Source: Eledone cirrhosa (Eukaryota). From it: a stretch of DNA of 64,000 nt. The notes beneath the pieces are model-generated. The model worked only from the letters and a program-made list of their open reading frames with translations. It was not told the DNA's origin and searched no databases. The stretch spans positions 18,290,001 through 18,354,000 of the forward strand of contig OZ024750.1 of assembly GCA_964016885.1 (NCBI GenBank), read 5' to 3'. Shown here piece by piece: positions 1-64,000 of this stretch (positions are counted from its first letter, which is position 1; every line of letters begins with the position of its first letter). The position numbers were made by a program, and so were the translations under genes.

Positions 1-90
1 GAGTTCAAATCCTGCCAAGGTTGATAAAATAAAGTACCAGTAATGCACTGAGATAATTGCTGGCCTTGTGCCAAAAGTAGAAACAGTTAT
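1..90 (+). mobile_element. SINE family A fragment
   Basis: gagttcaaatcctgccaaggttga joined to taaaataaagtaccagtaatgcactg...gtagaaacagttat. Confidence 0.7.
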
Positions 91-386
91 TATAAAGTGA
101 ACTTCTTAACTGTTTGGTCATGCAGACACTATTACTCTCAGATTCTGCTGTAGATTTTTCTCTGCAACAGATTCTTTTTATTCTGTCCATAGAATTGTGG
201 AATAAATCAGATGTAATAACAAAATGCAGCAGTCTTGCTTTAGTTAAGAATTCTAATTTCATAGATAATGCAGTCTTGGTTACAGAGAATTAGATGCATT
301 GTTAACAAAATGATCAATGGTTTGAGGTCAGCAAATGGTTGTTAACGTATTGATATTTAGAATTTACTGATTAATTTTCTTTTAAG

Positions 387-1596
387 CTTCTGTTCACAAG
401 CTAGGCAGTCCATTACATAATCACTACAACTTCTGTTCACAAGCTAGGCAGTCTATTACATATTACATAACCACTGCAACTTCTGTTCACAAGCTAGGCA
501 GTCTATTACATATTACATAACCACTGCAACTTCTGTTCACAAGCTAGGCAGTCTATTACATATTACATAACCACTACAACTTCTGTTCACAAGCTAGGCA
601 GTCTATTACATATTACATAACCACTGCAACTTCTGTTCACAAGCTAGGCAGTCTATTACATATTACATAACCACTACAACTTCTGTTCACAAGCTAGGCA
701 GTCTATTACATATTACATAACCACTACAACTTCTGTTCACAAGCTAGGCAGTCTATTACATATTACATAACCACTACAACTTCTGTTCACAAGCTAGGCA
801 GTCTATTACATATTACATAACCACTACAACTTCTGTTCACAAGCTAGGCAGTCTATTACATATTACATAACCACTACAACTTCTGTTCACAAGCTAGGCA
901 GTCTATTACATATTACATAACCACTGCAACTTCTGTTCACAAGCTAGGCAGTCTATTACATATTACATAACCACTGCAACTTCTGTTCACAAGCTAGGCA
1001 GTCTATTACATATTACATAACCACTGCAACTTCTGTTCACAAGCTAGGCAGTCTATTACATATTACATAACCACTGCAACTTCTGTTCACAAGCTAGGCA
1101 GTCTATTACATATTACATAACCACTGCAACTTCTGTTCACAAGCTAGGCAGTCTATTACATATTACATAACCACTACAACTTCTGTTCACAAGCTAGGCA
1201 GTCTATTACATATTACATAACCACTGCAACTTCTTTTCACAAGCTAGGCAGTCTATTACATAACAACTACAACTTCTGTTCACAAGCTAGGCAGTCCATT
1301 ACATAATCACTACAACTTCTGTTCACAAGCTAGGCAGTCCATTACATAATCACTACAACTTCTGTTCACAAGCTAGGCAGTCCATTACATAATCACTACA
1401 ACTTCTGTTCACAAGCTAGGCAGTCTATTACATATTACATAATCACTACAACTTCTGTTCACAAGCTAGGCAGTCTATTACATATTACATAATCACTACA
1501 ACTTCTGTTCACAAGCTAGGCAGTCTATTACATATTACATAATCACTACAACTTCTGTTCACAAGCTAGGCAGTCTATTACATAACAACTACAACT
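387..1596. repeat. 50-bp minisatellite (about 24 copies, some 43-bp variants)
   Basis: Unit ttctgttcacaagctaggcagtctattacatattacataaccactrcaac. Confidence 0.95.
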
Positions 1597-1831
1597 CACC
1601 ACCACCTCTTCTCTGAAGTTAATGCAGCTAATGACCATTGATAGAATAGTTTATATGAAAATAGTCTTTTGGGAAATATCAGGGTTGTATTTGATGGCAA
1701 GAGACTACATATTGAAAGGAAAGCAATTACATTATTGAACAGTTATTACAGTCAATTAACCCTTTTGATATCAAACTGTCACAAACTGATCATGGTTCTT
1801 TGATAGAGAATTGGTTAGTCTAAAATGTTTA

Positions 1832-2075
1832 TCTTCTACTTCTTCGCCCATTTATTCCTTAAAGGGTCGTGGGGGCAGAATTCCCAAACACTCCTTCCAG
1901 AGGGTTCGGTCAGAAGCAACTATCTCCAACTGATCCAGATAGATCCCCAAGCGAGACCAGCCAAGCTCATGGATATTGTCCAACCATCTTGCTCGGGGTC
2001 TACACTTGGGTCTCCTGCTGGTTAGTTTTGCCCGTAAAATCTGTCCAGTGATTCTTTCCTGAGATATTCTAACCA
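1832..2075 (-). mobile_element. 3' fragment of a different RTE-like LINE
   Basis: RITGQILRAKLTSRRPKCRPRARWLDNI...VASDRTLWKE is a typical RTE C-terminus. (GAA)-like tail after the stop. Confidence 0.7.
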
Positions 2076-2149
2076 TAAAGCTCGTAATATCAGAGCTGTG
2101 ATCTCTCAATTTGGAGAAGTAGTGGCTCTACCCAAACCACGGATACTCC

Positions 2150-3060
2150 CACACACACATTGCCATTACTCACACAAACATTGCCAGCGCCCCCTTATAC
2201 CCACACCCACAAACACATTACCACCACTCCTACACATACATTCTACAAGTCACTCCCACCTCACACACACATACACACACTTTGCCACCACCTACACAAA
2301 CAATCTACCAGTCACTACCTCCCCCAATCACCCCACACCACCCCACTCTCTACCACCACCCACACAGACATTCAACCAGTTACCCCACCCCACTCTCTAC
2401 CACCACCCACACAGACATTATACCAATCACCCCACCCCACTCTCTACCAACACCCACACAGACATTCTACCAGTCACCCCACCCCACTCTCTACCAACAC
2501 CCACACAGACATTCTACCAGTCACCCCACCCCCTACCACTACACACATAGACATTCAACCAGTTACCCCACCCCACTCTCTACCACCACCCACACAAAAA
2601 TTATACCAGTCACCCCACCCCACTCTCTACCACCACCCACACAGACATTCCACCAGCCACCCCACCCCACTCTCTACCACTACACACATAGACATTCCAC
2701 CAGTCACCCCACCCCACTCTCTACCACTACACACATAGACATTCAACCAGTTACCCCACCCCACTCTCTACCACCACCCACACAGACATTCTACCAGTCA
2801 CCCCACCCCACTCTCTACCACTACACATATACTCTACCACCACCCACACAAACATTCTACCAGTTACTCCACCCCCACACACTCTACCAGTCATACTCCC
2901 CCACACACACATTCTACCAGTCATCCCCCCACACACACACACATACAGTCTACCAGTTACTCCCCTCCCCTACACACTCTACCACCCACCCACCCCACTC
3001 ACATTCTACCTTACATCCCCCCCTCCTCCACACACTACCCACTCCTACTACCCCTCTACC
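2150..3060. repeat. C/A-rich region with a 47-bp minisatellite core (about 2330-2830)
   Basis: Unit ccccactctctaccaccacccacacagacattcwaccagtyacccca. Confidence 0.9.
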
Positions 3061-3147
3061 TGCCACCACAACAGTTGCAACAGTCATGTGCAGTCAATAT
3101 GGTAATAATGGAGGTCATTCTAGGTCACAGACTTAGCGATCATTCTT

Positions 3148-3161
3148 GTTTCCATGGAAAC
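3148..3161. promoter_or_regulatory. Perfect palindromic RFX X-box motif
   Basis: GTTTCCATGGAAAC in a short unique island between two microsatellite blocks; function not shown. Confidence 0.3.
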
Positions 3162-3219
3162 TGAATGGTCACATAATTTTCAAAAAGTAGTCCTCATATA
3201 TGGGGGGGGGGGTTAATCG

Positions 3220-3520
3220 TAATGGTGGTGGTGGTGGTGGTGTAGTGGGAGTGATGTGGTGTGCTGGTGGTGATGTAGTGGGGGTGTAGTGGGAGTGATG
3301 CGGTGTGCTGGTGGTGGTGGTGGTGATGTAGTGGGGGTGTAGTGGGAGTGATGTGGTGTGCTGGTGGTGGTGGTGTGAGAGTGTTGTGATGTGGTGTGGT
3401 GATGGTTGGGGTGGTATGGGGGTGGGGTGCTGAGGTTATGTAGTGCTGGTGCAGTATAGCAGTGTAATGTAGTAGTGTTGTGGTGTATTGGTGTGGGAAT
3501 GTTGTTGTAGTGGTGGTCCT
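3220..3520. repeat. G/T-rich degenerate (GTG)n minisatellite
   Basis: Directly visible. Confidence 0.85.
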
Positions 3521-3714
3521 GAGAGGTACAATTGGGCAAGGTCAGCTTTTATCACCTCATCCCAAGTCTTCCGAGGTCTTCGTAATATATATTAGGAGGT
3601 GATAATATTTGTATATTCACACAAATATATATATCTATATATATATATATCTATATATATATATATATATATACCATTATCATGATAAAAGTATATATGT
3701 GTGTGTGTATATTA

Positions 3715-3960
3715 TGTTGGTACCACAAAACACCCAGCCCACACTGTAAAGTGGTTGTGTAAAAGACAGCAAAAAGCACCCAGCACACTCTTTAAGTGTG
3801 GTTGGCATTAGGAGGGGCACCCAGCCGTAGAAAACCAGCCAGAAACAGTCTTGTATGAGCAAGACATGGTCACCCAACCCAACTTGCCTCTAAATGGGAT
3901 AAACCCATCTAACCCATGCTAGCGTGGAAAATGGACGTTAAACGATGATGAAGATGATGA
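3715..3960 (+). mobile_element. 3' half of a family-B-related SINE
   Basis: aaaagcacccagcacact...ggttggcattaggaggggcacccagccgtagaaa...aacccatgctagcgtggaaaatggacgttaaacgatgatg. Similar copy at 30347-30603. Confidence 0.7.
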
Positions 3961-5727
3961 TATATGTATGTGATGTCTGAGTCACATACATACCATATAT
4001 CAAATATTACTCTGATTTGTGGTCTTCCTGGTCTCTATAAGAACTGTGTGCTCATGCGTGGTGATGCTATAAAATAGCTTATAAAATAGGATGAAGACCC
4101 ATAAAAACAGAAAAAGAAGTTGCCATCAGCTGCTATGAGGAATCAAACTCCATATCTCCCAGATATACACACACAGATATATATATATATTCTGTGTTAC
4201 CCAAACTTAGAAGCTCAAAAGCCGTTTGCAATAACAACTTCATCAAATAATTAATTAATATTTACTGATTGCTTTCCAATTATTTGATTGATCTTAACTG
4301 CTGACTACTCAACATTGGGCAAGATATGTCTCCAGAAATTTTCCCAAGCCCAGAGGTTCATCAGCCAAGAACATATCCCACTTTCATTGGCATTGAGTAA
4401 CTGAAAATACAAAACCCTCCCCTGTAGAAGATTCTAGTTCAATGCAAGGTTAACTCCTCAGCTATTGTTGATACTCATTTATTTTTCAACAGAGTTTCTT
4501 TGCTGTGTTATGCTCAATAACATAACACATCACACAATCCAACATTATGACCACAAGGCCAACACTTTAACCACTAAGCCACATACATTTACAATACAAT
4601 TATATTTATAAACCAAACTATAAACTAAAAATTCTCAGATCGGTCCTTTGTAGTCTGGTCTGAGGATTGAACTCGCAGATTAATGATCATGAGACACACA
4701 TGCTAACCACTAGACTGCACACCTTCACAACACAATTATACCTCAAATTTAAACCAAACTACACAGTAAAAATCTTGATAGAAGGTCTCTCATAAAAGAT
4801 ATTAGTTTACTGTTCTTATCTCTGTTGTTTAAACATCCACAAAATCTTCACAAGTAACCAATGTAAACTGAGAATGGTCTGACTTCTTTCTTCAGACTTG
4901 AATTCCAAGCATTCTTTTACCAATATATTTTAGTGTTTACTAACAGACTCGGCACTGAAACTACTGGTGATTCATGCTTCTCTTTATTGTCTGGTTGGCA
5001 TAACAACTTACTCACCATTCTTACACTGATGCTAAGGTAGCTGTAATATTATCATCTTAACTCTTTTGATACCAAACCACACATGATTTTATCATACAAA
5101 ATTGTTTATTTTAAAGTGTTTTAAATTTGTAAATAAAGACTGCTACTTAATATTAGAATCTCTTCCACAAGAGTAAGTATGGCTCTGAAGTAATTCTCAT
5201 TGGAAATTTCCTTATTAATCAATGTTAATCCTTTTTATACCAAACCACACAAAACCACCCCTGGTCCTATGATACAAGGCTGTTTATTTTAAAATAATTA
5301 TATTTATCTAAAACCTTCCATGTTATTATCAAAGAAGATAAGTATATTGTTAAATCCAGAACAGAAAGAGGTGAGAGAATTCTGGCCAGATACGGCTGGT
5401 TTAAATGATGATAAATATTACTAATGTCACAATAAAATGCACCCAGTACACACTGTAAACTGGTAGTGCTGGTGCCATGATATAAAGTACCCAGTCCCCT
5501 GTTAGGTGGTAGTAGTGGCGCCAAAATAAAATGGTGCTAGTATATGCTGTGAAATGATTGGTTGGCATTAGAAAGGACATCCTGCCATAGAAACCATGTC
5601 AGAATGGAATGTATGAGTGTGACAGTCATCTGAACTGTTTAATCTTACAATGTGACAACCTAACACATGCTTGCATGGAAAATAGATATTAAACAGTGAT
5701 GATGTTGATTATATATATATATATATA

Positions 5728-6055
5728 TAGGAAAAAGTATATAGGAAAAAGTATATAGGAAAAAGTATGACCCCGACGGCTATTTCTGGACTAAATTAGA
5801 ATTTTTAGTCTGGTAAATAAAATTTTATTTACCAGACTAAAAATTCTAATTTAGTCCAGAAATAGCCGTCGAAACGGCTTGAGCTCTGCCGTCGGGGTCA
5901 TACTTTTTCCTATATATATATATATATATATATATATAATCAGCATCATCACTGTCGGCATCATACTTTTTCCTATTACCCACTCTACTACCCTAAGTAT
6001 TGAGTACTCTGGTGTGTTATGGTCCATCTGGTTCTTTACCACAACTCCTTCGTTA
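5728..6055. mobile_element. Fold-back element in (TA)n containing a 98-bp perfect palindrome (5774-5871)
   Basis: Palindrome checked base by base, centre at 5822/5823. Outer inverted repeat 5755-5780 / 5888-5913. Homologous to 24445-24636. Confidence 0.8.
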
Positions 6056-6371
6056 TATATATATATATAAAACCCATGCTAGCGTGGAAGATGGATGTTA
6101 AATGATGATGATGATGATATATATTGTCTAAAGAATAATTCTAGATAAATAATATTTAGCTATTTTATTAGATTTTGAAAAAAGAAAACATATTTATTAA
6201 ATTTAATTTGTTTTCAGTTGCTAATTGCATTAAAAAACTTATTCTTAATAATTTTCTCAAGATGCAAAAATTAATTCAAGCCAAAATATATTCTGCTCTT
6301 ACACACACACAAAAAAAAGAAAATGTATGTGTATGTGTGCATATGTGTGTATGTGTATGTGTGTAATGATG

Positions 6372-6625
6372 ATGTGTGACATAGTGGTTAGGGTGCTGGA
6401 CTTGCAGTCATAATGTTGTAGGTTTGATTTCTGGACTAGGTGGAGCAGTGTTGTTGAGTAAAACACTTCATTTCATATTACTTCAGTCAACTCAGCTGAG
6501 GACCAGCTGCAACTGGGGGTTGACTCTGTTATGGGATAGTAGGAGTATTGTACTATCAATCATTTTTATGGCAATGAAATCAGGATAGGCGTCAGGCTGA
6601 TGAACCTCTGGGTTTTGGGACATAC
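6372..6625 (+). mobile_element. Older CORE-type SINE (relatives at about 4340-4585, 28665-28868, 52288-52500, 61770-62000)
   Basis: tagtggttagggtg...ggtttgatt...ttgagtaaaacacttcatttcatatt.cttcagtcaactcagctg. Confidence 0.6.
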
Positions 6626-6694
6626 TTTAGCATTTTAATAAGAGGAAATGTCAAAATTTTATAAGTGACATCTAGTTTATATGTATACATTAAA

Positions 6695-6880
6695 TAATTG
6701 TTTCTACTTTCGACACAAGGCCAGTAAATACCCAGTACATTACTGGTACTTTATTTTATCGACCTCGTAAGGATGAAAGGCAAAGTTAACCTCGGCGGGA
6801 TTTGAACTCAGATCGTAAAGGGACGTAACTATGCTGGAAAGCATGTCCGACCCTCTACCAATTCTGCCAATCCACCGCCC
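6695..6880 (-). mobile_element. tRNA-headed SINE family A (Meta-domain-like core)
   Basis: Minus strand: ggcggtggattggcagaattggtag (A-box-like), gagttcaaatcc (B box), tttgcctttcatcctt.cg.ggtcgataaaataaagtaccagt. Target-site duplication tgtatacattaaataat. Confidence 0.85.
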
Positions 6881-7272
6881 TGTATGTATACATTATGTAT
6901 ACATTAAATAATGATGAGGATGATGATATGGTGTGAGTGTATATCACAATTGGAGAGTGTATACTGGGTTAAGTAATAGTTTAGTGTGGGTGGAATTTCC
7001 AATATGCTAGTTTGTATTTGTCAGCATGTCTGCACCATAATGAAGTCAGTTATGCTATTTAGACAGTTATCTGATCTTTATTTAATCCAATATGTGTGCA
7101 CTTCCAGCTTTACAAAAGTGGAACTTCCTTATCTAGTTGGCCTATGGTATGCATATCTCAAGACCTTTACATTTGATATCATAACTTGCATTCAGCTTTT
7201 TCAGGTCCCAAATACGGTTGGTTAGTGTCATGGATGTCTGCTTGTCAATGTATCTGAAGGATGTTTTAGGGT

Positions 7273-7486
7273 TTAACCCTTTAGCATTTAAACCGGCCAT
7301 GTCCAGCCAGAATTCTTTCACCTCTTTCAGTTCAAACTGGCTGTAACCAGCCACTCATACTGATGTTAAGAAATTGTTCTTAAAATAAATAATATCAAAA
7401 ACTCAGTTTCAATATTATGTGAGGTAAAGTGTTTACTGTGAAAATACAAGAGTAAATATAGAGTAATGTAAACGCTAAAGGGTTAA
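7273..7486 (+). mobile_element. piggyBac-type MITE family A
   Basis: TTAA-CCCTTTAGCATTTA ... TAAACGCTAAAGGG-TTAA terminal inverted repeats with TTAA duplication. A truncated copy follows at 7722-7931. Confidence 0.85.
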
Positions 7487-7931
7487 AAAAAAAGGATGAA
7501 TTTCCCTTCAACCAAACCTACGCACTGCTGCTTCTAATCTAAAGAGCATGTATCAGCCTTCCTACACAACTGGAACATCCTGTTTAACTGGTTTATTGGT
7601 AAGAAATGTCTTCATATTAGAAGAGCAACAGTAGTTAATTTTGACACAACCTGAAATATTTTCCTCTATCTGTGATTTACAGGAAAACTCCTGTCTACAA
7701 TATCCATATTAGTTATAATGCTTAACCCTCTAGCATTTAAACCAGCCATATCCGGCCAGAATTCTCTCACCTCTTTCTGTTCAAACTGACTGTAACTGGC
7801 TGTTCATACTTATGTTAAGGTATTGTTCTCAAAATAAATAGCATCAAAATCTCGCAGATTCGATATTATGTGAGATATTTATATGAGGTAAAGCCTTTAC
7901 CATGAAAATTCAATAGTATATATATAGAGTA

Positions 7932-8263
7932 ATCATCATTTTACGTCCGCTTTTTCCTTGCTTGCAAGGGTGGGACGGAAACTGATTCTGGCTTGATTTC
8001 TACAGCTGGATGCCCTTCCTAACACCAACCTCATTTACAGTGAGTGCTGGGTGCTTTTTTGCCGTGGCACCTCCACGACCACTTTGCAGTGGAATGATAG
8101 GGACCCCAGTCCCTATCATCTCATTTCTACAGCTGAGTAAACTGGAGCAATGTGAAATAAAGTGTCTTGCTCAAGGAAACAACACATCACTCGGTCTGAG
8201 AATTGAACTCACAACCTTCCGATTGCAAGGCCAATGCTCTAACCACTAAGCTATGTGCCTCCA
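7932..8263 (-). mobile_element. SINE family B: tRNA head, CORE-like segment, V-like segment, RTE-derived tail
   Basis: Minus strand: ggaggcacatagcttagtggttagag...gagttcaattc...ccttgagcaagacacttt...ggttggtgttaggaagggcatccagctgtagaaa...cgtcccacccttgcaagcaaggaaaaagcggacgtaaaatgatg. Confidence 0.85.
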
Positions 8264-8493
8264 TGGTGAAATGGGCACCAATCAGATAATTTTTCTGGGT
8301 CATGACAGTTGCACTCGAGGTGTAAGAAATTCTCTCCAAAGTTGGTTAAAGCCATCCTTGTTTATGACCCATAACTTCAACAAAAAAGTGCTTGGTAAAA
8401 TAAGAGATATATTTTTTTTTTAAATTGGTACTGAGATCAATATGATTAATCTCCTTTCAAGGAGGCACTCCAGCATGGTCGCAGTCTATTGAC

Positions 8494-8670
8494 TTAACCC
8501 TTTAGCATTTACATTACTCCATATTTACTATTGTATTTTCACGGTAAAGGCTTTACCTCACATAATATCGAATCTATGAGATTTTGATATCATTTATTTT
8601 CAGAACAATACCTTAACATCAGTATGAGAATTCTAGCCAGATATGGCCTGTTTAAATGCTAAAGGGTTAA
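8494..8670 (-). mobile_element. MITE family A, internally deleted
   Basis: Both terminal inverted repeats and both TTAA present. Confidence 0.85.
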
Positions 8671-9017
8671 ACCAGTAAAAAAGATAAAACAATAAAAGAA
8701 AGAATAATGTCATGTACAGAAATGTGAATTTTGAATAAAAAAAATTTATTTAAATTTAAGATAAACTAAAAAAAAATCATCAAAATAAAAATTTCAGGAA
8801 AAAAAATAAAAAGACAAAAACCATCTTATTTGAGCATTAATGATTGATTTAACAATGGTGCAGAAGTGGAGAACAGATCATTTGTTATGGTTTCATCAAA
8901 CAACTCATTAGGTTGTACACAAAGTGTCCAAGAAGGACGGAACAGAGAGAAAAAAAAACAACAAAATACAAACATATGCCAGAGATTTCAGTCATTGGCA
9001 AAACATGTAAAATCGAT

Positions 9018-9510
9018 TTAACCCTTTTGATATCAAACCACTCCTGGTTCTATCATACAAAACTATCAAACAAACTGAAACCATCCTCAGTGTTTATATT
9101 TATCTGAAAACTGTTCATCATAATTTTATCTAAGAACCTTTGTTATGTTCTAAATACCAGCTTAATGATGAAAAATTTAGTTATATTATTAAATCCCTCA
9201 AAATTCTTGATTATTTTCAAAATCATTTGAAAATTATAGACTATCTTTCATTAAAAAAAATGGTCAAAAATAAACCTTTGATACCCACTCTGCCTGAAAC
9301 AACCCCTGGTTGTATGCTACAAAACTGGTTTGCTTTAAAAACCTTCCATCATAATTTTGTGTAAGAACCTTTGTTATATTATGTGTCAAACCTTCTATCA
9401 TAATTTTATGTAAGAACCATTGTAAAGTTATGTTCCAAATGCCAGATAAATGAAAAAAATTAACTCCCTAAATTAATTGAAAATGAAAGTCAGTGTTTCA
9501 AGAAGGTTTA
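9018..9510 (+). mobile_element. piggyBac-type MITE family B, tandem decayed copies (others at about 1756, 5226, 11125, 22330, 43315, 52217)
   Basis: Recurrent start ttaacccttttgata.caaac...ctggttctatgatac and end ...ttcattagaaatatggtaacaaaagggttaa. Confidence 0.65.
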
Positions 9511-10006
9511 AACTATTTGATTGCACTCAAAGAGTTTGAGAAGGTTGGAAGGAGGGGACAAAAAAATATACACCGCAGATTTCACTCATTAAAAATTGGC
9601 AAAATATGTAAAAATGATTGATTTAAGATATAAAAAAAGTTTATTGCGGGAATATAGAATTTTTAAAATTTTCTTATATGAAAACAATTACACTGTGAAA
9701 GAGTCACTTCAGCCACTCTAAAACTGTTTAATTCAGTTCACATTTATCATTTATTTCTTAGTGTTAAACTTTTAATCGTAGTGTTTGCAACTGTCACTGA
9801 AACTTAAATTTACTTTCCATTTATTTCTTGATATTAAAATTTTCATCACACTATTTGTGACCTGGTCACAGACACAGTTGATCTTTTAAATTCACCTTAC
9901 ATTTATTACTTGGTGTTGAACTTTTCATCACACTCTTTGCAGTCTGGTTACTGAATTAGTTCCACTACAATTGTCTCAGCGGGACTATTGCAATGATACT
10001 AAAAAC

Positions 10007-10542
10007 CAGAGGCATATCTAAGGTATGGCAAGCATGGCACGTCGTGCCATGGGTGTCACTTGAAAGGGGGGAGGGGGGGCACTACCTGGACTAGGAGAAC
10101 TTTTTATTAAAGTCAGATAAGCTATCGTCAGAGAGTGAAAAAAGAAACTTCTTCAGATGTATAATGTCTTTGATTACCATGGGTGAGAAACATTATGGTG
10201 GCTGGATCATTAAACCATTTATATAAATTATTAGGCCACAGAGGCATACCTCATAGTATGACTTGTCAAATATTTTAATAGAGTCTAGTATTTGTCAAAG
10301 ATCAGTATTACACAGATCACTCCCTTTAAATACACTAACACTTTTGCCAATACTTTACGTATACTTAAGCGTAAAGGGTACCTATAGAAGAAAGGAAAAT
10401 GCAGCTTAATACTCTAAACTCTCATTTATTTAAACTGCGCTGTCAACCTCATTGTCTAACAACTACTATATAGCTTGCTGCAGGGGCAGAGCCACAATTT
10501 CAATGTTTGCCATAGGAGCTATTTTCTCTTGTTACACCTCTG
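10007..10542. mobile_element. Non-autonomous hAT-like DNA transposon
   Basis: Termini cagaggcatatctag / cttgttacacctctg. 8-bp flanking duplication ctaaaaac (9999-10006) / ctagaaac (10543-10550). Confidence 0.65.
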
Positions 10543-10654
10543 CTAGAAACTAAATAAAAAAAACTGTTCTTATATGTCAAATATTGTTTTAATTTCATTT
10601 AAGATCATTATGTGTGTACAAAACAAGATTTACATGTCATAAATATAATGATAT

Positions 10655-10737
10655 TTATCCTTACGGGGTCGATAAAATAAAAGTACCAGTAATGCACTGG
10701 GTAATTGCTGGCCTTGTGCCTAAAGTAGAAACAATTA
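10655..10737 (+). mobile_element. SINE family A 3' fragment
   Basis: atccttacggggtcgataaaataaaagtaccagtaatgcactgggtaattgctggccttgtgcctaaagtagaaacaatt. Confidence 0.75.
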
Positions 10738-12369
10738 TATTTGAAAGGCTTACATATAACATAAACCTTGTGCATGTTTCAAAAACAAAGGCCCATAACT
10801 TTTCATCTATAGTAGAGTTATATCCCTTGAAATTTATAATAGACTACCAATATATAATAGTCTTGTGTATTTGTCTGTCACACACGAGAGATAACTGAGG
10901 AAGGAAGAAGGGCGATTACGTGGACTCAGGCAGGAGGGGGTGATAATGTCAACTGAAGAAGGCAGGGATGTATTTGTGTTTTGTATCACTTGTGTGAGTG
11001 AGCGCAAAGGAACCAACAAACAAATAGCTCTTTTTTTATATCATGTATAGATATTACAATTAGCCATCATTATTGACAGCACGGGGCCAGCTGGTATATC
11101 ATTATAATTCATAATATAAACTATCTTAGCCATTTTCATATCAAACAAACTGAAACCATTTTTGGTTCTAAGATACTAAGCTGTTTGTTTAAAAGTGTTT
11201 ATATTTATCTAAAAACCATCCCTTGTAATTTTATATAAGTACCTTTGCAAAGTTATGTACCAAACACCAGCTAAATAATGAGAAAGTTACTTATATTGCA
11301 AAATTCTTATGAATTATTGATTATTATGCTGTCACAATAAACGGTGAGGATTAGATTTACATCCGTAAGCACAATTTTGACTTACTTTCTTTTCTTCTGA
11401 ATTAAATCTGAGTCTTTACTCTAAAATTTAAACACCTTGTTTATCAGAAAATATCTAAAACAGGTTTAATTCTAATGTTTTTAGTATCTTAACTGATGGA
11501 CAGATCATTGTGGAAACTTCTATTATATCTTAACATTCTGTAATAATTTATTAGAAAATATATATAAACATGTTTGTTAATTCAAATGTTTAAAGTATTT
11601 TCACTGGCAGACAGATAATCGTGAAAATGTGTAATATCATCCCTTAACACTGTAATAATTTAGCAGAAAATATTTTAAAATATCTTTGTTAATTTAAATG
11701 CTTGTAGATTCTTTATTTGCAGACAAATCTAGTGGAAGCCTAGCCTAATAAGCTAATTAAAATGAAAACCATCTGCATTGTTGGTTTTACTCTACTATCA
11801 TGTACACACCTTTTAACATCAAAATGATTCCAGAGTTGTTAGCTTTATACATTAACCACCTCAAGCTGTTATCTTCTAGAGAAACCATTGTCTCAGACAT
11901 TCTCTTTGGTTTTGAAATTACTTAAAAGAAAGGAGAGAAAATAAGCAAAACATGGAATAATATGGCCATGAATACATTTCCAGCATATTTCAACAATTCC
12001 AAGTAAAATAAGGAGCAACGAGCATGGGTCTCGCTCATGTTTGTTGGTCTTTGAAGAGGGGCAAATCATTTATTTTGTTTGTCGTACAATATAGAATGTA
12101 CATGAGCACACAGATACATATATAAACATATACACACATACATAGATAAACATTTATACACACATATACATATATACACATAAAACATATACATATATAA
12201 ACATGTATACACATTTACACACATACATATATAAACATATATACACATTTACACATGGATAAACATTTATACACACATATATATATACACTTACATAGAT
12301 AAACATATAACAGACATATATAAACATCTATACATATATACACATACAAATATATATACATCCATAAAC

Positions 12370-12415
<46 letters not shown>

Positions 12416-12755
12416 AAAACAAAGCAAGAAATTTTCATTTTGTTAATAGTTGAGCTTGAGAATGAAATATAAAAATAAAAATACAAAATAAAAATGTTGC
12501 CACAATAAATATGAAATTATTTTGTTTTGTTTTGTTTTTCACACAGATTGTCAAGAATAACCCCCAAAATAAAACGTTTGGAAGAAGACAGAAGGACATT
12601 TTGGATACAATGTAAAGAAACTGCTTGTTCCAATGGTTGGTTGATGTAGAATAACACTAATTTACAGACGTTTTAGTTAGATATCGCATGTAGTATAACA
12701 TGAAGAACATTTACAGCAGACAGAAAAAGTTTTGGTAGATATCACTATGGCATTC

Positions 12756-13234
12756 TTAACTCTTAACATCCTCTAATGAATTAGTAGAAAATATCTAAAA
12801 ATGGGTTTGTTAATTCAAATGTTTATAGTATCTTTACTAGTTGGAGAGATCGTTGTAAAAATTTGCAGTATTATCTCTTAACATCCTTTAAGGATTTTGT
12901 AGAAAATATCTAAAAATGTTTATTAATTTAAATGTTTAAAGTATCTTTACTAGTAAACAGGTTGTGAAAATTTGCAGTAAACTAAAGACTTCAATTTTTA
13001 ATGTGATGCAGTCGTTTTTTTTCCTAAATATTGTATACACAGGATTGTAAATTAACTCTTAATATCCTGTAATAATTTAGCAGAAAATATTTTAAAATGG
13101 GTTTTCTAATTCAAATGTTTACTAGTAAACTAAAGGCTTTAATTTTTAATGTGATGCAATCATAGTCCTGTTTTGTATATTTTAAAACTTTCTTGCTAAT
13201 GCAGTTTCATGTGGTGCAGGATGTTAAGAGTTAA
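12756..13234. mobile_element. TTAA-bounded MITE family C with internal degenerate tandem units
   Basis: ttaa-CTCTTAACATCC ... GGATGTTAAGAG-ttaa. Related units of about 120 bp also occur at 11440-11720. Confidence 0.6.
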
Positions 13235-14592
13235 CCTTTTCAAAATAACTTAGGTCAAACATTTTTGTTTCACTATGAAGATCTCATTGAGTTGCCAATA
13301 ACACCAACAAGTTCATTCGGCTAAATGGTTATCCCCACTGCTCAAAGAACTTACCCAAGATTCCAAAAGCAGGAGAAAGCATTTTGAAAAAAATTTCCAT
13401 AACAAAATGGAAATTTAAACATTTCCTTTTTTTTTTCTATTTTTTTTTTTAAATGATAAATTCTTGATTGGAATGTCCAGACAGTCAACAAGAATGAAAA
13501 ACAATGGATGACTCTGTAAAAATTCACTAAATGCATAGCATTGAAGAAATAAAATGATAAAATAATGGATCGATAGTGTTCTAAGAATTTCTATGAAAAA
13601 AAATAAAATTAAAATAAAAACAAGTGTCTTGTTCTAAACTTTTGCACCAAAATATACAATCTCAGCAGATTTGGTTGTTCGGTGGGATTACTTTAAATAT
13701 TGTTGTTGTTGTAAAATGAGACAATATGGAGTGGATTTTGGCATTTAATGTTAAGTTGGTAATATACCATGCTACCATGATACAATCATGCTACCATGAG
13801 TATAGACATAAAGTTCAAGACAGGATATCATGTGTCATGATTTCAAAAGACATTTGAGGAAAAGGAGTGGAAGATAAATTACATAGAGCATACACACACA
13901 CACAGAAACACACACATATACACACACAAAATCTGTTGTAGCCATTTTGTTTGGGGAAGTAAAATGTTCTGAAAATGTAGTTGAAATGAAGTGAAAAGAG
14001 AGAGAGACTAACATTAAAAATTCATTAATGAATTCGAAGGGGAAAAAATCACAGTTTTTTTTTTTAAAACAGCCATGACGAAAAGAATGAAAAATGTCTG
14101 GTAAATAAATGAGTTGATGTTTTGTGAGATTTTTTTTCTTCAGCTTTGTACATTTTTTGAAAGGAAACACATAAAACCAATGATTTTTTTGATCAGCAGA
14201 AAGCAGTTATAAAGAAACAGTGTAGTAGTTATTATATTTGGAAACATGGGACATGAAGAATATACAATGAATTTTCAGCAAGAACTTGACAGGGTTTTAA
14301 ATTTCCTAAACACCAAAGACAGATTACTATCGCAAATGTTGGAAGAAAAAAATGTTTCTTCAGCAATGTCATTTATTTGTTTTCGTATGTTTTATGTTTT
14401 TAAGTCTTCATTGTGGAGAAATTTACTAAATTTATTTTCACAAATCTTTTTTTCTTATTACATCTATTACAAGACATTCCCCCACAACCCCTACACCATT
14501 ATCAGATATAGTGAAGAGAAACCCTTACATTTTGTATGTATGTATATATATATATATAAAGAGAGAGAGAGAGAGGATAGTTGCTTCTTCGT

Positions 14593-17500
14593 TTATGGAG
14601 GTAAAGATAGTGCAGGGTTTGACAGTATATTAACATTATCACTGCATGTTAAACATGTCTTCAGTTGTGGTAAGACATCATCTGCAACTAGTAACATCTC
14701 GTTTGTCTCAACCTGAGGTAGACTATCATTTAACTTCAATAAAAAACTACTTTGAGCCAACGAACATTTCTGTACTGAAATCTTTTGACACTGAAGTCTG
14801 TCAAATACGTTAGAATACGTCCACAAAGGGTTGACATCAAAAAGAAGAAAATGCCTCACCCCATTTTGTTCAATGAATCTTACAACTCTATTGCCTAGTT
14901 GTGTCATTCCGCCCAGAGTCAATTCATTTTCTTGAGGCTGTGAGTCCATAGATATAACCTTAACATTGTTGTGGTCAGTGTGATTGTTTTCTTGTTCAAT
15001 GGCTAGTCTAGAACTATCTAAAGTAGAGTCTTCAGAATTTGACAGGGTTATATAATCACAGAGACCTGAGAAGGGAGATGAATTTTCTAAGCTATCAGAT
15101 TCAGATTCTAAAATCACATTTGAACTATCTGTAATTAATGACCTCCTCAAAACATTATCTTCCAAATTTACTGGAGATGGACATGTGTCTAGTGTTGGCT
15201 GTTCTGTAGAATTGTTATGTGACAGACTAGTGTCTAATGTAGTATAAAGTGTTAAAGAATTCTGTAGTACTTCAGTCTCCAGTGGCATCTCTGCATTATA
15301 CTCGAGACTTTCTACTGAAGGTTCGAATATGCCAGACACCGGTCGCTTTGGTGGCTTGCGGTATGAACTGCAACATTCTATTCTTCTCGATGGACCTGAC
15401 TCTGTGGCGAACTGCTGGCAGAGACAAGAACATTTATAACCCGTTTTATGTAAAGATTCTGCTGGATTCTCACTCACAGACGCAAATGTATTCCGTCTTG
15501 GATTTTTTTCCAAACCTTCTGACCATTTAGGATCAAAGACACCCGTATTACCTGGATCCCAGTCTTGGACACACCTTACAAGCTTACATTCTTGAAAACT
15601 ATAGAAGAAATGATAGAGTAGTTCTGCATCAGAGAGTAACATAATACCGAGTGGTGTAGCACGGTTACCACCAAAGACCATGCTAGATTCTAGAAGATAT
15701 TTTAAAGCAAAAGACCGCATGTAATGTGGCAGCTCTAAATACGGAAAGCCATAGTCTCTATGTTTAGTCCGATAAAAGACAGTTTGATTTTTGCCGAGAA
15801 AACACTTCTGGACAACTTCTCGAACGATGATATATTTTTTGACATTAATGATGACACAGAGAAGTTTGTGACCATGAAACTTGACGAATTTATGAATGAT
15901 CTGATGATGTGGTGGGGTATAGCCCACTTGAGAATAGCAACTACCAGTGAAAGCATGAGTGACACATCCAGTGAAATTTGTGTCTGTTTGATTCTGTTTA
16001 TCATGAGATGAACTGGAGTCTTCACGGTGCTGCTGCTCAGCCAAACCTGGAGGACTAAAGGTACGGCCATATCTAAGGGGACAAGTCATTAAAATTCTAT
16101 TATGCAGAGTTTGTAGGTCATATTTTAATGGCGGGTGTAGTGGAGAGGGGTTTCCTGGTGAAAGCTGATCTTCAAGAAATGGCGTATCAATATCATTACC
16201 TTTTATATTATCAGAAAACTTTTCTTCATCAAACAATTCACTATTTGCACATTTGGCTCTTTTATTGAAGTTTGTGTAAAATTTCTTTAATAAACGACTC
16301 TTTCTTACTTTTTTGGACAATTTGAACTTTCTTTGTCGGCGTTTAGCAACTGAAGACAATGGATTTATGTTTCCATCGCTTTTAGCATCTTTTAAATGTT
16401 TACATTTTTTATCTGAGTATACAGTCTTTGGACATGCAGCAATTGTTTTGTCTGAGTTCACAGTCTTTGGAGCTGTGGTGATTACTTTGTTTGAGTATAA
16501 ATTGTTCAAGCCTGTAATTGTTTTACATAGTTTAACCTCACAGGGAGGGAGGGGAAAGATAGATTTGCACTGATTGTTTCTAAGTGTCAATCTTTCGTGA
16601 GAATTTTTGACAACAGGTTTCAGTAGAGCTTTATCAACAGAACTTTCATAAATGATCTCACTGATGAAATCACGACTGTTTGCTGAGGTAACTTCACCAT
16701 TCTTTGTCTTTGAGACTTCTTTTGAACAGCCATCAAATAATTTGGGTGAAACCACCACAGAATTCCCTGCAGATTTCTGGTTCATCGGAATAATATCAGT
16801 GTCGTTGTTAGTTTGTAATGGTTCTTCTGATGTAAGCACCATGGAAGCTTTGCTCCCATCAGAAATGTTAACAGATGTTTTATTCTCATCCAATTTCATA
16901 GAGCAATTCTCTGTGACAGGACAAACAATAACATTGGCAGCATCTTTTAATAAATGTTCGGACTTCACCGTCAAATTCGGCAGGTTATCATTGACAGGTT
17001 CTTCATAGTCAGTTACTATGGCAACAATATTTATATCACCGTTTTCGCTGACTTCCAAACACGGTGCCTTGTTTAAGTCTTCTAATTCCTCAATAACACA
17101 TATTTTCTTGGAAATGTTTAAGAAATTCATCTCCGATGGCTGAACTACAGTGACCTGGTCCTGTTTGTCATCGTCTCTCACTGTTTTGTCATCTGTGATG
17201 GGACTGATAAGTTTAAAGATGTCTGCTGCACCAAAGTTTGATAATTTCTTCTGAGGAATTTCTGTTAAACAACTATCAACAGTGATTTCATTTGGTTGTT
17301 CTGATGGTGGCAGCGGTGGTGGTGGTGGTGGTGGTTCTTCTGGAGGTGGTAGTGGTGGTGGTGGTTGTTCTGGAGGTGGTAGTGGTGGTGGTGGTTGTTC
17401 TGGAGGTGGTAGTGGTGGTGGTGGTGGTTGCTCTGGAGGTGGTAGTGGTGGTGGTGGTTGTTCTGGAGGTGGTAGTGGTGGTGGTGGTGGTGGTAGTGGC

Positions 17501-20500
17501 GGTGATGGTGATGAATGCTGTTGCTGTAGTTGTGAATCGTTTTGCTGTTGCTGTGACTGTTGTTGTTGTTCGTCGTCTTCTTCTTCTTGTAGCTGTGATT
17601 GATTCTGTTTTTGTTGCTGCTGCAGTTGTGATTGGTTCTGTTGTTGCTGCTGCTGCGACTGTTGAAGTTGTTGCTGTGACTCTTGCAATTGATGTGTTTG
17701 TTGTTGCTGCTGCTGCGACTGTTGAAGTTGTTGCTGTGACTCTTGCAATTGATGTGTTTGTTGTTGCTGCTGTTGCTGCGACTGTTGAAGTTGTTGCTGT
17801 GACTCTTGCAATTGATGTGTTTGTTGTTGCTGCTGTTGCGACTGTTTTTTAAACAGCAATAGTTTCTGCTGAGTCCCTACCTTCCCCTCTTCCTTCTCCT
17901 CCTCTAGCTGTAGTGAAGTAGCAGGAGTGTTGATGGCTGCAGTTGTCCTCATTGATGTTGTCAATGTTGTTCCATCTTTTTTAACAAATTCTTTTACATT
18001 CTGCAACACAATATTTTTATCCTTGTTTTTCTCTTCCACAGAAAGTTTACATTTGTTATTGTGGTTATCACCATCATCACCATCATCATCATTATTATTA
18101 TTATTATTATTACTCTTATTTTCGTTGTTATTGTTAGTGGTGGTGGTGGTGGTGATGACAGTGGTGGTAGTGGTGTTGTTACTGTTAGTGTTGCAATTTT
18201 TAAAATGTTCATCAGACTTTGGGGACTTGGTCGCTGCTGCCTGACAGAAGCTTGGCTCTGAGGTCGGCTTATCCTTGTGAAAAATATCTAATTGTTTCCT
18301 ATATTTCCAATATTTGGAATTTCCAGCAGTTCTAGCACAATCTTTATTTTGATTTTCATCAGGATCCTCCTCTTCTTCCTTGTCAAGCTTTTCTTCCTCT
18401 ATATTTTTCTCTTCCATTTTCGTTCTGTCTGGAAGTTTTTCAATCCTTACCTGAGAATTCTTTGTGATCACACTGTTGTTTCCATTCTCATGACTGAGAG
18501 AAACCAACCTCTTTGAAATTGGTAATTCATCTTCACATGCTAACAGAGCTCTCTCTAACAAACTTTGTCCCTTTGTATGCTGTCTAGTGTCATTGGTAGG
18601 CAGCTTGAGAGAATGATATGGGGCATATACAGCTGACACTTCTGGTATTGTTGTATCGAAATCTGATTTTGTACAGAGTTCTTGTTCATCATTGGTGGAT
18701 GGACTTCTGTCTGGACTCGGCAGTAAACATACCGTTGAGTTAATGCTGCTCTCGTCGGTGGAAACCAGTTGAGATGTGTCTTCTCTCTCATTTGATTCAA
18801 TATCAGATTTCTCCTGGTCATCTTGTATCCTAACTGGTGACTTACATGGCTCTAATTCCTTATGTTTGGTCTTCAGCCAAGAGGAATTTGTGATTTCGAT
18901 ATCAAGATTAGTATCAGTCGATGGTTTTGTGGTATTAATGGACTTTCCTGAAGAGGAATTAGTAGAGTTTGAATTCCCTTTTAAAACAGAAACTTTTGAC
19001 AATGGAGAAAATGTTTGTACCCTTGACGTAACTTTATCTTCCATGATGGTGAAAACAATTTCCTTCTCCAGAGTTCTTTCTCCAAATGAATCAGCATTAT
19101 CCGTTGCTTTTGAACTGGAACTTATGCTTGTATTTTTTAATGAATCCATGGAACTTTCAGCAGTACTTAGAGTATCAACTGACTGTCTGGAGAAAATCAC
19201 AGATTTCGGTGGAGCAATTGTTTGGACACCATTGGAATCATCAGTGTCGTCTAGAGTCACACATTTCTCATCATTAACAGGTTTCACATGAGGGTTATTT
19301 GCCCTGCTGCGTTCAACTTCTCTCTCTTCAGGCCATGATTTCCAGGTTTTTTCGTTTGTCTCCATGTGGCTTTGATTTGAGCTTGAGTTTGATAAAGAAT
19401 GTAAAATATCCACAATATCACAGTACTCAGGAGCATTGTTGCTGCTGTTGTTGTTGCTGTTGGTTTTGTCAAAGAATTTATCTGTTTGGTTAGCACTAAC
19501 TGATTTATTTGAAATCGATGCAGGAATATAATTCTTGGGAGGAGATTCAAAGTTGTTACCTAATAATTTGTTCATAGGTTCCGGGGGCCAACAAGAGGTG
19601 TCTTCATCAAGCTCAAAGTTTTCACGTTTGCGTGGTTCGTATTTTTTTCGTTTTGATCTACTTTCCAGCTTCATCCTGTAATCCTGGACAATATCAGTGG
19701 ATAACAGGTTTTCTTTTTGATTGTCTTCTAGATTGACGCTTATAATGTCTGGCAACCTACGCTTTCTGGTGACATTACTGGCACCAGTGGCTGCCATCAG
19801 GTCTTTGGATCTGTGAGGGACACCAGACAAAGACAGAGAGTAGGAACTGGTGATCACCAAGTCACAAGGAGCCTCGTCGTTTTGATGATTGGCCTTCTCT
19901 ACAACAGAGGACCGGGGCCGTGTAAGTGGGGAAGGAGTGGAGACGGAAGGAGAAAGACTAGGAGCAGAGACTGTGGGAGGGGTTGAAATAGCAGGTGTGG
20001 TGACAATAAGAGCAGGAGGAGGAGGAAGAGATTGTTGTGATCGTGGTTGTGATCGTGGTTGTGGTGGTGGTGGAGGCGGTGGTGGTGGTGGTGGTGGTGG
20101 TGGTGGTGATGGGGAAGAGTCAGTGTCTCTGGACAAATCTATTACATCTTCAACTACTCGATGGTTTCGTTTGGTAAACGAAGAATTGAGTGCCATGATA
20201 TGATGTTTCTTTGGAAGATGACTAAGGGTTGACTGACGACTTGGTGCCATTTGAACATGGTTGTGTTGATTGGAATTACTAGTTAAAACATCAGAAATCA
20301 CAGATTCCGAACTGGTCGACTTTGATGTTTTATTTAGTTTAGATTCGTTTTGATGTTTTTTCATGAGTCTTTTGAGGAAATATTCTGCAAAATTATTTGA
20401 AGAATTTGAAGAATTGACAGAATCTGGAAGACAATTGGAAGATTTTGAAGAATTTGAAGATGAGAGTTTGGTACAATTAAAGTCATTTGAAATAATCGCA

Positions 20501-21252
20501 GGATTTTCTAAATTAATAGGTTTGTTTACTACTGCACTTTCAATCTCACTGCCTCCTAAATTGCCTGATTTTTCAATGTCTTTTATAACTTTCTCTTTCT
20601 TTGTCTGAGGTGGAGGGCTTTTTTCTGGCATCTTATACCAAGACCTTCTTGTCAGAGAGCCCCCACACACAGATGTCGTTGTTTCACACTTCTGTACCAC
20701 AGTTTTCTCAATGAAGTTAAGATCAGCATGGATGTGGTTCCCCACAGGGTGGAGACAGTCAATGTTTTCTAATTGGCTCGGTGGCATCACCACGGGTAGT
20801 TCTGGGAGAGGAATGTCATTTGGGTAGCGCGTGTACCAGCCACGGAGATTTGCAGGGCTATTGGGGTGCACCGAACCCAGAATAGGGTCCACCAAGGTGC
20901 CGCCATGGGGCTGCGTTACAGCAGGTAAATTAAATGAGGGGGGAGGAACACGATTGGGAACTCTACATGGATATGACTGCTGGTTTGAAAGAACGTTGCC
21001 GTTTGTAACAGAATGGTTTAACCAACCTCCAGGAGGTGGCCAACCAGACCAAGGTGGAGCTCTTGGTGACCAATTAATGTTGTTATAACATGTACGATCT
21101 GGGACAAACGGGGGTGCGAGGCCAGCATAATATCCCATTGTTTGATGGTAATGAGAAATCTGTGTGGTGAAGACATTTTCCTCTAGTTGTAAGCGATTGT
21201 TGTTGCGTCTCCGCTCTTTCTTGGAGTGAGAATCTTCACTTCTAGATGACAT
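14593..21252 (-). CDS. Single-coding-exon 2219-aa putative nuclear protein: long disordered region with poly-P, poly-Q and poly-N/T tracts, and two C-terminal SKI/SNO/DAC-like domains
   Basis: A 6660-nt stop-free ORF in AT-rich DNA, mostly of complex amino-acid composition. An in-frame TAG at 21270-21268 lies just upstream of the ATG. Basic NLS-like clusters (RSKRKKYEPRKR, KRRQRKFKLSKKVRKSR). The domain call is by eye only. Confidence 0.9.
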   Translation of the reverse strand: MSSRSEDSHSKKERRRNNNRLQLEENVFTTQISHYHQTMGYYAGLAPPFVPDRTCYNNINWSPRAPPWSGWPPPGGWLNHSVTNGNVLSNQQSYPCRVPNRVPPPSFNLPAVTQPHGGTLVDPILGSVHPNSPANLRGWYTRYPNDIPLPELPVVMPPSQLENIDCLHPVGNHIHADLNFIEKTVVQKCETTTSVCGGSLTRRSWYKMPEKSPPPQTKKEKVIKDIEKSGNLGGSEIESAVVNKPINLENPAIISNDFNCTKLSSSNSSKSSNCLPDSVNSSNSSNNFAEYFLKRLMKKHQNESKLNKTSKSTSSESVISDVLTSNSNQHNHVQMAPSRQSTLSHLPKKHHIMALNSSFTKRNHRVVEDVIDLSRDTDSSPSPPPPPPPPPPPPPPPQPRSQPRSQQSLPPPPALIVTTPAISTPPTVSAPSLSPSVSTPSPLTRPRSSVVEKANHQNDEAPCDLVITSSYSLSLSGVPHRSKDLMAATGASNVTRKRRLPDIISVNLEDNQKENLLSTDIVQDYRMKLESRSKRKKYEPRKRENFELDEDTSCWPPEPMNKLLGNNFESPPKNYIPASISNKSVSANQTDKFFDKTNSNNNSSNNAPEYCDIVDILHSLSNSSSNQSHMETNEKTWKSWPEEREVERSRANNPHVKPVNDEKCVTLDDTDDSNGVQTIAPPKSVIFSRQSVDTLSTAESSMDSLKNTSISSSSKATDNADSFGERTLEKEIVFTIMEDKVTSRVQTFSPLSKVSVLKGNSNSTNSSSGKSINTTKPSTDTNLDIEITNSSWLKTKHKELEPCKSPVRIQDDQEKSDIESNEREDTSQLVSTDESSINSTVCLLPSPDRSPSTNDEQELCTKSDFDTTIPEVSAVYAPYHSLKLPTNDTRQHTKGQSLLERALLACEDELPISKRLVSLSHENGNNSVITKNSQVRIEKLPDRTKMEEKNIEEEKLDKEEEEDPDENQNKDCARTAGNSKYWKYRKQLDIFHKDKPTSEPSFCQAAATKSPKSDEHFKNCNTNSNNTTTTTVITTTTTTNNNNENKSNNNNNNNDDDGDDGDNHNNKCKLSVEEKNKDKNIVLQNVKEFVKKDGTTLTTSMRTTAAINTPATSLQLEEEKEEGKVGTQQKLLLFKKQSQQQQQQTHQLQESQQQLQQSQQQQQQQTHQLQESQQQLQQSQQQQQQTHQLQESQQQLQQSQQQQQQNQSQLQQQQKQNQSQLQEEEDDEQQQQSQQQQNDSQLQQQHSSPSPPLPPPPPPLPPPEQPPPPLPPPEQPPPPPLPPPEQPPPPLPPPEQPPPPLPPPEEPPPPPPPLPPSEQPNEITVDSCLTEIPQKKLSNFGAADIFKLISPITDDKTVRDDDKQDQVTVVQPSEMNFLNISKKICVIEELEDLNKAPCLEVSENGDINIVAIVTDYEEPVNDNLPNLTVKSEHLLKDAANVIVCPVTENCSMKLDENKTSVNISDGSKASMVLTSEEPLQTNNDTDIIPMNQKSAGNSVVVSPKLFDGCSKEVSKTKNGEVTSANSRDFISEIIYESSVDKALLKPVVKNSHERLTLRNNQCKSIFPLPPCEVKLCKTITGLNNLYSNKVITTAPKTVNSDKTIAACPKTVYSDKKCKHLKDAKSDGNINPLSSVAKRRQRKFKLSKKVRKSRLLKKFYTNFNKRAKCANSELFDEEKFSDNIKGNDIDTPFLEDQLSPGNPSPLHPPLKYDLQTLHNRILMTCPLRYGRTFSPPGLAEQQHREDSSSSHDKQNQTDTNFTGCVTHAFTGSCYSQVGYTPPHHQIIHKFVKFHGHKLLCVIINVKKYIIVREVVQKCFLGKNQTVFYRTKHRDYGFPYLELPHYMRSFALKYLLESSMVFGGNRATPLGIMLLSDAELLYHFFYSFQECKLVRCVQDWDPGNTGVFDPKWSEGLEKNPRRNTFASVSENPAESLHKTGYKCSCLCQQFATESGPSRRIECCSSYRKPPKRPVSGIFEPSVESLEYNAEMPLETEVLQNSLTLYTTLDTSLSHNNSTEQPTLDTCPSPVNLEDNVLRRSLITDSSNVILESESDSLENSSPFSGLCDYITLSNSEDSTLDSSRLAIEQENNHTDHNNVKVISMDSQPQENELTLGGMTQLGNRVVRFIEQNGVRHFLLFDVNPLWTYSNVFDRLQCQKISVQKCSLAQSSFLLKLNDSLPQVETNEMLLVADDVLPQLKTCLTCSDNVNILSNPALSLPP
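14655..14915 (-). other. SKI/SNO/DAC-like domain 2 (about aa 2112-2199)
   Basis: GNRVVRFIEQNGVRHFLLFDV...VFDRLQCQKISVQKCSLAQSSFLLKL...MLLVADDVLPQL matches the recalled VYTKLKRLEITPVVCNVEQVRILRGL...KLISRKDFETL pattern. Confidence 0.5.
15600..15900 (-). other. SKI/SNO/DAC-like domain 1 (about aa 1785-1885)
   Basis: FVKFHGHKLLCVIINVKKYIIVREVVQKCF...QTVFYRTKHRDYGF...LGIMLLSDAELLYHFF follows the pattern of the Dachshund/Ski domain as recalled (VEYRGAKVASFTVNGEELICLPQAFDLF...HTVYTKLKRLEI...CKLISRKDFETLY). Confidence 0.5.
17300..17845 (-). repeat. Coding tandem repeats: (PPPPLPPPEQ)n and (QQQQQTHQLQESQQQLQQS)x3
   Basis: Visible directly in the DNA and in the ORF translation; the reading frame is preserved. 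Confidence 0.9.
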
Positions 21253-21345
21253 TGCACAATGTAATTCCTAGATTGGTAATCCAATGTAATCCAATAAAAA
21301 ATGTCCACCTGCCTGTCTGTGTGTCTCTCTAATACTCAATGTTAT

Positions 21346-21372
21346 CTGGAAAATAGCGAGAAAAACAAATTA
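21346..21372 (-). other. 3' splice acceptor (polypyrimidine tract + CAG) preceding the coding exon; exon would start at 21345
   Basis: The minus strand reads ...atttgttttttctcgctattttccag|ATAACATTGAG, 93 nt upstream of the ATG. This implies non-coding upstream exon(s) to the right. Confidence 0.6.
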
Positions 21373-22568
21373 AGAATGAGTACAACTAGTGACAAAATGG
21401 AAATTACATTTGTCTAACTGTAGTAGTAGTAGTAGTGGTGGTGGTATTGGTGGTAATAGTGGCAGCAGCATAAGTAGTGGTGGTACTACCTCTACTACTA
21501 CAATCAAACACCACCACTACAACTACTACTATTACTACTACAATTACTACTACTATAAAGAAATACATTAATTTGAGGTGAATTTTTTTTTTTATTACAA
21601 AAATACAAAACATATTTTTCAAAAAATTTAATTAAGACTTTAAAGTAACTGAAAATTTTGAAAATGTGATTTTTAATGAACTAGATGTAAATTTTCAGAG
21701 ATATTAAAACCAATCATATTACAAAAAAATCAATAAATAGATACAAAATCAATACAAAACATATGTATGATTTAATCAATCAAAAGGCCATAATAATACC
21801 ATGGAAAAGAATTTAATATCAAAAAGGCCGAAATTGCAAGGTTAATTAATAAATGACGTGTTAACCTTTTTTTTACAATCCTTATTCCTGTTTCACATCA
21901 GTTTTCCATGAAGGCATGGGTTGGATGGCATTACCACTTTACAGGGTTGACTGGGTATATTTTATCATAGCACCAATAATACCTTTCTGCAGTATGGACC
22001 TGGCATATTTTATTGTGGAACTAGCAAAACATTTTATAGTGTGTACTGGGTGTGTTTTATTATGGTACAAGGACTGCTGCTTTATAGCATGTACCGGATC
22101 TATTTTCTTTTGGCTCTAGCACTTAGCACTTTACAGAGTGGACTGGGTACACTTTTTCGGTGCACCAGTACTACAACTTTACAAAAACATTGCTTATAAT
22201 TTTTAAATAATTTTGAAAATATTCAAGAATTTTGAAGAATTTAGTAATATAATTAGCTTTCTGATTAATAAGTTGGCATTTGGAATATAAAGGTTCCTAC
22301 ATAAAATTATGATGGAAGGTTCACTTTCACCCTTTTGTTATCAAATTTTTAATGAAATTTTTAATTTTGCTTATGGTTTTCAAATAATTTTGAAAATAAT
22401 CTAGAATTTGGAGTGGTTTAACTAACTTCCTCATTTTAAAGCTGGTGTTTGGAGCATAACTTAAAGGATCTGATACAAAATTATGATGGTTTTTTTTTTT
22501 AGATAAATATGTTTTAAAATATACAGTTTTATATCACAGAACCAGGATCAAAACAGCCACAAGCATTC

Positions 22569-22756
22569 TAACCATTTAGCATTTAAACCAGCCATATCCA
22601 GCCAGAATTCTCTCACTTCTTTCTGTTCAAACTGGCTGCTCATACTGTTCATCAAAATCTTGTAGGTTTGATATTATGTGAGACATTATGTAAGATAAAG
22701 CCTCTACCACAAAATACAATAGTATATATAGAGTAACGTAAATGCTAAAGGGTTAA
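22569..22756 (+). mobile_element. MITE family A
   Basis: Termini and internal sequence match 7273-7486. Confidence 0.8.
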
Positions 22757-24140
22757 ATCCATATTCCCTGTTAAAGTATGGGTTTGCCTTGCAGTTCCTA
22801 TGACAGACTCCATAGTCCTCAATAGGGTCCTTCTGGATGTTATGTTCTATGGCCAGATGCCCTTCTGAATGCTAACCCCTGTAGTCATACAGGGCTACAC
22901 TGTACATAGTCAAAATGTCTACTGTAAAATGGTTGGCATTAGGAAAGGCATCCAACCATAGGAGCCATGCCAAAAATGTATGAACATGTATGAACATGAT
23001 GAGAATCTCAGACAAGTCTAAGCTGAGACCATGATGACCCAGTCAAACTATGACAACATGGAAAACAGACATAAAATGATGATGATGATGTAATGGGTAG
23101 AGGATGATTGTGGCCATCTGCTCTTACAGTCAGATGATGATGACTCAGTTGCTATAGTAACTCCCATGTCTATTGAACCATATCAAACAGGTTCCACCCC
23201 AGTCCTTCTTTTATATTGATTGTCCAACTTTCACTGTCCAACACATGACTCATAGAGTCAACCCTTTTATTCATAAGTCCTTTGTTGTATAGAGGTAGAA
23301 ATATATACTGAGATACACATGCATACACACACAGATTAAGACATACATACATATATAGTTAGCTAGATACATAGACAAAGAGATACACACACACACACAG
23401 ACAGATGAAGACTTACCTATATATATATATATAGATATATACATATATGACGGCATACACAAACATATAGCCACACATACATACACACACACACACAGAT
23501 GAAGACATTAATACATATATATAGAGAGACATACATAGACGAAGGAATACATACAGAGGCACACACATACATACATGCAAAGCCTTCATACACACACAGA
23601 TACATATATACAGGTATGAAGGTATATACACACACATTTGTAAATTCTGTTACTGGCTAAGCTGGAGCCTTGAAGGGATTGAGTCAATCATATTGACCCA
23701 GGTACATATTATTTTTCAATCTGGCACTCATTTTATGGAACATAGACACACACACACACACATATATTTATACACAATGGGATTTTGCATAGATTCTGTC
23801 TACCAAATTTCGCTGACAAGGCATTAATCACCCCGATGCTATAAAAGACACTTGCCCACTTAGAATCACATATAGAACCAGCTCAACAAAACCAATGTGA
23901 AATAAAGTGCCTTGCTCAAGGATACAACACACTGCTAGGAATCAAACTCATGACCTCAAGATCGTGAGCTGAACACCTTAACCTCATCATCATCCTTTTT
24001 ACGTCCACTTTCCATGCAAGCATGGATTAGACAGGTTGTCTCAAAGGGTCTGAGTGGTCAATTCTACTTATGATCCATATTTGGCATTATTTCTATGGCT
24101 GGATGGCCTTCCTGGTGCCCATCACATCAGAGTGCCTTAC

Positions 24141-24173
<33 letters not shown>

Positions 24174-24177
24174 AAAT

Positions 24178-24390
24178 TTATATAATCACAATATAATTAT
24201 TCCATTATCTAAGATTCCATGAAACTAGATGATCTTAACATCATCCGATAAGCGAACTGGATGTTTCTGTTAAGATCATCTAGTTTCATGAAACCTTAGG
24301 TAATGGATTAATTATATTGTGTTGTTTATTATGTAATTAAATAGCTCTGTACTATACATAGAGCACTCTTTTTTCCTTTACCTTTTCTAC
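24178..24390. mobile_element. Imperfect hairpin element between microsatellites
   Basis: cacaatataatta.tccatta.ctaag...catgaaactagatgatcttaaca and tgttaagatcatctagtttcatg...cttag.taatgga.taattatattgtg are inverted arms around a loop of about 27 nt. Confidence 0.7.
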
Positions 24391-24400
24391 GGAAATACAT

Positions 24401-24444
<44 letters not shown>

Positions 24445-24631
24445 TAATGAAGGAAGTGTGGTAAGGAACCAGATGGACCATAACGCACCAGAGTACTCAA
24501 TACTTAGGGTAGTAGAGTGGGTAATAGGAAAATGTTTGACCCCGACAGCAGAGTTCAAGCCGTTTCGATGGCTAATTCAGTCCAGAAATAGCCGTCGAAA
24601 CGGCTTGAGCTGTGCCGTCGAGGTCAAACAT

Positions 24632-24636
<5 letters not shown>
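24445..24636. mobile_element. Hairpin-plus-tail element in (TA)n, same family as 5728-6055
   Basis: The tail 24445-24527 is the reverse complement of about 5970-6055. Arms: gaaaatgtttgacc..cga...aagccgtttcgatggcta and tagccgtcgaaacggctt...tcgaggtcaaacattttc. Confidence 0.75.
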
Positions 24637-24710
<74 letters not shown>

Positions 24711-24714
<4 letters not shown>

Positions 24715-24944
24715 CAAGTATGTTTTTGCAAGCCTGAAATTTGAAACTGAAGCTTTTGCCTTATTTTTGACCAAAGAAATTTTAGCCCGACAGTGGGGTC
24801 CAGAACGGTCTAATAAATGGAAAAAGATGAGCATTGACGTACATGTATGTCAATATTCATTTTTTTCCATTTATTAAAGGGTTCTGTGCCCCACTATCGG
24901 GCTAAAATTTCTTTAGTCAAAAATACGGCAAAAGCTTCGGTTTA
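24711..24944. mobile_element. Imperfect palindrome of about 200 bp with a one-sided tail of about 30 bp, between (TA)n and (TG)n
   Basis: aaactgaagcttttgcc...aaagaaattttagcccga.agtgggg...taataaatggaaaaa is mirrored by tttttccatttatta...ccccact.tcgggctaaaatttcttt...ggcaaaagcttcggttt. Confidence 0.75.
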
Positions 24945-25021
<77 letters not shown>

Positions 25022-25354
25022 ACATATATGAGATAGATAAAGAAAGAGACTCACACATAAATACACACATACACACGTGTGTGTGTGTGTATCCACAGTG
25101 AAACACTGACAAGGAGATATTTCCAAAAAAAGCAATACCCTTAACCTTTCTCAGGTTTCCTTAATACACATACATACTACTACACATACATTAACACACA
25201 CACACTTCTTCTAAAAAGCTATTTATGAGGTAATCAGCTCCCACATATGCAAATAATTACAAACACACAACAAACTACACACACACTATACATATGTTGT
25301 TCAGTTTCCATATAAAAGGTCAGACCAATTGTGGGAACTAAAATAATTTAGACA

Positions 25355-26392
25355 ACAACATCAACAGCACCAACACCAACGCCACTACTACCAACACCAC
25401 ACCAATAACAACACCACTACTACCAACACCACACCAATAACAACATCACTACAACCAACACCACAACATCACCAACAACAACAACACCACTACAACCAAC
25501 ACCACAACATCACCAACAACAACAACACCACTACAACCAACACCACAACATCACCAACAACAACACCTCAACAACAACACCACTACAACCAACACCACAA
25601 CATCACCACCACAACCACAACACTAATACCAACAACACCACCACACCACACCACACTAGCACCAACACCACTACTACTACCAACACCACCAGCAACATTA
25701 CCAACACCACCAACATCGCCAGCACTACTAACATCACCACCACACTAACACCAACACCATCACCAACAACAACACACAAACACAACCACCACTACCACCA
25801 CCATCAACAACATCACTACTACTACTACCAACACCACCAATATCCCCACCACCGCCACCACCACCAATAACACCATCAACATCTCCAACACCACCATCAA
25901 CATCCCCGACACTACCACCACCAACATCACCAACATCACTACTACTACCACCAACACCACCAATATCCCCACCACCACCACCACCACCAATAACACCATC
26001 AACATCCCCAACACCACCATCAACATCCCCGATACTACCACCACCACCACCACCATCAACATCCCCGATACTACCACCACCACCAACATCTCCAATACTA
26101 CCACCACCACCAACATCCCCGATACTACCACCACCACCACCACCACCAACATCCCCAATACTACCACCACCACCAACATCCCCGATACTACCACCACCAC
26201 CACCACCATCAACATCCCCGATACTACCACCACCACCACCACCAATATCCCCGATACTACCACCACCACCATCAACATCCCCGATACTACCACTACCACC
26301 AACATCCCCGATACTACCACCACCACTACCACCACCACCACCACCAACATCTCCGATACTACCACCACCACCACCACCACCACAACCACTAA
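25355..26392. repeat. (CAC/AAC)-rich compound minisatellite
   Basis: Repeating aacatccccgatactaccaccacc units. Confidence 0.9.
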
Positions 26393-26637
26393 CACGATTG
26401 TAAATTTAAACAGTGAATGAAGTTGTTGTTTCCTGACGCCAACCAAAGCTTGACTTGCTAGTATTAGTTTGTGATAACACTAACAAAATATATAAGATTA
26501 TATTTTCTTCCATACCTCAGTATCTTGGGTATAAGTGAGTGAGTGCTGATAAACTATAATGATTTCTTTATTAGCCACACAGGGCTCACATTAAGGAGAC
26601 ATTAAAGACAGTAGAGGACGCTACAGCTGATAAACTA

Positions 26638-26817
26638 TAATTGTTTCTACTTTAGGCACACGACCAGCAAATTACCCAGTACATTACTGGTACTTTATTT
26701 TATCGACCCCGTAAGGATGAAAGGCAAAGTTAACCTCGGCGGGATTTGAACTCAGACTGTAAAGGGACGTAACTATGCTAGAAAGCATGGCGTCCAACCC
26801 TCTACCGATACTGCCAA
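26638..26817 (-). mobile_element. SINE family A
   Basis: Matches the family consensus; target-site duplication gataaactataat. Confidence 0.85.
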
Positions 26818-27579
26818 GATAAACTATAATGACAGTGAAATGTATGTATCTTATTCCGATATGTCAGCGACCCAAGAGCTAAGAAGGCCCCACAGCAACC
26901 ATGCAACATCCATTTTGAGAAAAATCTGTGCCTGCTTCAGGTCCCAAAGAGGTTTTCTACCATACCACCTTGCAAAATTTCTCTTGGAGGCCTTAGTTGA
27001 GGTAGCTGTGACATTGAAATACACAGCAAAACTATATGTATGCTTATTTCATATAAATATATTGTGTATGGGTTCATATATGCCTTTATTTTTAATCACA
27101 CTGTGTTAGTGTCATTGCTTATTAAAACTAACCAGGTAAGCCAGCACTGTATGTCAATTAGGGTTCTGTTTAGGGTTAGGGCTATGATTAGATTTTGGGA
27201 AAGGGTTAACAATTTATAATCTTGTTTCAGATGTAAGAATCTGAACAAATTTTTGAAAAAAAAAACAAACACAAAAACCAAAAATATTACTGGGGTAGGA
27301 GAGGGGTGAATCCCCAAAATTCTGCCAATTTTTTTTCAAAATAAACATCTAAAATTGAGTGAAAATAATTCTTTGTGCAAACCCTGACATGACTGTGAAT
27401 CATCTTATGCAATGAGTCCTTAACTCTTGAGTAGTAGGGATGTTGTAGTGATATATGGTGTGTCCTGGACATTTAAACCTAGTAGAGCTCATCTTGCTCC
27501 AGATCTGAACACGGTCAAATTCTTTCAGAGAAAGAGAGACATAGAGAGGAGGGGGTAGTGAGAAATAGATATAGAGGAA

Positions 27580-27895
27580 GAATCGACCCTAGTACTAGAC
27601 TAGTACTTTATTGACCCTGAAAGGATCAAAGGTAAAATTAAACTTTGTGGGATTTGAACTTAGAGCATTGAGAACTGAGAAGAATACCAAGGATATTTCA
27701 TACAACTGTTTCTACTATTGGCACAAGGCCAGCAATTACTCAGTACATTACTGGTACTTTATTTTATTGATCCCGTAAGGATGAAAGGCAAAGTTAACCT
27801 CGGAGGGGATTTGAAATCAGAATGGCAAGGGCCGTAACTCTATGCGTCGAAGCATGGCGTCCGACCCTCTACCGATACTGCCAATTCACTGCCCA
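27580..27895 (-). mobile_element. SINE family A: a young copy nested in an older relative
   Basis: Two successive core segments (27580-27700 diverged, 27705-27895 close to consensus). Confidence 0.75.
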
Positions 27896-28404
27896 ACGTT
27901 CTAACAATTCTGCCAATCCACCGCTCAACATTCTAACAACTCTGCCAATTCACCAGCCAACGTTCTAACAACTCTGCCAATTCACCAGCCAACATTCTAA
28001 CAACTCTGCCAATTCACCACCCAACGTTCTAACAACTCTGCCAATTCACCAGCCAACGTTCTAACAACTCTGCCAATTCACCAGCCAACGTTCTAACAAC
28101 TCTGCCAATTCACCACCCAACATTCTAACAACTCTGCCAATTCACCAGCCAACGTTCTAACAACTCTGCCAATTCACCACCCAACGTTCTAACAACTCTG
28201 CCAATTCACCAGCCAACGTTCTAACAACTCTGCCAATTCACCAGCCAACGTTCTAACAACTCTGCCAATTCACCACCCAACATTCTAACAACTCTGCCAA
28301 TTCACCACCCAACGTTCTAACAACTCTGCCAATTCACCAGCCAACGTTCTAACAACTCTGCCAATTCACCACCCAACATTCTAACAACTCTGCCAATTCA
28401 CCAC
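27876..28404. repeat. 32-bp tandem array (about 16 copies) derived from the SINE A 5' end
   Basis: Unit aacgttctaacaactctgccaattcaccagcc; a single copy is seen at the SINE end at 31015-31045. Confidence 0.9.
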
Positions 28405-28868
28405 TTTCAACAGTAGCTACTATATGGAATATAAAAGATAAGTATCATTGAAATAATTCTATTTAGAATGGCCTACTTTGAAATACAGCTGCTACTATTA
28501 CAGGAGGGAGTTGGGTGCTTAGCTGTGGGTACTTGACATGAAGTAGGTGTAAGATAAACCCCCTCTCCTCTACCCTTTAACTATCTAGTCCAGACTTTCC
28601 CAACCCTTTTTAAAGAATGGTCCACCACCACCTTTTTTTTCTTCTACCCAATATATTTAAGGTGAAGGTGTGTGGCATAGTGATTAGGGTGTTCAGCTCA
28701 CAATCGGAAAGTTGTGAGTTCAATTCCCAGTGACATGTGTCTTTGAGTAAAACACTTTATTCCATGTTGCTCCAGTCCACACAGCTGGCAAAAGTTACTT
28801 GTTCTCATAATTCATAGGGCCAGTCTTGTCACACACTGCCATGCTGAATCCCTCGCCGAGAACTACAT

Positions 28869-29091
28869 CAACCCTTTAGCATTTACATAACTATATATAC
28901 TATTATATTTCCATGGTAAGCACATTACCTCACATAATTATCTCACGTGATATCAAATCTACGAGATTTTGATATTTATTTTGAAAACAATAACTTAACA
29001 TCAATATAAGTGGCCAGCTATGGCCAGTTTGAACAGAAAGAGGTAGGTAAAAGAATTTTGGCTGGATTTGGCCGGTTTAAATGGTAAAGGG
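28869..29091 (-). mobile_element. MITE family A
   Basis: Reverse-orientation match; termini slightly decayed. Confidence 0.75.
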
Positions 29092-29189
29092 TACACACAT
29101 TTATGTAAAATACTCAACCATTTTTACGCTGATTCCATGAGTAGGTCATTCTGTTGTTTGAAGAACTAGAATACTCCTTGTTGGAATCT

Positions 29190-29624
29190 ATCACCGTTTT
29201 TTACTTCTGTTCTTCCACGCAAGCATGGGTTAGACGGGTTGTCCTGTTGTGGGCAGTGTCCGGTCAGCTGACCTTGTCTTGCTCATACGGGATCTGATTC
29301 TGGCTTGATTTCTACAGCTGGATGCCTTTCCTAACACCAACCTCATTTACAGTGAGTGCTGGGTGCTTTTTTCCGTGGCGCCTACACGTCCACTTTTACA
29401 GTGTGGGCTGGGTGCTTTTTTGCCGTGGCACTTCCACGACCACTTTGCAGTGGAATGACAGGGACCCCAGTCCCTATCATCTCATTTCTACAGCTGAGTA
29501 AACTGGAGCAATGTGAAATAAAGAGTCTTGCTCAAGGAAACAACACATCACCCGGTCCGAGAATTGAACTCACAACCTTTCGATTGCAAGCCCAAAGCTC
29601 TAACCACTAAGCCCTACACCTTCA
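29190..29624 (-). mobile_element. SINE family B variant with an alternative tail
   Basis: Same head and core as 7932-8263, plus an internal duplication. Tail is cccgtctaacccatgcttgcgtggaag. Confidence 0.8.
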
Positions 29625-30144
29625 TTATGAAGGTTTAATATTTCACCTAGACTTCCACCCACCCATTTATTCACTGCAGAGTTAAGAAAAAAATTCTACA
29701 TTGAAAATTACATTTTAATAAAATCTTTTAAAAAATTTATTCAAAAATTTATTGAATAACTAAAGGTGACAGTTTTACGAGTCACAACTAATTAGCATTC
29801 TTCACCCCTTTTTTCTCCCTCACAACTCCTTGTTTTCCAATGAACTCTGCCCATTACAACCCCCTTGTCTTCCAACAGCTTCTTCCTTACCAAACCCATA
29901 ACTTCCCTCCTACCACCTTCTTGCCTTTCAGTGTTGCTTCTCAATCTCCCAGTATCCCCAGGGGAGGCAGTGACAGCCACCCTCCTCAAGAAAGAGCCCT
30001 GTGAGGTTGTGTGGCTGATGCAGCAGGTGTTGCTGGCCATTCTCCGTGGCAATACCTTTGTCATTTTATCTGCTGGATGCAGTTGAAACACAGCTCAGAT
30101 AGAGCCTATTGTCCCCGCCACATCTCCCTTTTTTTTTTCTTGCT

Positions 30145-30346
30145 TACTGTATATACTCAAATATAAGCCAAACCCCCACCCCCTATTTTATGTCTGAGAA
30201 ATGGGCAAACATCCAAACCTTATTTACGCAGAATTTGAAGTTGGTGAAAATCATCACAATATTGACCCTGAATGAAAGTCAACCCACTTCTAACATCAAT
30301 TATTTTGGTCACATATTCCTTGGCTAATATTCGAATACATACTGTA
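30145..30346. mobile_element. Tc1/mariner(pogo)-type MITE
   Basis: TA-ctgtatatactcaaatataagcc ... ggctaatattcgaatacatactg-TA imperfect terminal inverted repeats. Confidence 0.65.
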
Positions 30347-30884
30347 AGGTGGTTGTGTGGGTGTCACGACAAAAAGCACCCAGCCCATACTGTAAGGTGG
30401 TGGTGGAGGTGTCACAACAAAAAGCACCCAGCACTCACTGTAAAGTGTTTGGCGTTAGGAAGGGCATCCAGCCATAGAAACCCAGCCAAAAGCAGTTCTA
30501 TATGAGCAGGTCACCTGACCCAACTTGCCTCAAATGGGACAACTCATCTAACCCATGCTAGCATGGAAAGTGGACGTTAAACAAGGATGATGATGATGAT
30601 GATACAGTAATTCCTTTCTTTTCTTCCTCATTTTCTTGTTTCCTTATTTCCATGTATATTGTACATTTTTTTTTTTTTACTACTGGATATTCTCTATCAC
30701 CTGGTCCCATAACTCTTGAGGGAGTCGTTGGGGTGCTGTATTGACAGACAGTGATTCTAGGACATTTTTTAAACCTGGCAGAGCCCATTTTCTCTCCAGG
30801 TCTGAATACAGCAGATTTCTTCCTGAGAAGGATAATGAGTGAAAGTGAGAGGAAATGAGAAAGAGAGAAAGAGATATAGAGGAA

Positions 30885-31045
30885 GAATCAACCCCAGTAC
30901 TAGACTGGTACTTTTTTTATCGACCTTGAATAGATCGAAGGTAAAATTGACCTCGGTGGGATTTGAACTCCAAGAGCAGAGAGCTGAAGCGAATACCATA
31001 AAGCATTCTATCTGACGTTCTAACAACTCTGCCAATTCACCACCA
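30885..31045 (-). mobile_element. Older SINE family A relative
   Basis: ctggtacttt..atcgacc...gacctcggtgggatttgaactc...ctgccaattcaccacca. Confidence 0.7.
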
Positions 31046-31451
31046 TCTGTATCACAATACATTTATTTAAATATAATATTCCCAGTCTATGCAGATATGG
31101 CTGAGTGGTAAAGAAGTTTGCTTCACAATCATGAGATCCAGGTTCAATTCATGACATCTTGGGCATTGATTAGATTTACCATAGCCTTGGTTCGACCCAA
31201 GTTTCCGTCTTTCCTTTGGTTACTAAACAAACACCTTAACCATACAGTCATGCCTGCACACCTTTCCAACCCTGAAGTTTCCATCAGTTTTGATACCTCA
31301 CTCACTGCCTCTACTTCATTATGTTAAAAAAATAATTCTGTTTCAATTAGGTTTGAGCAAAATATAATGGAACAGCTTTTTATGCCACTTTAACTTTTTA
31401 TGTCTGATTCTTAAATTGGTTCCAGAAGATAATTGAATTTAAAAACACAAA

Positions 31452-31650
31452 ATGTTAGTGACTATGATGATGATGATGATGATGGTGATGATGGTGGTGG
31501 TGATAGCAGTCCATGGTGTTAAGGATGAGTGTCGTCAGTACTATTTTCGTGGTGGTGGTGGTGGTGGTGGTGGTGGTGGTGACCATGTTTGTAGGTGCTG
31601 TTTTGATGATGATGATGATGATGTTACTGCTATTGATTATGGTGGTGGTT

Positions 31651-31683
<33 letters not shown>

Positions 31684-32296
31684 ATGGTTATGATGATGCT
31701 GCTGCTGCTGCTGCTGGAGGTGGTGGTGGTGGTGGTGGTAATGGTGGTGATGTTAGTGCTGTTTATGGTGTTGATGATGAGAATGACGATGGTGATGATG
31801 GAGATGGTGGCGATGGAGATAGTAGTGGCGCTGTTGCCACTATCAATGATGATGGTGGTGGTGGTGGTGGTTGTGATGATGCTGATGATGCTGATGATGA
31901 TGCTGATGCTGATATAAATGATGGTGGTGGTGGTGGTTGTGATGATGCTGCTGATGATGCTGATGATGCTGATGATGATGCTACTATAAATGATGGTGGT
32001 TGTGATGATGCTGATGATGCTGATGCTGATGATGCTACTATAAATGATGGTGGTGGTGGTGGTTATGATGATGCTGATAATGCTGATGCTGATGATGCTA
32101 CTATAAATGATGGTGGTGGTGGTGGTGGTTATGATGATGCTGATAATGCTGATGCTGATGATGCTACTATAAATGATGGTGGTGGTGGTGGTTGTGATGA
32201 TGCTGATGATGCTACTATAAATGGTGGTGGTGCTGCTGCTGATGCTGTTACTATTATTTATGATGGTGATGGTGATGATGTATTTTGTTGTTGTTT

Positions 32297-32350
<54 letters not shown>

Positions 32351-32657
32351 TTTTAAAATTTTAATTAACTTGTCAATATAATTTCTTCTAGTAACTTCTG
32401 CTGTGGAATAAAAAAAATAAAATTTAAAAAGAGATATAAAAAAAGTTGGACATTTCTCTTCTCTCGATGTTTTTCTTGTTGAAAATATATACATTTTTTT
32501 TTTACATGTATTTTACATGTTTTTTACATGTATTTTACATGTTTTTTACATGTTTTTTACATGTTTTTGGTTGGTTGTTCTTTTTTGTACATGAATATTT
32601 TGTAACATTTAGAGTAGATTAATGTTTAGAGACCTCAGTGTGGTCTGTACTGTCATT

Positions 32658-32692
<35 letters not shown>

Positions 32693-35140
32693 GAGCAACA
32701 TCAAATATAATCATCATCATCATCATCATCATCATCGTTTTCAACACTAGCAGCACTTAGAACCAACAACATCAGTGCCCTCATCAACATCATCATAATC
32801 TTCATAATCTTCAACACCACCACCACTATCACCACTATCATCATCACCACCACCATCTCCACCACAACCACCATCATCATCATCATCATCACCACCACCA
32901 CTATCATCACCACTACCACCATCACCACTACCATCACCACTACCACCATCGCCACTACCATCTCCACCATCTCCACCACCACTATCACCACCACCATCTC
33001 CACCACAACCACCATCATCATCATCATCATCTCCACCACCACCATCTCCACCACCACCACCATCAACAGCACCATCTCCACCACAACCACCACCACCACC
33101 ATCAACAGCACCATCTCCACCACCACCACCATCAACAGCACCATCTCCACCACCACCACCATCAACAGCACCATCTCCACCACCACCACCATCAACAGCA
33201 CCATCTCCACCACCACCACCATCAACAGCACCATCTCCACCACCACCACCATCAACAGCACCATCTCCACCACAACCACCACCACCACCATCATCATCAT
33301 CACCAGTACTATATTATCGTCATCATCATCATCATCAACAGAACCATCTCTATTATCATCATCAGTACCATCTCCACCGCCGCCATCATCATCATCAGAA
33401 CCATCTCCACCGCGATCATCATCATCATCATCATCAACAACAGAACCATTTCTATTATCAACATGACCATCATCAACAACAGCACTATCTCTTTAATCAT
33501 CATCATCATCATCATCATCACTAACCTCCATACCAACAACATCATCATCATCATCACTAACCTCCATACCAACAACAACATCATCATCATCAACACACAT
33601 CATCCACTACAACAGCATCACCACGGCACTACCTACATGCCACCACCACCACCACCACCACCACCACCACCATAACAATCTCCACACCATATCCAGCAAC
33701 ATTGTTACACACCCATTATAAGTAGCCATCATCATCATCATCCCCAACATCATTATACAATCCTTATAAGTAGCAATTACCACCATCATCACTATCATCA
33801 AGAATATTATTATTAGAAGTAATCATCACCACCAACACCATCAATAACAACACTACTACCACCACAAACACCATCACCCCACCATCAACACAACTACCAC
33901 CACCATCAATACAACCACCACCACCACCACCATCACCACCACCATCAACACCACCAACACCATCAATACAACCACCACCACCACCACCATCAACACCACC
34001 ACCAACACCATCAACGCCACCACCATCAATACAACCACCACCACCATCAATACAACCACCACCACCACCACCATCAACACCACCACCACCATCAATACAA
34101 CCACCACCACCACCACCATCAACACCACCACCACCATCAATACAACCACCACCACCACCACCATCAACACCACCACCACCATCAATACAACCACCACCAC
34201 CATCAATACAACCACCACCACCACCAATACAACCACCACCACCACCACCATCAACACCACCACCACCATCAATACAACCACCACCACCATCAATACAACC
34301 ACCACCACCATCAACGCCACCACCACCACCATCAATACAACCACCACCACCACCACCACCATCAACACCACCACCAACACCATCAACGCCACCACCATCA
34401 ATACAACCACCACCACCATCAATACAACCACCACCACCACCACCATCAACACCACCACCACCATCAATACAACCACCACCACCATCAATACAACCACCAC
34501 CACCACCACCATCAACACCACCACCACCATCAATACAACCACCACCACCATCAATACAACCACCACCACCACCAATACAACCACCACCACCACCATCAAC
34601 ACCACCACCAACACCATCAACGCCACCACCACCACCATCAACACCGCCACCATCAACACCGCCACCACCACCACCACCACCTCTTGCTACCCCTCCCCCA
34701 CAATATATTATTGGGAGAGAGAAAAAAGGTGTTTTGTGGAAAACGTAAAAGATAACCAATTCAGTTTAAAGAAACATTTATTTCCACTAGAAACAAATTT
34801 ATATTCAATAGATTTCACCTCCTTCACAATCACCATCACCATCACCATCACCTCCTTCACCATCACCACCTTCACCATCACCATTATCATCACCTCCTTC
34901 ACCATCATCACCATCACCAGCATCACCTCCTTCACCATCACCATCACCTCCAGCACCATCACCTCCTTCACCATCACCATCACCTCCTTCACCATAACCA
35001 TCATAACCATCATCATCATCACCATAACCATCATCACCATAACCATCATCACCATAACCATCATCACCATAACCATCATCACCATAACCATCATCACCAT
35101 AATCTTCATCACCATAACCATCATTACCATAATCATCAAC
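31452..35140. repeat. Large trinucleotide low-complexity block: (GAT/GGT) 31452-32300, then (CAT/CAC) 32700-35140
   Basis: Directly visible; accounts for many spurious ORFs. Confidence 0.95.
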
Positions 35141-35190
35141 TGTTTATATGTAAATTTAAACTTGTTATCATAGCTGTATCTAAAAACCTT

Positions 35191-35480
35191 TTAACCCTTT
35201 AGCATTCACATTACTCTATATATACTATTGTATTTTCATGGTAAAGGCTTTACCACACATAATTATCTCACATTACTCTATATATACTATTGTATGTTCA
35301 TGGTAAAGGCTTTACCACACATAATTATCTCACATAATATCGAATCTATGAGATTTTGAAAGTATTTATTTTGAGAACAATACCTTAACATCAGTTTGAG
35401 CAACCAGTTACAGCCAGTTTCAACAGAAATAGGTAGAGAATTCTGGCCGGTTTGGGCCGGTTTGAACATTAAAGGGTTAA
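35191..35480 (-). mobile_element. MITE family A with an internal duplication, nested in a family B MITE ending at about 35621
   Basis: TTAA at both ends; the flanks continue the family B consensus (...gtaacaaaagggttaa). Confidence 0.8.
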
Positions 35481-35739
35481 GTTATGTTTCAAATACCAGC
35501 TTAATAACGAGAAAGTTGGTTGTATCAATAAATCTTGCCAAATTTTTTTTATTATTTTTCCAAATTATTTTAAAATCATAGGCAGTATCTTTCATTAGAA
35601 ATATGGTAACAAAAGGGTTAAATTTTGAATTTTAGAACAGCATGTACCAGAGTATTTATCATGGAATAAAAACACTTCCTTATTGTATCTATTCCAATTC
35701 TGTCTGTTGCCATCTATAGTCACCAGAAAAGTGGTGATA

Positions 35740-38530
35740 CTTCTGCCAGGAATTGTAATTAACAGATAGTATTAGCAATGGAAACATTATTTCCTTGGTC
35801 CAATCTGACAACCAGCTTCAATCTTCTGCTAGCAGTATTGACCAGCAGATAGTAACAATGGAAAGACCAATGGAAACATTGTTTTCTTCGTCTGATCTAA
35901 CGATTGGCTTCTCTATTCTGCCAGAATTTGAAACCAGTGGATAGTACCAACAATATTAAACCAATGGAAACATTGTTTTCTTGGTCTGATCTGACAATTA
36001 GCTTCTTTATTCTGCCAGAATTTGAAACCAGTGGATAGAAACAACAATATTAAACCAATGGAAACATTGTTTTCTTGGTCTGATCTGACAATTAGCTTCT
36101 CTATTCTGCCAGAATTTGAAACCAGTGGATAGTACCAACAATATTAAACCAATGGAAACATTGTTTTCTTGGTCTGATCTGACAATTAGCTTCTTTATTT
36201 TGCCAGAATTTGAAACCAGTGGATAGTACCAACAATATTAAACCAATGGAAACATTGTTTTCTTGGTCTGATCTGACAATTAGCTTCTTTATTCTGCCAG
36301 AATTTGAAACCAGCAGATAGTACCAACAATATTAAACCAATGGAAACATTGTTTTCTTGGTCTGATCTGACAATTAGCTTCTTTATTTTGCCAGAATTTG
36401 AAACCAGTGGATAGTACCAACAATATTAAACCAATGGAAACATTGTTTTCTTGGTCTGATCTGACAATTAGCTTCTTTATTTTGCCAGAATTTGAAACCA
36501 GTGGATAGTACCAACAATATTAAACCAATGGAAACATTGTTTTCTTGGTCTGATCTGACAATTAGCTTCTTTATTTTGCCAGAATTTGAAACCAGTGGAT
36601 AGTACCAACAATATTAAACCAATGGAAACATTGTTTTCTTGGTCTGATCTGACAATTAGCTTCTTTATTTTGCCAGAATTTGAAACCAGTGGATAGTACC
36701 AACAATATTAAACCAATGGAAACATTGTTTTCTTGGTCTGATCTGACAATTAGCTTCTTTATTCTGCCAGAATTTGAAACCAGCAGATAGTACCAACAAT
36801 ATTAAACCAATGGAAACATTGTTTTCTTGGTCTGATCTGACAATTAGCTTCTTTATTCTGCCAGAATTTGAAACCAGCAGATAGTACCAACAATATTAAA
36901 CCAATGGAAACATTGTTTTCTTGGTCTGATCTGACAATTAGCTTCTTTATTTTGCCAGAATTTGAAACTAGTGGATAGTACCAACAATATTAAACCAATG
37001 GAAACATTGTTTTCTTGGTCTGATCTGACAATTAGCTTCTTTATTCTGCCAGAATTTGAAACCAGCAGATAGTACCAACAATATTAAACCAATGGAAACA
37101 TTGTTTTCTTGGTCTGATCTGACAATTAGCTTCTTTATTTTGCCAGAATTTGAAACCAGTGGATAGTACCAACAATATTAAACCAATGGAAACATTGTTT
37201 TCTTGGTCTGATCTGACAATTAGCTTCTTTATTTTGCCAGAATTTGAAACCAGTGGATAGTACCAACAATATTAAACCAATGGAAACATTGTTTTCTTGG
37301 TCTGATCTGACAATTAGCTTCTTTATTTTGCCAGAATTTGAAACCAGTGGATAGTACCAACAATATTAAACCAATGGAAACATTGTTTTCTTGGTCTGAT
37401 CTGACAATTAGCTTCTTTATTTTGCCAGAATTTGAAACCAGTGGATAGTACCAACAATATTAAACCAATGGAAACATTGTTTTCTTGGTCTGATCTGACA
37501 ATTAGCTTCTTTATTTTGCCAGAATTTGAAACCAGTGGATAGTACCAACAATATTAAACCAATGGAAACATTGTTTTCTTGGTCTGATCTGACAATTAGC
37601 TTCTTTATTTTGCCAGAATTTGAAACCAGTGGATAGTACCAACAATATTAAACCAATGGAAACATTGTTTTCTTGGTCTGATCTGACAATTAGCTTCTTT
37701 ATTCTGCCAGAATTTGAAACCAGCAGATAGTACCAACAATATTAAACCAATGGAAACATTGTTTTCTTGGTCTGATCTGACAATTAGCTTCTTTATTCTG
37801 CCAGAATTTGAAACCAGCAGATAGTACCAACAATATTAAACCAATGGAAACATTGTTTTCTTGGTCTGATCTGACAATTAGCTTCTTTATTTTGCCAGAA
37901 TTTGAAACCAGTGGATAGTACCAACAATATTAAACCAATGGAAACATTGTTTTCTTGGTCTGATCTGACAATTAGCTTCTTTATTCTGCCAGAATTTGAA
38001 ACCAGCAGATAGTACCAACAATATTAAACCAATGGAAACATTGTTTTCTTGGTCTGATCTGACAATTAGCTTCTTTATTTTGCCAGAATTTGAAACCAGT
38101 GGATAGTACCAACAATATTAAACCAATGGAAACATTGTTTTCTTGGTCTGATCTGACAATTAGCTTCTTTATTTTGCCAGAATTTGAAACCAGTGGATAG
38201 TACCAACAATATTAAACCAATGGAAACATTGTTTTCTTGGTCTGATCTGACAATTAGCTTCTTTATTCTGCCAGAATTTGAAACCAGCAGATAGTACCAA
38301 CAATATTAAACCAATGGAAACATTGTTTTCTTGGTCTGATCTGACAATTAGCTTCTTTATTCTGCCAGAATTTGAAACCAGCAATAGAAAGACCTAGGGA
38401 ACATTGTTTCGTTGGTCTGATCTGACAATTGGCTTCTTTATTCTGCCAGGAGTCGCAACTGACAGTACAAACAATAAAATGACCAATAAAAACATGGTTT
38501 CCTTGGTCTGATCTGGCAGTTGGTTCCTTG
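35740..38530. repeat. 94-bp tandem satellite (about 27 homogeneous copies, decayed edges)
   Basis: Unit accagtggatagtaccaacaatattaaaccaatggaaacattgttttcttggtctgatctgacaattagcttctttattttgccagaatttgaa. Confidence 0.95.
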
Positions 38531-38792
38531 CCATTTGTTTTTTTTTTGTTTTTTTTTTACGTTTTAGATTATGGAAAAGCAAATAGAAGATTGTATGGGA
38601 AGATGGAATTATATTGGGAGGAGATGGAATTGTGAAGGAAAGAATTAGATTAAGAAGGGATAAAAGAAAAAAGCTGTAAGAGAAGAATGTGAAGGAGAAA
38701 AATACAAAAAAAATAAATAAAGATAAACAGGAATGACAAGATTATAGGAAGGAAATAATCAGGTGTGACAGCATTATGTGGAATAATAATAA

Positions 38793-39705
38793 TAATTGTT
38801 TCTTATATAGGCGCAAGGCCAGCAATTTTGGCAGAGGGGAAAGTCAATTAAATCTACCCCAGTGCGTGACTGGTACTTTATTTTATCGACCCCTTAAGGA
38901 TGAAAGGCAAATTTAACCTTGGCGAGATTTGAACTCAGGTCGCAAAGGCCCGTAACCCTATGCTGCAAAGCATGGTGTCCGACCTTCTAATGATACTGCC
39001 AATCCACTGCCCTAATAATTGTTTCTACTTTTGGCACAAGGCCAGCAATTACCCAGTGCGTTACTGGTACTTTATTTTGTCAACCCCGTAATAATGATTT
39101 CTACTTTAGGCACAAGACCAACATTTTTGAAGAGGGGCAAGTCGATTAAATCGACCCCCAGTGTGTTACTGGTACTTTATTTTATCGACCCCGTAAGGAT
39201 GAAAGGCAAAGTTAACCTCGGCAGGATTGGAACTCAGACCGTAAAGGGGCGTAACTCTATGCTGCAAAACATGGTGTCCGACCCTCTACTGATACTGCCA
39301 ATCCACCGCCCTGATGATGAGAATGATAATGATGATGATGATGATGATGATGATAATTGTTTCTACTTTAGACACAAGGCCAACAATTATCTCAGTACAT
39401 TACTGGTACTTTATTTTATCTACCCCGAAAGGATGAAAGGCAAAGTTAATAATAATTGTTTCTACTTTAGACACAAGGCCAACAATTATCCCAGTACATT
39501 ACTGGTACTTTATTTTATCTACCCCGAAAGGATGAAAGGCAAAGTTAATAATAATTGTTTCTACTTTAGACACAAGGCCAACAATTATCTCAGTACATTA
39601 CTGGTACTTTATTTTATCGACCCCGAAAGGATGAAAGGCAAAGTTAACCTTGGCAGGATTAAAGAGCCATAACTCTATGCCGCTAAGCATGTTGTCTGAT
39701 GCTCT
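38793..39705 (-). mobile_element. Cluster of SINE family A copies, including a 99-bp tandem triplication (39355-39660)
   Basis: At least two full copies and several partial copies, all in the same orientation. Confidence 0.85.
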
Positions 39706-39844
39706 AATAATAATGATTTCATTTATTGGCCACAAGGGTAGAATTATGTGAAGAAAGGGTGTGACAGAGTTATGTTACAAAATAGGAGAAAGGGGAGTGA
39801 GAAACAGATGGGGATTACAGAATGGGGGGAGGGCAGAGGTAAAA

Positions 39845-42800
39845 GTATGTGTGTGTAGGAGTGGGTGTGTATGTGGGTGAAGAAGTGAATGTGTGTGAGT
39901 ATGTGTGAATGTATGTGAATGTATTTGAATGTGTGTGTGTGCAAATGTGTATGTGTGTGTGTGTGAGTGTGTGCATTTGTGTATGTTTGAATGGGTGAGT
40001 GTATGTGAATGTGTATGTATCTGTATGAATGTCTGTATGTGCATTTGTGTATGTGTGTGCAAGTATGTGTATGAATGTATTTGAATATGTATGTGTGTGC
40101 AAATACGTGTGTGTGTGTGTGTGTGTGTGTATGCAAGTATATGTGTGAGTGTATTTGAATGTGTATGTATCCGTATGAATGTGGGTGTGCATTTGTATAT
40201 GTTTGATTCAAATGTATGTGTGTATATGTGTATCTGTGTGAATGTCTGTGTGTATATCTGTGTGTATATCTGTGTGTATATCTGTGTGTATCTGTGTGTA
40301 TCTGTGGGTATATCTGTGTATATCTGTGTGTGTATATCTGTATGTCTGTGTGTATATATGTGTGTATATCTCTGTGTGTATCTGTGTGTATCTGTGTGTA
40401 TATCTGTGTGTATATGTGTGTATATGTGTGTGTATATCTGTGTGTATATCTGTGTGTGTATCTGTGTGTGTGTATCTGTGTGTATATCTGTGTGTATATC
40501 TGTGTGTATCTGTGTGTATATCTGTGTGTGTATATCTGTGTGTGTATATGTGTGTATATGTGTGTGTATATCTGTGTGTATATATGTGTGTATATATGTG
40601 TATATATGTGTGTATATCTGTGTGTATATATGTGTGTGTATATATGTGTGTATATCTGTGTGTATATATGTGTGTATATCTGTGTGTATATATGTGTGTG
40701 TATATCTGTGTGTATATATGTGTGTATATATGTGTGTATATATGTGTGTATATATGTGTGTATATGTGTGTGTATGAATATGTATGTGTAACCTTTTGAT
40801 TGTAACTGCATCAGTACCATCATCTAGAACAAATGTTAGATGATGATGACGATGATGATGATGATACTTATAATGAAGAATATGTTGATGTGATGGCATC
40901 AGAACTTGTCACCAAATATGACAGTAGTGGTGCTAGTACCAATGGTAGTAACGAATCGCATGTGTTAGTCTGTTGGTCTCTGTGTGATGTCACATACGTT
41001 GTTGTAGTGGTGGTGGTAGTAGTAGTGGTGGTGGTAGTGGTGGTGGTGGTGGTGGTGGTAGTAGTAGTAGCAGCAGTGGTGGTAGTAGTAGTATTGGTAG
41101 TGGTGGTAGCAGTGGTGGTGGTAGTAGTAGTAGCAGTAGTGGTAGTAGTAGTAGTAGTAGTATTATTGGTGATGGTAGTGGTAGTAGTAGTAGTAAGAAG
41201 TCACATGTGTTAGTAGGCTGGTTTCCATGTGATGTTACAGATGTAGTAAGTAATAGTTGTAGTAGTAGTAGCAGCACCACCGGTAATAGTAGTGGAGGTA
41301 GTGGTGGTAGTGGTGATGGTTGTGGTAGTGGTGGTGATAGTAACCAATCACATGTGCTAGTATGTTGGTTTCCATGTGATGTCACACATGTAGACAATTG
41401 GCGCAATGCAATTCTGCCAACTGCACACACATACATAAACACACACACACACACACACACACAGACAGACACTCACACACACAAACACATTCTCATACAC
41501 ACAAACAAACACAAACATAAACCACACACACACACAAACACATAAGCACACACACAAACACTCAAACGCACACACACACATACATACGTACACACACACA
41601 CACACTCATACGCACACACACACATACATAAACACACACACACACATAGATACACAAACACAAACATTCACACACACACACACCCACAGATACACAAACA
41701 CCCACACACACACACACATACATACAGACACACAAACACCCACAGACACACACACACACACATACAGACACACAAACACACACACAGTAGCAATGAGTAG
41801 TTCCAACTAAGATCAGGTGAACTTGTTGTTGTTGCTGTTGTTATTGTAGTCTGATATACAATGTACACAGCAACAATGCACCAACATAGCTGCACCATAA
41901 CACCATTGCAGTTGCATCACATTAATAGTTCTTACAGCAACTTTAAATCACTTGACCAATTAGTGAGCTTACTACTACTACTACTACTACGACCACCAAC
42001 ACCACCGTCACCCCTACTACTACTACTACTACTAGGCCCACTATCCCCACTATCATTACTACTACCACTGTCATCACTATCATTACTACCACCACCACAA
42101 CCACCACCACTACTATTGCCTCAACCACTGTCACTACCATGGTCATCACCACCACTACTACCACCACTACAACTACCATTGCTACAACCATGATCATCAC
42201 CACCAGCACTACCACTACTACTACTACCACCACCACCACCACCACCACTACAACAACTACCTCCACCACTGCTACACTACCATGATCATCACCACCACCA
42301 CTACCTCTACCACTACTACCACCACCAGCACTACCACTACTACTACCACCACTACCACCACCACTGCCACACTACCATGATCATCATCACCAGCACTACC
42401 ACTACCTCTACCACCACCACCACCACCACAACTACCACAACCGTGATCATCACCACCAGCACTACCACTACTACCACCACCACCACCACTACCACCATTA
42501 CCACTACAACCACCACTGCCACACTACCATGATCATCATCACCAGCACTACCACTACCTCTACCACCACCACCACAACTACCACAACCATGATCATCACC
42601 ACCAGCACTACCACCACCACCACCACCACTACCACCATTACCACTACAACCACCACTGCCACACTACCATGATCATCATCACCAGCACTACCACTACCTC
42701 TACCACCACCACCACAACTACCACAACCATGATCATCACCACCAGCACTACCACTACTACCACCACCACCACCACCATTACCACTACAACCACCACTGCC

Positions 42801-43255
42801 ACACTACCATGATCATCATCACCAGCACTACCACTACCTCTACCACCACTACCACTACCACCACTACCACTACCACACTACCATTACTACCACCACCACC
42901 ACCACTACCACTACCACACTACCATGATCATCACCACCAGCACTACCACTACTACCACCACCACCATTACCACTACAACACCACTGCCACACTACCATGA
43001 TCATCATCACCAGCACTACCACTACCTCTACCACCACTACAACTACCACCACTACCACTACCACACTACCATTACTACCACCACCACCACTACCACTACC
43101 ACACTACCATGATCATCACCACCAGCACTACCACTACTACCACCACCACCACCACTACCACCATTACCACTACAACCACCACTGCCACACTACCATGATC
43201 ATCACCACCAGCACTACCACTACTACTACCTCTACCACTACCACTACTACTACCA
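39845..43255. repeat. Compound microsatellite block: (TG/TA) 39845-40790, (GTA/GTG) 41000-41340, (CA) 41425-41785, (CAC/TAC) 41970-43255
   Basis: Directly visible. Confidence 0.95.
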
Positions 43256-43390
43256 TCGGAACCATCTCAGCAACAACTCCAAGATCATCACATGGATAAA
43301 TGAAAAAAAAGTCTTTAACCCATTTGAAACCAACTTGTCAAAAACCATTTCTGGTTCTATGAACAAAACCATCTATTTTAAAGAATTCTT

Positions 43391-44198
43391 ATCATCATCA
43401 TCATCATCATCATTTTACGTCCGCTTTTCCCTGCTTGCAAGGGTGGGACGGGTCTTATTCAGCACAGCATCTCTCCACTCGTCACGGTCCCTCGTGAGCT
43501 TCAATGATCTGAGGTCTGTTCTCACCACCTCCGCCCATGTTTTTCGTGGTCTACCTCTACTACGTCTTCCTTCAACTGGCATTTCCTGGCACTTCTTCAC
43601 CCATCGGTCATCCTCCATGCGCATCACAAGTCCATACCACCTCAGTCTCCTCTCCCGTACACTACATTCTATCCCTCTCAGACACAGTTTCTCTCTCAAC
43701 ACATTTATGCTGGGTCGTTCACGCACATTTACACTGCACATCCAACGGAGCATGCTTGCCTCATTTCTCTCCAGCCGTCGCATATCTTCTGCGGTAGCTG
43801 CCCATGTCTCACTACCATGCAGCATCGCGCTCCTCACACAGGCATCATACAACCGGCCTTTCGTACGCAGGGAGAAACCCTTCTTCGTCAACAGAGGAAG
43901 CAGCTCCCTAAACTTCTTCCAACCCGTCCTTATTCTAGATACTATGGCCTCGGAACACCCTCCTCCCATGCTAATCTGATCTCCTAGGTACCGGAAGCTA
44001 TCCACCACTTCTATAGCGCCCTCTCGCATTTGAAAAGTGTGTCTATCAGTGCGACTTCTACTGTCTAATTTCCCTGTACATCTACTGCATACATATTTCT
44101 CCCTACCTGTTAGTTTGCCTGCTATCCCGCTACATCTCTTGTGTACCCAGGACCTACATTGTGTGCATTTTATAGAATTTATGCCAGTTCCTTTTCTT
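43391..44198 (-). mobile_element. 5'-truncated RTE-clade LINE (Cys/His finger, post-RT C-terminus, (ATG)n tail)
   Basis: Open frame RKGTGINSIKCTQCRSWVHKRCSG...CSRC...VDSFRYLG...LYDACVRSAMLHGSETW...RLRWYG...GRRSRGRPRKTW...DRDEWR. Stop followed by (atg)n. Possible target-site duplication ttcttatc. Confidence 0.9.
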
Positions 44199-44352
44199 AT
44201 CTAAATTAAAATCTTCAAATATAGTTTCATATAATTACCAGCTGTTAAGTTACTATCTTAATGAAATGATTAATTATTTTCTCAAATCCCTCAAAATTAT
44301 TAATTAATTAATCAAAATATAGAGCATTTCATTAGAAATACAATCATGAAAT

Positions 44353-44520
44353 TTGGCACAAGGCCAGCAATTACCCCAGTACATTACTGGTACTTTATTT
44401 TATCGACTCCGTAAGAATGAAAGGCAAAGTTAACTTCGGTGTGTTTTGAACTCAGAACGTAAAGGGCCGTAACTCTATGCTGCAAAGCATGGCGTCCGAC
44501 CCTCTACCGATACTGCCAAT
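44353..44520 (-). mobile_element. SINE family A
   Basis: Matches consensus; flanking duplication atcatgaaat. Confidence 0.8.
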
Positions 44521-44882
44521 ACGATCATGAAATAATGACTCAGAGAATCTTAAGTTCCATATCTTCCTCCACATGTCTGAAATATAGTATATAGTATGAT
44601 TTACTATGAGTGTTATCTTGAAAGGTAGCATTATAGTATATACTAAGGTGGTGAATTGTCAGAGCTGTTAGAGTGTCGGATTAAATGCCTCGCAATTTAT
44701 TCCAACCCTCTGCACTTTGGTATCTGTTCCAGCTTTGTGAAATTTGTGATCAAATCTCACCTGTTGTCACTGGAAAATAAGTGACATTTCTGGTACAAGT
44801 CACAACCAGCAGATAGTATACCACTTCCCCAGCAGGTTGGCCTCGGTGAGAAGTAACTGGCCTCGGTGAGAAGTAACTGGTC

Positions 44883-45587
44883 TTAACCCTTTAATGTTCA
44901 AACCGGCCAAAACCGGCCAGAATTCTCTACCTCTTTCTGTTGTAACTGGTCGCTCAAACTGATGTTAAGGTATTGTTCTCAAAATAAATACTTTCAAAAT
45001 ATCATAGATTTGATATTATGTGAGATAATTATGTGAGGTAAAGCCTTTACCATGAAAATATAATAGTATATATAAAATAATGTGAATGCTAAAGGGTTAA
45101 AGACCAGCAGAGAGCATATGCCTTCCACAACAGGCTGGCCTCTTGTGAGAAGTAACTGACCTTAACCTATTAGCATTTAAACAGGCCGTATCTGGCCAGA
45201 ATTCTCTCACCTCTTTCTGCTCAAACTGGCTGTAACTGGTCGCTCAAACTGATGTTAAGGTATTGTTCTCAAAATAAATAACATTAGCATCTCGTAGATT
45301 TAATATCATGTGAGATAATTATGTAAAATAAAGTCTTTACCACAAAAATATAATTGTTTCTACTTTTGGCACAAGGCCAGTAATTACCCAGTGCGTTACT
45401 GGTACTTTATTTTATCGACCTCGTAAGGATGAAAGGCAAAGTTTACCTCGGTGGGATTTGAACTCAGACGATAAAGGACTGTAACTCTATGCTGCAAAGC
45501 ATGGTGTCCAACTCTCTACCGATACTGCCAATCTAACAACAAAAATATAATAGTATATATACAGTAATGTAAATGCTAAATGGTTAA
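44883..45587 (+). mobile_element. Two MITE family A copies (44883-45100 and 45162-45587)
   Basis: Each is bounded by TTAA and terminal inverted repeats; they are separated by one unit of a degenerate minisatellite. Confidence 0.85.
45352..45538 (-). mobile_element. SINE family A inserted inside a piggyBac-type MITE
   Basis: 13-bp target-site duplication acaaaaatataat at 45342-45354 and 45539-45551. Confidence 0.85.
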
Positions 45588-46137
45588 AGACCAGCAGATA
45601 GCATATGCCTTCCACAGCAGGCTGACCTCTTGTAGGCAAGTAAATAGACCAAAAGATAATATAGCCCAGCTTCTCATGCAAATAACTGGCTTTAAATACC
45701 AGTAGATAGACCCTTCCCCAGTAGACTGAACATACGTGGGAAGGAATTAGCCTAAATTGCTGATAGATAATATACTCCCAGCCTCTTGTGGGAAGTAACA
45801 GGTCTAAAAGACTGACAGTTGGTATATCCTTTCTCCAGCAGATTGGCTTCTAGTAAGAACTGGCCTAAAAAAAAAACAGCTGATAGTATACCTCTTCCAC
45901 AGGAGACAGGCCTCTTACAGGAAGTAATAGGCCTAAAAGACCAACCAATAGCAGTAAGAATTGGCCTAAAAAACAGCAGATAGTATACCTCTTCCACAGG
46001 AGACAGGCCTAGAAGACCAACCAATAGCAGACTGATCTCTTGTGGAAAGTAATTAGCCTAGAAACGCAATTATAAACATTCTCAAATATCAACTGAAATA
46101 TGTTGATGGTGTTTTATATTCTGTTGTAAATGGAAAT

Positions 46138-46303
46138 AACTGTTTCTACTTTAGGCACAAGGCCAGCAATTACCCAGTGCATTACTGGTACTTTATTTTA
46201 TCGACCCCGTAAGGATGAAAGGCAAAGTCAACCTCGGCGGGATTTGAACTCAGATCGTAAAGGGACGTAACTATGCTGGAAAGCATGGCGTCTGACCCTC
46301 TAC
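46138..46303 (-). mobile_element. SINE family A
   Basis: Matches consensus. Confidence 0.8.
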
Positions 46304-46399
46304 AATTAGAAGAATGTTATAACAATGTTATAGTGAACTTTAAAGAATACCATGACAGTGGTTCATAATGTATTATAAATATATACATATGTATATATG

Positions 46400-46815
46400 A
46401 GTCCCGGGTTCAATTGGCGGTAACCACAGTAAGTAAGGTACTAAATACATTAGTTGAGCGTATACAATAAATTTAATATAGAAATGGCTTCTAGAGGACT
46501 AGAATCGTTTCAATCAGAGGGAATCATCATTCCCTTCAATGAAACAGTCCTAGTCCTGTAGAAGTAATTTCTATATAAAATAATTGTTTCTACTTTTGGC
46601 ACAAGACCAGCAATTACCCAGTGTGTTACTCTTACTTTATTTTATTGACCCCGTAAGGATGAAAGGCAAAGTTAACCTCGGCGGGATTTGAACTCAGAAT
46701 GGCAAGGGCCGTAACTCAATGCGTCAAAGCATGGCGTCCGACCCTATAATGTACCAATGTATTGAATACCTTTTTAAACTGTGGTTACCCCCCTTGAGAC
46801 AACTCAGTAATCTAC
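46400..46815. mobile_element. Fold-back element in (TA)n interrupted by a SINE (about 46582-46746)
   Basis: Inverted arms: ggtaaccacagt...ggtact.aatacatt / aatgtattgaatacc...actgtggttacc, and cttcta.aggactag / ctagtcctgtagaag. Homologous to 57550-57726. Confidence 0.7.
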
Positions 46816-47378
46816 ATCATATATATATATATACACAAAAAGCACCCAGTACTCACTGTAATTGAGGTTGGCATTAGGAAGGGCATTAAGCTGTAGAAAC
46901 CAAGCCAAAATCAGTTTTATATGTGCAAGACAAGGTCACCTGACCTAGCATTGCCCACAGCAGGACAACTCTTTTAAGTGTGGGAAAATGCACATAAAAC
47001 GGTGATGATGATGATTATATATATATATATATACTTACTAGTAGGGAAAATGGATATTAAATGATGATGATGATGATATATATTATGACAGTGTTCCAGT
47101 CAACATAAAAAAACCATACCGTCTGTTCTACACCATAAATAAGAATCACAACAGCTGCTAGCACATCCTACATTTGGCACCAAACCAGCTATATATTCTA
47201 TATTCTGTAACTTCTATATTGGCACCAGAACAGATGCATTTCAAGTAGCAGTACTGCACCAATGCCTGGTCTCATAGCAGCAAGTTAACTCAGTATAACC
47301 AATAGCTACATAATTGTTACTAGGTAACTATGTCTAGAGTGCAGAAAATATAACATATTCTACAACAGCAACAAGCAT

Positions 47379-47670
47379 TTTAACCCTTTCAACCCCTTCG
47401 TGATGATCATTTTAACCCATTCGTGATGGTCATTTTGACCTTTTTGTGATGATCATTTTAGCCCTTTTTGGTGATTATTTTAACCTTTCATGATGATCAT
47501 TTTAGCCCTTTCATGATGGTCATTTTAACCCCTTCGTAATGATCAATTTAACCTTTTCGTGGTGATTATTTTAGCCCTTTCATGAGTCATTTTAACCCTT
47601 TCATGATGACCATTTTAACCCCTTTTTTTTATGATCATTTTAACCCTTTTCTTGATGATTATTTTAACCC
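47379..47670. repeat. Degenerate minisatellite of about 23-24 bp
   Basis: Unit ttttaaccctttcatgatgatca. Confidence 0.85.
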
Positions 47671-48588
47671 TAAAAAAAAACTAAAAAAATGTAGTTACAA
47701 CCAGCAGATAGCATATCACTTCCTTAGCAGGCAGGCCTCTCTTGAGAAGTAATAGATCTTCATGGCATTCTAAAACTTATACTTTAACATGGTATTCTTT
47801 TATGAAATGGTATATCAGAAAATAAAAAAAAATATTGTGTACATATATATTATTTTTATGACCAAATTTAAGGGTTCTTTAAGAGTTTCTCAGTAATATT
47901 TAGAGTTTATATCATGAAATATCAAGTTTAAGGGTTCTTTAAAAGTCTGGAGACAGCACCCAGCGAAAGAACTTCTCCATGGTAATTTACCACCAATGTC
48001 ACATGTCATCAGAGAAAGAAGATTTACTGGACATTGATGGGAAGCAAAGTATGATGTTATCAGCGAGTGGTATTTTTTATCAAGCAAATAAAAGACCAAG
48101 TTGACCTCAGCAGGATTTGAACACAGCCAGACCAAATATCATAGCATTCCATTCAACATCCTAAAGATTCCACCGATTCACTGCCTGATAAGACACGAGA
48201 GAGAAACATATCAAAATAAAGAGATTGAAGGTAGGGGAATGAAAAGGTGAGGAAGAACAGATCAGAAGAAATCAATAAATAAAGATTGGTGATAATCAAT
48301 AACTAATCAGTAATGGCTATTTTACATTAAATGGAAATGGTTCATACCATTCATTGCAGTACATACAGTTACATATATACTCAGTAACCTAAATACATCA
48401 TTGAGAAACAGATGCAGATTGTCTCAAACAACATATGAAACTGCAGCTTGATGATGTTTATCATCCCCATGCAAGTAATTAATATAGCTGGGAGTATTTG
48501 GGGATAAGTTCTGAAGTATGTGATTTGTTGTTGCTGGTTTTTATTTTGTCTATGGTATGTACAGGCTAGGTTAGGTTAAGTTTAACTG

Positions 48589-48797
48589 TTTAACATTTAA
48601 ACTGGCTGTATCGGGCCAGAATTCTCTCACATCTTTCTGCTCAAACTGGCCGTAACTGGTCACTTATACTGACATTAAGGTATTGTTCTCAAAATAAATA
48701 ATATCAAAATCTCGTAGATTCGATATTATGTAAGATAAAGCCTTTACCACAAAAATACAATAGTATATATAGAGTAATGTAAATGCTAAAGGGTTAA
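48589..48797 (+). mobile_element. MITE family A (left end decayed)
   Basis: Internal match and right end taaatgctaaagggttaa. Confidence 0.75.
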
Positions 48798-49245
48798 GTG
48801 TATGGACAGTATCTGCTTGAGTTCATGGATAGGATTGGATTGGAGTCAGTTTGTTTGCATTTATGACAGGAAATTTAGCAGCTATGGTTGGCTAATTTAT
48901 ATAAAGTGAATGAATTATTTATTTTAACCCTTGCATTACCATATTACTAGTGAAATACACTGCGAATGATTTTCAAATACTTTAAAAGTTGGGCAGTTTT
49001 TACAGAGATGACCGCAATAAGTGAGTACTGTGGTTGAGGACCAATCAGCATTTGAGAATTAAGAGATTTTTTTTATGACAGTGGTCCAATTAGAGCATTG
49101 GGTTCAGACAATTATATTGCTGAAGTGAAACTAATGGCATTCAGACATTAATATAGCATACACAAAGAGTTTAGTGGTTTGTAGCAGATAGGGGCATGTC
49201 TTATTATTTCATTAGAGCTGAGTGTATGTATATATACATATATAT

Positions 49246-49408
49246 AAAATTATGGGCGAAAACAGGAAAATAAATAAAATACAGACAGTCCCATCTCATC
49301 AGTTGATTCCTAGAGATACGTTGTTTCAGTACTTTAAGATCGATGAAACTGGCTCTAGTGCACAAGGGACGGTAACAAATGGACTAAAGATGACGATAGT
49401 CTCTCAAC
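49246..49408 (-). mobile_element. Short weakly fold-back insert in (TA)n with hammerhead-like words
   Basis: Flanked by (TA)n. The minus strand has nested gtccc/gggac, ctagag/ctctag and gtttca/tgaaac pairs, and GAAACaacGTA...CTGATGAG. Confidence 0.4.
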
Positions 49409-49423
49409 TATATATATATATAT

Positions 49424-49885
49424 TGTATGATGCCTGTGTGAGGAGCGCGATGCTGCATGGTAGTGAGACATGGGCAGCAACCGCAGAGGATATGCGACGG
49501 CTGGAGAGAAATGAGGCAAGCATGCTCCGTTGGATGTGCAGTGTAAATGTGCGTGAACGACCCAGCATAAATGTGTTGAGAGAGAAACTGTGTCTGAGAG
49601 GGATAGAATGTAGTGTACGGGAGAGGAGACTGAGGTGGTATGGACATGTGATGCGCATGGAGGATGACCGATGGGTGAAGAAGTGCCAGGAAATGCCAGT
49701 TGAAGGAAGACGTAGTAGAGGTAGACCACGAAAAACATGGGCGGAGGTGGTGAGAACAGACCTCAGATCATTGAAGCTCACGGTGGAGATGACGAGGGAC
49801 CGTGACGAGTGGAGAGATGCTGTGCTGAATAAGACCCGTCCCACCCTTGCAAGCAGGGAAAAGCGGACGTAAAATGATGATGATG

Positions 49886-49886
<1 letters not shown>
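49424..49886 (+). mobile_element. Second, shorter copy of the same RTE LINE
   Basis: Near-identical translation (LYDACVRSAMLHGSETW...KTRPTLASREKRT*) and (atg)n tail. It has four residues (TVEM) missing from the 43.4-kb copy. Confidence 0.9.
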
Positions 49887-49970
<84 letters not shown>

Positions 49971-50602
49971 GTGATTGGTAATGAGAAGGGTATCCAACTG
50001 TAGAAAGCTTGCCAAACAAAGGGTTTGCAGGATTCTTCAGGCAGGTATGTCATAGACATAACCTCTCTAGTGCTGGTGCCACAATAAAATGCACTTGGTA
50101 GAATGTTGGATTGTATGTAAGCAAGATGTGAACCCCTGACCCGTCTGGGAAGTCAGTGGCCCCACTTCAGTACTTACTTGGTCTGTGAAGACCTGCCTAA
50201 CTCTTGCTGGCTGTGTGTGTATACAGATAATCATGGTTATTGTGTTAGACTCATGATCATAAGGTCATGGGCTTGATTACTGAACTGGGCAGCATATTAT
50301 ATTCTTGAGCAAGATACTATATTTCAAGCTGCCCCTTCTGCCAGGAGTTCTGACCAGTAGACAATATCAGCAATGGAATTACCAATGGAAACATTGTTTC
50401 CTTGGTCCAAACTAACAACCAGCTCCTTTCTTCTGTCAGCCAGTGCCAGTAATGGCAAGCCAATAAAAACATGGGTTCTTTGGTCCAATCTGACAATCAG
50501 TTCCTTTCTTCTACCAGGAGTTGCAACTGACAGATAGTATCAGCAGCAGAAAAACCAATGGGAACATTCTTTCTTTGATCTCATATGATGACTGGTTCCT
50601 TT

Positions 50603-50690
<88 letters not shown>

Positions 50691-50747
50691 TATAGATATA
50701 GATATATCATCATCATCATTTTACATCCGCTTTTCCCTGCTTGTAAG

Positions 50748-50794
<47 letters not shown>

Positions 50795-51007
50795 TTTTCT
50801 TGTACTTTTCTTTCCCCCTAATTTATGTTATTTTTCTTTATCGTTTCCCACCCCATTGAAAACTCCACCATTCTGTACAAGAGATCAGAAGAAAGGAAAT
50901 TAACCATCACCACCTCCATCATCAAATCCCCAATCTCCATCACCACAGAAATAAAAAGCACACACACAAAATTAGCCATCACCACATATCATCATGACTG
51001 AAGACAG

Positions 51008-51042
<35 letters not shown>

Positions 51043-53319
51043 CCAAAACACACAAGCAACTAAACATCACCACATTTCTAGACATTCACAACTGAAAACA
51101 TACACACAACACAAGCAAACACACAAAATTAAACACCACCACATTGTTTCAACACAAGACACTCACATACACAAAATACATATATACATTTACTCAGATA
51201 AATACACACATGCATGTGAGCACCACACACAAATACACACATACAAAATTAGCCGTCACATTACCACTAAAACAAACACACACATAAATACACATGCACA
51301 CACACACACACAAAATTAGCCATCACCACGAGCACCACCACTGAAGACAGATGTACTCACACACACAATTAGCCATCATATCTTTGCACCTCAAGACATG
51401 TACATACACACACATCCTCATACACAAACACACACACCTTTCTCTCTCTCTCTCTCTCACACACACATACACACATAAAATTAGCCATCACCACACCCTA
51501 ACAACTCAAGACATATACACACATACACATAAATCTAAGCACACACATACACATATACACAGAGACAGAAGAGGATTTATTGATTTGTTACAAACAATCA
51601 ATAATTAAAAATAAGTCACATGTGTAAACTGTTTTTGGTTGAGAAAGAAATGAAGATATTTTGTTGAAGTAGATGAAGACAGAGAAGCAATGGCTGGTTG
51701 GCATATTCTTACTCCCTTTCTAAAGAATATGACAGCACTATATCATGTATTGTAACTACAAGCTAAACACACCACTCTTATTTCTAAAGAATTTTCCTAT
51801 CTCTTTTTCTCTTATCATTTACCCTTTTTTTGTGGTGATGGTGGTGGGTGGTGCGGGGTGACATTGCCTTTTCTATAAATGGGGGAAATTGTATTACAGT
51901 TTTGAGGGGGGTCTAACGTTGCTATGTATTGCTGTCTCTACACTGGAAGAGACTATACTACAAAGTTGAAGGTTATATCAAACTTAGCATCAATATATAT
52001 TGCCTATCTTCAAAGAATTACATATTTAGTGATTCACTGGGTATAAAGAAAATGTGCAACAAACAATTCTTTATAACGAGATCAACCAAAACATATTGAG
52101 CATGTGACCAGGGATTGAAAAAAATTCCTTATACTGAAAAATTCGTTATAATGGAATTTAACCTGTATAAGATTAATGTAATGTGCATTTAAACATATAA
52201 AATAGGGGAAACAGTTTTAACTCTTCAGATATCAAACATCCCCTGGTTCCACAATACTAAGTTATCTTCCAACGTAACTTTCTGTAGTGGAGGCACATGA
52301 CCTAGTGGGAAGGGTGTTGGACATACGATCATGTCGGGGGTTTGATTCCTGGACTGGGTTGTGTGTAGTATTCTTAAACAAAACATTTCATTTCATGTTC
52401 CTCCAATATACTCTGCTGAAAATAAGTACTAGCAATAGCTGGAGGTTTAACTCTGTGATGGACTGGCATCCTGTCCAAGGAGAGTCTTGTACTCTCAGTT
52501 GAGGAAAATCTGGAGATGACGTAGCCTCAGCACATGTCTGCGCATAACCACCAACTTAATAATGAGAAGATTTGCTATATTACTAAATCCCTCCAAATTC
52601 TTGAGATTATTTCCAAAATTATTTGAAAATGATAGGCAGTGTGTTTCATTAGGAATATGGCAATGGAAGGGTTAAGAGAACCATCTTAAGTAATGATCAA
52701 ATTAACAAAAGATAATTCTCTGTTATTAAAAAATAATAAGAAAATGGAAATAGAATTTCATTTCAGAAAAGTATTTTTTTTAGATTAAAAACCCCCAAAT
52801 TAAAACATCTGAAAAATTAACTCGAAAAAAAGAATTTAGAATTTAGTTTGTATTATGACTTTTCTGAAATTAAATTTTAATTTTTTGTTAAGCTTCAAAA
52901 TAATTTTACACATCTCTCTCTCATAGAAACAGATTGGTGATGATGATGATGTTGATGGTGATGATGTTAATAGTGATGGTGGCAGTGATGGTAATGATGA
53001 TGTTAATAGTGATGATGGTGGCAGTTATGGTGATGCAGATGTTGATACAAATAATAACAACAACAACAACAACAAACTAAGAATGTAAATGAAAAAATAA
53101 ATTGGTTTTCTTTTTCTTTTCTCAACTCAGATATTTTCAATAAGGTGATCAATGTAAATATTAACTCTTACTCCTCTACTGTAACATCCAATATTATTGA
53201 TCATTTTATTTGCAGTGAAATCATTTGAAAACAGAGTTTCGTTCAAGTATCTTACAGTGGGCCTACATCACATCATATGTGGGCAATAGGTTTCCAAACC
53301 CCACAATTATTGTCATCAT

Positions 53320-54259
53320 TTAACCCTTTAGCATTTAAACCAGCCGTATCCAGCCAGAATTCTCTCACCTCTTTCTGTTCAAACCGGTTGTAACCGGCCA
53401 CTCATACTTATGTTAAGGTATTGTTCTCAAAATAAATAACATCAAAATCTCGTAGCTTCGAGACAATTTTGTGAAAATACAGTAAATATCGAGCAATGTA
53501 AAATAATCATCATCATAATCACCACCACAATAATCATCATTTAAACCAGCCATATCCAGCCAGAACTCTCACCTCTTTCTGTTCAAACCAGTATTAACCA
53601 GCAACTCATACTGATGTTAAGGTATTATTCTCAAAATAAATAATATCAAAATTTCATAGAATCGTTATCATGTGAGATAATTATGAGAAGTAAAGCCTTT
53701 ACCATGAAAATATAGTATATATAGAGTAATGTAAATGTTATGTGAAGTAAAGCCTTTACCATGAAAATATAGTATATATAGAGTAATGTAAATGTTATGT
53801 GAAGTAAAGCCTTTACCATGAAAATATAGATATAGAGTAATGTAAATGTTATGTGAAGTAAAGCCTTTACCATGAAAATATAGTATATATAGAGTAATGT
53901 AAATGTTATGTGAAGTAAAGCCTTTACCATGAAAATATAGTATATATAGAGTAATGTAAATGTTATGTGAAGTAAAGCCTTTACCATGAAAATATAGTAT
54001 ATATAGAGTAATGTAAATGTTATGTGAAGTAAAGCCTTTACCATGAAAATATAGAATATATAGAGTAATGTAAATGCTATGTGAAGTAAAGCCTTTACCA
54101 TGAAAATATAGTATATATAGAGTAATGTAAATGTTATGTGAAGTAAAGCCTTTACCATGAAAATATAGTATATATAGAGTAATGTAAATGTTATGTGAAG
54201 TAAAGCCTTTACCATGAAAATATAGTATATATAGAGTAATGTAAATGATAAAGGGTTAA
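53320..54259 (+). mobile_element. Rearranged MITE family A with a 57-bp internal tandem array (about 10 copies, 53690-54245)
   Basis: The unit tgaagtaaagcctttaccatgaaaatatagtatatatagagtaatgtaaatgttatg equals the MITE subterminal region. The element ends in aaagggttaa. Confidence 0.85.
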
Positions 54260-54566
54260 AGCTTGCTTTTCTATGTTAGCGTAGTTGGTCAGGTCACCAC
54301 AGAAACAAAATCAGTCGGAGCCACTGTCCAAGGGGTCCGCATCTCACATATACATTCCTACAGTTTACAGAGTGTACTGGGTGTATTTTATTGTGGCACT
54401 GGCACTAGGGAAGTTATGCCCTTGACAGAAAATAAATAATCCTCCCAGCCTGACGTTCGACATGGTTTCTACAGCTGGATGCCTTTCCTAACAGCAACCA
54501 ATTTATAGAGTGTACTACATAATACACAAACCACACATATTCAAGACTCATATATAAAAGTACCTA

Positions 54567-54904
54567 TCATTTCATTTCATTTTTACGTCTGTTTTTCCCT
54601 GCTTGCAAGGGTGGGACGGGAACTTATTCTGGCTTGATTTCTACAGCTGGATGCCCTTCCTAACACCAACCTCATTTACAATGAGTACTGGGTGCTTTTT
54701 TGCCGTGGCACCTCCTCAACCACTTTGCAGTGGAATGATAAGGACCCCAGTCCCTATCATCTCATTTCTACAGCTGAGTAAACTGGAGCAATGTGAAATA
54801 AAGTGCCTTGCTCAAGGAAACAACACATCACCCGGTCTGAGAATTGAACTCACAACCTTTCGATTGCAAAGCCAATGCTCTAACCACTAAGCCATGTGCC
54901 TCCA
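54567..54904 (-). mobile_element. SINE family B
   Basis: Near-identical to 7932-8263. Confidence 0.85.
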
Positions 54905-55403
54905 TGTATATCGATATTTAGGAAACGTAACATCAGGTTCTCAGGAGGATGCGAGAAAAGTATAACTTAGAGTTTTCACCTTACTTTAGGTGATGCAATT
55001 TCATGTGGAACAGGGCATTAAGAGTTTTACAGCTTTCTGAACATGTTATATATAAAATTATATATAAAAGAAATTACTCTTTTAGTTATAGTCAGGTACA
55101 CTACCAACTTTTTGGCACTTTTTGCATAGCTAAAGAGTCCTCTCTAGTACTGATGTCAGGATAAAATGCACCCTGTACACTCTGTAAAAAATTGATGATC
55201 AAATAAAGACAACATAGGGTGGTGGTGGTGGTGGTGGTGTTTCACTTATTACTGTCTAAGATATTATGTTGGCCTTCAATTATCCCTAATTACTTTTTGT
55301 TAATTAATATCACAAATTCATGAAGCAGAATAGGGTCTAATTATAGTACACAAGTGTTGGTGGTGGTGGTAGTAGTGTTGGTGGTGGTGGTAGTGTAGCA
55401 GCA

Positions 55404-55733
55404 GCTGGTGTTTGGAACATATCAAAAATTCTTACATAAAACTGGGATGGAAACGTTTTTTTTTTTATATGAACACTTTAACCCTTTAGCATTTAAACCA
55501 GCCATATACAGCCAGAATTCTCTCACCAGCTGTAACTGGCTGCTTATACTGATGTTAAGGTATTGTTCTCAAAATAATATCAAAATCTCATAGATTCGAT
55601 ATTATGTGAGGTAAAGCCTTTATCATGAAAATATAATAGTAAATATAGAGTAATGTAAATGCTAAAGGGTTAAAACAGTTTTGTATCATAGAACCAGGGG
55701 CAGTTTACAGTAGTTTTGTATCAAAAGGGTTAA
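55404..55733. mobile_element. MITE family A (55478-55673, +) nested in MITE family B (-)
   Basis: The family B end gtatcaaaagggttaa is at 55733; the family A copy is bounded by TTAA. Confidence 0.8.
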
Positions 55734-56106
55734 CCAAACACACTAGTGACTGCCAATTCACTACCAACAACCCCTCACCTACACCAAATCTCATTCTTAC
55801 TGCCATATTCCTTTCTTATCTCCCTCTCTTCCTCATTCCAAGCCAATTGAACAAGAAAAAAATATGGCAACTTAGATCTTCCATACCTATCCCAAACATC
55901 AAAGACATTTTCAGTGATGACAATGATGTAGCCATGGTGCTACCAAAACTGCCAGACAATGTTTTACATTTAAGATAAACTGATTCCATCAATGCCATCG
56001 CTGTTATTGTCATTATCACCATCATAATCATCACTTGCCTCTCTCTCTACATATATATATATATATATATAAATATATATATATAAATATATATATAAAT
56101 ATATAA

Positions 56107-56449
56107 ATCATCATCATTTCATCATTTCATTTTACGTCCACTTTTCCCTGCTTGCAAGGGTGGGACGGGAACTGATGCTGGCTTGATTTCTACAGCTGGA
56201 TGCCCTTCCTAACACCAACCTCATTTACAGTGAGTGCTGGGTGCTTTTTTACCATGGCACCTCCACGTCCACTTTGCAGTGGAATGATAAGGACCCCAGT
56301 CCCTATCTCATTTCTACAGCTGAGTAAACTGGAGCAATGTGAAATAAAGTGTCTTGCTCAAGGAAACAACACATCGCCTGGTCTGAGAATTGAACTCACA
56401 ACCTTTCGATTGCAAGGCCAATGCTCTAACCACTAAGCCATGTGCCTCC
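56107..56449 (-). mobile_element. SINE family B, flanked by AT microsatellite
   Basis: Near-identical to 7932-8263. Confidence 0.85.
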
Positions 56450-56519
56450 ATAAATATAAATATATATATATATATATAAATATATATATATAAATATATA
56501 TATAAATATATATATATAA

Positions 56520-56608
<89 letters not shown>

Positions 56609-57260
56609 AATATATCATTGTATAATACATAATTGTCAATTAAATCAAATACATATATCTTCACATCTCTCTCTTTGACTGTGTGTGAGTATACATATAT
56701 ATATACATATATATATTTACCAACTGCCACCACCACCACCATGCTGTCTTTTTTGATAATATCTTCATCCCTATATGTATAACTATATATCATCATCCTC
56801 ATCTCCATTTAACATCTATTTTTCCACGCTTGCATGGGTTAGCTGGGTCGTCCACGTTATATGACAAGTCTGGCCAGGTGGCCGAGCCATGACTTGCTCA
56901 AACGGAGCTGTATTTTTGGCTGTTTATTTTTTTACAGCTGGATGCCCTTTCATAATACCAACTGCGTTTACAGCGTGGAGCTGTGTGGTCCCATTTATGA
57001 AGCAAGTCTGACCAGTTAGCCACTCTGTACCTTGCTCATAACCTCACTGCGTTTTGGATGGGTTTTTATGGCTGCTGGAAACCCTAACATCAACCAAGTT
57101 TATCGTGTGGAACTGGGTGGTACCATTGTGGGATAGGTCTAACCAATTTGCCATGTCATACCTTGTACATAGCAGAACTCTGCTTTGGGTGGGTTTTTAT
57201 GATTGCTGGATGCCCTTCCTAGACCTCAGCCACGTTTGCACCAATATATATATATATGTG

Positions 57261-57291
<31 letters not shown>

Positions 57292-57549
57292 CAAAATTAG
57301 AGAAATTCAACCAAATTTCATGAAGATGTGTTTATTAGTTTACAATTGTTTCAAAGGAAGAGGTCAAAAATCAATCAATAGACATACATACTATCAATAT
57401 TTCAATTAATAGATGCATGTGGTATTAACTGCTAGTACGACCACATTGCCCTCCTTGATACTGGTATCTAATATTCACAAACTAATCTTTACACACTCCT
57501 TTTGTATTGGATTGGATTCTTACCTATGACATTATATATATATATATAT

Positions 57550-57724
57550 GAATTTGATACATAAATGGCTTCTACAGGACTAGAACTGTTTCATTTAAAG
57601 TAAGTCATCAGGATGAAACAGTTCTAATCCTGTAGAAGACATTTCTGTATTAAATTTGTTGTATACACTCTACTAAAGTATTGAGTACCTTACTTACTGT
57701 GGTTACCCGCAATTGAACCCACGA

Positions 57725-57726
<2 letters not shown>
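57550..57726. mobile_element. Fold-back element in (TA)n, same family as 46400-46815
   Basis: Arms cttctacaggactagaactgtttcat / atgaaacagttctaatcctgtagaag. The minus-strand loop reads CTGATGA cttactttaaat GAAAC. Confidence 0.7.
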
Positions 57727-57760
<34 letters not shown>

Positions 57761-57835
57761 CATGAAACTATATATATTACTCTTTTACCTGTTCCAGCCA
57801 TGCGCCCGAGGCCATGCTGGGGCACTGCCCTTGTG

Positions 57836-57880
<45 letters not shown>

Positions 57881-58346
57881 CCCAACTACCAGCACCATCA
57901 TGTCTTTATTTGTTATAACCTTCTATAATATTATACTAAAAAAAAACATACACACAAAAAAAAGAAAAAGATTTTTTTAAATTTATATATATATATTTTT
58001 TTAATGAAATCAAAATTCAAACTCATATCATAATTAACTTTTTTTTTAAGTAAAATTAATGTACAAAATGATTTTTTAGAACATTTTTTTTTTATTTTTC
58101 AATTTTTCCTAATTAGCCCTTCATTTCATTTCATGAAAAAACACCTCAGTTTTTAACATTTTCGATTCATAAACTGATTCATAAAATGCTGAAGTAAAAT
58201 ATATTGGACTGCCATTCCCTATGTATAATATTTGTTTATATATATATCGAGGAAGTGTAACGTGGACTTACTCTAGCTTCACCTGGGTGAGCACTCCATC
58301 TTTAGGTTCACTTCTGTGTCGAGGTGTAGAGCTAGACAGAGTGTAT

Positions 58347-58522
58347 TATAATAAAATAAAACAAGGACGAGTGGTTACTCCATTACGTTTATTGGTTGGT
58401 GACGTGCGTTTCGCCACTGATCAGCTCAAGGTTCGATCTGTATCGATCTAGCCCGACTCTGTAATCTGTGGCTCGTCAGACCCTTTGTAATGAAGGAGTA
58501 ACCGCTCGTCCTTGTTTTATTT

Positions 58523-58529
<7 letters not shown>
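58347..58529 (-). mobile_element. Non-autonomous hairpin element carrying the hammerhead, with 35-bp inverted termini, next to (TA)n
   Basis: tataataaaataaaacaaggacgagtggttactcc (58347-58381) is the reverse complement of 58495-58529 with one mismatch. A (TA)n tract follows. Confidence 0.75.
58381..58492 (-). ncRNA. Type I hammerhead ribozyme with minimal stem III and extended stem II
   Basis: Minus strand: cattac-aaag-GGT CTGACGA gccac(agatta)...(tgatca)gtggc GAAAC gcac GTC ACC...gtaatg. All core nucleotides are present (CUGANGA at 58479-58473; GAAA and GUC within 58412-58401), and the G10.1-C11.1 pair and stems I and II can form. Confidence 0.8.
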
Positions 58530-58563
<34 letters not shown>

Positions 58564-58685
58564 CATATGTATATATGCATAATATACATATAAATATATA
58601 CATATATATATATATATATATATTCGCTTTAACAGTGGATACGTAAATGCATTCATGAGTTTAATATCGAATGATGATAATATAA

Positions 58686-59096
58686 CAATGGTTTCTTATA
58701 TAGGCACAAGGCCAGCAATTACCCAGTACATTACTGGTACTTCATTTTATTGACCCCCGTAAGGATGGAAGGCGGCACAGTTAACCTCGGCAGAATTTGA
58801 ACTCAGAATGGCAAGGGCCGTAACTATGCATCGAAGCATGGCGTCCGACCCTCTACCGATACTGCCAAATGATAATGGTTTCTTATATAGGAACAAGGCC
58901 AGCAATTTTGGGGGCGGGGAAAGTTGATTAAATCGACCCCAGTGCGTGACTGATACTTTATTTTATTTATCGACCCCGTAAGGATGAAAGGCAAAGTTAA
59001 CCTCGGCGGCATCTAAACTCAGATCATAAAGGGTCGTAACTCTATGCTGCAAAGCATGGCGTCCGACCCTCTACCAATTCTGCCAATCCACTGCCA
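58686..59096 (-). mobile_element. Two tandem SINE family A copies
   Basis: Two consecutive consensus matches (about 58686-58868 and 58875-59096). Confidence 0.8.
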
Positions 59097-59309
59097 ATAT
59101 TATTAAATTTGATTCATTTGCAAGCAAACAGTCTCATAACACCATATGTTGTAGATGCCTAGCATCATCTTTTTGTTCTAGCGATAGCATAGGAAAACTA
59201 ACAATTGTTTCAGGGTTACTGCCCCTTGTCAAGATTGTGTAAATTCCTCTCTTGATTGATTCACGTCTCCCATATCTTTACCAAAAATATATATACATAT
59301 TTATATATA

Positions 59310-59344
<35 letters not shown>

Positions 59345-59349
<5 letters not shown>

Positions 59350-59529
59350 AAAGGACGAAGTGTTAGGTCTTCATTACGTTTATTGAGGTGGGACGCGTGT
59401 TTCACGATTGATCGGCTCAAGGTTTGATCTTTATCAATCTGGTCCGAATCTGGAATCAAAAGCTTGTTGGACTTCTATTATGGTAATGACAGAATGCACC
59501 TTTTAGGGCTTTGAAAGTTACAATCCCTA

Positions 59530-59532
<3 letters not shown>
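59345..59532 (-). mobile_element. Diverged relative of the hammerhead element, core decayed
   Basis: Shares aaggacga...cattacgtttattg...gatcggctcaagg. The minus strand has GAAACacgcGTC (59403-59392), but CUGANGA is replaced by CCAACAA (59470-59464). Flanked by (TA)n and (TAA)n. Confidence 0.7.
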
Positions 59533-59564
<32 letters not shown>

Positions 59565-59568
<4 letters not shown>

Positions 59569-59758
59569 ATAACGAGGAATCAGTGATGCATCAAAACCCA
59601 ATTTATTAAAATATTACATATGTTTCTCTGACGATCAGCTCAAGGCAGGATCTATTATAGATCGAACCAGACTCTGCATTCGCAAGGTCCTCAGGTATGT
59701 TTATCGTTTTCAAGGCATTTCTTCCAACGGACACATTTATTGCAACCTCACAACAACT
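59565..59758 (-). mobile_element. Third, more divergent hammerhead-bearing element
   Basis: Minus strand: CTGAGGA (59694-59688), then the related insert (gagtctggttcgatcta-taa-tagatc...ccttgagctgatc), then GAAACatatGTA (59626-59615). (TA)n on both sides; stems imperfect. Confidence 0.65.
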
Positions 59759-59777
59759 ATATATATATATATATATC

Positions 59778-60348
59778 TTTACCCTTTCTAGCAGTCTCTC
59801 TCTCTGTTAGCCTCCTCCTCAACTTTCACTCACTCATTCTGTCACTACCTCTCCTCCTCCTCTTTCTTCCCGTTTGACCTGTGTGTAATTCTTTTCTCGC
59901 GCGTTCTTGGTCAAGCCGGTATGAAATTTTTTTTCTCTCTCTCTCTATCGTCTGCGACTTCACAAAACTTATGTTTACCGAATTCGTAGACCAGACTCCT
60001 TCTTCTTCTTCCCCCCGTTAGACCTGTGCGAAATTCCTTCCTTGCTCACATTTCAACCAGGTTTGATGGTCTTTTGTCTCTTGTTCACGATTTCACCGAG
60101 TTTATATTCATAGAAATCTGGGACTTGTCTCTTTCTTCTCACTTTCCGTTGCTTAAACCATTTTGTTTGTTACCCTAACGTCCCCTTTATTTACGTGTCC
60201 CAACGACTTTTTTTAGCCGTTGTTCGCACCAACCTGAGGTATATGGCCCTTAAAGCGATGAAATGCCTGGGACAGTTGGAGGGTCACTGATGAAGGACTT
60301 ACTTTTTCATATGCACCCCATTTGCAACGCGCAGCTCATTATTATCAT
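59778..60348 (+). mobile_element. Pyrimidine-rich, CpG-retaining insert in (TA)n, possibly a Penelope-like terminal repeat
   Basis: Bounded by (TA)n. Internal duplication (ttcttcccgtttgacctgtg / ttccccccgttagacctgtg). GAAA...CTGATGAAGG near 60260-60297. Confidence 0.4.
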
Positions 60349-60369
60349 ATATATATATATATATATGAC

Positions 60370-60525
60370 AGCTGCATGAAGAAAAGTAGAGCGTTATAAG
60401 TCTATGCAACCTATGGAAGGGGAAGACCTAGGAACACTTGGGGTGGTATAGTAACAGCTGACCCCCATGCAAGTGAACCTCTCAAAGGAAATGACCCAGG
60501 ATCAAGTTGATTGATGACATACCAT
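60370..60525 (+). mobile_element. Old RTE LINE 3' remnant
   Basis: ggaaggggaagacctaggaacacttgg encodes GRGRPRNTW; otherwise degraded. Confidence 0.45.
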
Positions 60526-61139
60526 ACTACAGAAGACTCACCTTTTAAGGCAAGTAAGATGAAATGAAAAGGGAGAAGATAGCCCCTGCTTTCCAGAATG
60601 CTCCTGACACCCATTTGCTGTCCACCTTCCCTCACATCAATCCCAAAGAAGCAGAGGGAGAACAATATTTAGGTCCCAGCCTGCTAATAAACTCCTAATT
60701 TCCTTGCCCAGATCACCAGACACTAAGTTCTAACCTTAGTCGTCCCTTTACTCACACTTCTTCCCCTCCTTTCCTTGTCCAACCCATGCCAGCAAGGAAA
60801 GTCAAGACAAACCTACTTCCCCACCACCTTTCTCTTCTGATTCACCTTCCCCACTCAACTCATGCCCTCTCCTCCTTATACTCACATCATCAACTCTCCT
60901 ACCCGACCAACCCATACCCTCCCATGGAATGTCAAGTACATCCCAAAATATAATGCTAGACACCACTCACTTCAAGGCTTCCTCCTTGACTCAATGCTTC
61001 CTCTCCCATGGTGGGATGACTTTCCCCTCCCCCAATTAACAGCTTACAGCTTTCCTCATTTTACACCCCCGTCCATATCATTGCCTCCCCAGCCTAGCTA
61101 AGAACAATCATCTGAAAGTTGTAATGAGTTAGTACTGAT

Positions 61140-61420
61140 TCCATAACAAAAAGCACTGTGTACCTTGTATAGTGGTAGTGTTGGTGCCACAACAAAAAAT
61201 GCACCCAGTCTTCCTTGTAAGGTGGTAGTGCTGGTGCCACCATAAAAAAGCACTCAGTGTACCTTGTAAAACGGTAGTGCTGGTGCCGTGACAAAAAATG
61301 CACCCAGTCTTCCTTGTAAGGTGGTAGTGCTGGTGCCACCATAAAAAAGCACTCAGTCTACCTTGTAAAGCGGTAGTGTTGGTGCCACGACAAAAAATGC
61401 ATCCAGTCTACCTTGTAAGA
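61140..61420. repeat. Tandem repeat of about 47-48 bp with alternating variants, derived from a SINE B internal segment
   Basis: aaaaagcacycagt.t.ccttgtaaggtggtagtgctggtgccac repeated about 6 times. Confidence 0.8.
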
Positions 61421-62479
61421 CCTTTTTTTTTTAATAAATATAAACACGTTAAATCAAAGTTTGTATCATAGAACCAGGGGTGGTAACAACACTGATTCTA
61501 ATTCCACACTGATGCCAAAATTCCATCTGTTTGGCAGTTTGTTAATTGCATAATTAAACATTACCTGTCAGAATCTCAATGAACAACACACCTTAACTCC
61601 CTAAATATAATTGGGTATTTTGTCATTCTTTCTCTCTCTCTCTCTCTACCCATCATCTTCCTCCTCTCTATATATATGAGATTGAAATCATAATGGTATC
61701 TTATCTGTCTCTTCATTATATAGACATGTATGTATATGTATGTATGTGTATATAACAGTATATTTCTGTATGAAGGCCCGTAGCTTAATGATTAAAGTGT
61801 TTGACTCACAGTTGTAAGGTCAATAAATCAATTTCCAGCAGTACATTGTGTCCTTGAGCAAGACACTATATTTCACATTGCTCCAGTCCACTCAGATGGA
61901 AAAAATGAGTTGTTGTACCTGCAATTGAAAGCTCCAGACTTGTCATACACTGTATGATGCTGAATCTCCCTGAGAACTATGTTAAGTGTACACATGTCAG
62001 GTAAGTTGCCTCTTCTAGGTAACTTTAATGCATGTGTGAGCAGGAATTCAGTCGTCTGGGACCGTGTAATTAGGAAACACAGAGTAGGCAACCTGAATTT
62101 AAATGGGCTTTGACTTCTTTTGTGCAGAACATTAATTCTGTATTACCAACTTGATGTTCCAACTCCTAACCAAGCAGAAAACCACTTGGAAGTACCCACT
62201 GTCAGGATATTGGCATCTCATGGATTATGTTATTGTCCATCTTTGTAATATTTGCAATGTCTCTCTCACCAAAGCTATGAGAGGTGAAGAGTGTTGGACA
62301 GATCACTCCCTTATATGCTCTACCTTCTAAGTTGTACCTCATGTACCTGCAAGAAAGCAAGCATCCAAACCTCATTTTAATGTAGTGTCTCTGGGATCTA
62401 CCAAAGTCAGGCTCGTATTCCGGAAAAAACTTCAGTCTCGGCATAATAGTGTTCATATTCCCTCCTCGGATGGCGACCA

Positions 62480-62945
62480 CAATCAGGAAGCTGAAATTGA
62501 AGATATTTGGAGCTGACTGCTTGAAACCCTGTAATCGATATTGAAAGAAGTTCTAGTTCTCGGTATCTCTAAAAGAAAGAATCCTGACTGGTTTGACAAG
62601 TCTACTGATGAGATATTGCATCTGTTGGAAAAAGAAGTCCATGGCCTCCAAGGTTCGCCTTGCAAACCCAAGTTCACTCTCCTATTTAGAGGCCTGAAAA
62701 AAGATTTGGAGCAAAACACAACATAGATGAAGAAAAATCAAAAACTCCCAGAGGAATGCAAAATTACATAAAAATCCAATACTTTGCTGATAGAAGCAAA
62801 ATAGGTTTGGCCCTGCCAGAAGAACTGTTGCTCACTTATGTATAGATGATGGAAGTCAACTTCTCAAGGACAAAACACAAGTACTAGATTGATGGGCAGG
62901 AGATTTTCAGGACCTTCAGAACCAGATCCATTGACACTTGACGAG
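62480..62945 (+). mobile_element. Degraded RTE/BovB-like LINE fragment (endonuclease-RT linker)
   Basis: KRKNPDWFDKSTDEILHLLEKE and DDGSQLLKDKTQVLD*WAGDF resemble BovB-type linker motifs; interrupted by stops and frameshifts. Confidence 0.55.
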
Positions 62946-63480
62946 TTCCTAATTTTTTTCTCTGATATGTGTAAGGCAGTATGTTTATGTGAGTGTATAT
63001 GTAAGTCACTATGTCTGTGTGATTATCCATGTAAGATAGTATATGTCTATATGAGTTTGTATAAGACAGTATGCCTGTGTGAGACAATATGTATGTGTAA
63101 GACACGGCGTGTCTGTGTGAATGTATGTGTTAGACACTGCGTGTGTGTGAATGTGTGTGTAAGACACTGCATGTCCTTAACACTATAACTAAATAAATAA
63201 ATAAATAAATAAATAATTACAGTACTCCCTCCCTCCTAAATCTCTCAATTTGTATGATGAATTATTATTATTCATCTGTTGCCTCAGCTGCCTCTCATTT
63301 TTCACCTCCTCACTATTTCTCTCTCCCATATCTCTCTCTATCTCTCTCTGTTTTTCTTTACATACATTTCTTCCTTTTCTCCGTCTTTCTTTCTAACTGT
63401 GCTTAACACTAAATATTTATAAACACTTCACTACCAAACCAACTTCTTAAATGGAAGTTGATCAATATTTATGGTACGTC

Positions 63481-63618
63481 AAATTTATTTATAAAACTGC
63501 TTATATATTGTATTTTATCTGAAGAAGGCATGCCATATTTTTAATATGGTATCCCTGAAATATGTATAATGAAATAAATATGGTTTTATAAATATAGTTT
63601 CCATTTGTTTAATATCGT
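63481..63618 (+). mobile_element. Hairpin element with a degenerate hammerhead core, next to (TA)n
   Basis: CTGAAGA (63519-63525), stem agg-c-atgccatatt/aatatggtat-c-cct, then GAAAtatGTA (63557-63566). Enclosed by the inverted repeat tatttataaaac/gttttataaata. Confidence 0.5.
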
Positions 63619-63642
63619 ATATATATATATATATATATATAT

Positions 63643-63690
<48 letters not shown>

Positions 63691-64000
63691 ATAACAATGT
63701 TTACATGTATATGTGTATGACAGTATATGTCTGTATATGTTTATGTATGTATGTGTAAGAAAGCATATATGTAACTATGACTGCTGTTATTGTTATTGTT
63801 AAATTTCACAGTATGAATGGGATGATCACTGCTTACCCCACCACCACCACCCTTTTGTCATTCCTTCTCTCTGTTTTCTTTAGAGTTTCCTTCCTTCCAT
63901 GGAACTGGATATAGAATTGGGTGAGGTTGACATACTTAGAACGTTGCCTGAGAATTCTGGCAGGTTAAACATGTGGGTGGAGAAGAGAATTGCAAAAGGG

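Follow-up and report, generated by a model that had tools for sequence, protein, structure and literature searches.

The window, i.e., the whole 64,000-nt stretch that was analysed, is AT-rich animal DNA (GC 0.28–0.50), dense in microsatellites and short repeats, with a repeat landscape that looks octopus-like and a CpG observed/expected ratio of 0.30. It contains one 2224-codon frame at 14593–21267, a search with part of which gave one weak lead, and LINE-like pieces near 43400–44200 and 49400–49900. Three hammerhead motifs lie in it, all on the minus strand, as the original prediction of three family members on one strand had claimed. In each of them the minus strand runs from the 5′ word of the core through stem II to GAAAC-N4-GTH, and in this order core, insert and cut site can be aligned.

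Copy 1 begins on its 5′ side with an inverted 43-nt copy of its own 3′ end (58487–58529), joined within the native CATTAC/GTAATG helix. The core word CTGACGA (C3–A9) follows at 58473–58479, starting at 58479; position 58478 is U4, which is a C in part of the family. Stem II spans 60 nt (58413–58472), from the base helix to the apical GATC/GATC hairpin. GAAAC (starting at 58412), loop 3 (GCAC) and GTC occupy 58401–58412, with the predicted cut after H17 at 58401. The 3′ strand of stem I, AATAAA (58388–58393), a distal helix and a short 3′ end take up 58347–58400, and a long tail ending in (AT)n extends over 58245–58346. Copy 2 (59334–59533) has a 63-nt leader, the decayed core CCAACAA (59464–59470, starting at 59470), a 60-nt stem II (59404–59463) and GAAAC-ACGC-GTC (59392–59403; GAAAC starts at 59403, H17 is 59392), followed by AATAAA and the short 3′ end. 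Copy 3 (59565–59758) belongs to a distant subfamily and has a 64-nt leader, CTGAGGA (59688–59694, starting at 59694), a 61-nt stem II (59627–59687), GAAAC-ATAT-GTA (59615–59626; GAAAC starts at 59626, H17 is 59615), AATAAA and a 3′ end. In all three copies AATAAA starts 8 nt past the predicted cut. This AATAAA, the inverted arm of copy 1 and its long tail did not feature in the original prediction. A (TA)n run separates copies 2 and 3 (59534–59564), and similar runs lie beside all three copies.

Core, stem II and junction

The core is more conserved than the positions around it. Between copies 1 and 3 all 13 canonical core positions are identical, whereas the neighbourhood (10 positions upstream, 6 nt in each of the two stem II base arms, 7 in stem I and 10 downstream) agrees at 7 of 39 (Fisher p=1.2e-7). 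The type I core set (C3–A9, G12–A14, A15.1–U16.1 and H17) is complete in these two copies and decayed in copy 2. The upper insert is shared as well (17/22 and 17/20 positions identical between copies 1 and 3, together 34/42), and the core words do stand at equivalent positions around a common insert, as had been proposed. The descriptor C[TC]GA.GA-N55-66-GAAAC..GTH matches the window twice, at copies 1 and 3, the very copies it was derived from; on local shuffles it finds 0.07 matches on average, and none of 200 shuffles reaches two. Searches with blastn, nhmmer and a covariance model found no fourth copy within the window. Rfam gives no match to the window at gathering level. At E up to 10 there are 17 matches, mostly to TA-repeat miRNA models; one weak match to Hammerhead_1 has 16.8 bits (E=1.4).

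Stem II of copy 1 is predicted to form a single long, irregular hairpin (−20.1 kcal/mol, z=−2.8; 3 of 200 shuffles equal it). Its lower part consists of a 9-bp base helix (8/9 paired), a bulge, a 3-bp helix and tandem A.G/G.A, its upper part of the upper helix, an internal loop and the apical GATC/GATC hairpin. The stem II folds of copies 2 and 3 are no better than shuffles (32/200 and 18/200), and the 126-nt region of copy 3 folds with z=0.23. When the three copies are aligned, 57 of 66 cells pair in stem II (25–35% in slid controls), and in 3 of 22 pairs both partners differ between copies (C-G/U-A, C-G/U-A/G-U and U-A/C-G). The covariation score, computed on three sequences with copy 1 as the template of the structure, is 0.197 versus 0.082 in shuffles, 3 of 500 of which reach it. 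We regard this as modest evidence that stem II base pairs covary. The apical hairpin is kept, as previously noted: its helix is paired in 12 of 12 cells. Since GATC is self-complementary, this pairing counts as sequence conservation and not as covariation. A tRNA origin of the insert, prompted by the word GGTTCGATC, was rejected (ARAGORN found 0). The tandem A.G/G.A was also compared by hand with the K-turn and SECIS consensuses, and both readings were rejected for lack of fit.

At the junction, copy 1 has 3 bp of stem I beside the core, the stem II base helix described above and 2 bp of stem III. In copy 3 the pairs 10.1–11.1 and 2.1–1.1 are both C.A mismatches; 7 of the first 10 pairs of stem II form, as do 7/10 of stem I. 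Copy 2 does not close a three-helix junction. Because both junction pairs of copy 3 are C.A, copy 1 is the sole structurally intact copy. The claim of two intact copies hence stands for the core and falls for the closing pairs of copy 3. In its lowest-energy fold, the core GAC of copy 1 pairs with the GUC cut site; a hammerhead-compatible monomer costs 6.7 kcal/mol, as expected with a weak stem III. Pairing between leader and tail is not significant, being matched by 56 of 1000 shuffles in copy 2 and 410 of 1000 in copy 3.

The family in public reads

We compared 58240–58528, at 80% likeness, with three runs of organism A and one of organism D. Organism A gave 5172 contig records (X1), 1657 reads (X8) and 2059 reads (X9), and further family members therefore exist, as expected from the original prediction. 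These totals should not be taken as copy numbers; RAD sequencing covers a small number of loci at high depth. The details below come from 40 of 124 variant rows, 24 of 345 loose ends, 15 of 21 joints and 13 of 5242 pieces. Organism D (X7) gave 5 contigs, 2 of them with a CCGACG-like loose end (agreement 0.68), which is too thin for host range. The insert pattern has no match in viral contigs. A lone metagenome match (L001) was rejected as a chance 21-mer in a GC-rich bacterial ORF without core words.

The fourth core position varies within the family. U4 is read as C in 76/235 reads (X8), 59/247 reads (X9) and 47 contigs (X1). The largest class among the loose ends listed, at 58466 (205 contigs, 301 reads and 358 reads), has a consensus with a CCGA[C/T]GA core and a stem II base of the copy 2 type (agreement 0.65–0.76). 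CCAACAA is two CpG-type changes away from CCGA[C/T]GA. Hence, copy 2 is likely a CpG-decayed U4C copy and not a descendant of a CUGA core. U4C occurs as a natural viroid variant that is weaker and still viable (Perreault 2011, PMC3088659, in the parts available). Stem II pairs 3 and 5, two of those that covary, have variants on both arms (58470 G>A opposite 58415 C>T for one pair, 58468 G>A opposite 58417 C>T for the other); these are unphased and among the best-supported of the variant rows listed. No GAAA or GTC position appears among these 40 of 124 rows.

Loop 3 is GCAC in copy 1, ACGC in copy 2 and ATAT in copy 3. At 58405 the reads have T>C, i.e., a GCGC loop, in 652/965 cases (X8) and 633/1232 cases (X9) as well as in 124 contigs (X1), with 108 (X8) and 85 (X9) distinct read starts. 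With GCGC as the majority loop, the usual stem III of the family is an 8-nt palindrome. In copy 3, ACATATGT is also a perfect 8-nt palindrome (AUAU loop), where a near-palindrome had been reported; the suggestion that loop 3 fits dimeric cleavage agrees with what is described for Penelope-like elements (PLEs), whose hammerheads have a palindromic stem III and G10.1–C11.1 and cleave as dimers (Cervera 2014, PMC4209133, as far as available). A short helix III with a palindromic loop, as in PLE pseudo-LTRs, is thus found in the read majority and in copy 3. A single G-to-A change turns GCGC into either GCAC or ACGC, which argues for decay after insertion and not for changes tolerated in a lineage, as the original prediction had it. 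Judged by sequence, only the contrast between GCGC and AUAU looks like a difference between lineages. What survives of the proposed selection in separate source lineages is the constraint on the core and the covariation in stem II (three sequences); the lineage reading of GCAC and ACGC does not. The 8-mer of copy 3 forms a self-duplex of −7.0 kcal/mol, while its cross-duplexes with copies 1 and 2 reach just −0.4 and −0.7 kcal/mol.

Ends, inverted arm and neighbouring elements

Runs of (TA)n border all three copies, and copy 1 additionally carries the 43-nt inverted arm, 35 nt of which match at 97% identity (fold z=−11.3). The arm retains three letters that are absent from the 3′ arm and present in 282/320 (X8) and 318/363 (X9) reads. 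It joins inside CATTAC; copy 2 shows CATTAC in its native state, pairing with a downstream GTAATG. The arm of copy 1 probably arose when cDNA folded back at this CATTAC/GTAATG helix. At least one other locus apparently has an arm too (joint 58381–58493; 122 and 145 reads with 1–2 starts, one contig), X1 piece 8 has none, and arm ends vary between loci. The opposite-strand joint 58388–58486 was rejected as a fold-back and read as an artefact of three letters missing in the reference arm.

These features resemble the marks described for PLEs, which can carry an inverted 5′-truncated copy on their 5′ side, have a tail that is confined to one end, and target (TA)n; in Hydra, the hammerhead moreover lies near the 3′ end (Craig 2021, PMC8557442, in the parts available). 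Copy 1 indeed combines a 5′-truncated copy with an adjacent inverted copy, and insertion into (TA)n, a trait of the Hydra clade, is seen for all three copies. Because Naiads share (TA)n targets and Neptune elements also favour microsatellites (PMC8557442, same parts), insertion into (TA)n is not diagnostic of Hydra. The clade itself is characterised by its RT/EN phylogeny and by lacking the CCHH motif.

One could also argue for a MITE origin of copy 1, a DNA transposon whose terminal inverted repeats would be the paired arms, with TA as the target duplication and the hammerhead words as passengers. The inverted repeat just described does lie between TA runs, and at least one other locus (the joint 58381–58493) apparently has the same arm. 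We nevertheless consider a MITE highly improbable, for the following reasons. First, the arm occurs in one of three window copies and is absent from copies 2 and 3 and from X1 piece 8. Second, other copies run 100 nt past the right repeat. Third, the arm ends vary by locus. Fourth, the core is more conserved than its neighbours. The data already suggest that paired termini are missing from most copies in the genome.

That three copies fall within 1.5 kb is improbable under uniform placement (P=0.0016), and less so if landing is limited to the 50 (TA)n runs of the window (P=0.055); all three fall on the same strand with P=1/4. PLEs tend to insert next to earlier copies (PMC6765202, in the part available). 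Given this tendency, the probability of 0.055 with (TA)n and the poor pairing of copy 3, the cluster requires no special function and is largely accounted for by (TA)n density. A functional cluster of three copies acting as dimers was rejected on the same grounds, i.e., the weak cross-duplexes with copy 3 and clustering that mostly reflects (TA)n density.

Copy 1 does not stop at the short end: another 100 nt or so follow, up to (AT)n at 58245, and reads show that this tail, too, is repetitive. Tail and hammerhead are bridged by 2 of the 8 X1 pieces listed, with at least 31 letters on each side; five more of the listed X1 pieces extend 15–30 letters into the tail, variants at the junction of tail and hammerhead are found in 31–74 contigs, and 27 contigs pass from the tail of copy 1 into a tail of the copy 2 type. 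The one-sided tail thus recurs in other copies; its length is about 100 nt, whereas PLE tails of 30–40 nt have been described. Each of the three short ends and the end of the tail carries CACT-N0-3-TCCT, and these are its only four occurrences in the window, but the pattern was drawn from these ends, which makes the test circular for them. Copies 1 and 2 share their 3′ tail (79% over 125 nt; 9/10 positions after AATAAA), and here the claim that the flanks differ does not hold. It does hold for the leaders of copies 2 and 3, which are unrelated; both copies begin 63–64 nt before the core, and other copies start elsewhere.

These ends bear on two further explanations. The copies could be dispersed monomers of a non-LTR retrozyme, whose tandem masters elsewhere make multimers that cut themselves and circularise as RNAs of about 200–300 nt. 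The copies would fit animal retrozymes in their size of 185–285 nt and in having a type I hammerhead whose stem III is short. Such retrozymes occur as dispersed monomers and have been proposed to derive from PLE pLTRs (PMC7229834; bioRxiv 10.64898/2026.07.22.740005; both as far as available), and the common start of copies 2 and 3 may be a fixed 5′ end. Yet the window contains no tandem: the copies are pairwise identical at only 56–66 of 91 positions and have (TA)n between them. The tail has no match to the leaders, and there is no same-strand back-joint among the 15 of 21 joints listed. A retrozyme origin is therefore quite unlikely in our view. We think it very unlikely that the copies are SINE-like hammerhead elements moved by an ordinary LINE and not by a PLE, as described for schistosome repeats. 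They are short, numerous and end in T/A-rich runs, and LINE pieces are present in the window; but there is no tRNA-like head (ARAGORN 0), the 3′ ends share nothing with the LINE pieces of the window, and an inverted arm together with a one-sided tail are described PLE marks (PMC8557442, in the parts available).

Another feature of the tails is a hairpin with a 2-nt bulge, which we recognised by eye and which is not a published criterion of the Hydra clade. Its strict form, [AG]CTC-stem-loop-stem-2 nt-GAG[CT][AG]C[CT], matches the window four times (5982, 24344, 24518 and 57667), three times directly behind fold-back elements. The tail of copy 1 fails the strict form and agrees with the loose one (58342–58290; 31 of 20000 shuffles); the loose form has 13 matches in all, including a common SINE-like repeat. 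With the letters that most reads have at 58297 and 58300, folding by hand yields the bulge and three inner pairs. In the available parts of PMC8557442, the hairpin can be seen by eye in four of six new Hydra consensus sequences, one with a mismatch: in the tails of Hydra-2_Amil, Hydra-2_Ajap and Hydra-1_Crog (the one with the mismatch) and at the 5′ start of Hydra-1_Ajap. By eye, it is not seen in Hydra-1_Amil or Hydra-1_Obim as given there.

Fold-back elements are not restricted to copy 1. The window has 16 segments of 60–450 nt between (TA)n runs, five of which are fold-back elements with a GAAAC half-core; beside copy 1, such elements with hammerhead halves lie at 5730–5910, 24174–24403, 24440–24635 and 57549–57726. 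The element at 24245 has CCGATAA, a foldable 38-nt stem II, a palindromic stem III and a 4-bp stem I. Hence, a second family likewise combines a long arm with C4.

A proposed mechanism and its place among known systems

Our preferred explanation, to which we assign a probability of about 65%, is that the three copies are 5′-truncated 3′ ends of a many-copy Penelope-like family, most likely of the Hydra type, with a predicted slow, dimeric hammerhead that has a 60-nt stem II. Both PLE membership and cleavage are conclusions that we infer; none of the 103 ORFs of the window that were scanned by Pfam (103 of 165 listed) matches RT or GIY-YIG.

An autonomous PLE protein (RT plus GIY-YIG nuclease) would nick (TA)n. 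Reverse transcription would then begin at an internal site of the RNA, which lies directly 3′ of the hammerhead for the short end and about 100 nt further on for the tail end. Synthesis would stop early, and in copy 1 the cDNA would have folded back at the CATTAC/GTAATG helix and copied its own start, leaving the inverted arm. In the source RNA, two hammerheads could pair through the 8-nt palindrome (GCGC or AUAU) and cut after GUH. Since all three copies span the cut site, their templates would have been uncut RNA. The conserved upper stem II is likely a site that is read by sequence, our best guess being by the PLE protein. After insertion the copies would have decayed, mainly through the loss of CpGs. 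Neither copy 2 nor copy 3 is likely to be active, and the window copies themselves are probably inert relics. We infer the protein, priming, dimer and cutting steps from Cervera 2014, Craig 2021 and Frangieh 2024; the last describes two internal RT starts, a protein-assisted hammerhead and an uncut RNA template (PMC11167929, in the parts available).

It is also conceivable, but unlikely, that these PLE-derived ends no longer cut, and that the fold is kept as a platform for protein binding or priming, with selection acting on the insert. The large U4C subfamily points in this direction, as U4C lowers hammerhead activity in vitro (Perreault 2011, PMC3088659, in the parts available). So does the fact that all three copies span the cut site. 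An anole PLE inserts in vitro without cleavage, and no RNA ends were seen at the cut site there (Frangieh 2024, PMC11167929, as far as available). Finally, read depth and identity are highest on the insert. The depth of RAD reads may, however, be inflated by restriction sites, and the peak is therefore weak evidence. Loss of cutting would also have to be reconciled with the 13 core positions kept between the distant copies 1 and 3, and with the switch of the stem III palindrome from GCGC to AUAU, which a cutting dimer requires.

If the hammerhead of the Penelope-like family does cut, a more specific scheme can be entertained, though we hold it only tentatively and would not bet on it. The copies may come from a many-copy, non-autonomous Hydra-type mini-element with a protein-gated hammerhead, in which about 40 nt of upper stem II bind the PLE RT-nuclease and thereby activate a weak, often U4C core. 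The GCGC and AUAU palindromes would restrict pairing to like copies, and arms of this kind would be general in the lineage. Should this be true, long-armed hammerheads that are missed by standard descriptors could explain PLEs described as ‘hammerhead-less’ or ‘half-core’. PLE hammerheads are poor cutters, may need the PLE protein and were dispensable for insertion in vitro. A full core, a conserved 40-nt domain, U4C and a palindrome switch make up a set of natural variants with which protein-gated cleavage could be tested. Published core searches allow spacers of 7–17 nt, or 35–50 nt for half cores (PMC8557442, in the parts available). With such spacers too short and Rfam missing the motif, hammerheads with a 60-nt arm would go uncounted in invertebrate genomes.

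Compared with the hammerheads of metazoan PLE pseudo-LTRs, as far as PMC4209133 is available, the family shares the type I layout, the CUGANGA/GAAA/NUH core, G10.1–C11.1 (in copy 1), a short helix I and the 2-bp helix III with palindromic loop of their minimal form (min-HHR, small palindromic helix III). In both cases there are many diverged subfamilies per genome, represented mostly by single truncated copies, and several of the hammerheads listed there have AAUAAA directly 3′ of stem I. Helix II sets them apart: 4–8 bp with a short loop in the pseudo-LTR hammerheads versus 60–61 nt with a conserved upper part here. Here A9 is also followed directly by 10.1, and U4C copies make up a common subfamily, unlike in the pseudo-LTR hammerheads.

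Hydra-clade PLEs resemble our copies in targeting (TA)n and in having the hammerhead near their 3′ end; by our own reading of the available parts of PMC8557442, their 3′ ends likewise lie at two distances from the hammerhead, about 90–130 or 150–210 nt. The Hydra hammerheads listed there have stem II spans of about 10–25 nt and stems III of 3–4 bp, unlike the family described here, and no listed sequence matches the insert. The hammerhead of Hydra-1_Obim (Octopus bimaculoides) has a short stem II and another sequence.

Longer stems II have appeared in print (PMC8557442, same parts). PLE-X1_sMoe spans about 53 nt and PLE-X1_sTam has a 29-nt loop (both from spike mosses), and the ‘HHR_half_core’ class covers half cores 35–50 nt apart in eight Naiads, two of them from cephalopods. 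These are single deviating consensus entries for which no conserved insert or covariation is described in those parts, whereas stem II here is longer and common to several subfamilies. A Naiad origin was rejected: insert words have no match in the searched parts of the Craig 2021 supplement (PMC8557442), and the 3′ end of Naiad_Obim is unlike ours.

Animal non-LTR retrozymes are likewise short and non-coding, have a type I hammerhead and a probable PLE origin, and occur as dispersed monomers, but they are defined by tandem units and circular RNA (PMC7229834; bioRxiv 10.64898/2026.07.22.740005; both in part), and the window has no tandem units. In the literature searched, we found no published PLE hammerhead with a 60-nt stem II and no account of the same family, although the repeat itself may already be catalogued, for instance in Repbase. 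The association between PLEs and hammerheads is a known one. We found no description there of the form it takes here, in which stem II is long and conserved, U4C cores are common and stem III has two alternative palindromes.

A fold-back element with a C4-type core

One fold-back element, a TA-flanked segment at 24174-24403 on the plus strand, holds a full hammerhead-like motif. Its core word, CCGATAA, lies at 24245 and carries C instead of U at position 4. Stem II spans 38 nt, including a helix of about 10 bp, and the 9-nt stem III is palindromic, with GTA as the predicted cut site. This element represents a second C4-type family with a long arm (that is, a long stem II). Located 3' of the motif, at 24344, is a tail hairpin, the stem-loop with a 2-nt bulge that we noticed by eye in published tails of Hydra-clade Penelope-like elements.

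Other features of the window

The tail of copy 1 of the long-stem-II hammerhead (58245-58346) differs from the commonest letters in public sequencing reads by five C/G swaps (58267, 58273, 58277, 58297, and 58300), all in one direction. The family form of this tail includes a palindrome of 12 nt near 58279-58290, along with a direct repeat of 9 nt. The leader of the neighboring copy 2 (59503-59532) contains a short hairpin with TTTAGGG/CCCTAAA arms, which occurs once; the likeness of these arms to a telomeric word is possibly due to chance.

Two LINE 3' pieces, at 43415-44200 (minus strand) and 49222-49872 (plus strand), are 99% identical over 365 nt, lie 5.6 kb apart in opposite orientation, and one of them encodes a PHD-like zinc finger. 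There are also two tandem arrays. The first (35772-38515) consists of about 27 copies of a 94-nt unit at about 96% identity; the second (53681-54250) has a unit of about 57 nt, which corresponds to one portion of a SINE-like dispersed repeat. An open frame of 2224 codons on the minus strand (14593-21267), low in complexity in its middle, has no match in Pfam, and an atlas search with its C-terminal 535 aa gave a single weak Ski/Sno/Dachshund-domain lead (score 0.77).

Further fold-back families

Fold-back elements at 5730-5910, 5940-6060, and 24440-24635 form a third family, which has GAAAC together with a stem III of 5 bp. Within about 50 nt of GAAAC we saw no 5' core word, and stem II may therefore be long here as well. 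Because its inverted repeat is perfect over 98 nt, the copy at 5730 may be recent. Tail hairpins lie at 5982 (plus strand) and 24518 (minus strand).

Another family has two copies, 57549-57726 and 46374-46581, which are 80% alike. The former has a tail hairpin at 57667 (plus strand). On its minus strand, at 57611, lies a complete core, CTGATGA...GAAAC, in which stem II spans 12 nt. Stem III of this motif is 4 bp long and resembles those of listed Hydra-clade hammerheads.

Follow-up and report, generated by a model that had tools for sequence, protein, structure and literature searches.

The inverted-repeat feature near position 58,400 of the Eledone cirrhosa window (the whole 64,000-nucleotide stretch of contig OZ024750.1 analysed here) is most probably what a Hydra-clade Penelope-like element (PLE) left on inserting here, short, 5'-truncated and head to head, and the long-armed hammerhead it carries is likely weak, dimeric and dispensable. 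Taken by itself, the window locus is an unremarkable, decayed copy; the value of the finding lies in the long arm of the family and in the series of hammerhead cores that it offers naturally. The features that bear on this reading are listed below, with strand and basis, and published elements are compared throughout on the extracts of each cited source.

58237..58247, no strand: (TA)n target, left side (comparison of copies)
58248..58346, minus: PLE tail, 99 nt, a 3' extension on one arm only (copy comparison; public contigs)
58347..58490, minus: 5'-truncated sense pLTR end with hammerhead (match of 81% across 242 nt with each pLTR of the full-length copy in locus L093)
58398..58482, minus: type I hammerhead (core letters, pattern match, alignment of copies)
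58402..58409, minus: stem III/loop III (ACGCACGU in the window copy; family form ACGCGCGU)
58413..58472, minus: stem II arm, 60 nt, a long imperfect predicted hairpin (fold, copy alignment)
58487..58529, plus: inverted, tail-less, 5'-truncated pLTR end, 43 nt (copy comparison; joined at CATTAC microhomology)
58526..58623, no strand: (TA)n target, right side (repeat layout)
59331..59481, minus: separate, decayed, tail-less copy of an older subfamily, C (comparison of copies)

The window holds a single type I hammerhead motif

On the minus strand of the window copy, the stem I strand GGU (58482-58480) leads into the core CUGACGA (58479-58473), a stem II closed by GCCAC/GUGGC, GAAA (58412-58409), a stem III of two pairs (A-U and C-G) with the loop GCAC, GUC (58403-58401) and the stem I partner ACC, with the predicted cut falling between 58401 and 58400. 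The complete type I consensus is present (CUGANGA, GAAA, NUH and three helices, with stem I open), and a type I descriptor that permitted a stem II of up to 120 nt matched once on the two strands of the whole window, compared with no match in 100 dinucleotide-shuffled windows. The letters and the uniqueness of this match confirm the original prediction, which had assigned every catalytic core position and the cut; it was likewise right in naming a type I hammerhead of the PLE kind with a minimal stem III, in regarding the 60-nt stem II as atypical, and in noting the (TA)n setting. A comparison with Rfam hammerhead models, proposed at the same time, produced no match around the finding (E<=5) or in four loci (gathering score); Rfam also overlooked the short hammerheads of another locus, L095, so its failure here is a weak test.

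Other hammerheads occur in the same genome. Four head-to-tail units of 466 nt, more than 99.5% identical, lie at L095:8101-9964 (+), every unit bearing a short hammerhead whose stem II has 14 nt and whose stem III is the palindromic AACUAGUU, with one inverted copy near L095:7492 (-); this tandem array looks like a young non-LTR retrozyme. A short-armed hammerhead with a 17-nt stem II belongs to another repeat family, at L059:794 (+).

Two truncated copies meet head to head

The window sequence is a repeat in the 3.0-Gb genome, where a first look gave 3106 candidates, 40 of which were scored. Ten of these 40, the window copy included, match the 183-mer end to end. Summed contig depth, which is no copy number, was about 150,000-180,000 for the arm versus 5-8 for unique flank, and hints at copies on the order of 10^4 in the genome. 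We surveyed the anatomy of 60 loci, 56 of them distinct, and found head-to-head pairs in 28 of the distinct loci and no such pair in the other 28. One tailed and one tail-less arm made up 22 of the 28 pairs. The tail-less arm ends at TATA directly ahead of the tail, and arm length varies between 12 and 186 nt, counted ahead of the tail boundary. TATATA follows the end in 37 of 41 tail-less cases and in 39 of 45 tailed ones, and (TA)n, the insertion target expected of the Hydra clade, lies at 76 of the 86 ends.

At the window locus the repeat unit runs 99 nt past 58347, to about 58248, and there meets (TA)n. In public contigs, assembled from three runs on a single sample, unique flank and tail are joined without a difference across 58100-58307; in these same contigs, which look genomic, neither cover of 58475-58530 at 98% likeness nor splice-type joints were found. 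The inverted 43-nt arm (58487-58529) contains what had been described as the 35-bp terminal inverted repeat of a 183-bp element. The repeat exists, with 34 of 35 positions identical, but the boundaries of such an element do not hold, as the unit continues to about 58248. Similarly, the proposed extension of stem I through CAUUAC/GUAAUG is genuine and native to the pLTR, in which CATTAC is the distal stem I word, but what lies beyond it is a junction with a tail-less second copy, joined at that very word. An inverted, 5'-truncated layout with a one-sided tail is documented for Penelope-like elements (PMC8557442 Fig. 2), and the 22 pairs described above show it, with a tail of 99 nt versus 30-40 in that source; the tail of the anole element encompasses two sites at which reverse transcription starts (PMC11167929).

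Several further repeats lie nearby. In addition to the separate subfamily C copy, a still more decayed pLTR relative is found at about 59604-59704 (-), within 1.3 kb of the finding. A long near-perfect hairpin at 57553-57654, noticed only by way of sub-threshold Rfam matches, is probably another small repeat, since related sequence flanks other loci. An abundant SINE-like repeat occurs in partial tandems at 58680-59100 and 39353-39647 of the window, and two tRNA-like matches fall just under the Rfam cut-off at 54837-54894 and 56383-56440.

The parent is a candidate autonomous element of the Hydra clade

Upstream of the long-armed hammerhead and on its strand, longer copies carry a 3' UTR and, beyond this, a reading frame for a GIY-YIG protein. 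In 13 of 30 loci chosen by protein alone, endonuclease, 3' UTR and long-armed hammerhead follow one another on one strand, with the hammerhead 0.87-1.45 kb downstream of the GIY-YIG protein (1.5-kb flank searched). Locus L093 is arranged as pLTR-ORF-UTR-pLTR and its unit measures about 4.8 kb, while the ORF of L091, 858 aa long, starts about 40 nt past the tail; in full-length copies, the tail runs into the 5' UTR, and the ATG of the ORF follows about 40 nt later. Between them, L091 and L093 show the organization of an EN+ PLE, one ORF with a reverse transcriptase (RT) plus a GIY-YIG domain at its C-terminus between pLTR flanks. Judged by its sequence, the parent appears to be an autonomous Hydra-clade Penelope-like element.

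The element protein carries RILWR, DKT, YRDD, CNCKKRAEC (CxCX5C), YIG, CRLC and CRH, and no CxxC was found in it ahead of YIG. The Hydra clade is marked by DKT, RW[RK], a CxCX5C linker, and CxxC and CxH close to the C-terminus, with no CCHH (PMC8557442 section 11); the motifs of the protein agree with this definition, with RILWR here versus RMRWK in homologues, and by eye the protein follows the extract of the published Hydra alignment, so that the assignment is one by motifs and alignment rather than by a tree with reference elements. Our first guess, the Neptune clade, was discarded, as its CX2-5CxxC linker, DKG and CCHH are not found and the Hydra definition fits. The pLTR-to-pLTR length of L093 exceeds the under 3 kb usual in the Hydra clade, a tendency and no diagnostic. 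Pfam returned nothing for the 858-aa ORF at E<=1 and a GIY-YIG match for the endonuclease piece at E 0.013. There were 38 homologues, the best named one being a hypothetical protein of Argonauta hians, and the ORF is about 130 aa longer than most of them. A metagenome scan with the element ORF gave 67 pattern matches, none of which was confirmed.

Copies of this family have other Penelope-like families beside or inside them, represented by a 1039-aa open frame with an RT (L091:6883 onward, +) and by other Hydra-type endonucleases, in L095 and L097 (-) and at L059:3591-4400 (+).

The base of the long arm covaries as an RNA helix

Stem II measures 60 nt in all five subfamilies (A-E) of the family. 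In 50 hand-chosen copies drawn from the five subfamilies, the same sequences from which the structure was read, 46 cells had changed on both sides of a pair versus 17.7 +/- 2.9 after shuffling, a number that 0 of 500 shuffles reached, and 87% of cells were paired versus 20-37% when the structure was slid. The compensatory changes fall between subfamilies, at stem I pair 9:93 and at stem II pairs 21:76, 23:74 and 24:73, and the signal amounts to about four inherited changes, with few independent events. Covariation is silent on the arm's middle and tip, which are near-invariant. Because the changes within the arm lie at its base only, there is support for an RNA helix at the base, the remainder of the arm being a prediction. 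The test of covariation among copies that the original prediction had suggested is therefore borne out for stem I and the arm base in the five-subfamily set, but not in subfamilies A and B alone, where the score lies within the shuffles (63 of 500 as high). Run without constraints on two alignments, RNAalifold failed to find the hammerhead in both.

The arm of subfamily B carries a splice-donor-like GTA[AG]GA. An intron inside the arm was considered and gained no support for this family: the donor-like word (GT-A[AG]GA) occurs in subfamily B only, and the GT..AG span would be about 33 nt.

A family palindrome would favour pairing of two hammerheads

The idea that the whole element folds as one RNA stands as regards the strength of the 183-mer fold (-78.3 kcal/mol, z -11.5), but this strength is owed to the inverted repeat and not to a hammerhead fold: mean pairing probability is 0.79 for stem II, 0.01 for stem I and 0.0 for stem III, and imposing the hammerhead fold costs 8.6 kcal/mol. 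In each of six copies tried, the monomeric hammerhead fold lay 7.7-16.8 kcal/mol over the free ensemble.

The family form of stem III and its loop, ACGCGCGU, is a perfect palindrome, present in 56 of 77 subfamily A copies, that would let two hammerheads build an 8-bp stem III, and palindrome-mediated pairing of this kind has been proposed for PLE hammerheads (PMC4209133; PMC6765202). A hammerhead of the window type is likely to be dimer-dependent. The window copy differs from its subfamily by four G>A changes, one of which, at 58405, breaks the palindrome to give ACGCACGU, with a duplex energy of -3.1 kcal/mol versus -13.3 for the family form. Since this change weakens dimer pairing, the window copy is probably a dead, inactive relic.

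The hammerhead core changed while the family spread

A midpoint-rooted tree of 61 copies, from whose alignment the seven core columns had been removed, gives a ladder of subfamilies E, D, C, A and B, with direction inferred from divergence. The core is CUGAUGA in 12 of 24 copies of subfamily E and 12 of 19 of D; cores in C are mostly CCG- or decayed (CCGACGA in 9 of 37, CUGACGA in 5 of 37); A has CUGA[CU]GA in 67 of 77 copies, a set that includes pattern-selected ones; and B has CCGUCGA in 8 of 9. The hammerhead consensus core is thus missing from subfamily B (CCGUCGA) and from most of C (CCGACGA). The original prediction had staked itself on a genome-wide consensus retaining CUGANGA, GAAA and NUH; GAAA and GUC are indeed kept family-wide, but CUGANGA is changed in these two subfamilies.

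Subfamily B has a single origin (98/93 support), nested in A with a CUGUCGA copy as its sister, and on the tree U4C arose twice in the family and was once reversed. The sequences suggest a drift of the core from CUGAUGA to CCGACGA, then to CUGACGA (the window core) and to CCGUCGA. Exact matches genome-wide numbered 339 for CUGANGA, 1155 for CCGWNGA and 740 for GU-CCGUNGA, with none in the control for each; these patterns require the 60-nt arm and the palindrome, favour young copies and do not give copy numbers. A tight pattern for one subfamily, guessed from loose ends, had 0 matches. Divergence is lower in subfamily B (0.046, 12 copies) than in A (0.085, 23 copies), and the longest ORFs found belong to B, which is likely, by these sequence measures, to be the youngest branch; the age order is not clean, with C at 0.103 versus D at 0.073.

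In a viroid, the U4C variant shows much lower in vitro activity yet supports infection, and a change at A6 (A6C) gave low activity (extracts of PMC3088659). Neither the U4C+A6U double change nor long-armed Hydra-element hammerheads turned up in the literature searched, which covers subscription papers thinly.

A model for insertion and for the fate of the ribozyme

Published PLE work suggests how such an insertion might arise. The element's RT-endonuclease would nick AT-rich (TA-rich) DNA, and reverse transcription would start at two RNA sites 99 nt apart, so that one product would end with the tail and the other without it; both would stop early, and the two truncated products would be joined head to head at the CATTAC microhomology. 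The long arm may have been retained for a structural role in the RNA cycle, one at least partly independent of cleavage. The likely youngest branch has spread with two core changes, which suggests that cleavage is likely weak, or can be dispensed with, even as the arm is retained. Hammerhead mutants of the anole element left insertion in vitro unaffected, cleavage being unnecessary for it there (PMC11167929).

A stronger version of this account, which we put forward tentatively, is that the ribozyme has been repurposed, the arm having been kept through five successive subfamilies, unchanged in length and mended by compensatory changes, as a non-catalytic RNA element, for example as a possible binding site for the RT-endonuclease, while the core slipped twice; CCGUCGA, the latest branch to expand, would then have spread with a dead ribozyme as a natural knockout. 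If this is true, the CCGUCGA branch would show that PLEs can do without hammerhead cleavage in vivo.

We consider it rather unlikely that the ribozyme is instead functional and required in all subfamilies, with CCGACGA and CCGUCGA as slow variants rescued by the dimer, the arm or a protein. Retention of GAAA, GUC, the palindrome and stems I and II in the CCGUCGA branch speaks for it, as do the infection-competent U4C viroid variant noted above and the report that the anole PLE hammerhead cleaves only with its protein added (PMC11167929); the double origin of U4C with one reversal is also consistent with tolerance of that change. However, branch B is altered at both U4 and A6, the second a position where the A6C change left low activity, and the 3' half may be conserved for another reason or by recent descent.

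It is unlikely that the arm is conserved mainly as DNA, as an internal promoter of the pLTR whose hairpin shape is partly incidental. The words ATCGAT and TCAGT, which we take to resemble the DRE and Inr promoter motifs, occupy columns 44-49 and 71-75 in the arm (window 58413-58472, -), and the middle and tip are near-invariant without covariation. The pLTR of Penelope does have an internal promoter (PMC2377424). Against a promoter role, covariation marks the arm's base as an RNA helix; subfamilies C-E lack TCAGT, and E lacks ATCGAT as well.

The first proposal, of an independent and non-autonomous MITE-like element that spans 183 bp, bears a ribozyme and has 35-bp inverted termini, is very improbable: the inverted repeat and strong hairpin are real and a quarter of the scored copies match the 183-mer end to end, but those copies differ in arm length and in which arm is tailed, the unit continues to the tail on one side and to the PLE 3' UTR and ORF on the other, and the variable arms, in place of the fixed inverted termini and uniform length of a MITE, refute this view of what makes up the 3' end of an autonomous PLE of the Hydra clade. 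There is scarcely any chance that the feature is an animal non-LTR retrozyme, a tandem hammerhead repeat yielding circular RNA, even though a type I hammerhead sits inside a short non-coding repeat and retrozymes have been proposed as PLE derivatives (bioRxiv 10.64898/2026.07.22.740005), for tandem head-to-tail hammerhead units are absent at the window locus and from the sampled loci, where distinct loci were either head-to-head or unpaired, and copies are continuous with the autonomous element.

Comparison with known elements

The PLE family described here shares with the EN+ Hydra-clade elements of PMC8557442 a single ORF with RT and C-terminal GIY-YIG, the clade motifs, (TA)n targeting, a 3' hammerhead, an inverted 5'-truncated copy and a tail. 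It differs from them in several respects. The stem II domain measures 60 nt, versus about 10-24 nt in the published Hydra rows (PMC8557442 File S2); loop III of the Eledone family, a 4-nt GCGC within an 8-nt palindrome, departs from the Hydra set of that source, as do the off-consensus cores of two subfamilies; and the tail and unit (99 nt and about 4.8 kb) are longer than the 30-40 bp and under 3 kb given there. The hammerhead sequence also differs from that of Hydra-1_oBim, which indicates another family.

With the minimal and dimeric PLE hammerheads of PMC4209133 and PMC6765202 the family has in common the type I form, a short palindromic helix III, G10.1-C11.1, occurrence as singles or as close opposite-strand pairs, and the low activity to be expected. 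Helix II is 6-8 bp in the hammerheads given in PMC4209133, in contrast to the 60-nt arm; the core variant there is U3-A8, whereas here it is U4C/A6U; and the extra nucleotide after A9 in the PLE hammerheads of that source is absent here. The Anolis Poseidon element (PMC11167929) resembles ours in its two types of 3' end, AT-rich targets and pLTR hammerhead, but belongs to a different clade from the Hydra element, and its ORF starts in stem II, whereas the ORF here starts about 200 nt downstream of where the cut is predicted. Among PLE hammerheads a long arm does have a precedent, in the spike-moss PLE-X1_sMoe, with a stem II domain of about 53 nt (9 bp and a 35-nt loop; PMC8557442 File S2), although that element is from a plant, endonuclease-less, rDNA-targeted and unrelated in sequence to the Eledone family (PMC8557442).

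Implications

Nearly all PLEs carry hammerheads; their function there has been called unclear, and parasitism of the elements by hammerheads has been raised as a possibility (PMC8557442). The Eledone family offers a natural variant series on one scaffold (CUGAUGA, CCGACGA, CUGACGA, CUGUCGA and CCGUCGA), which permits cleavage rate to be compared with the genomic spread of each branch. Long-armed hammerheads, overlooked by Rfam here, can reach thousands in one animal genome. To the extent that the core changes of the likely youngest branch are a guide, cutting may be unneeded for the spread of the element.
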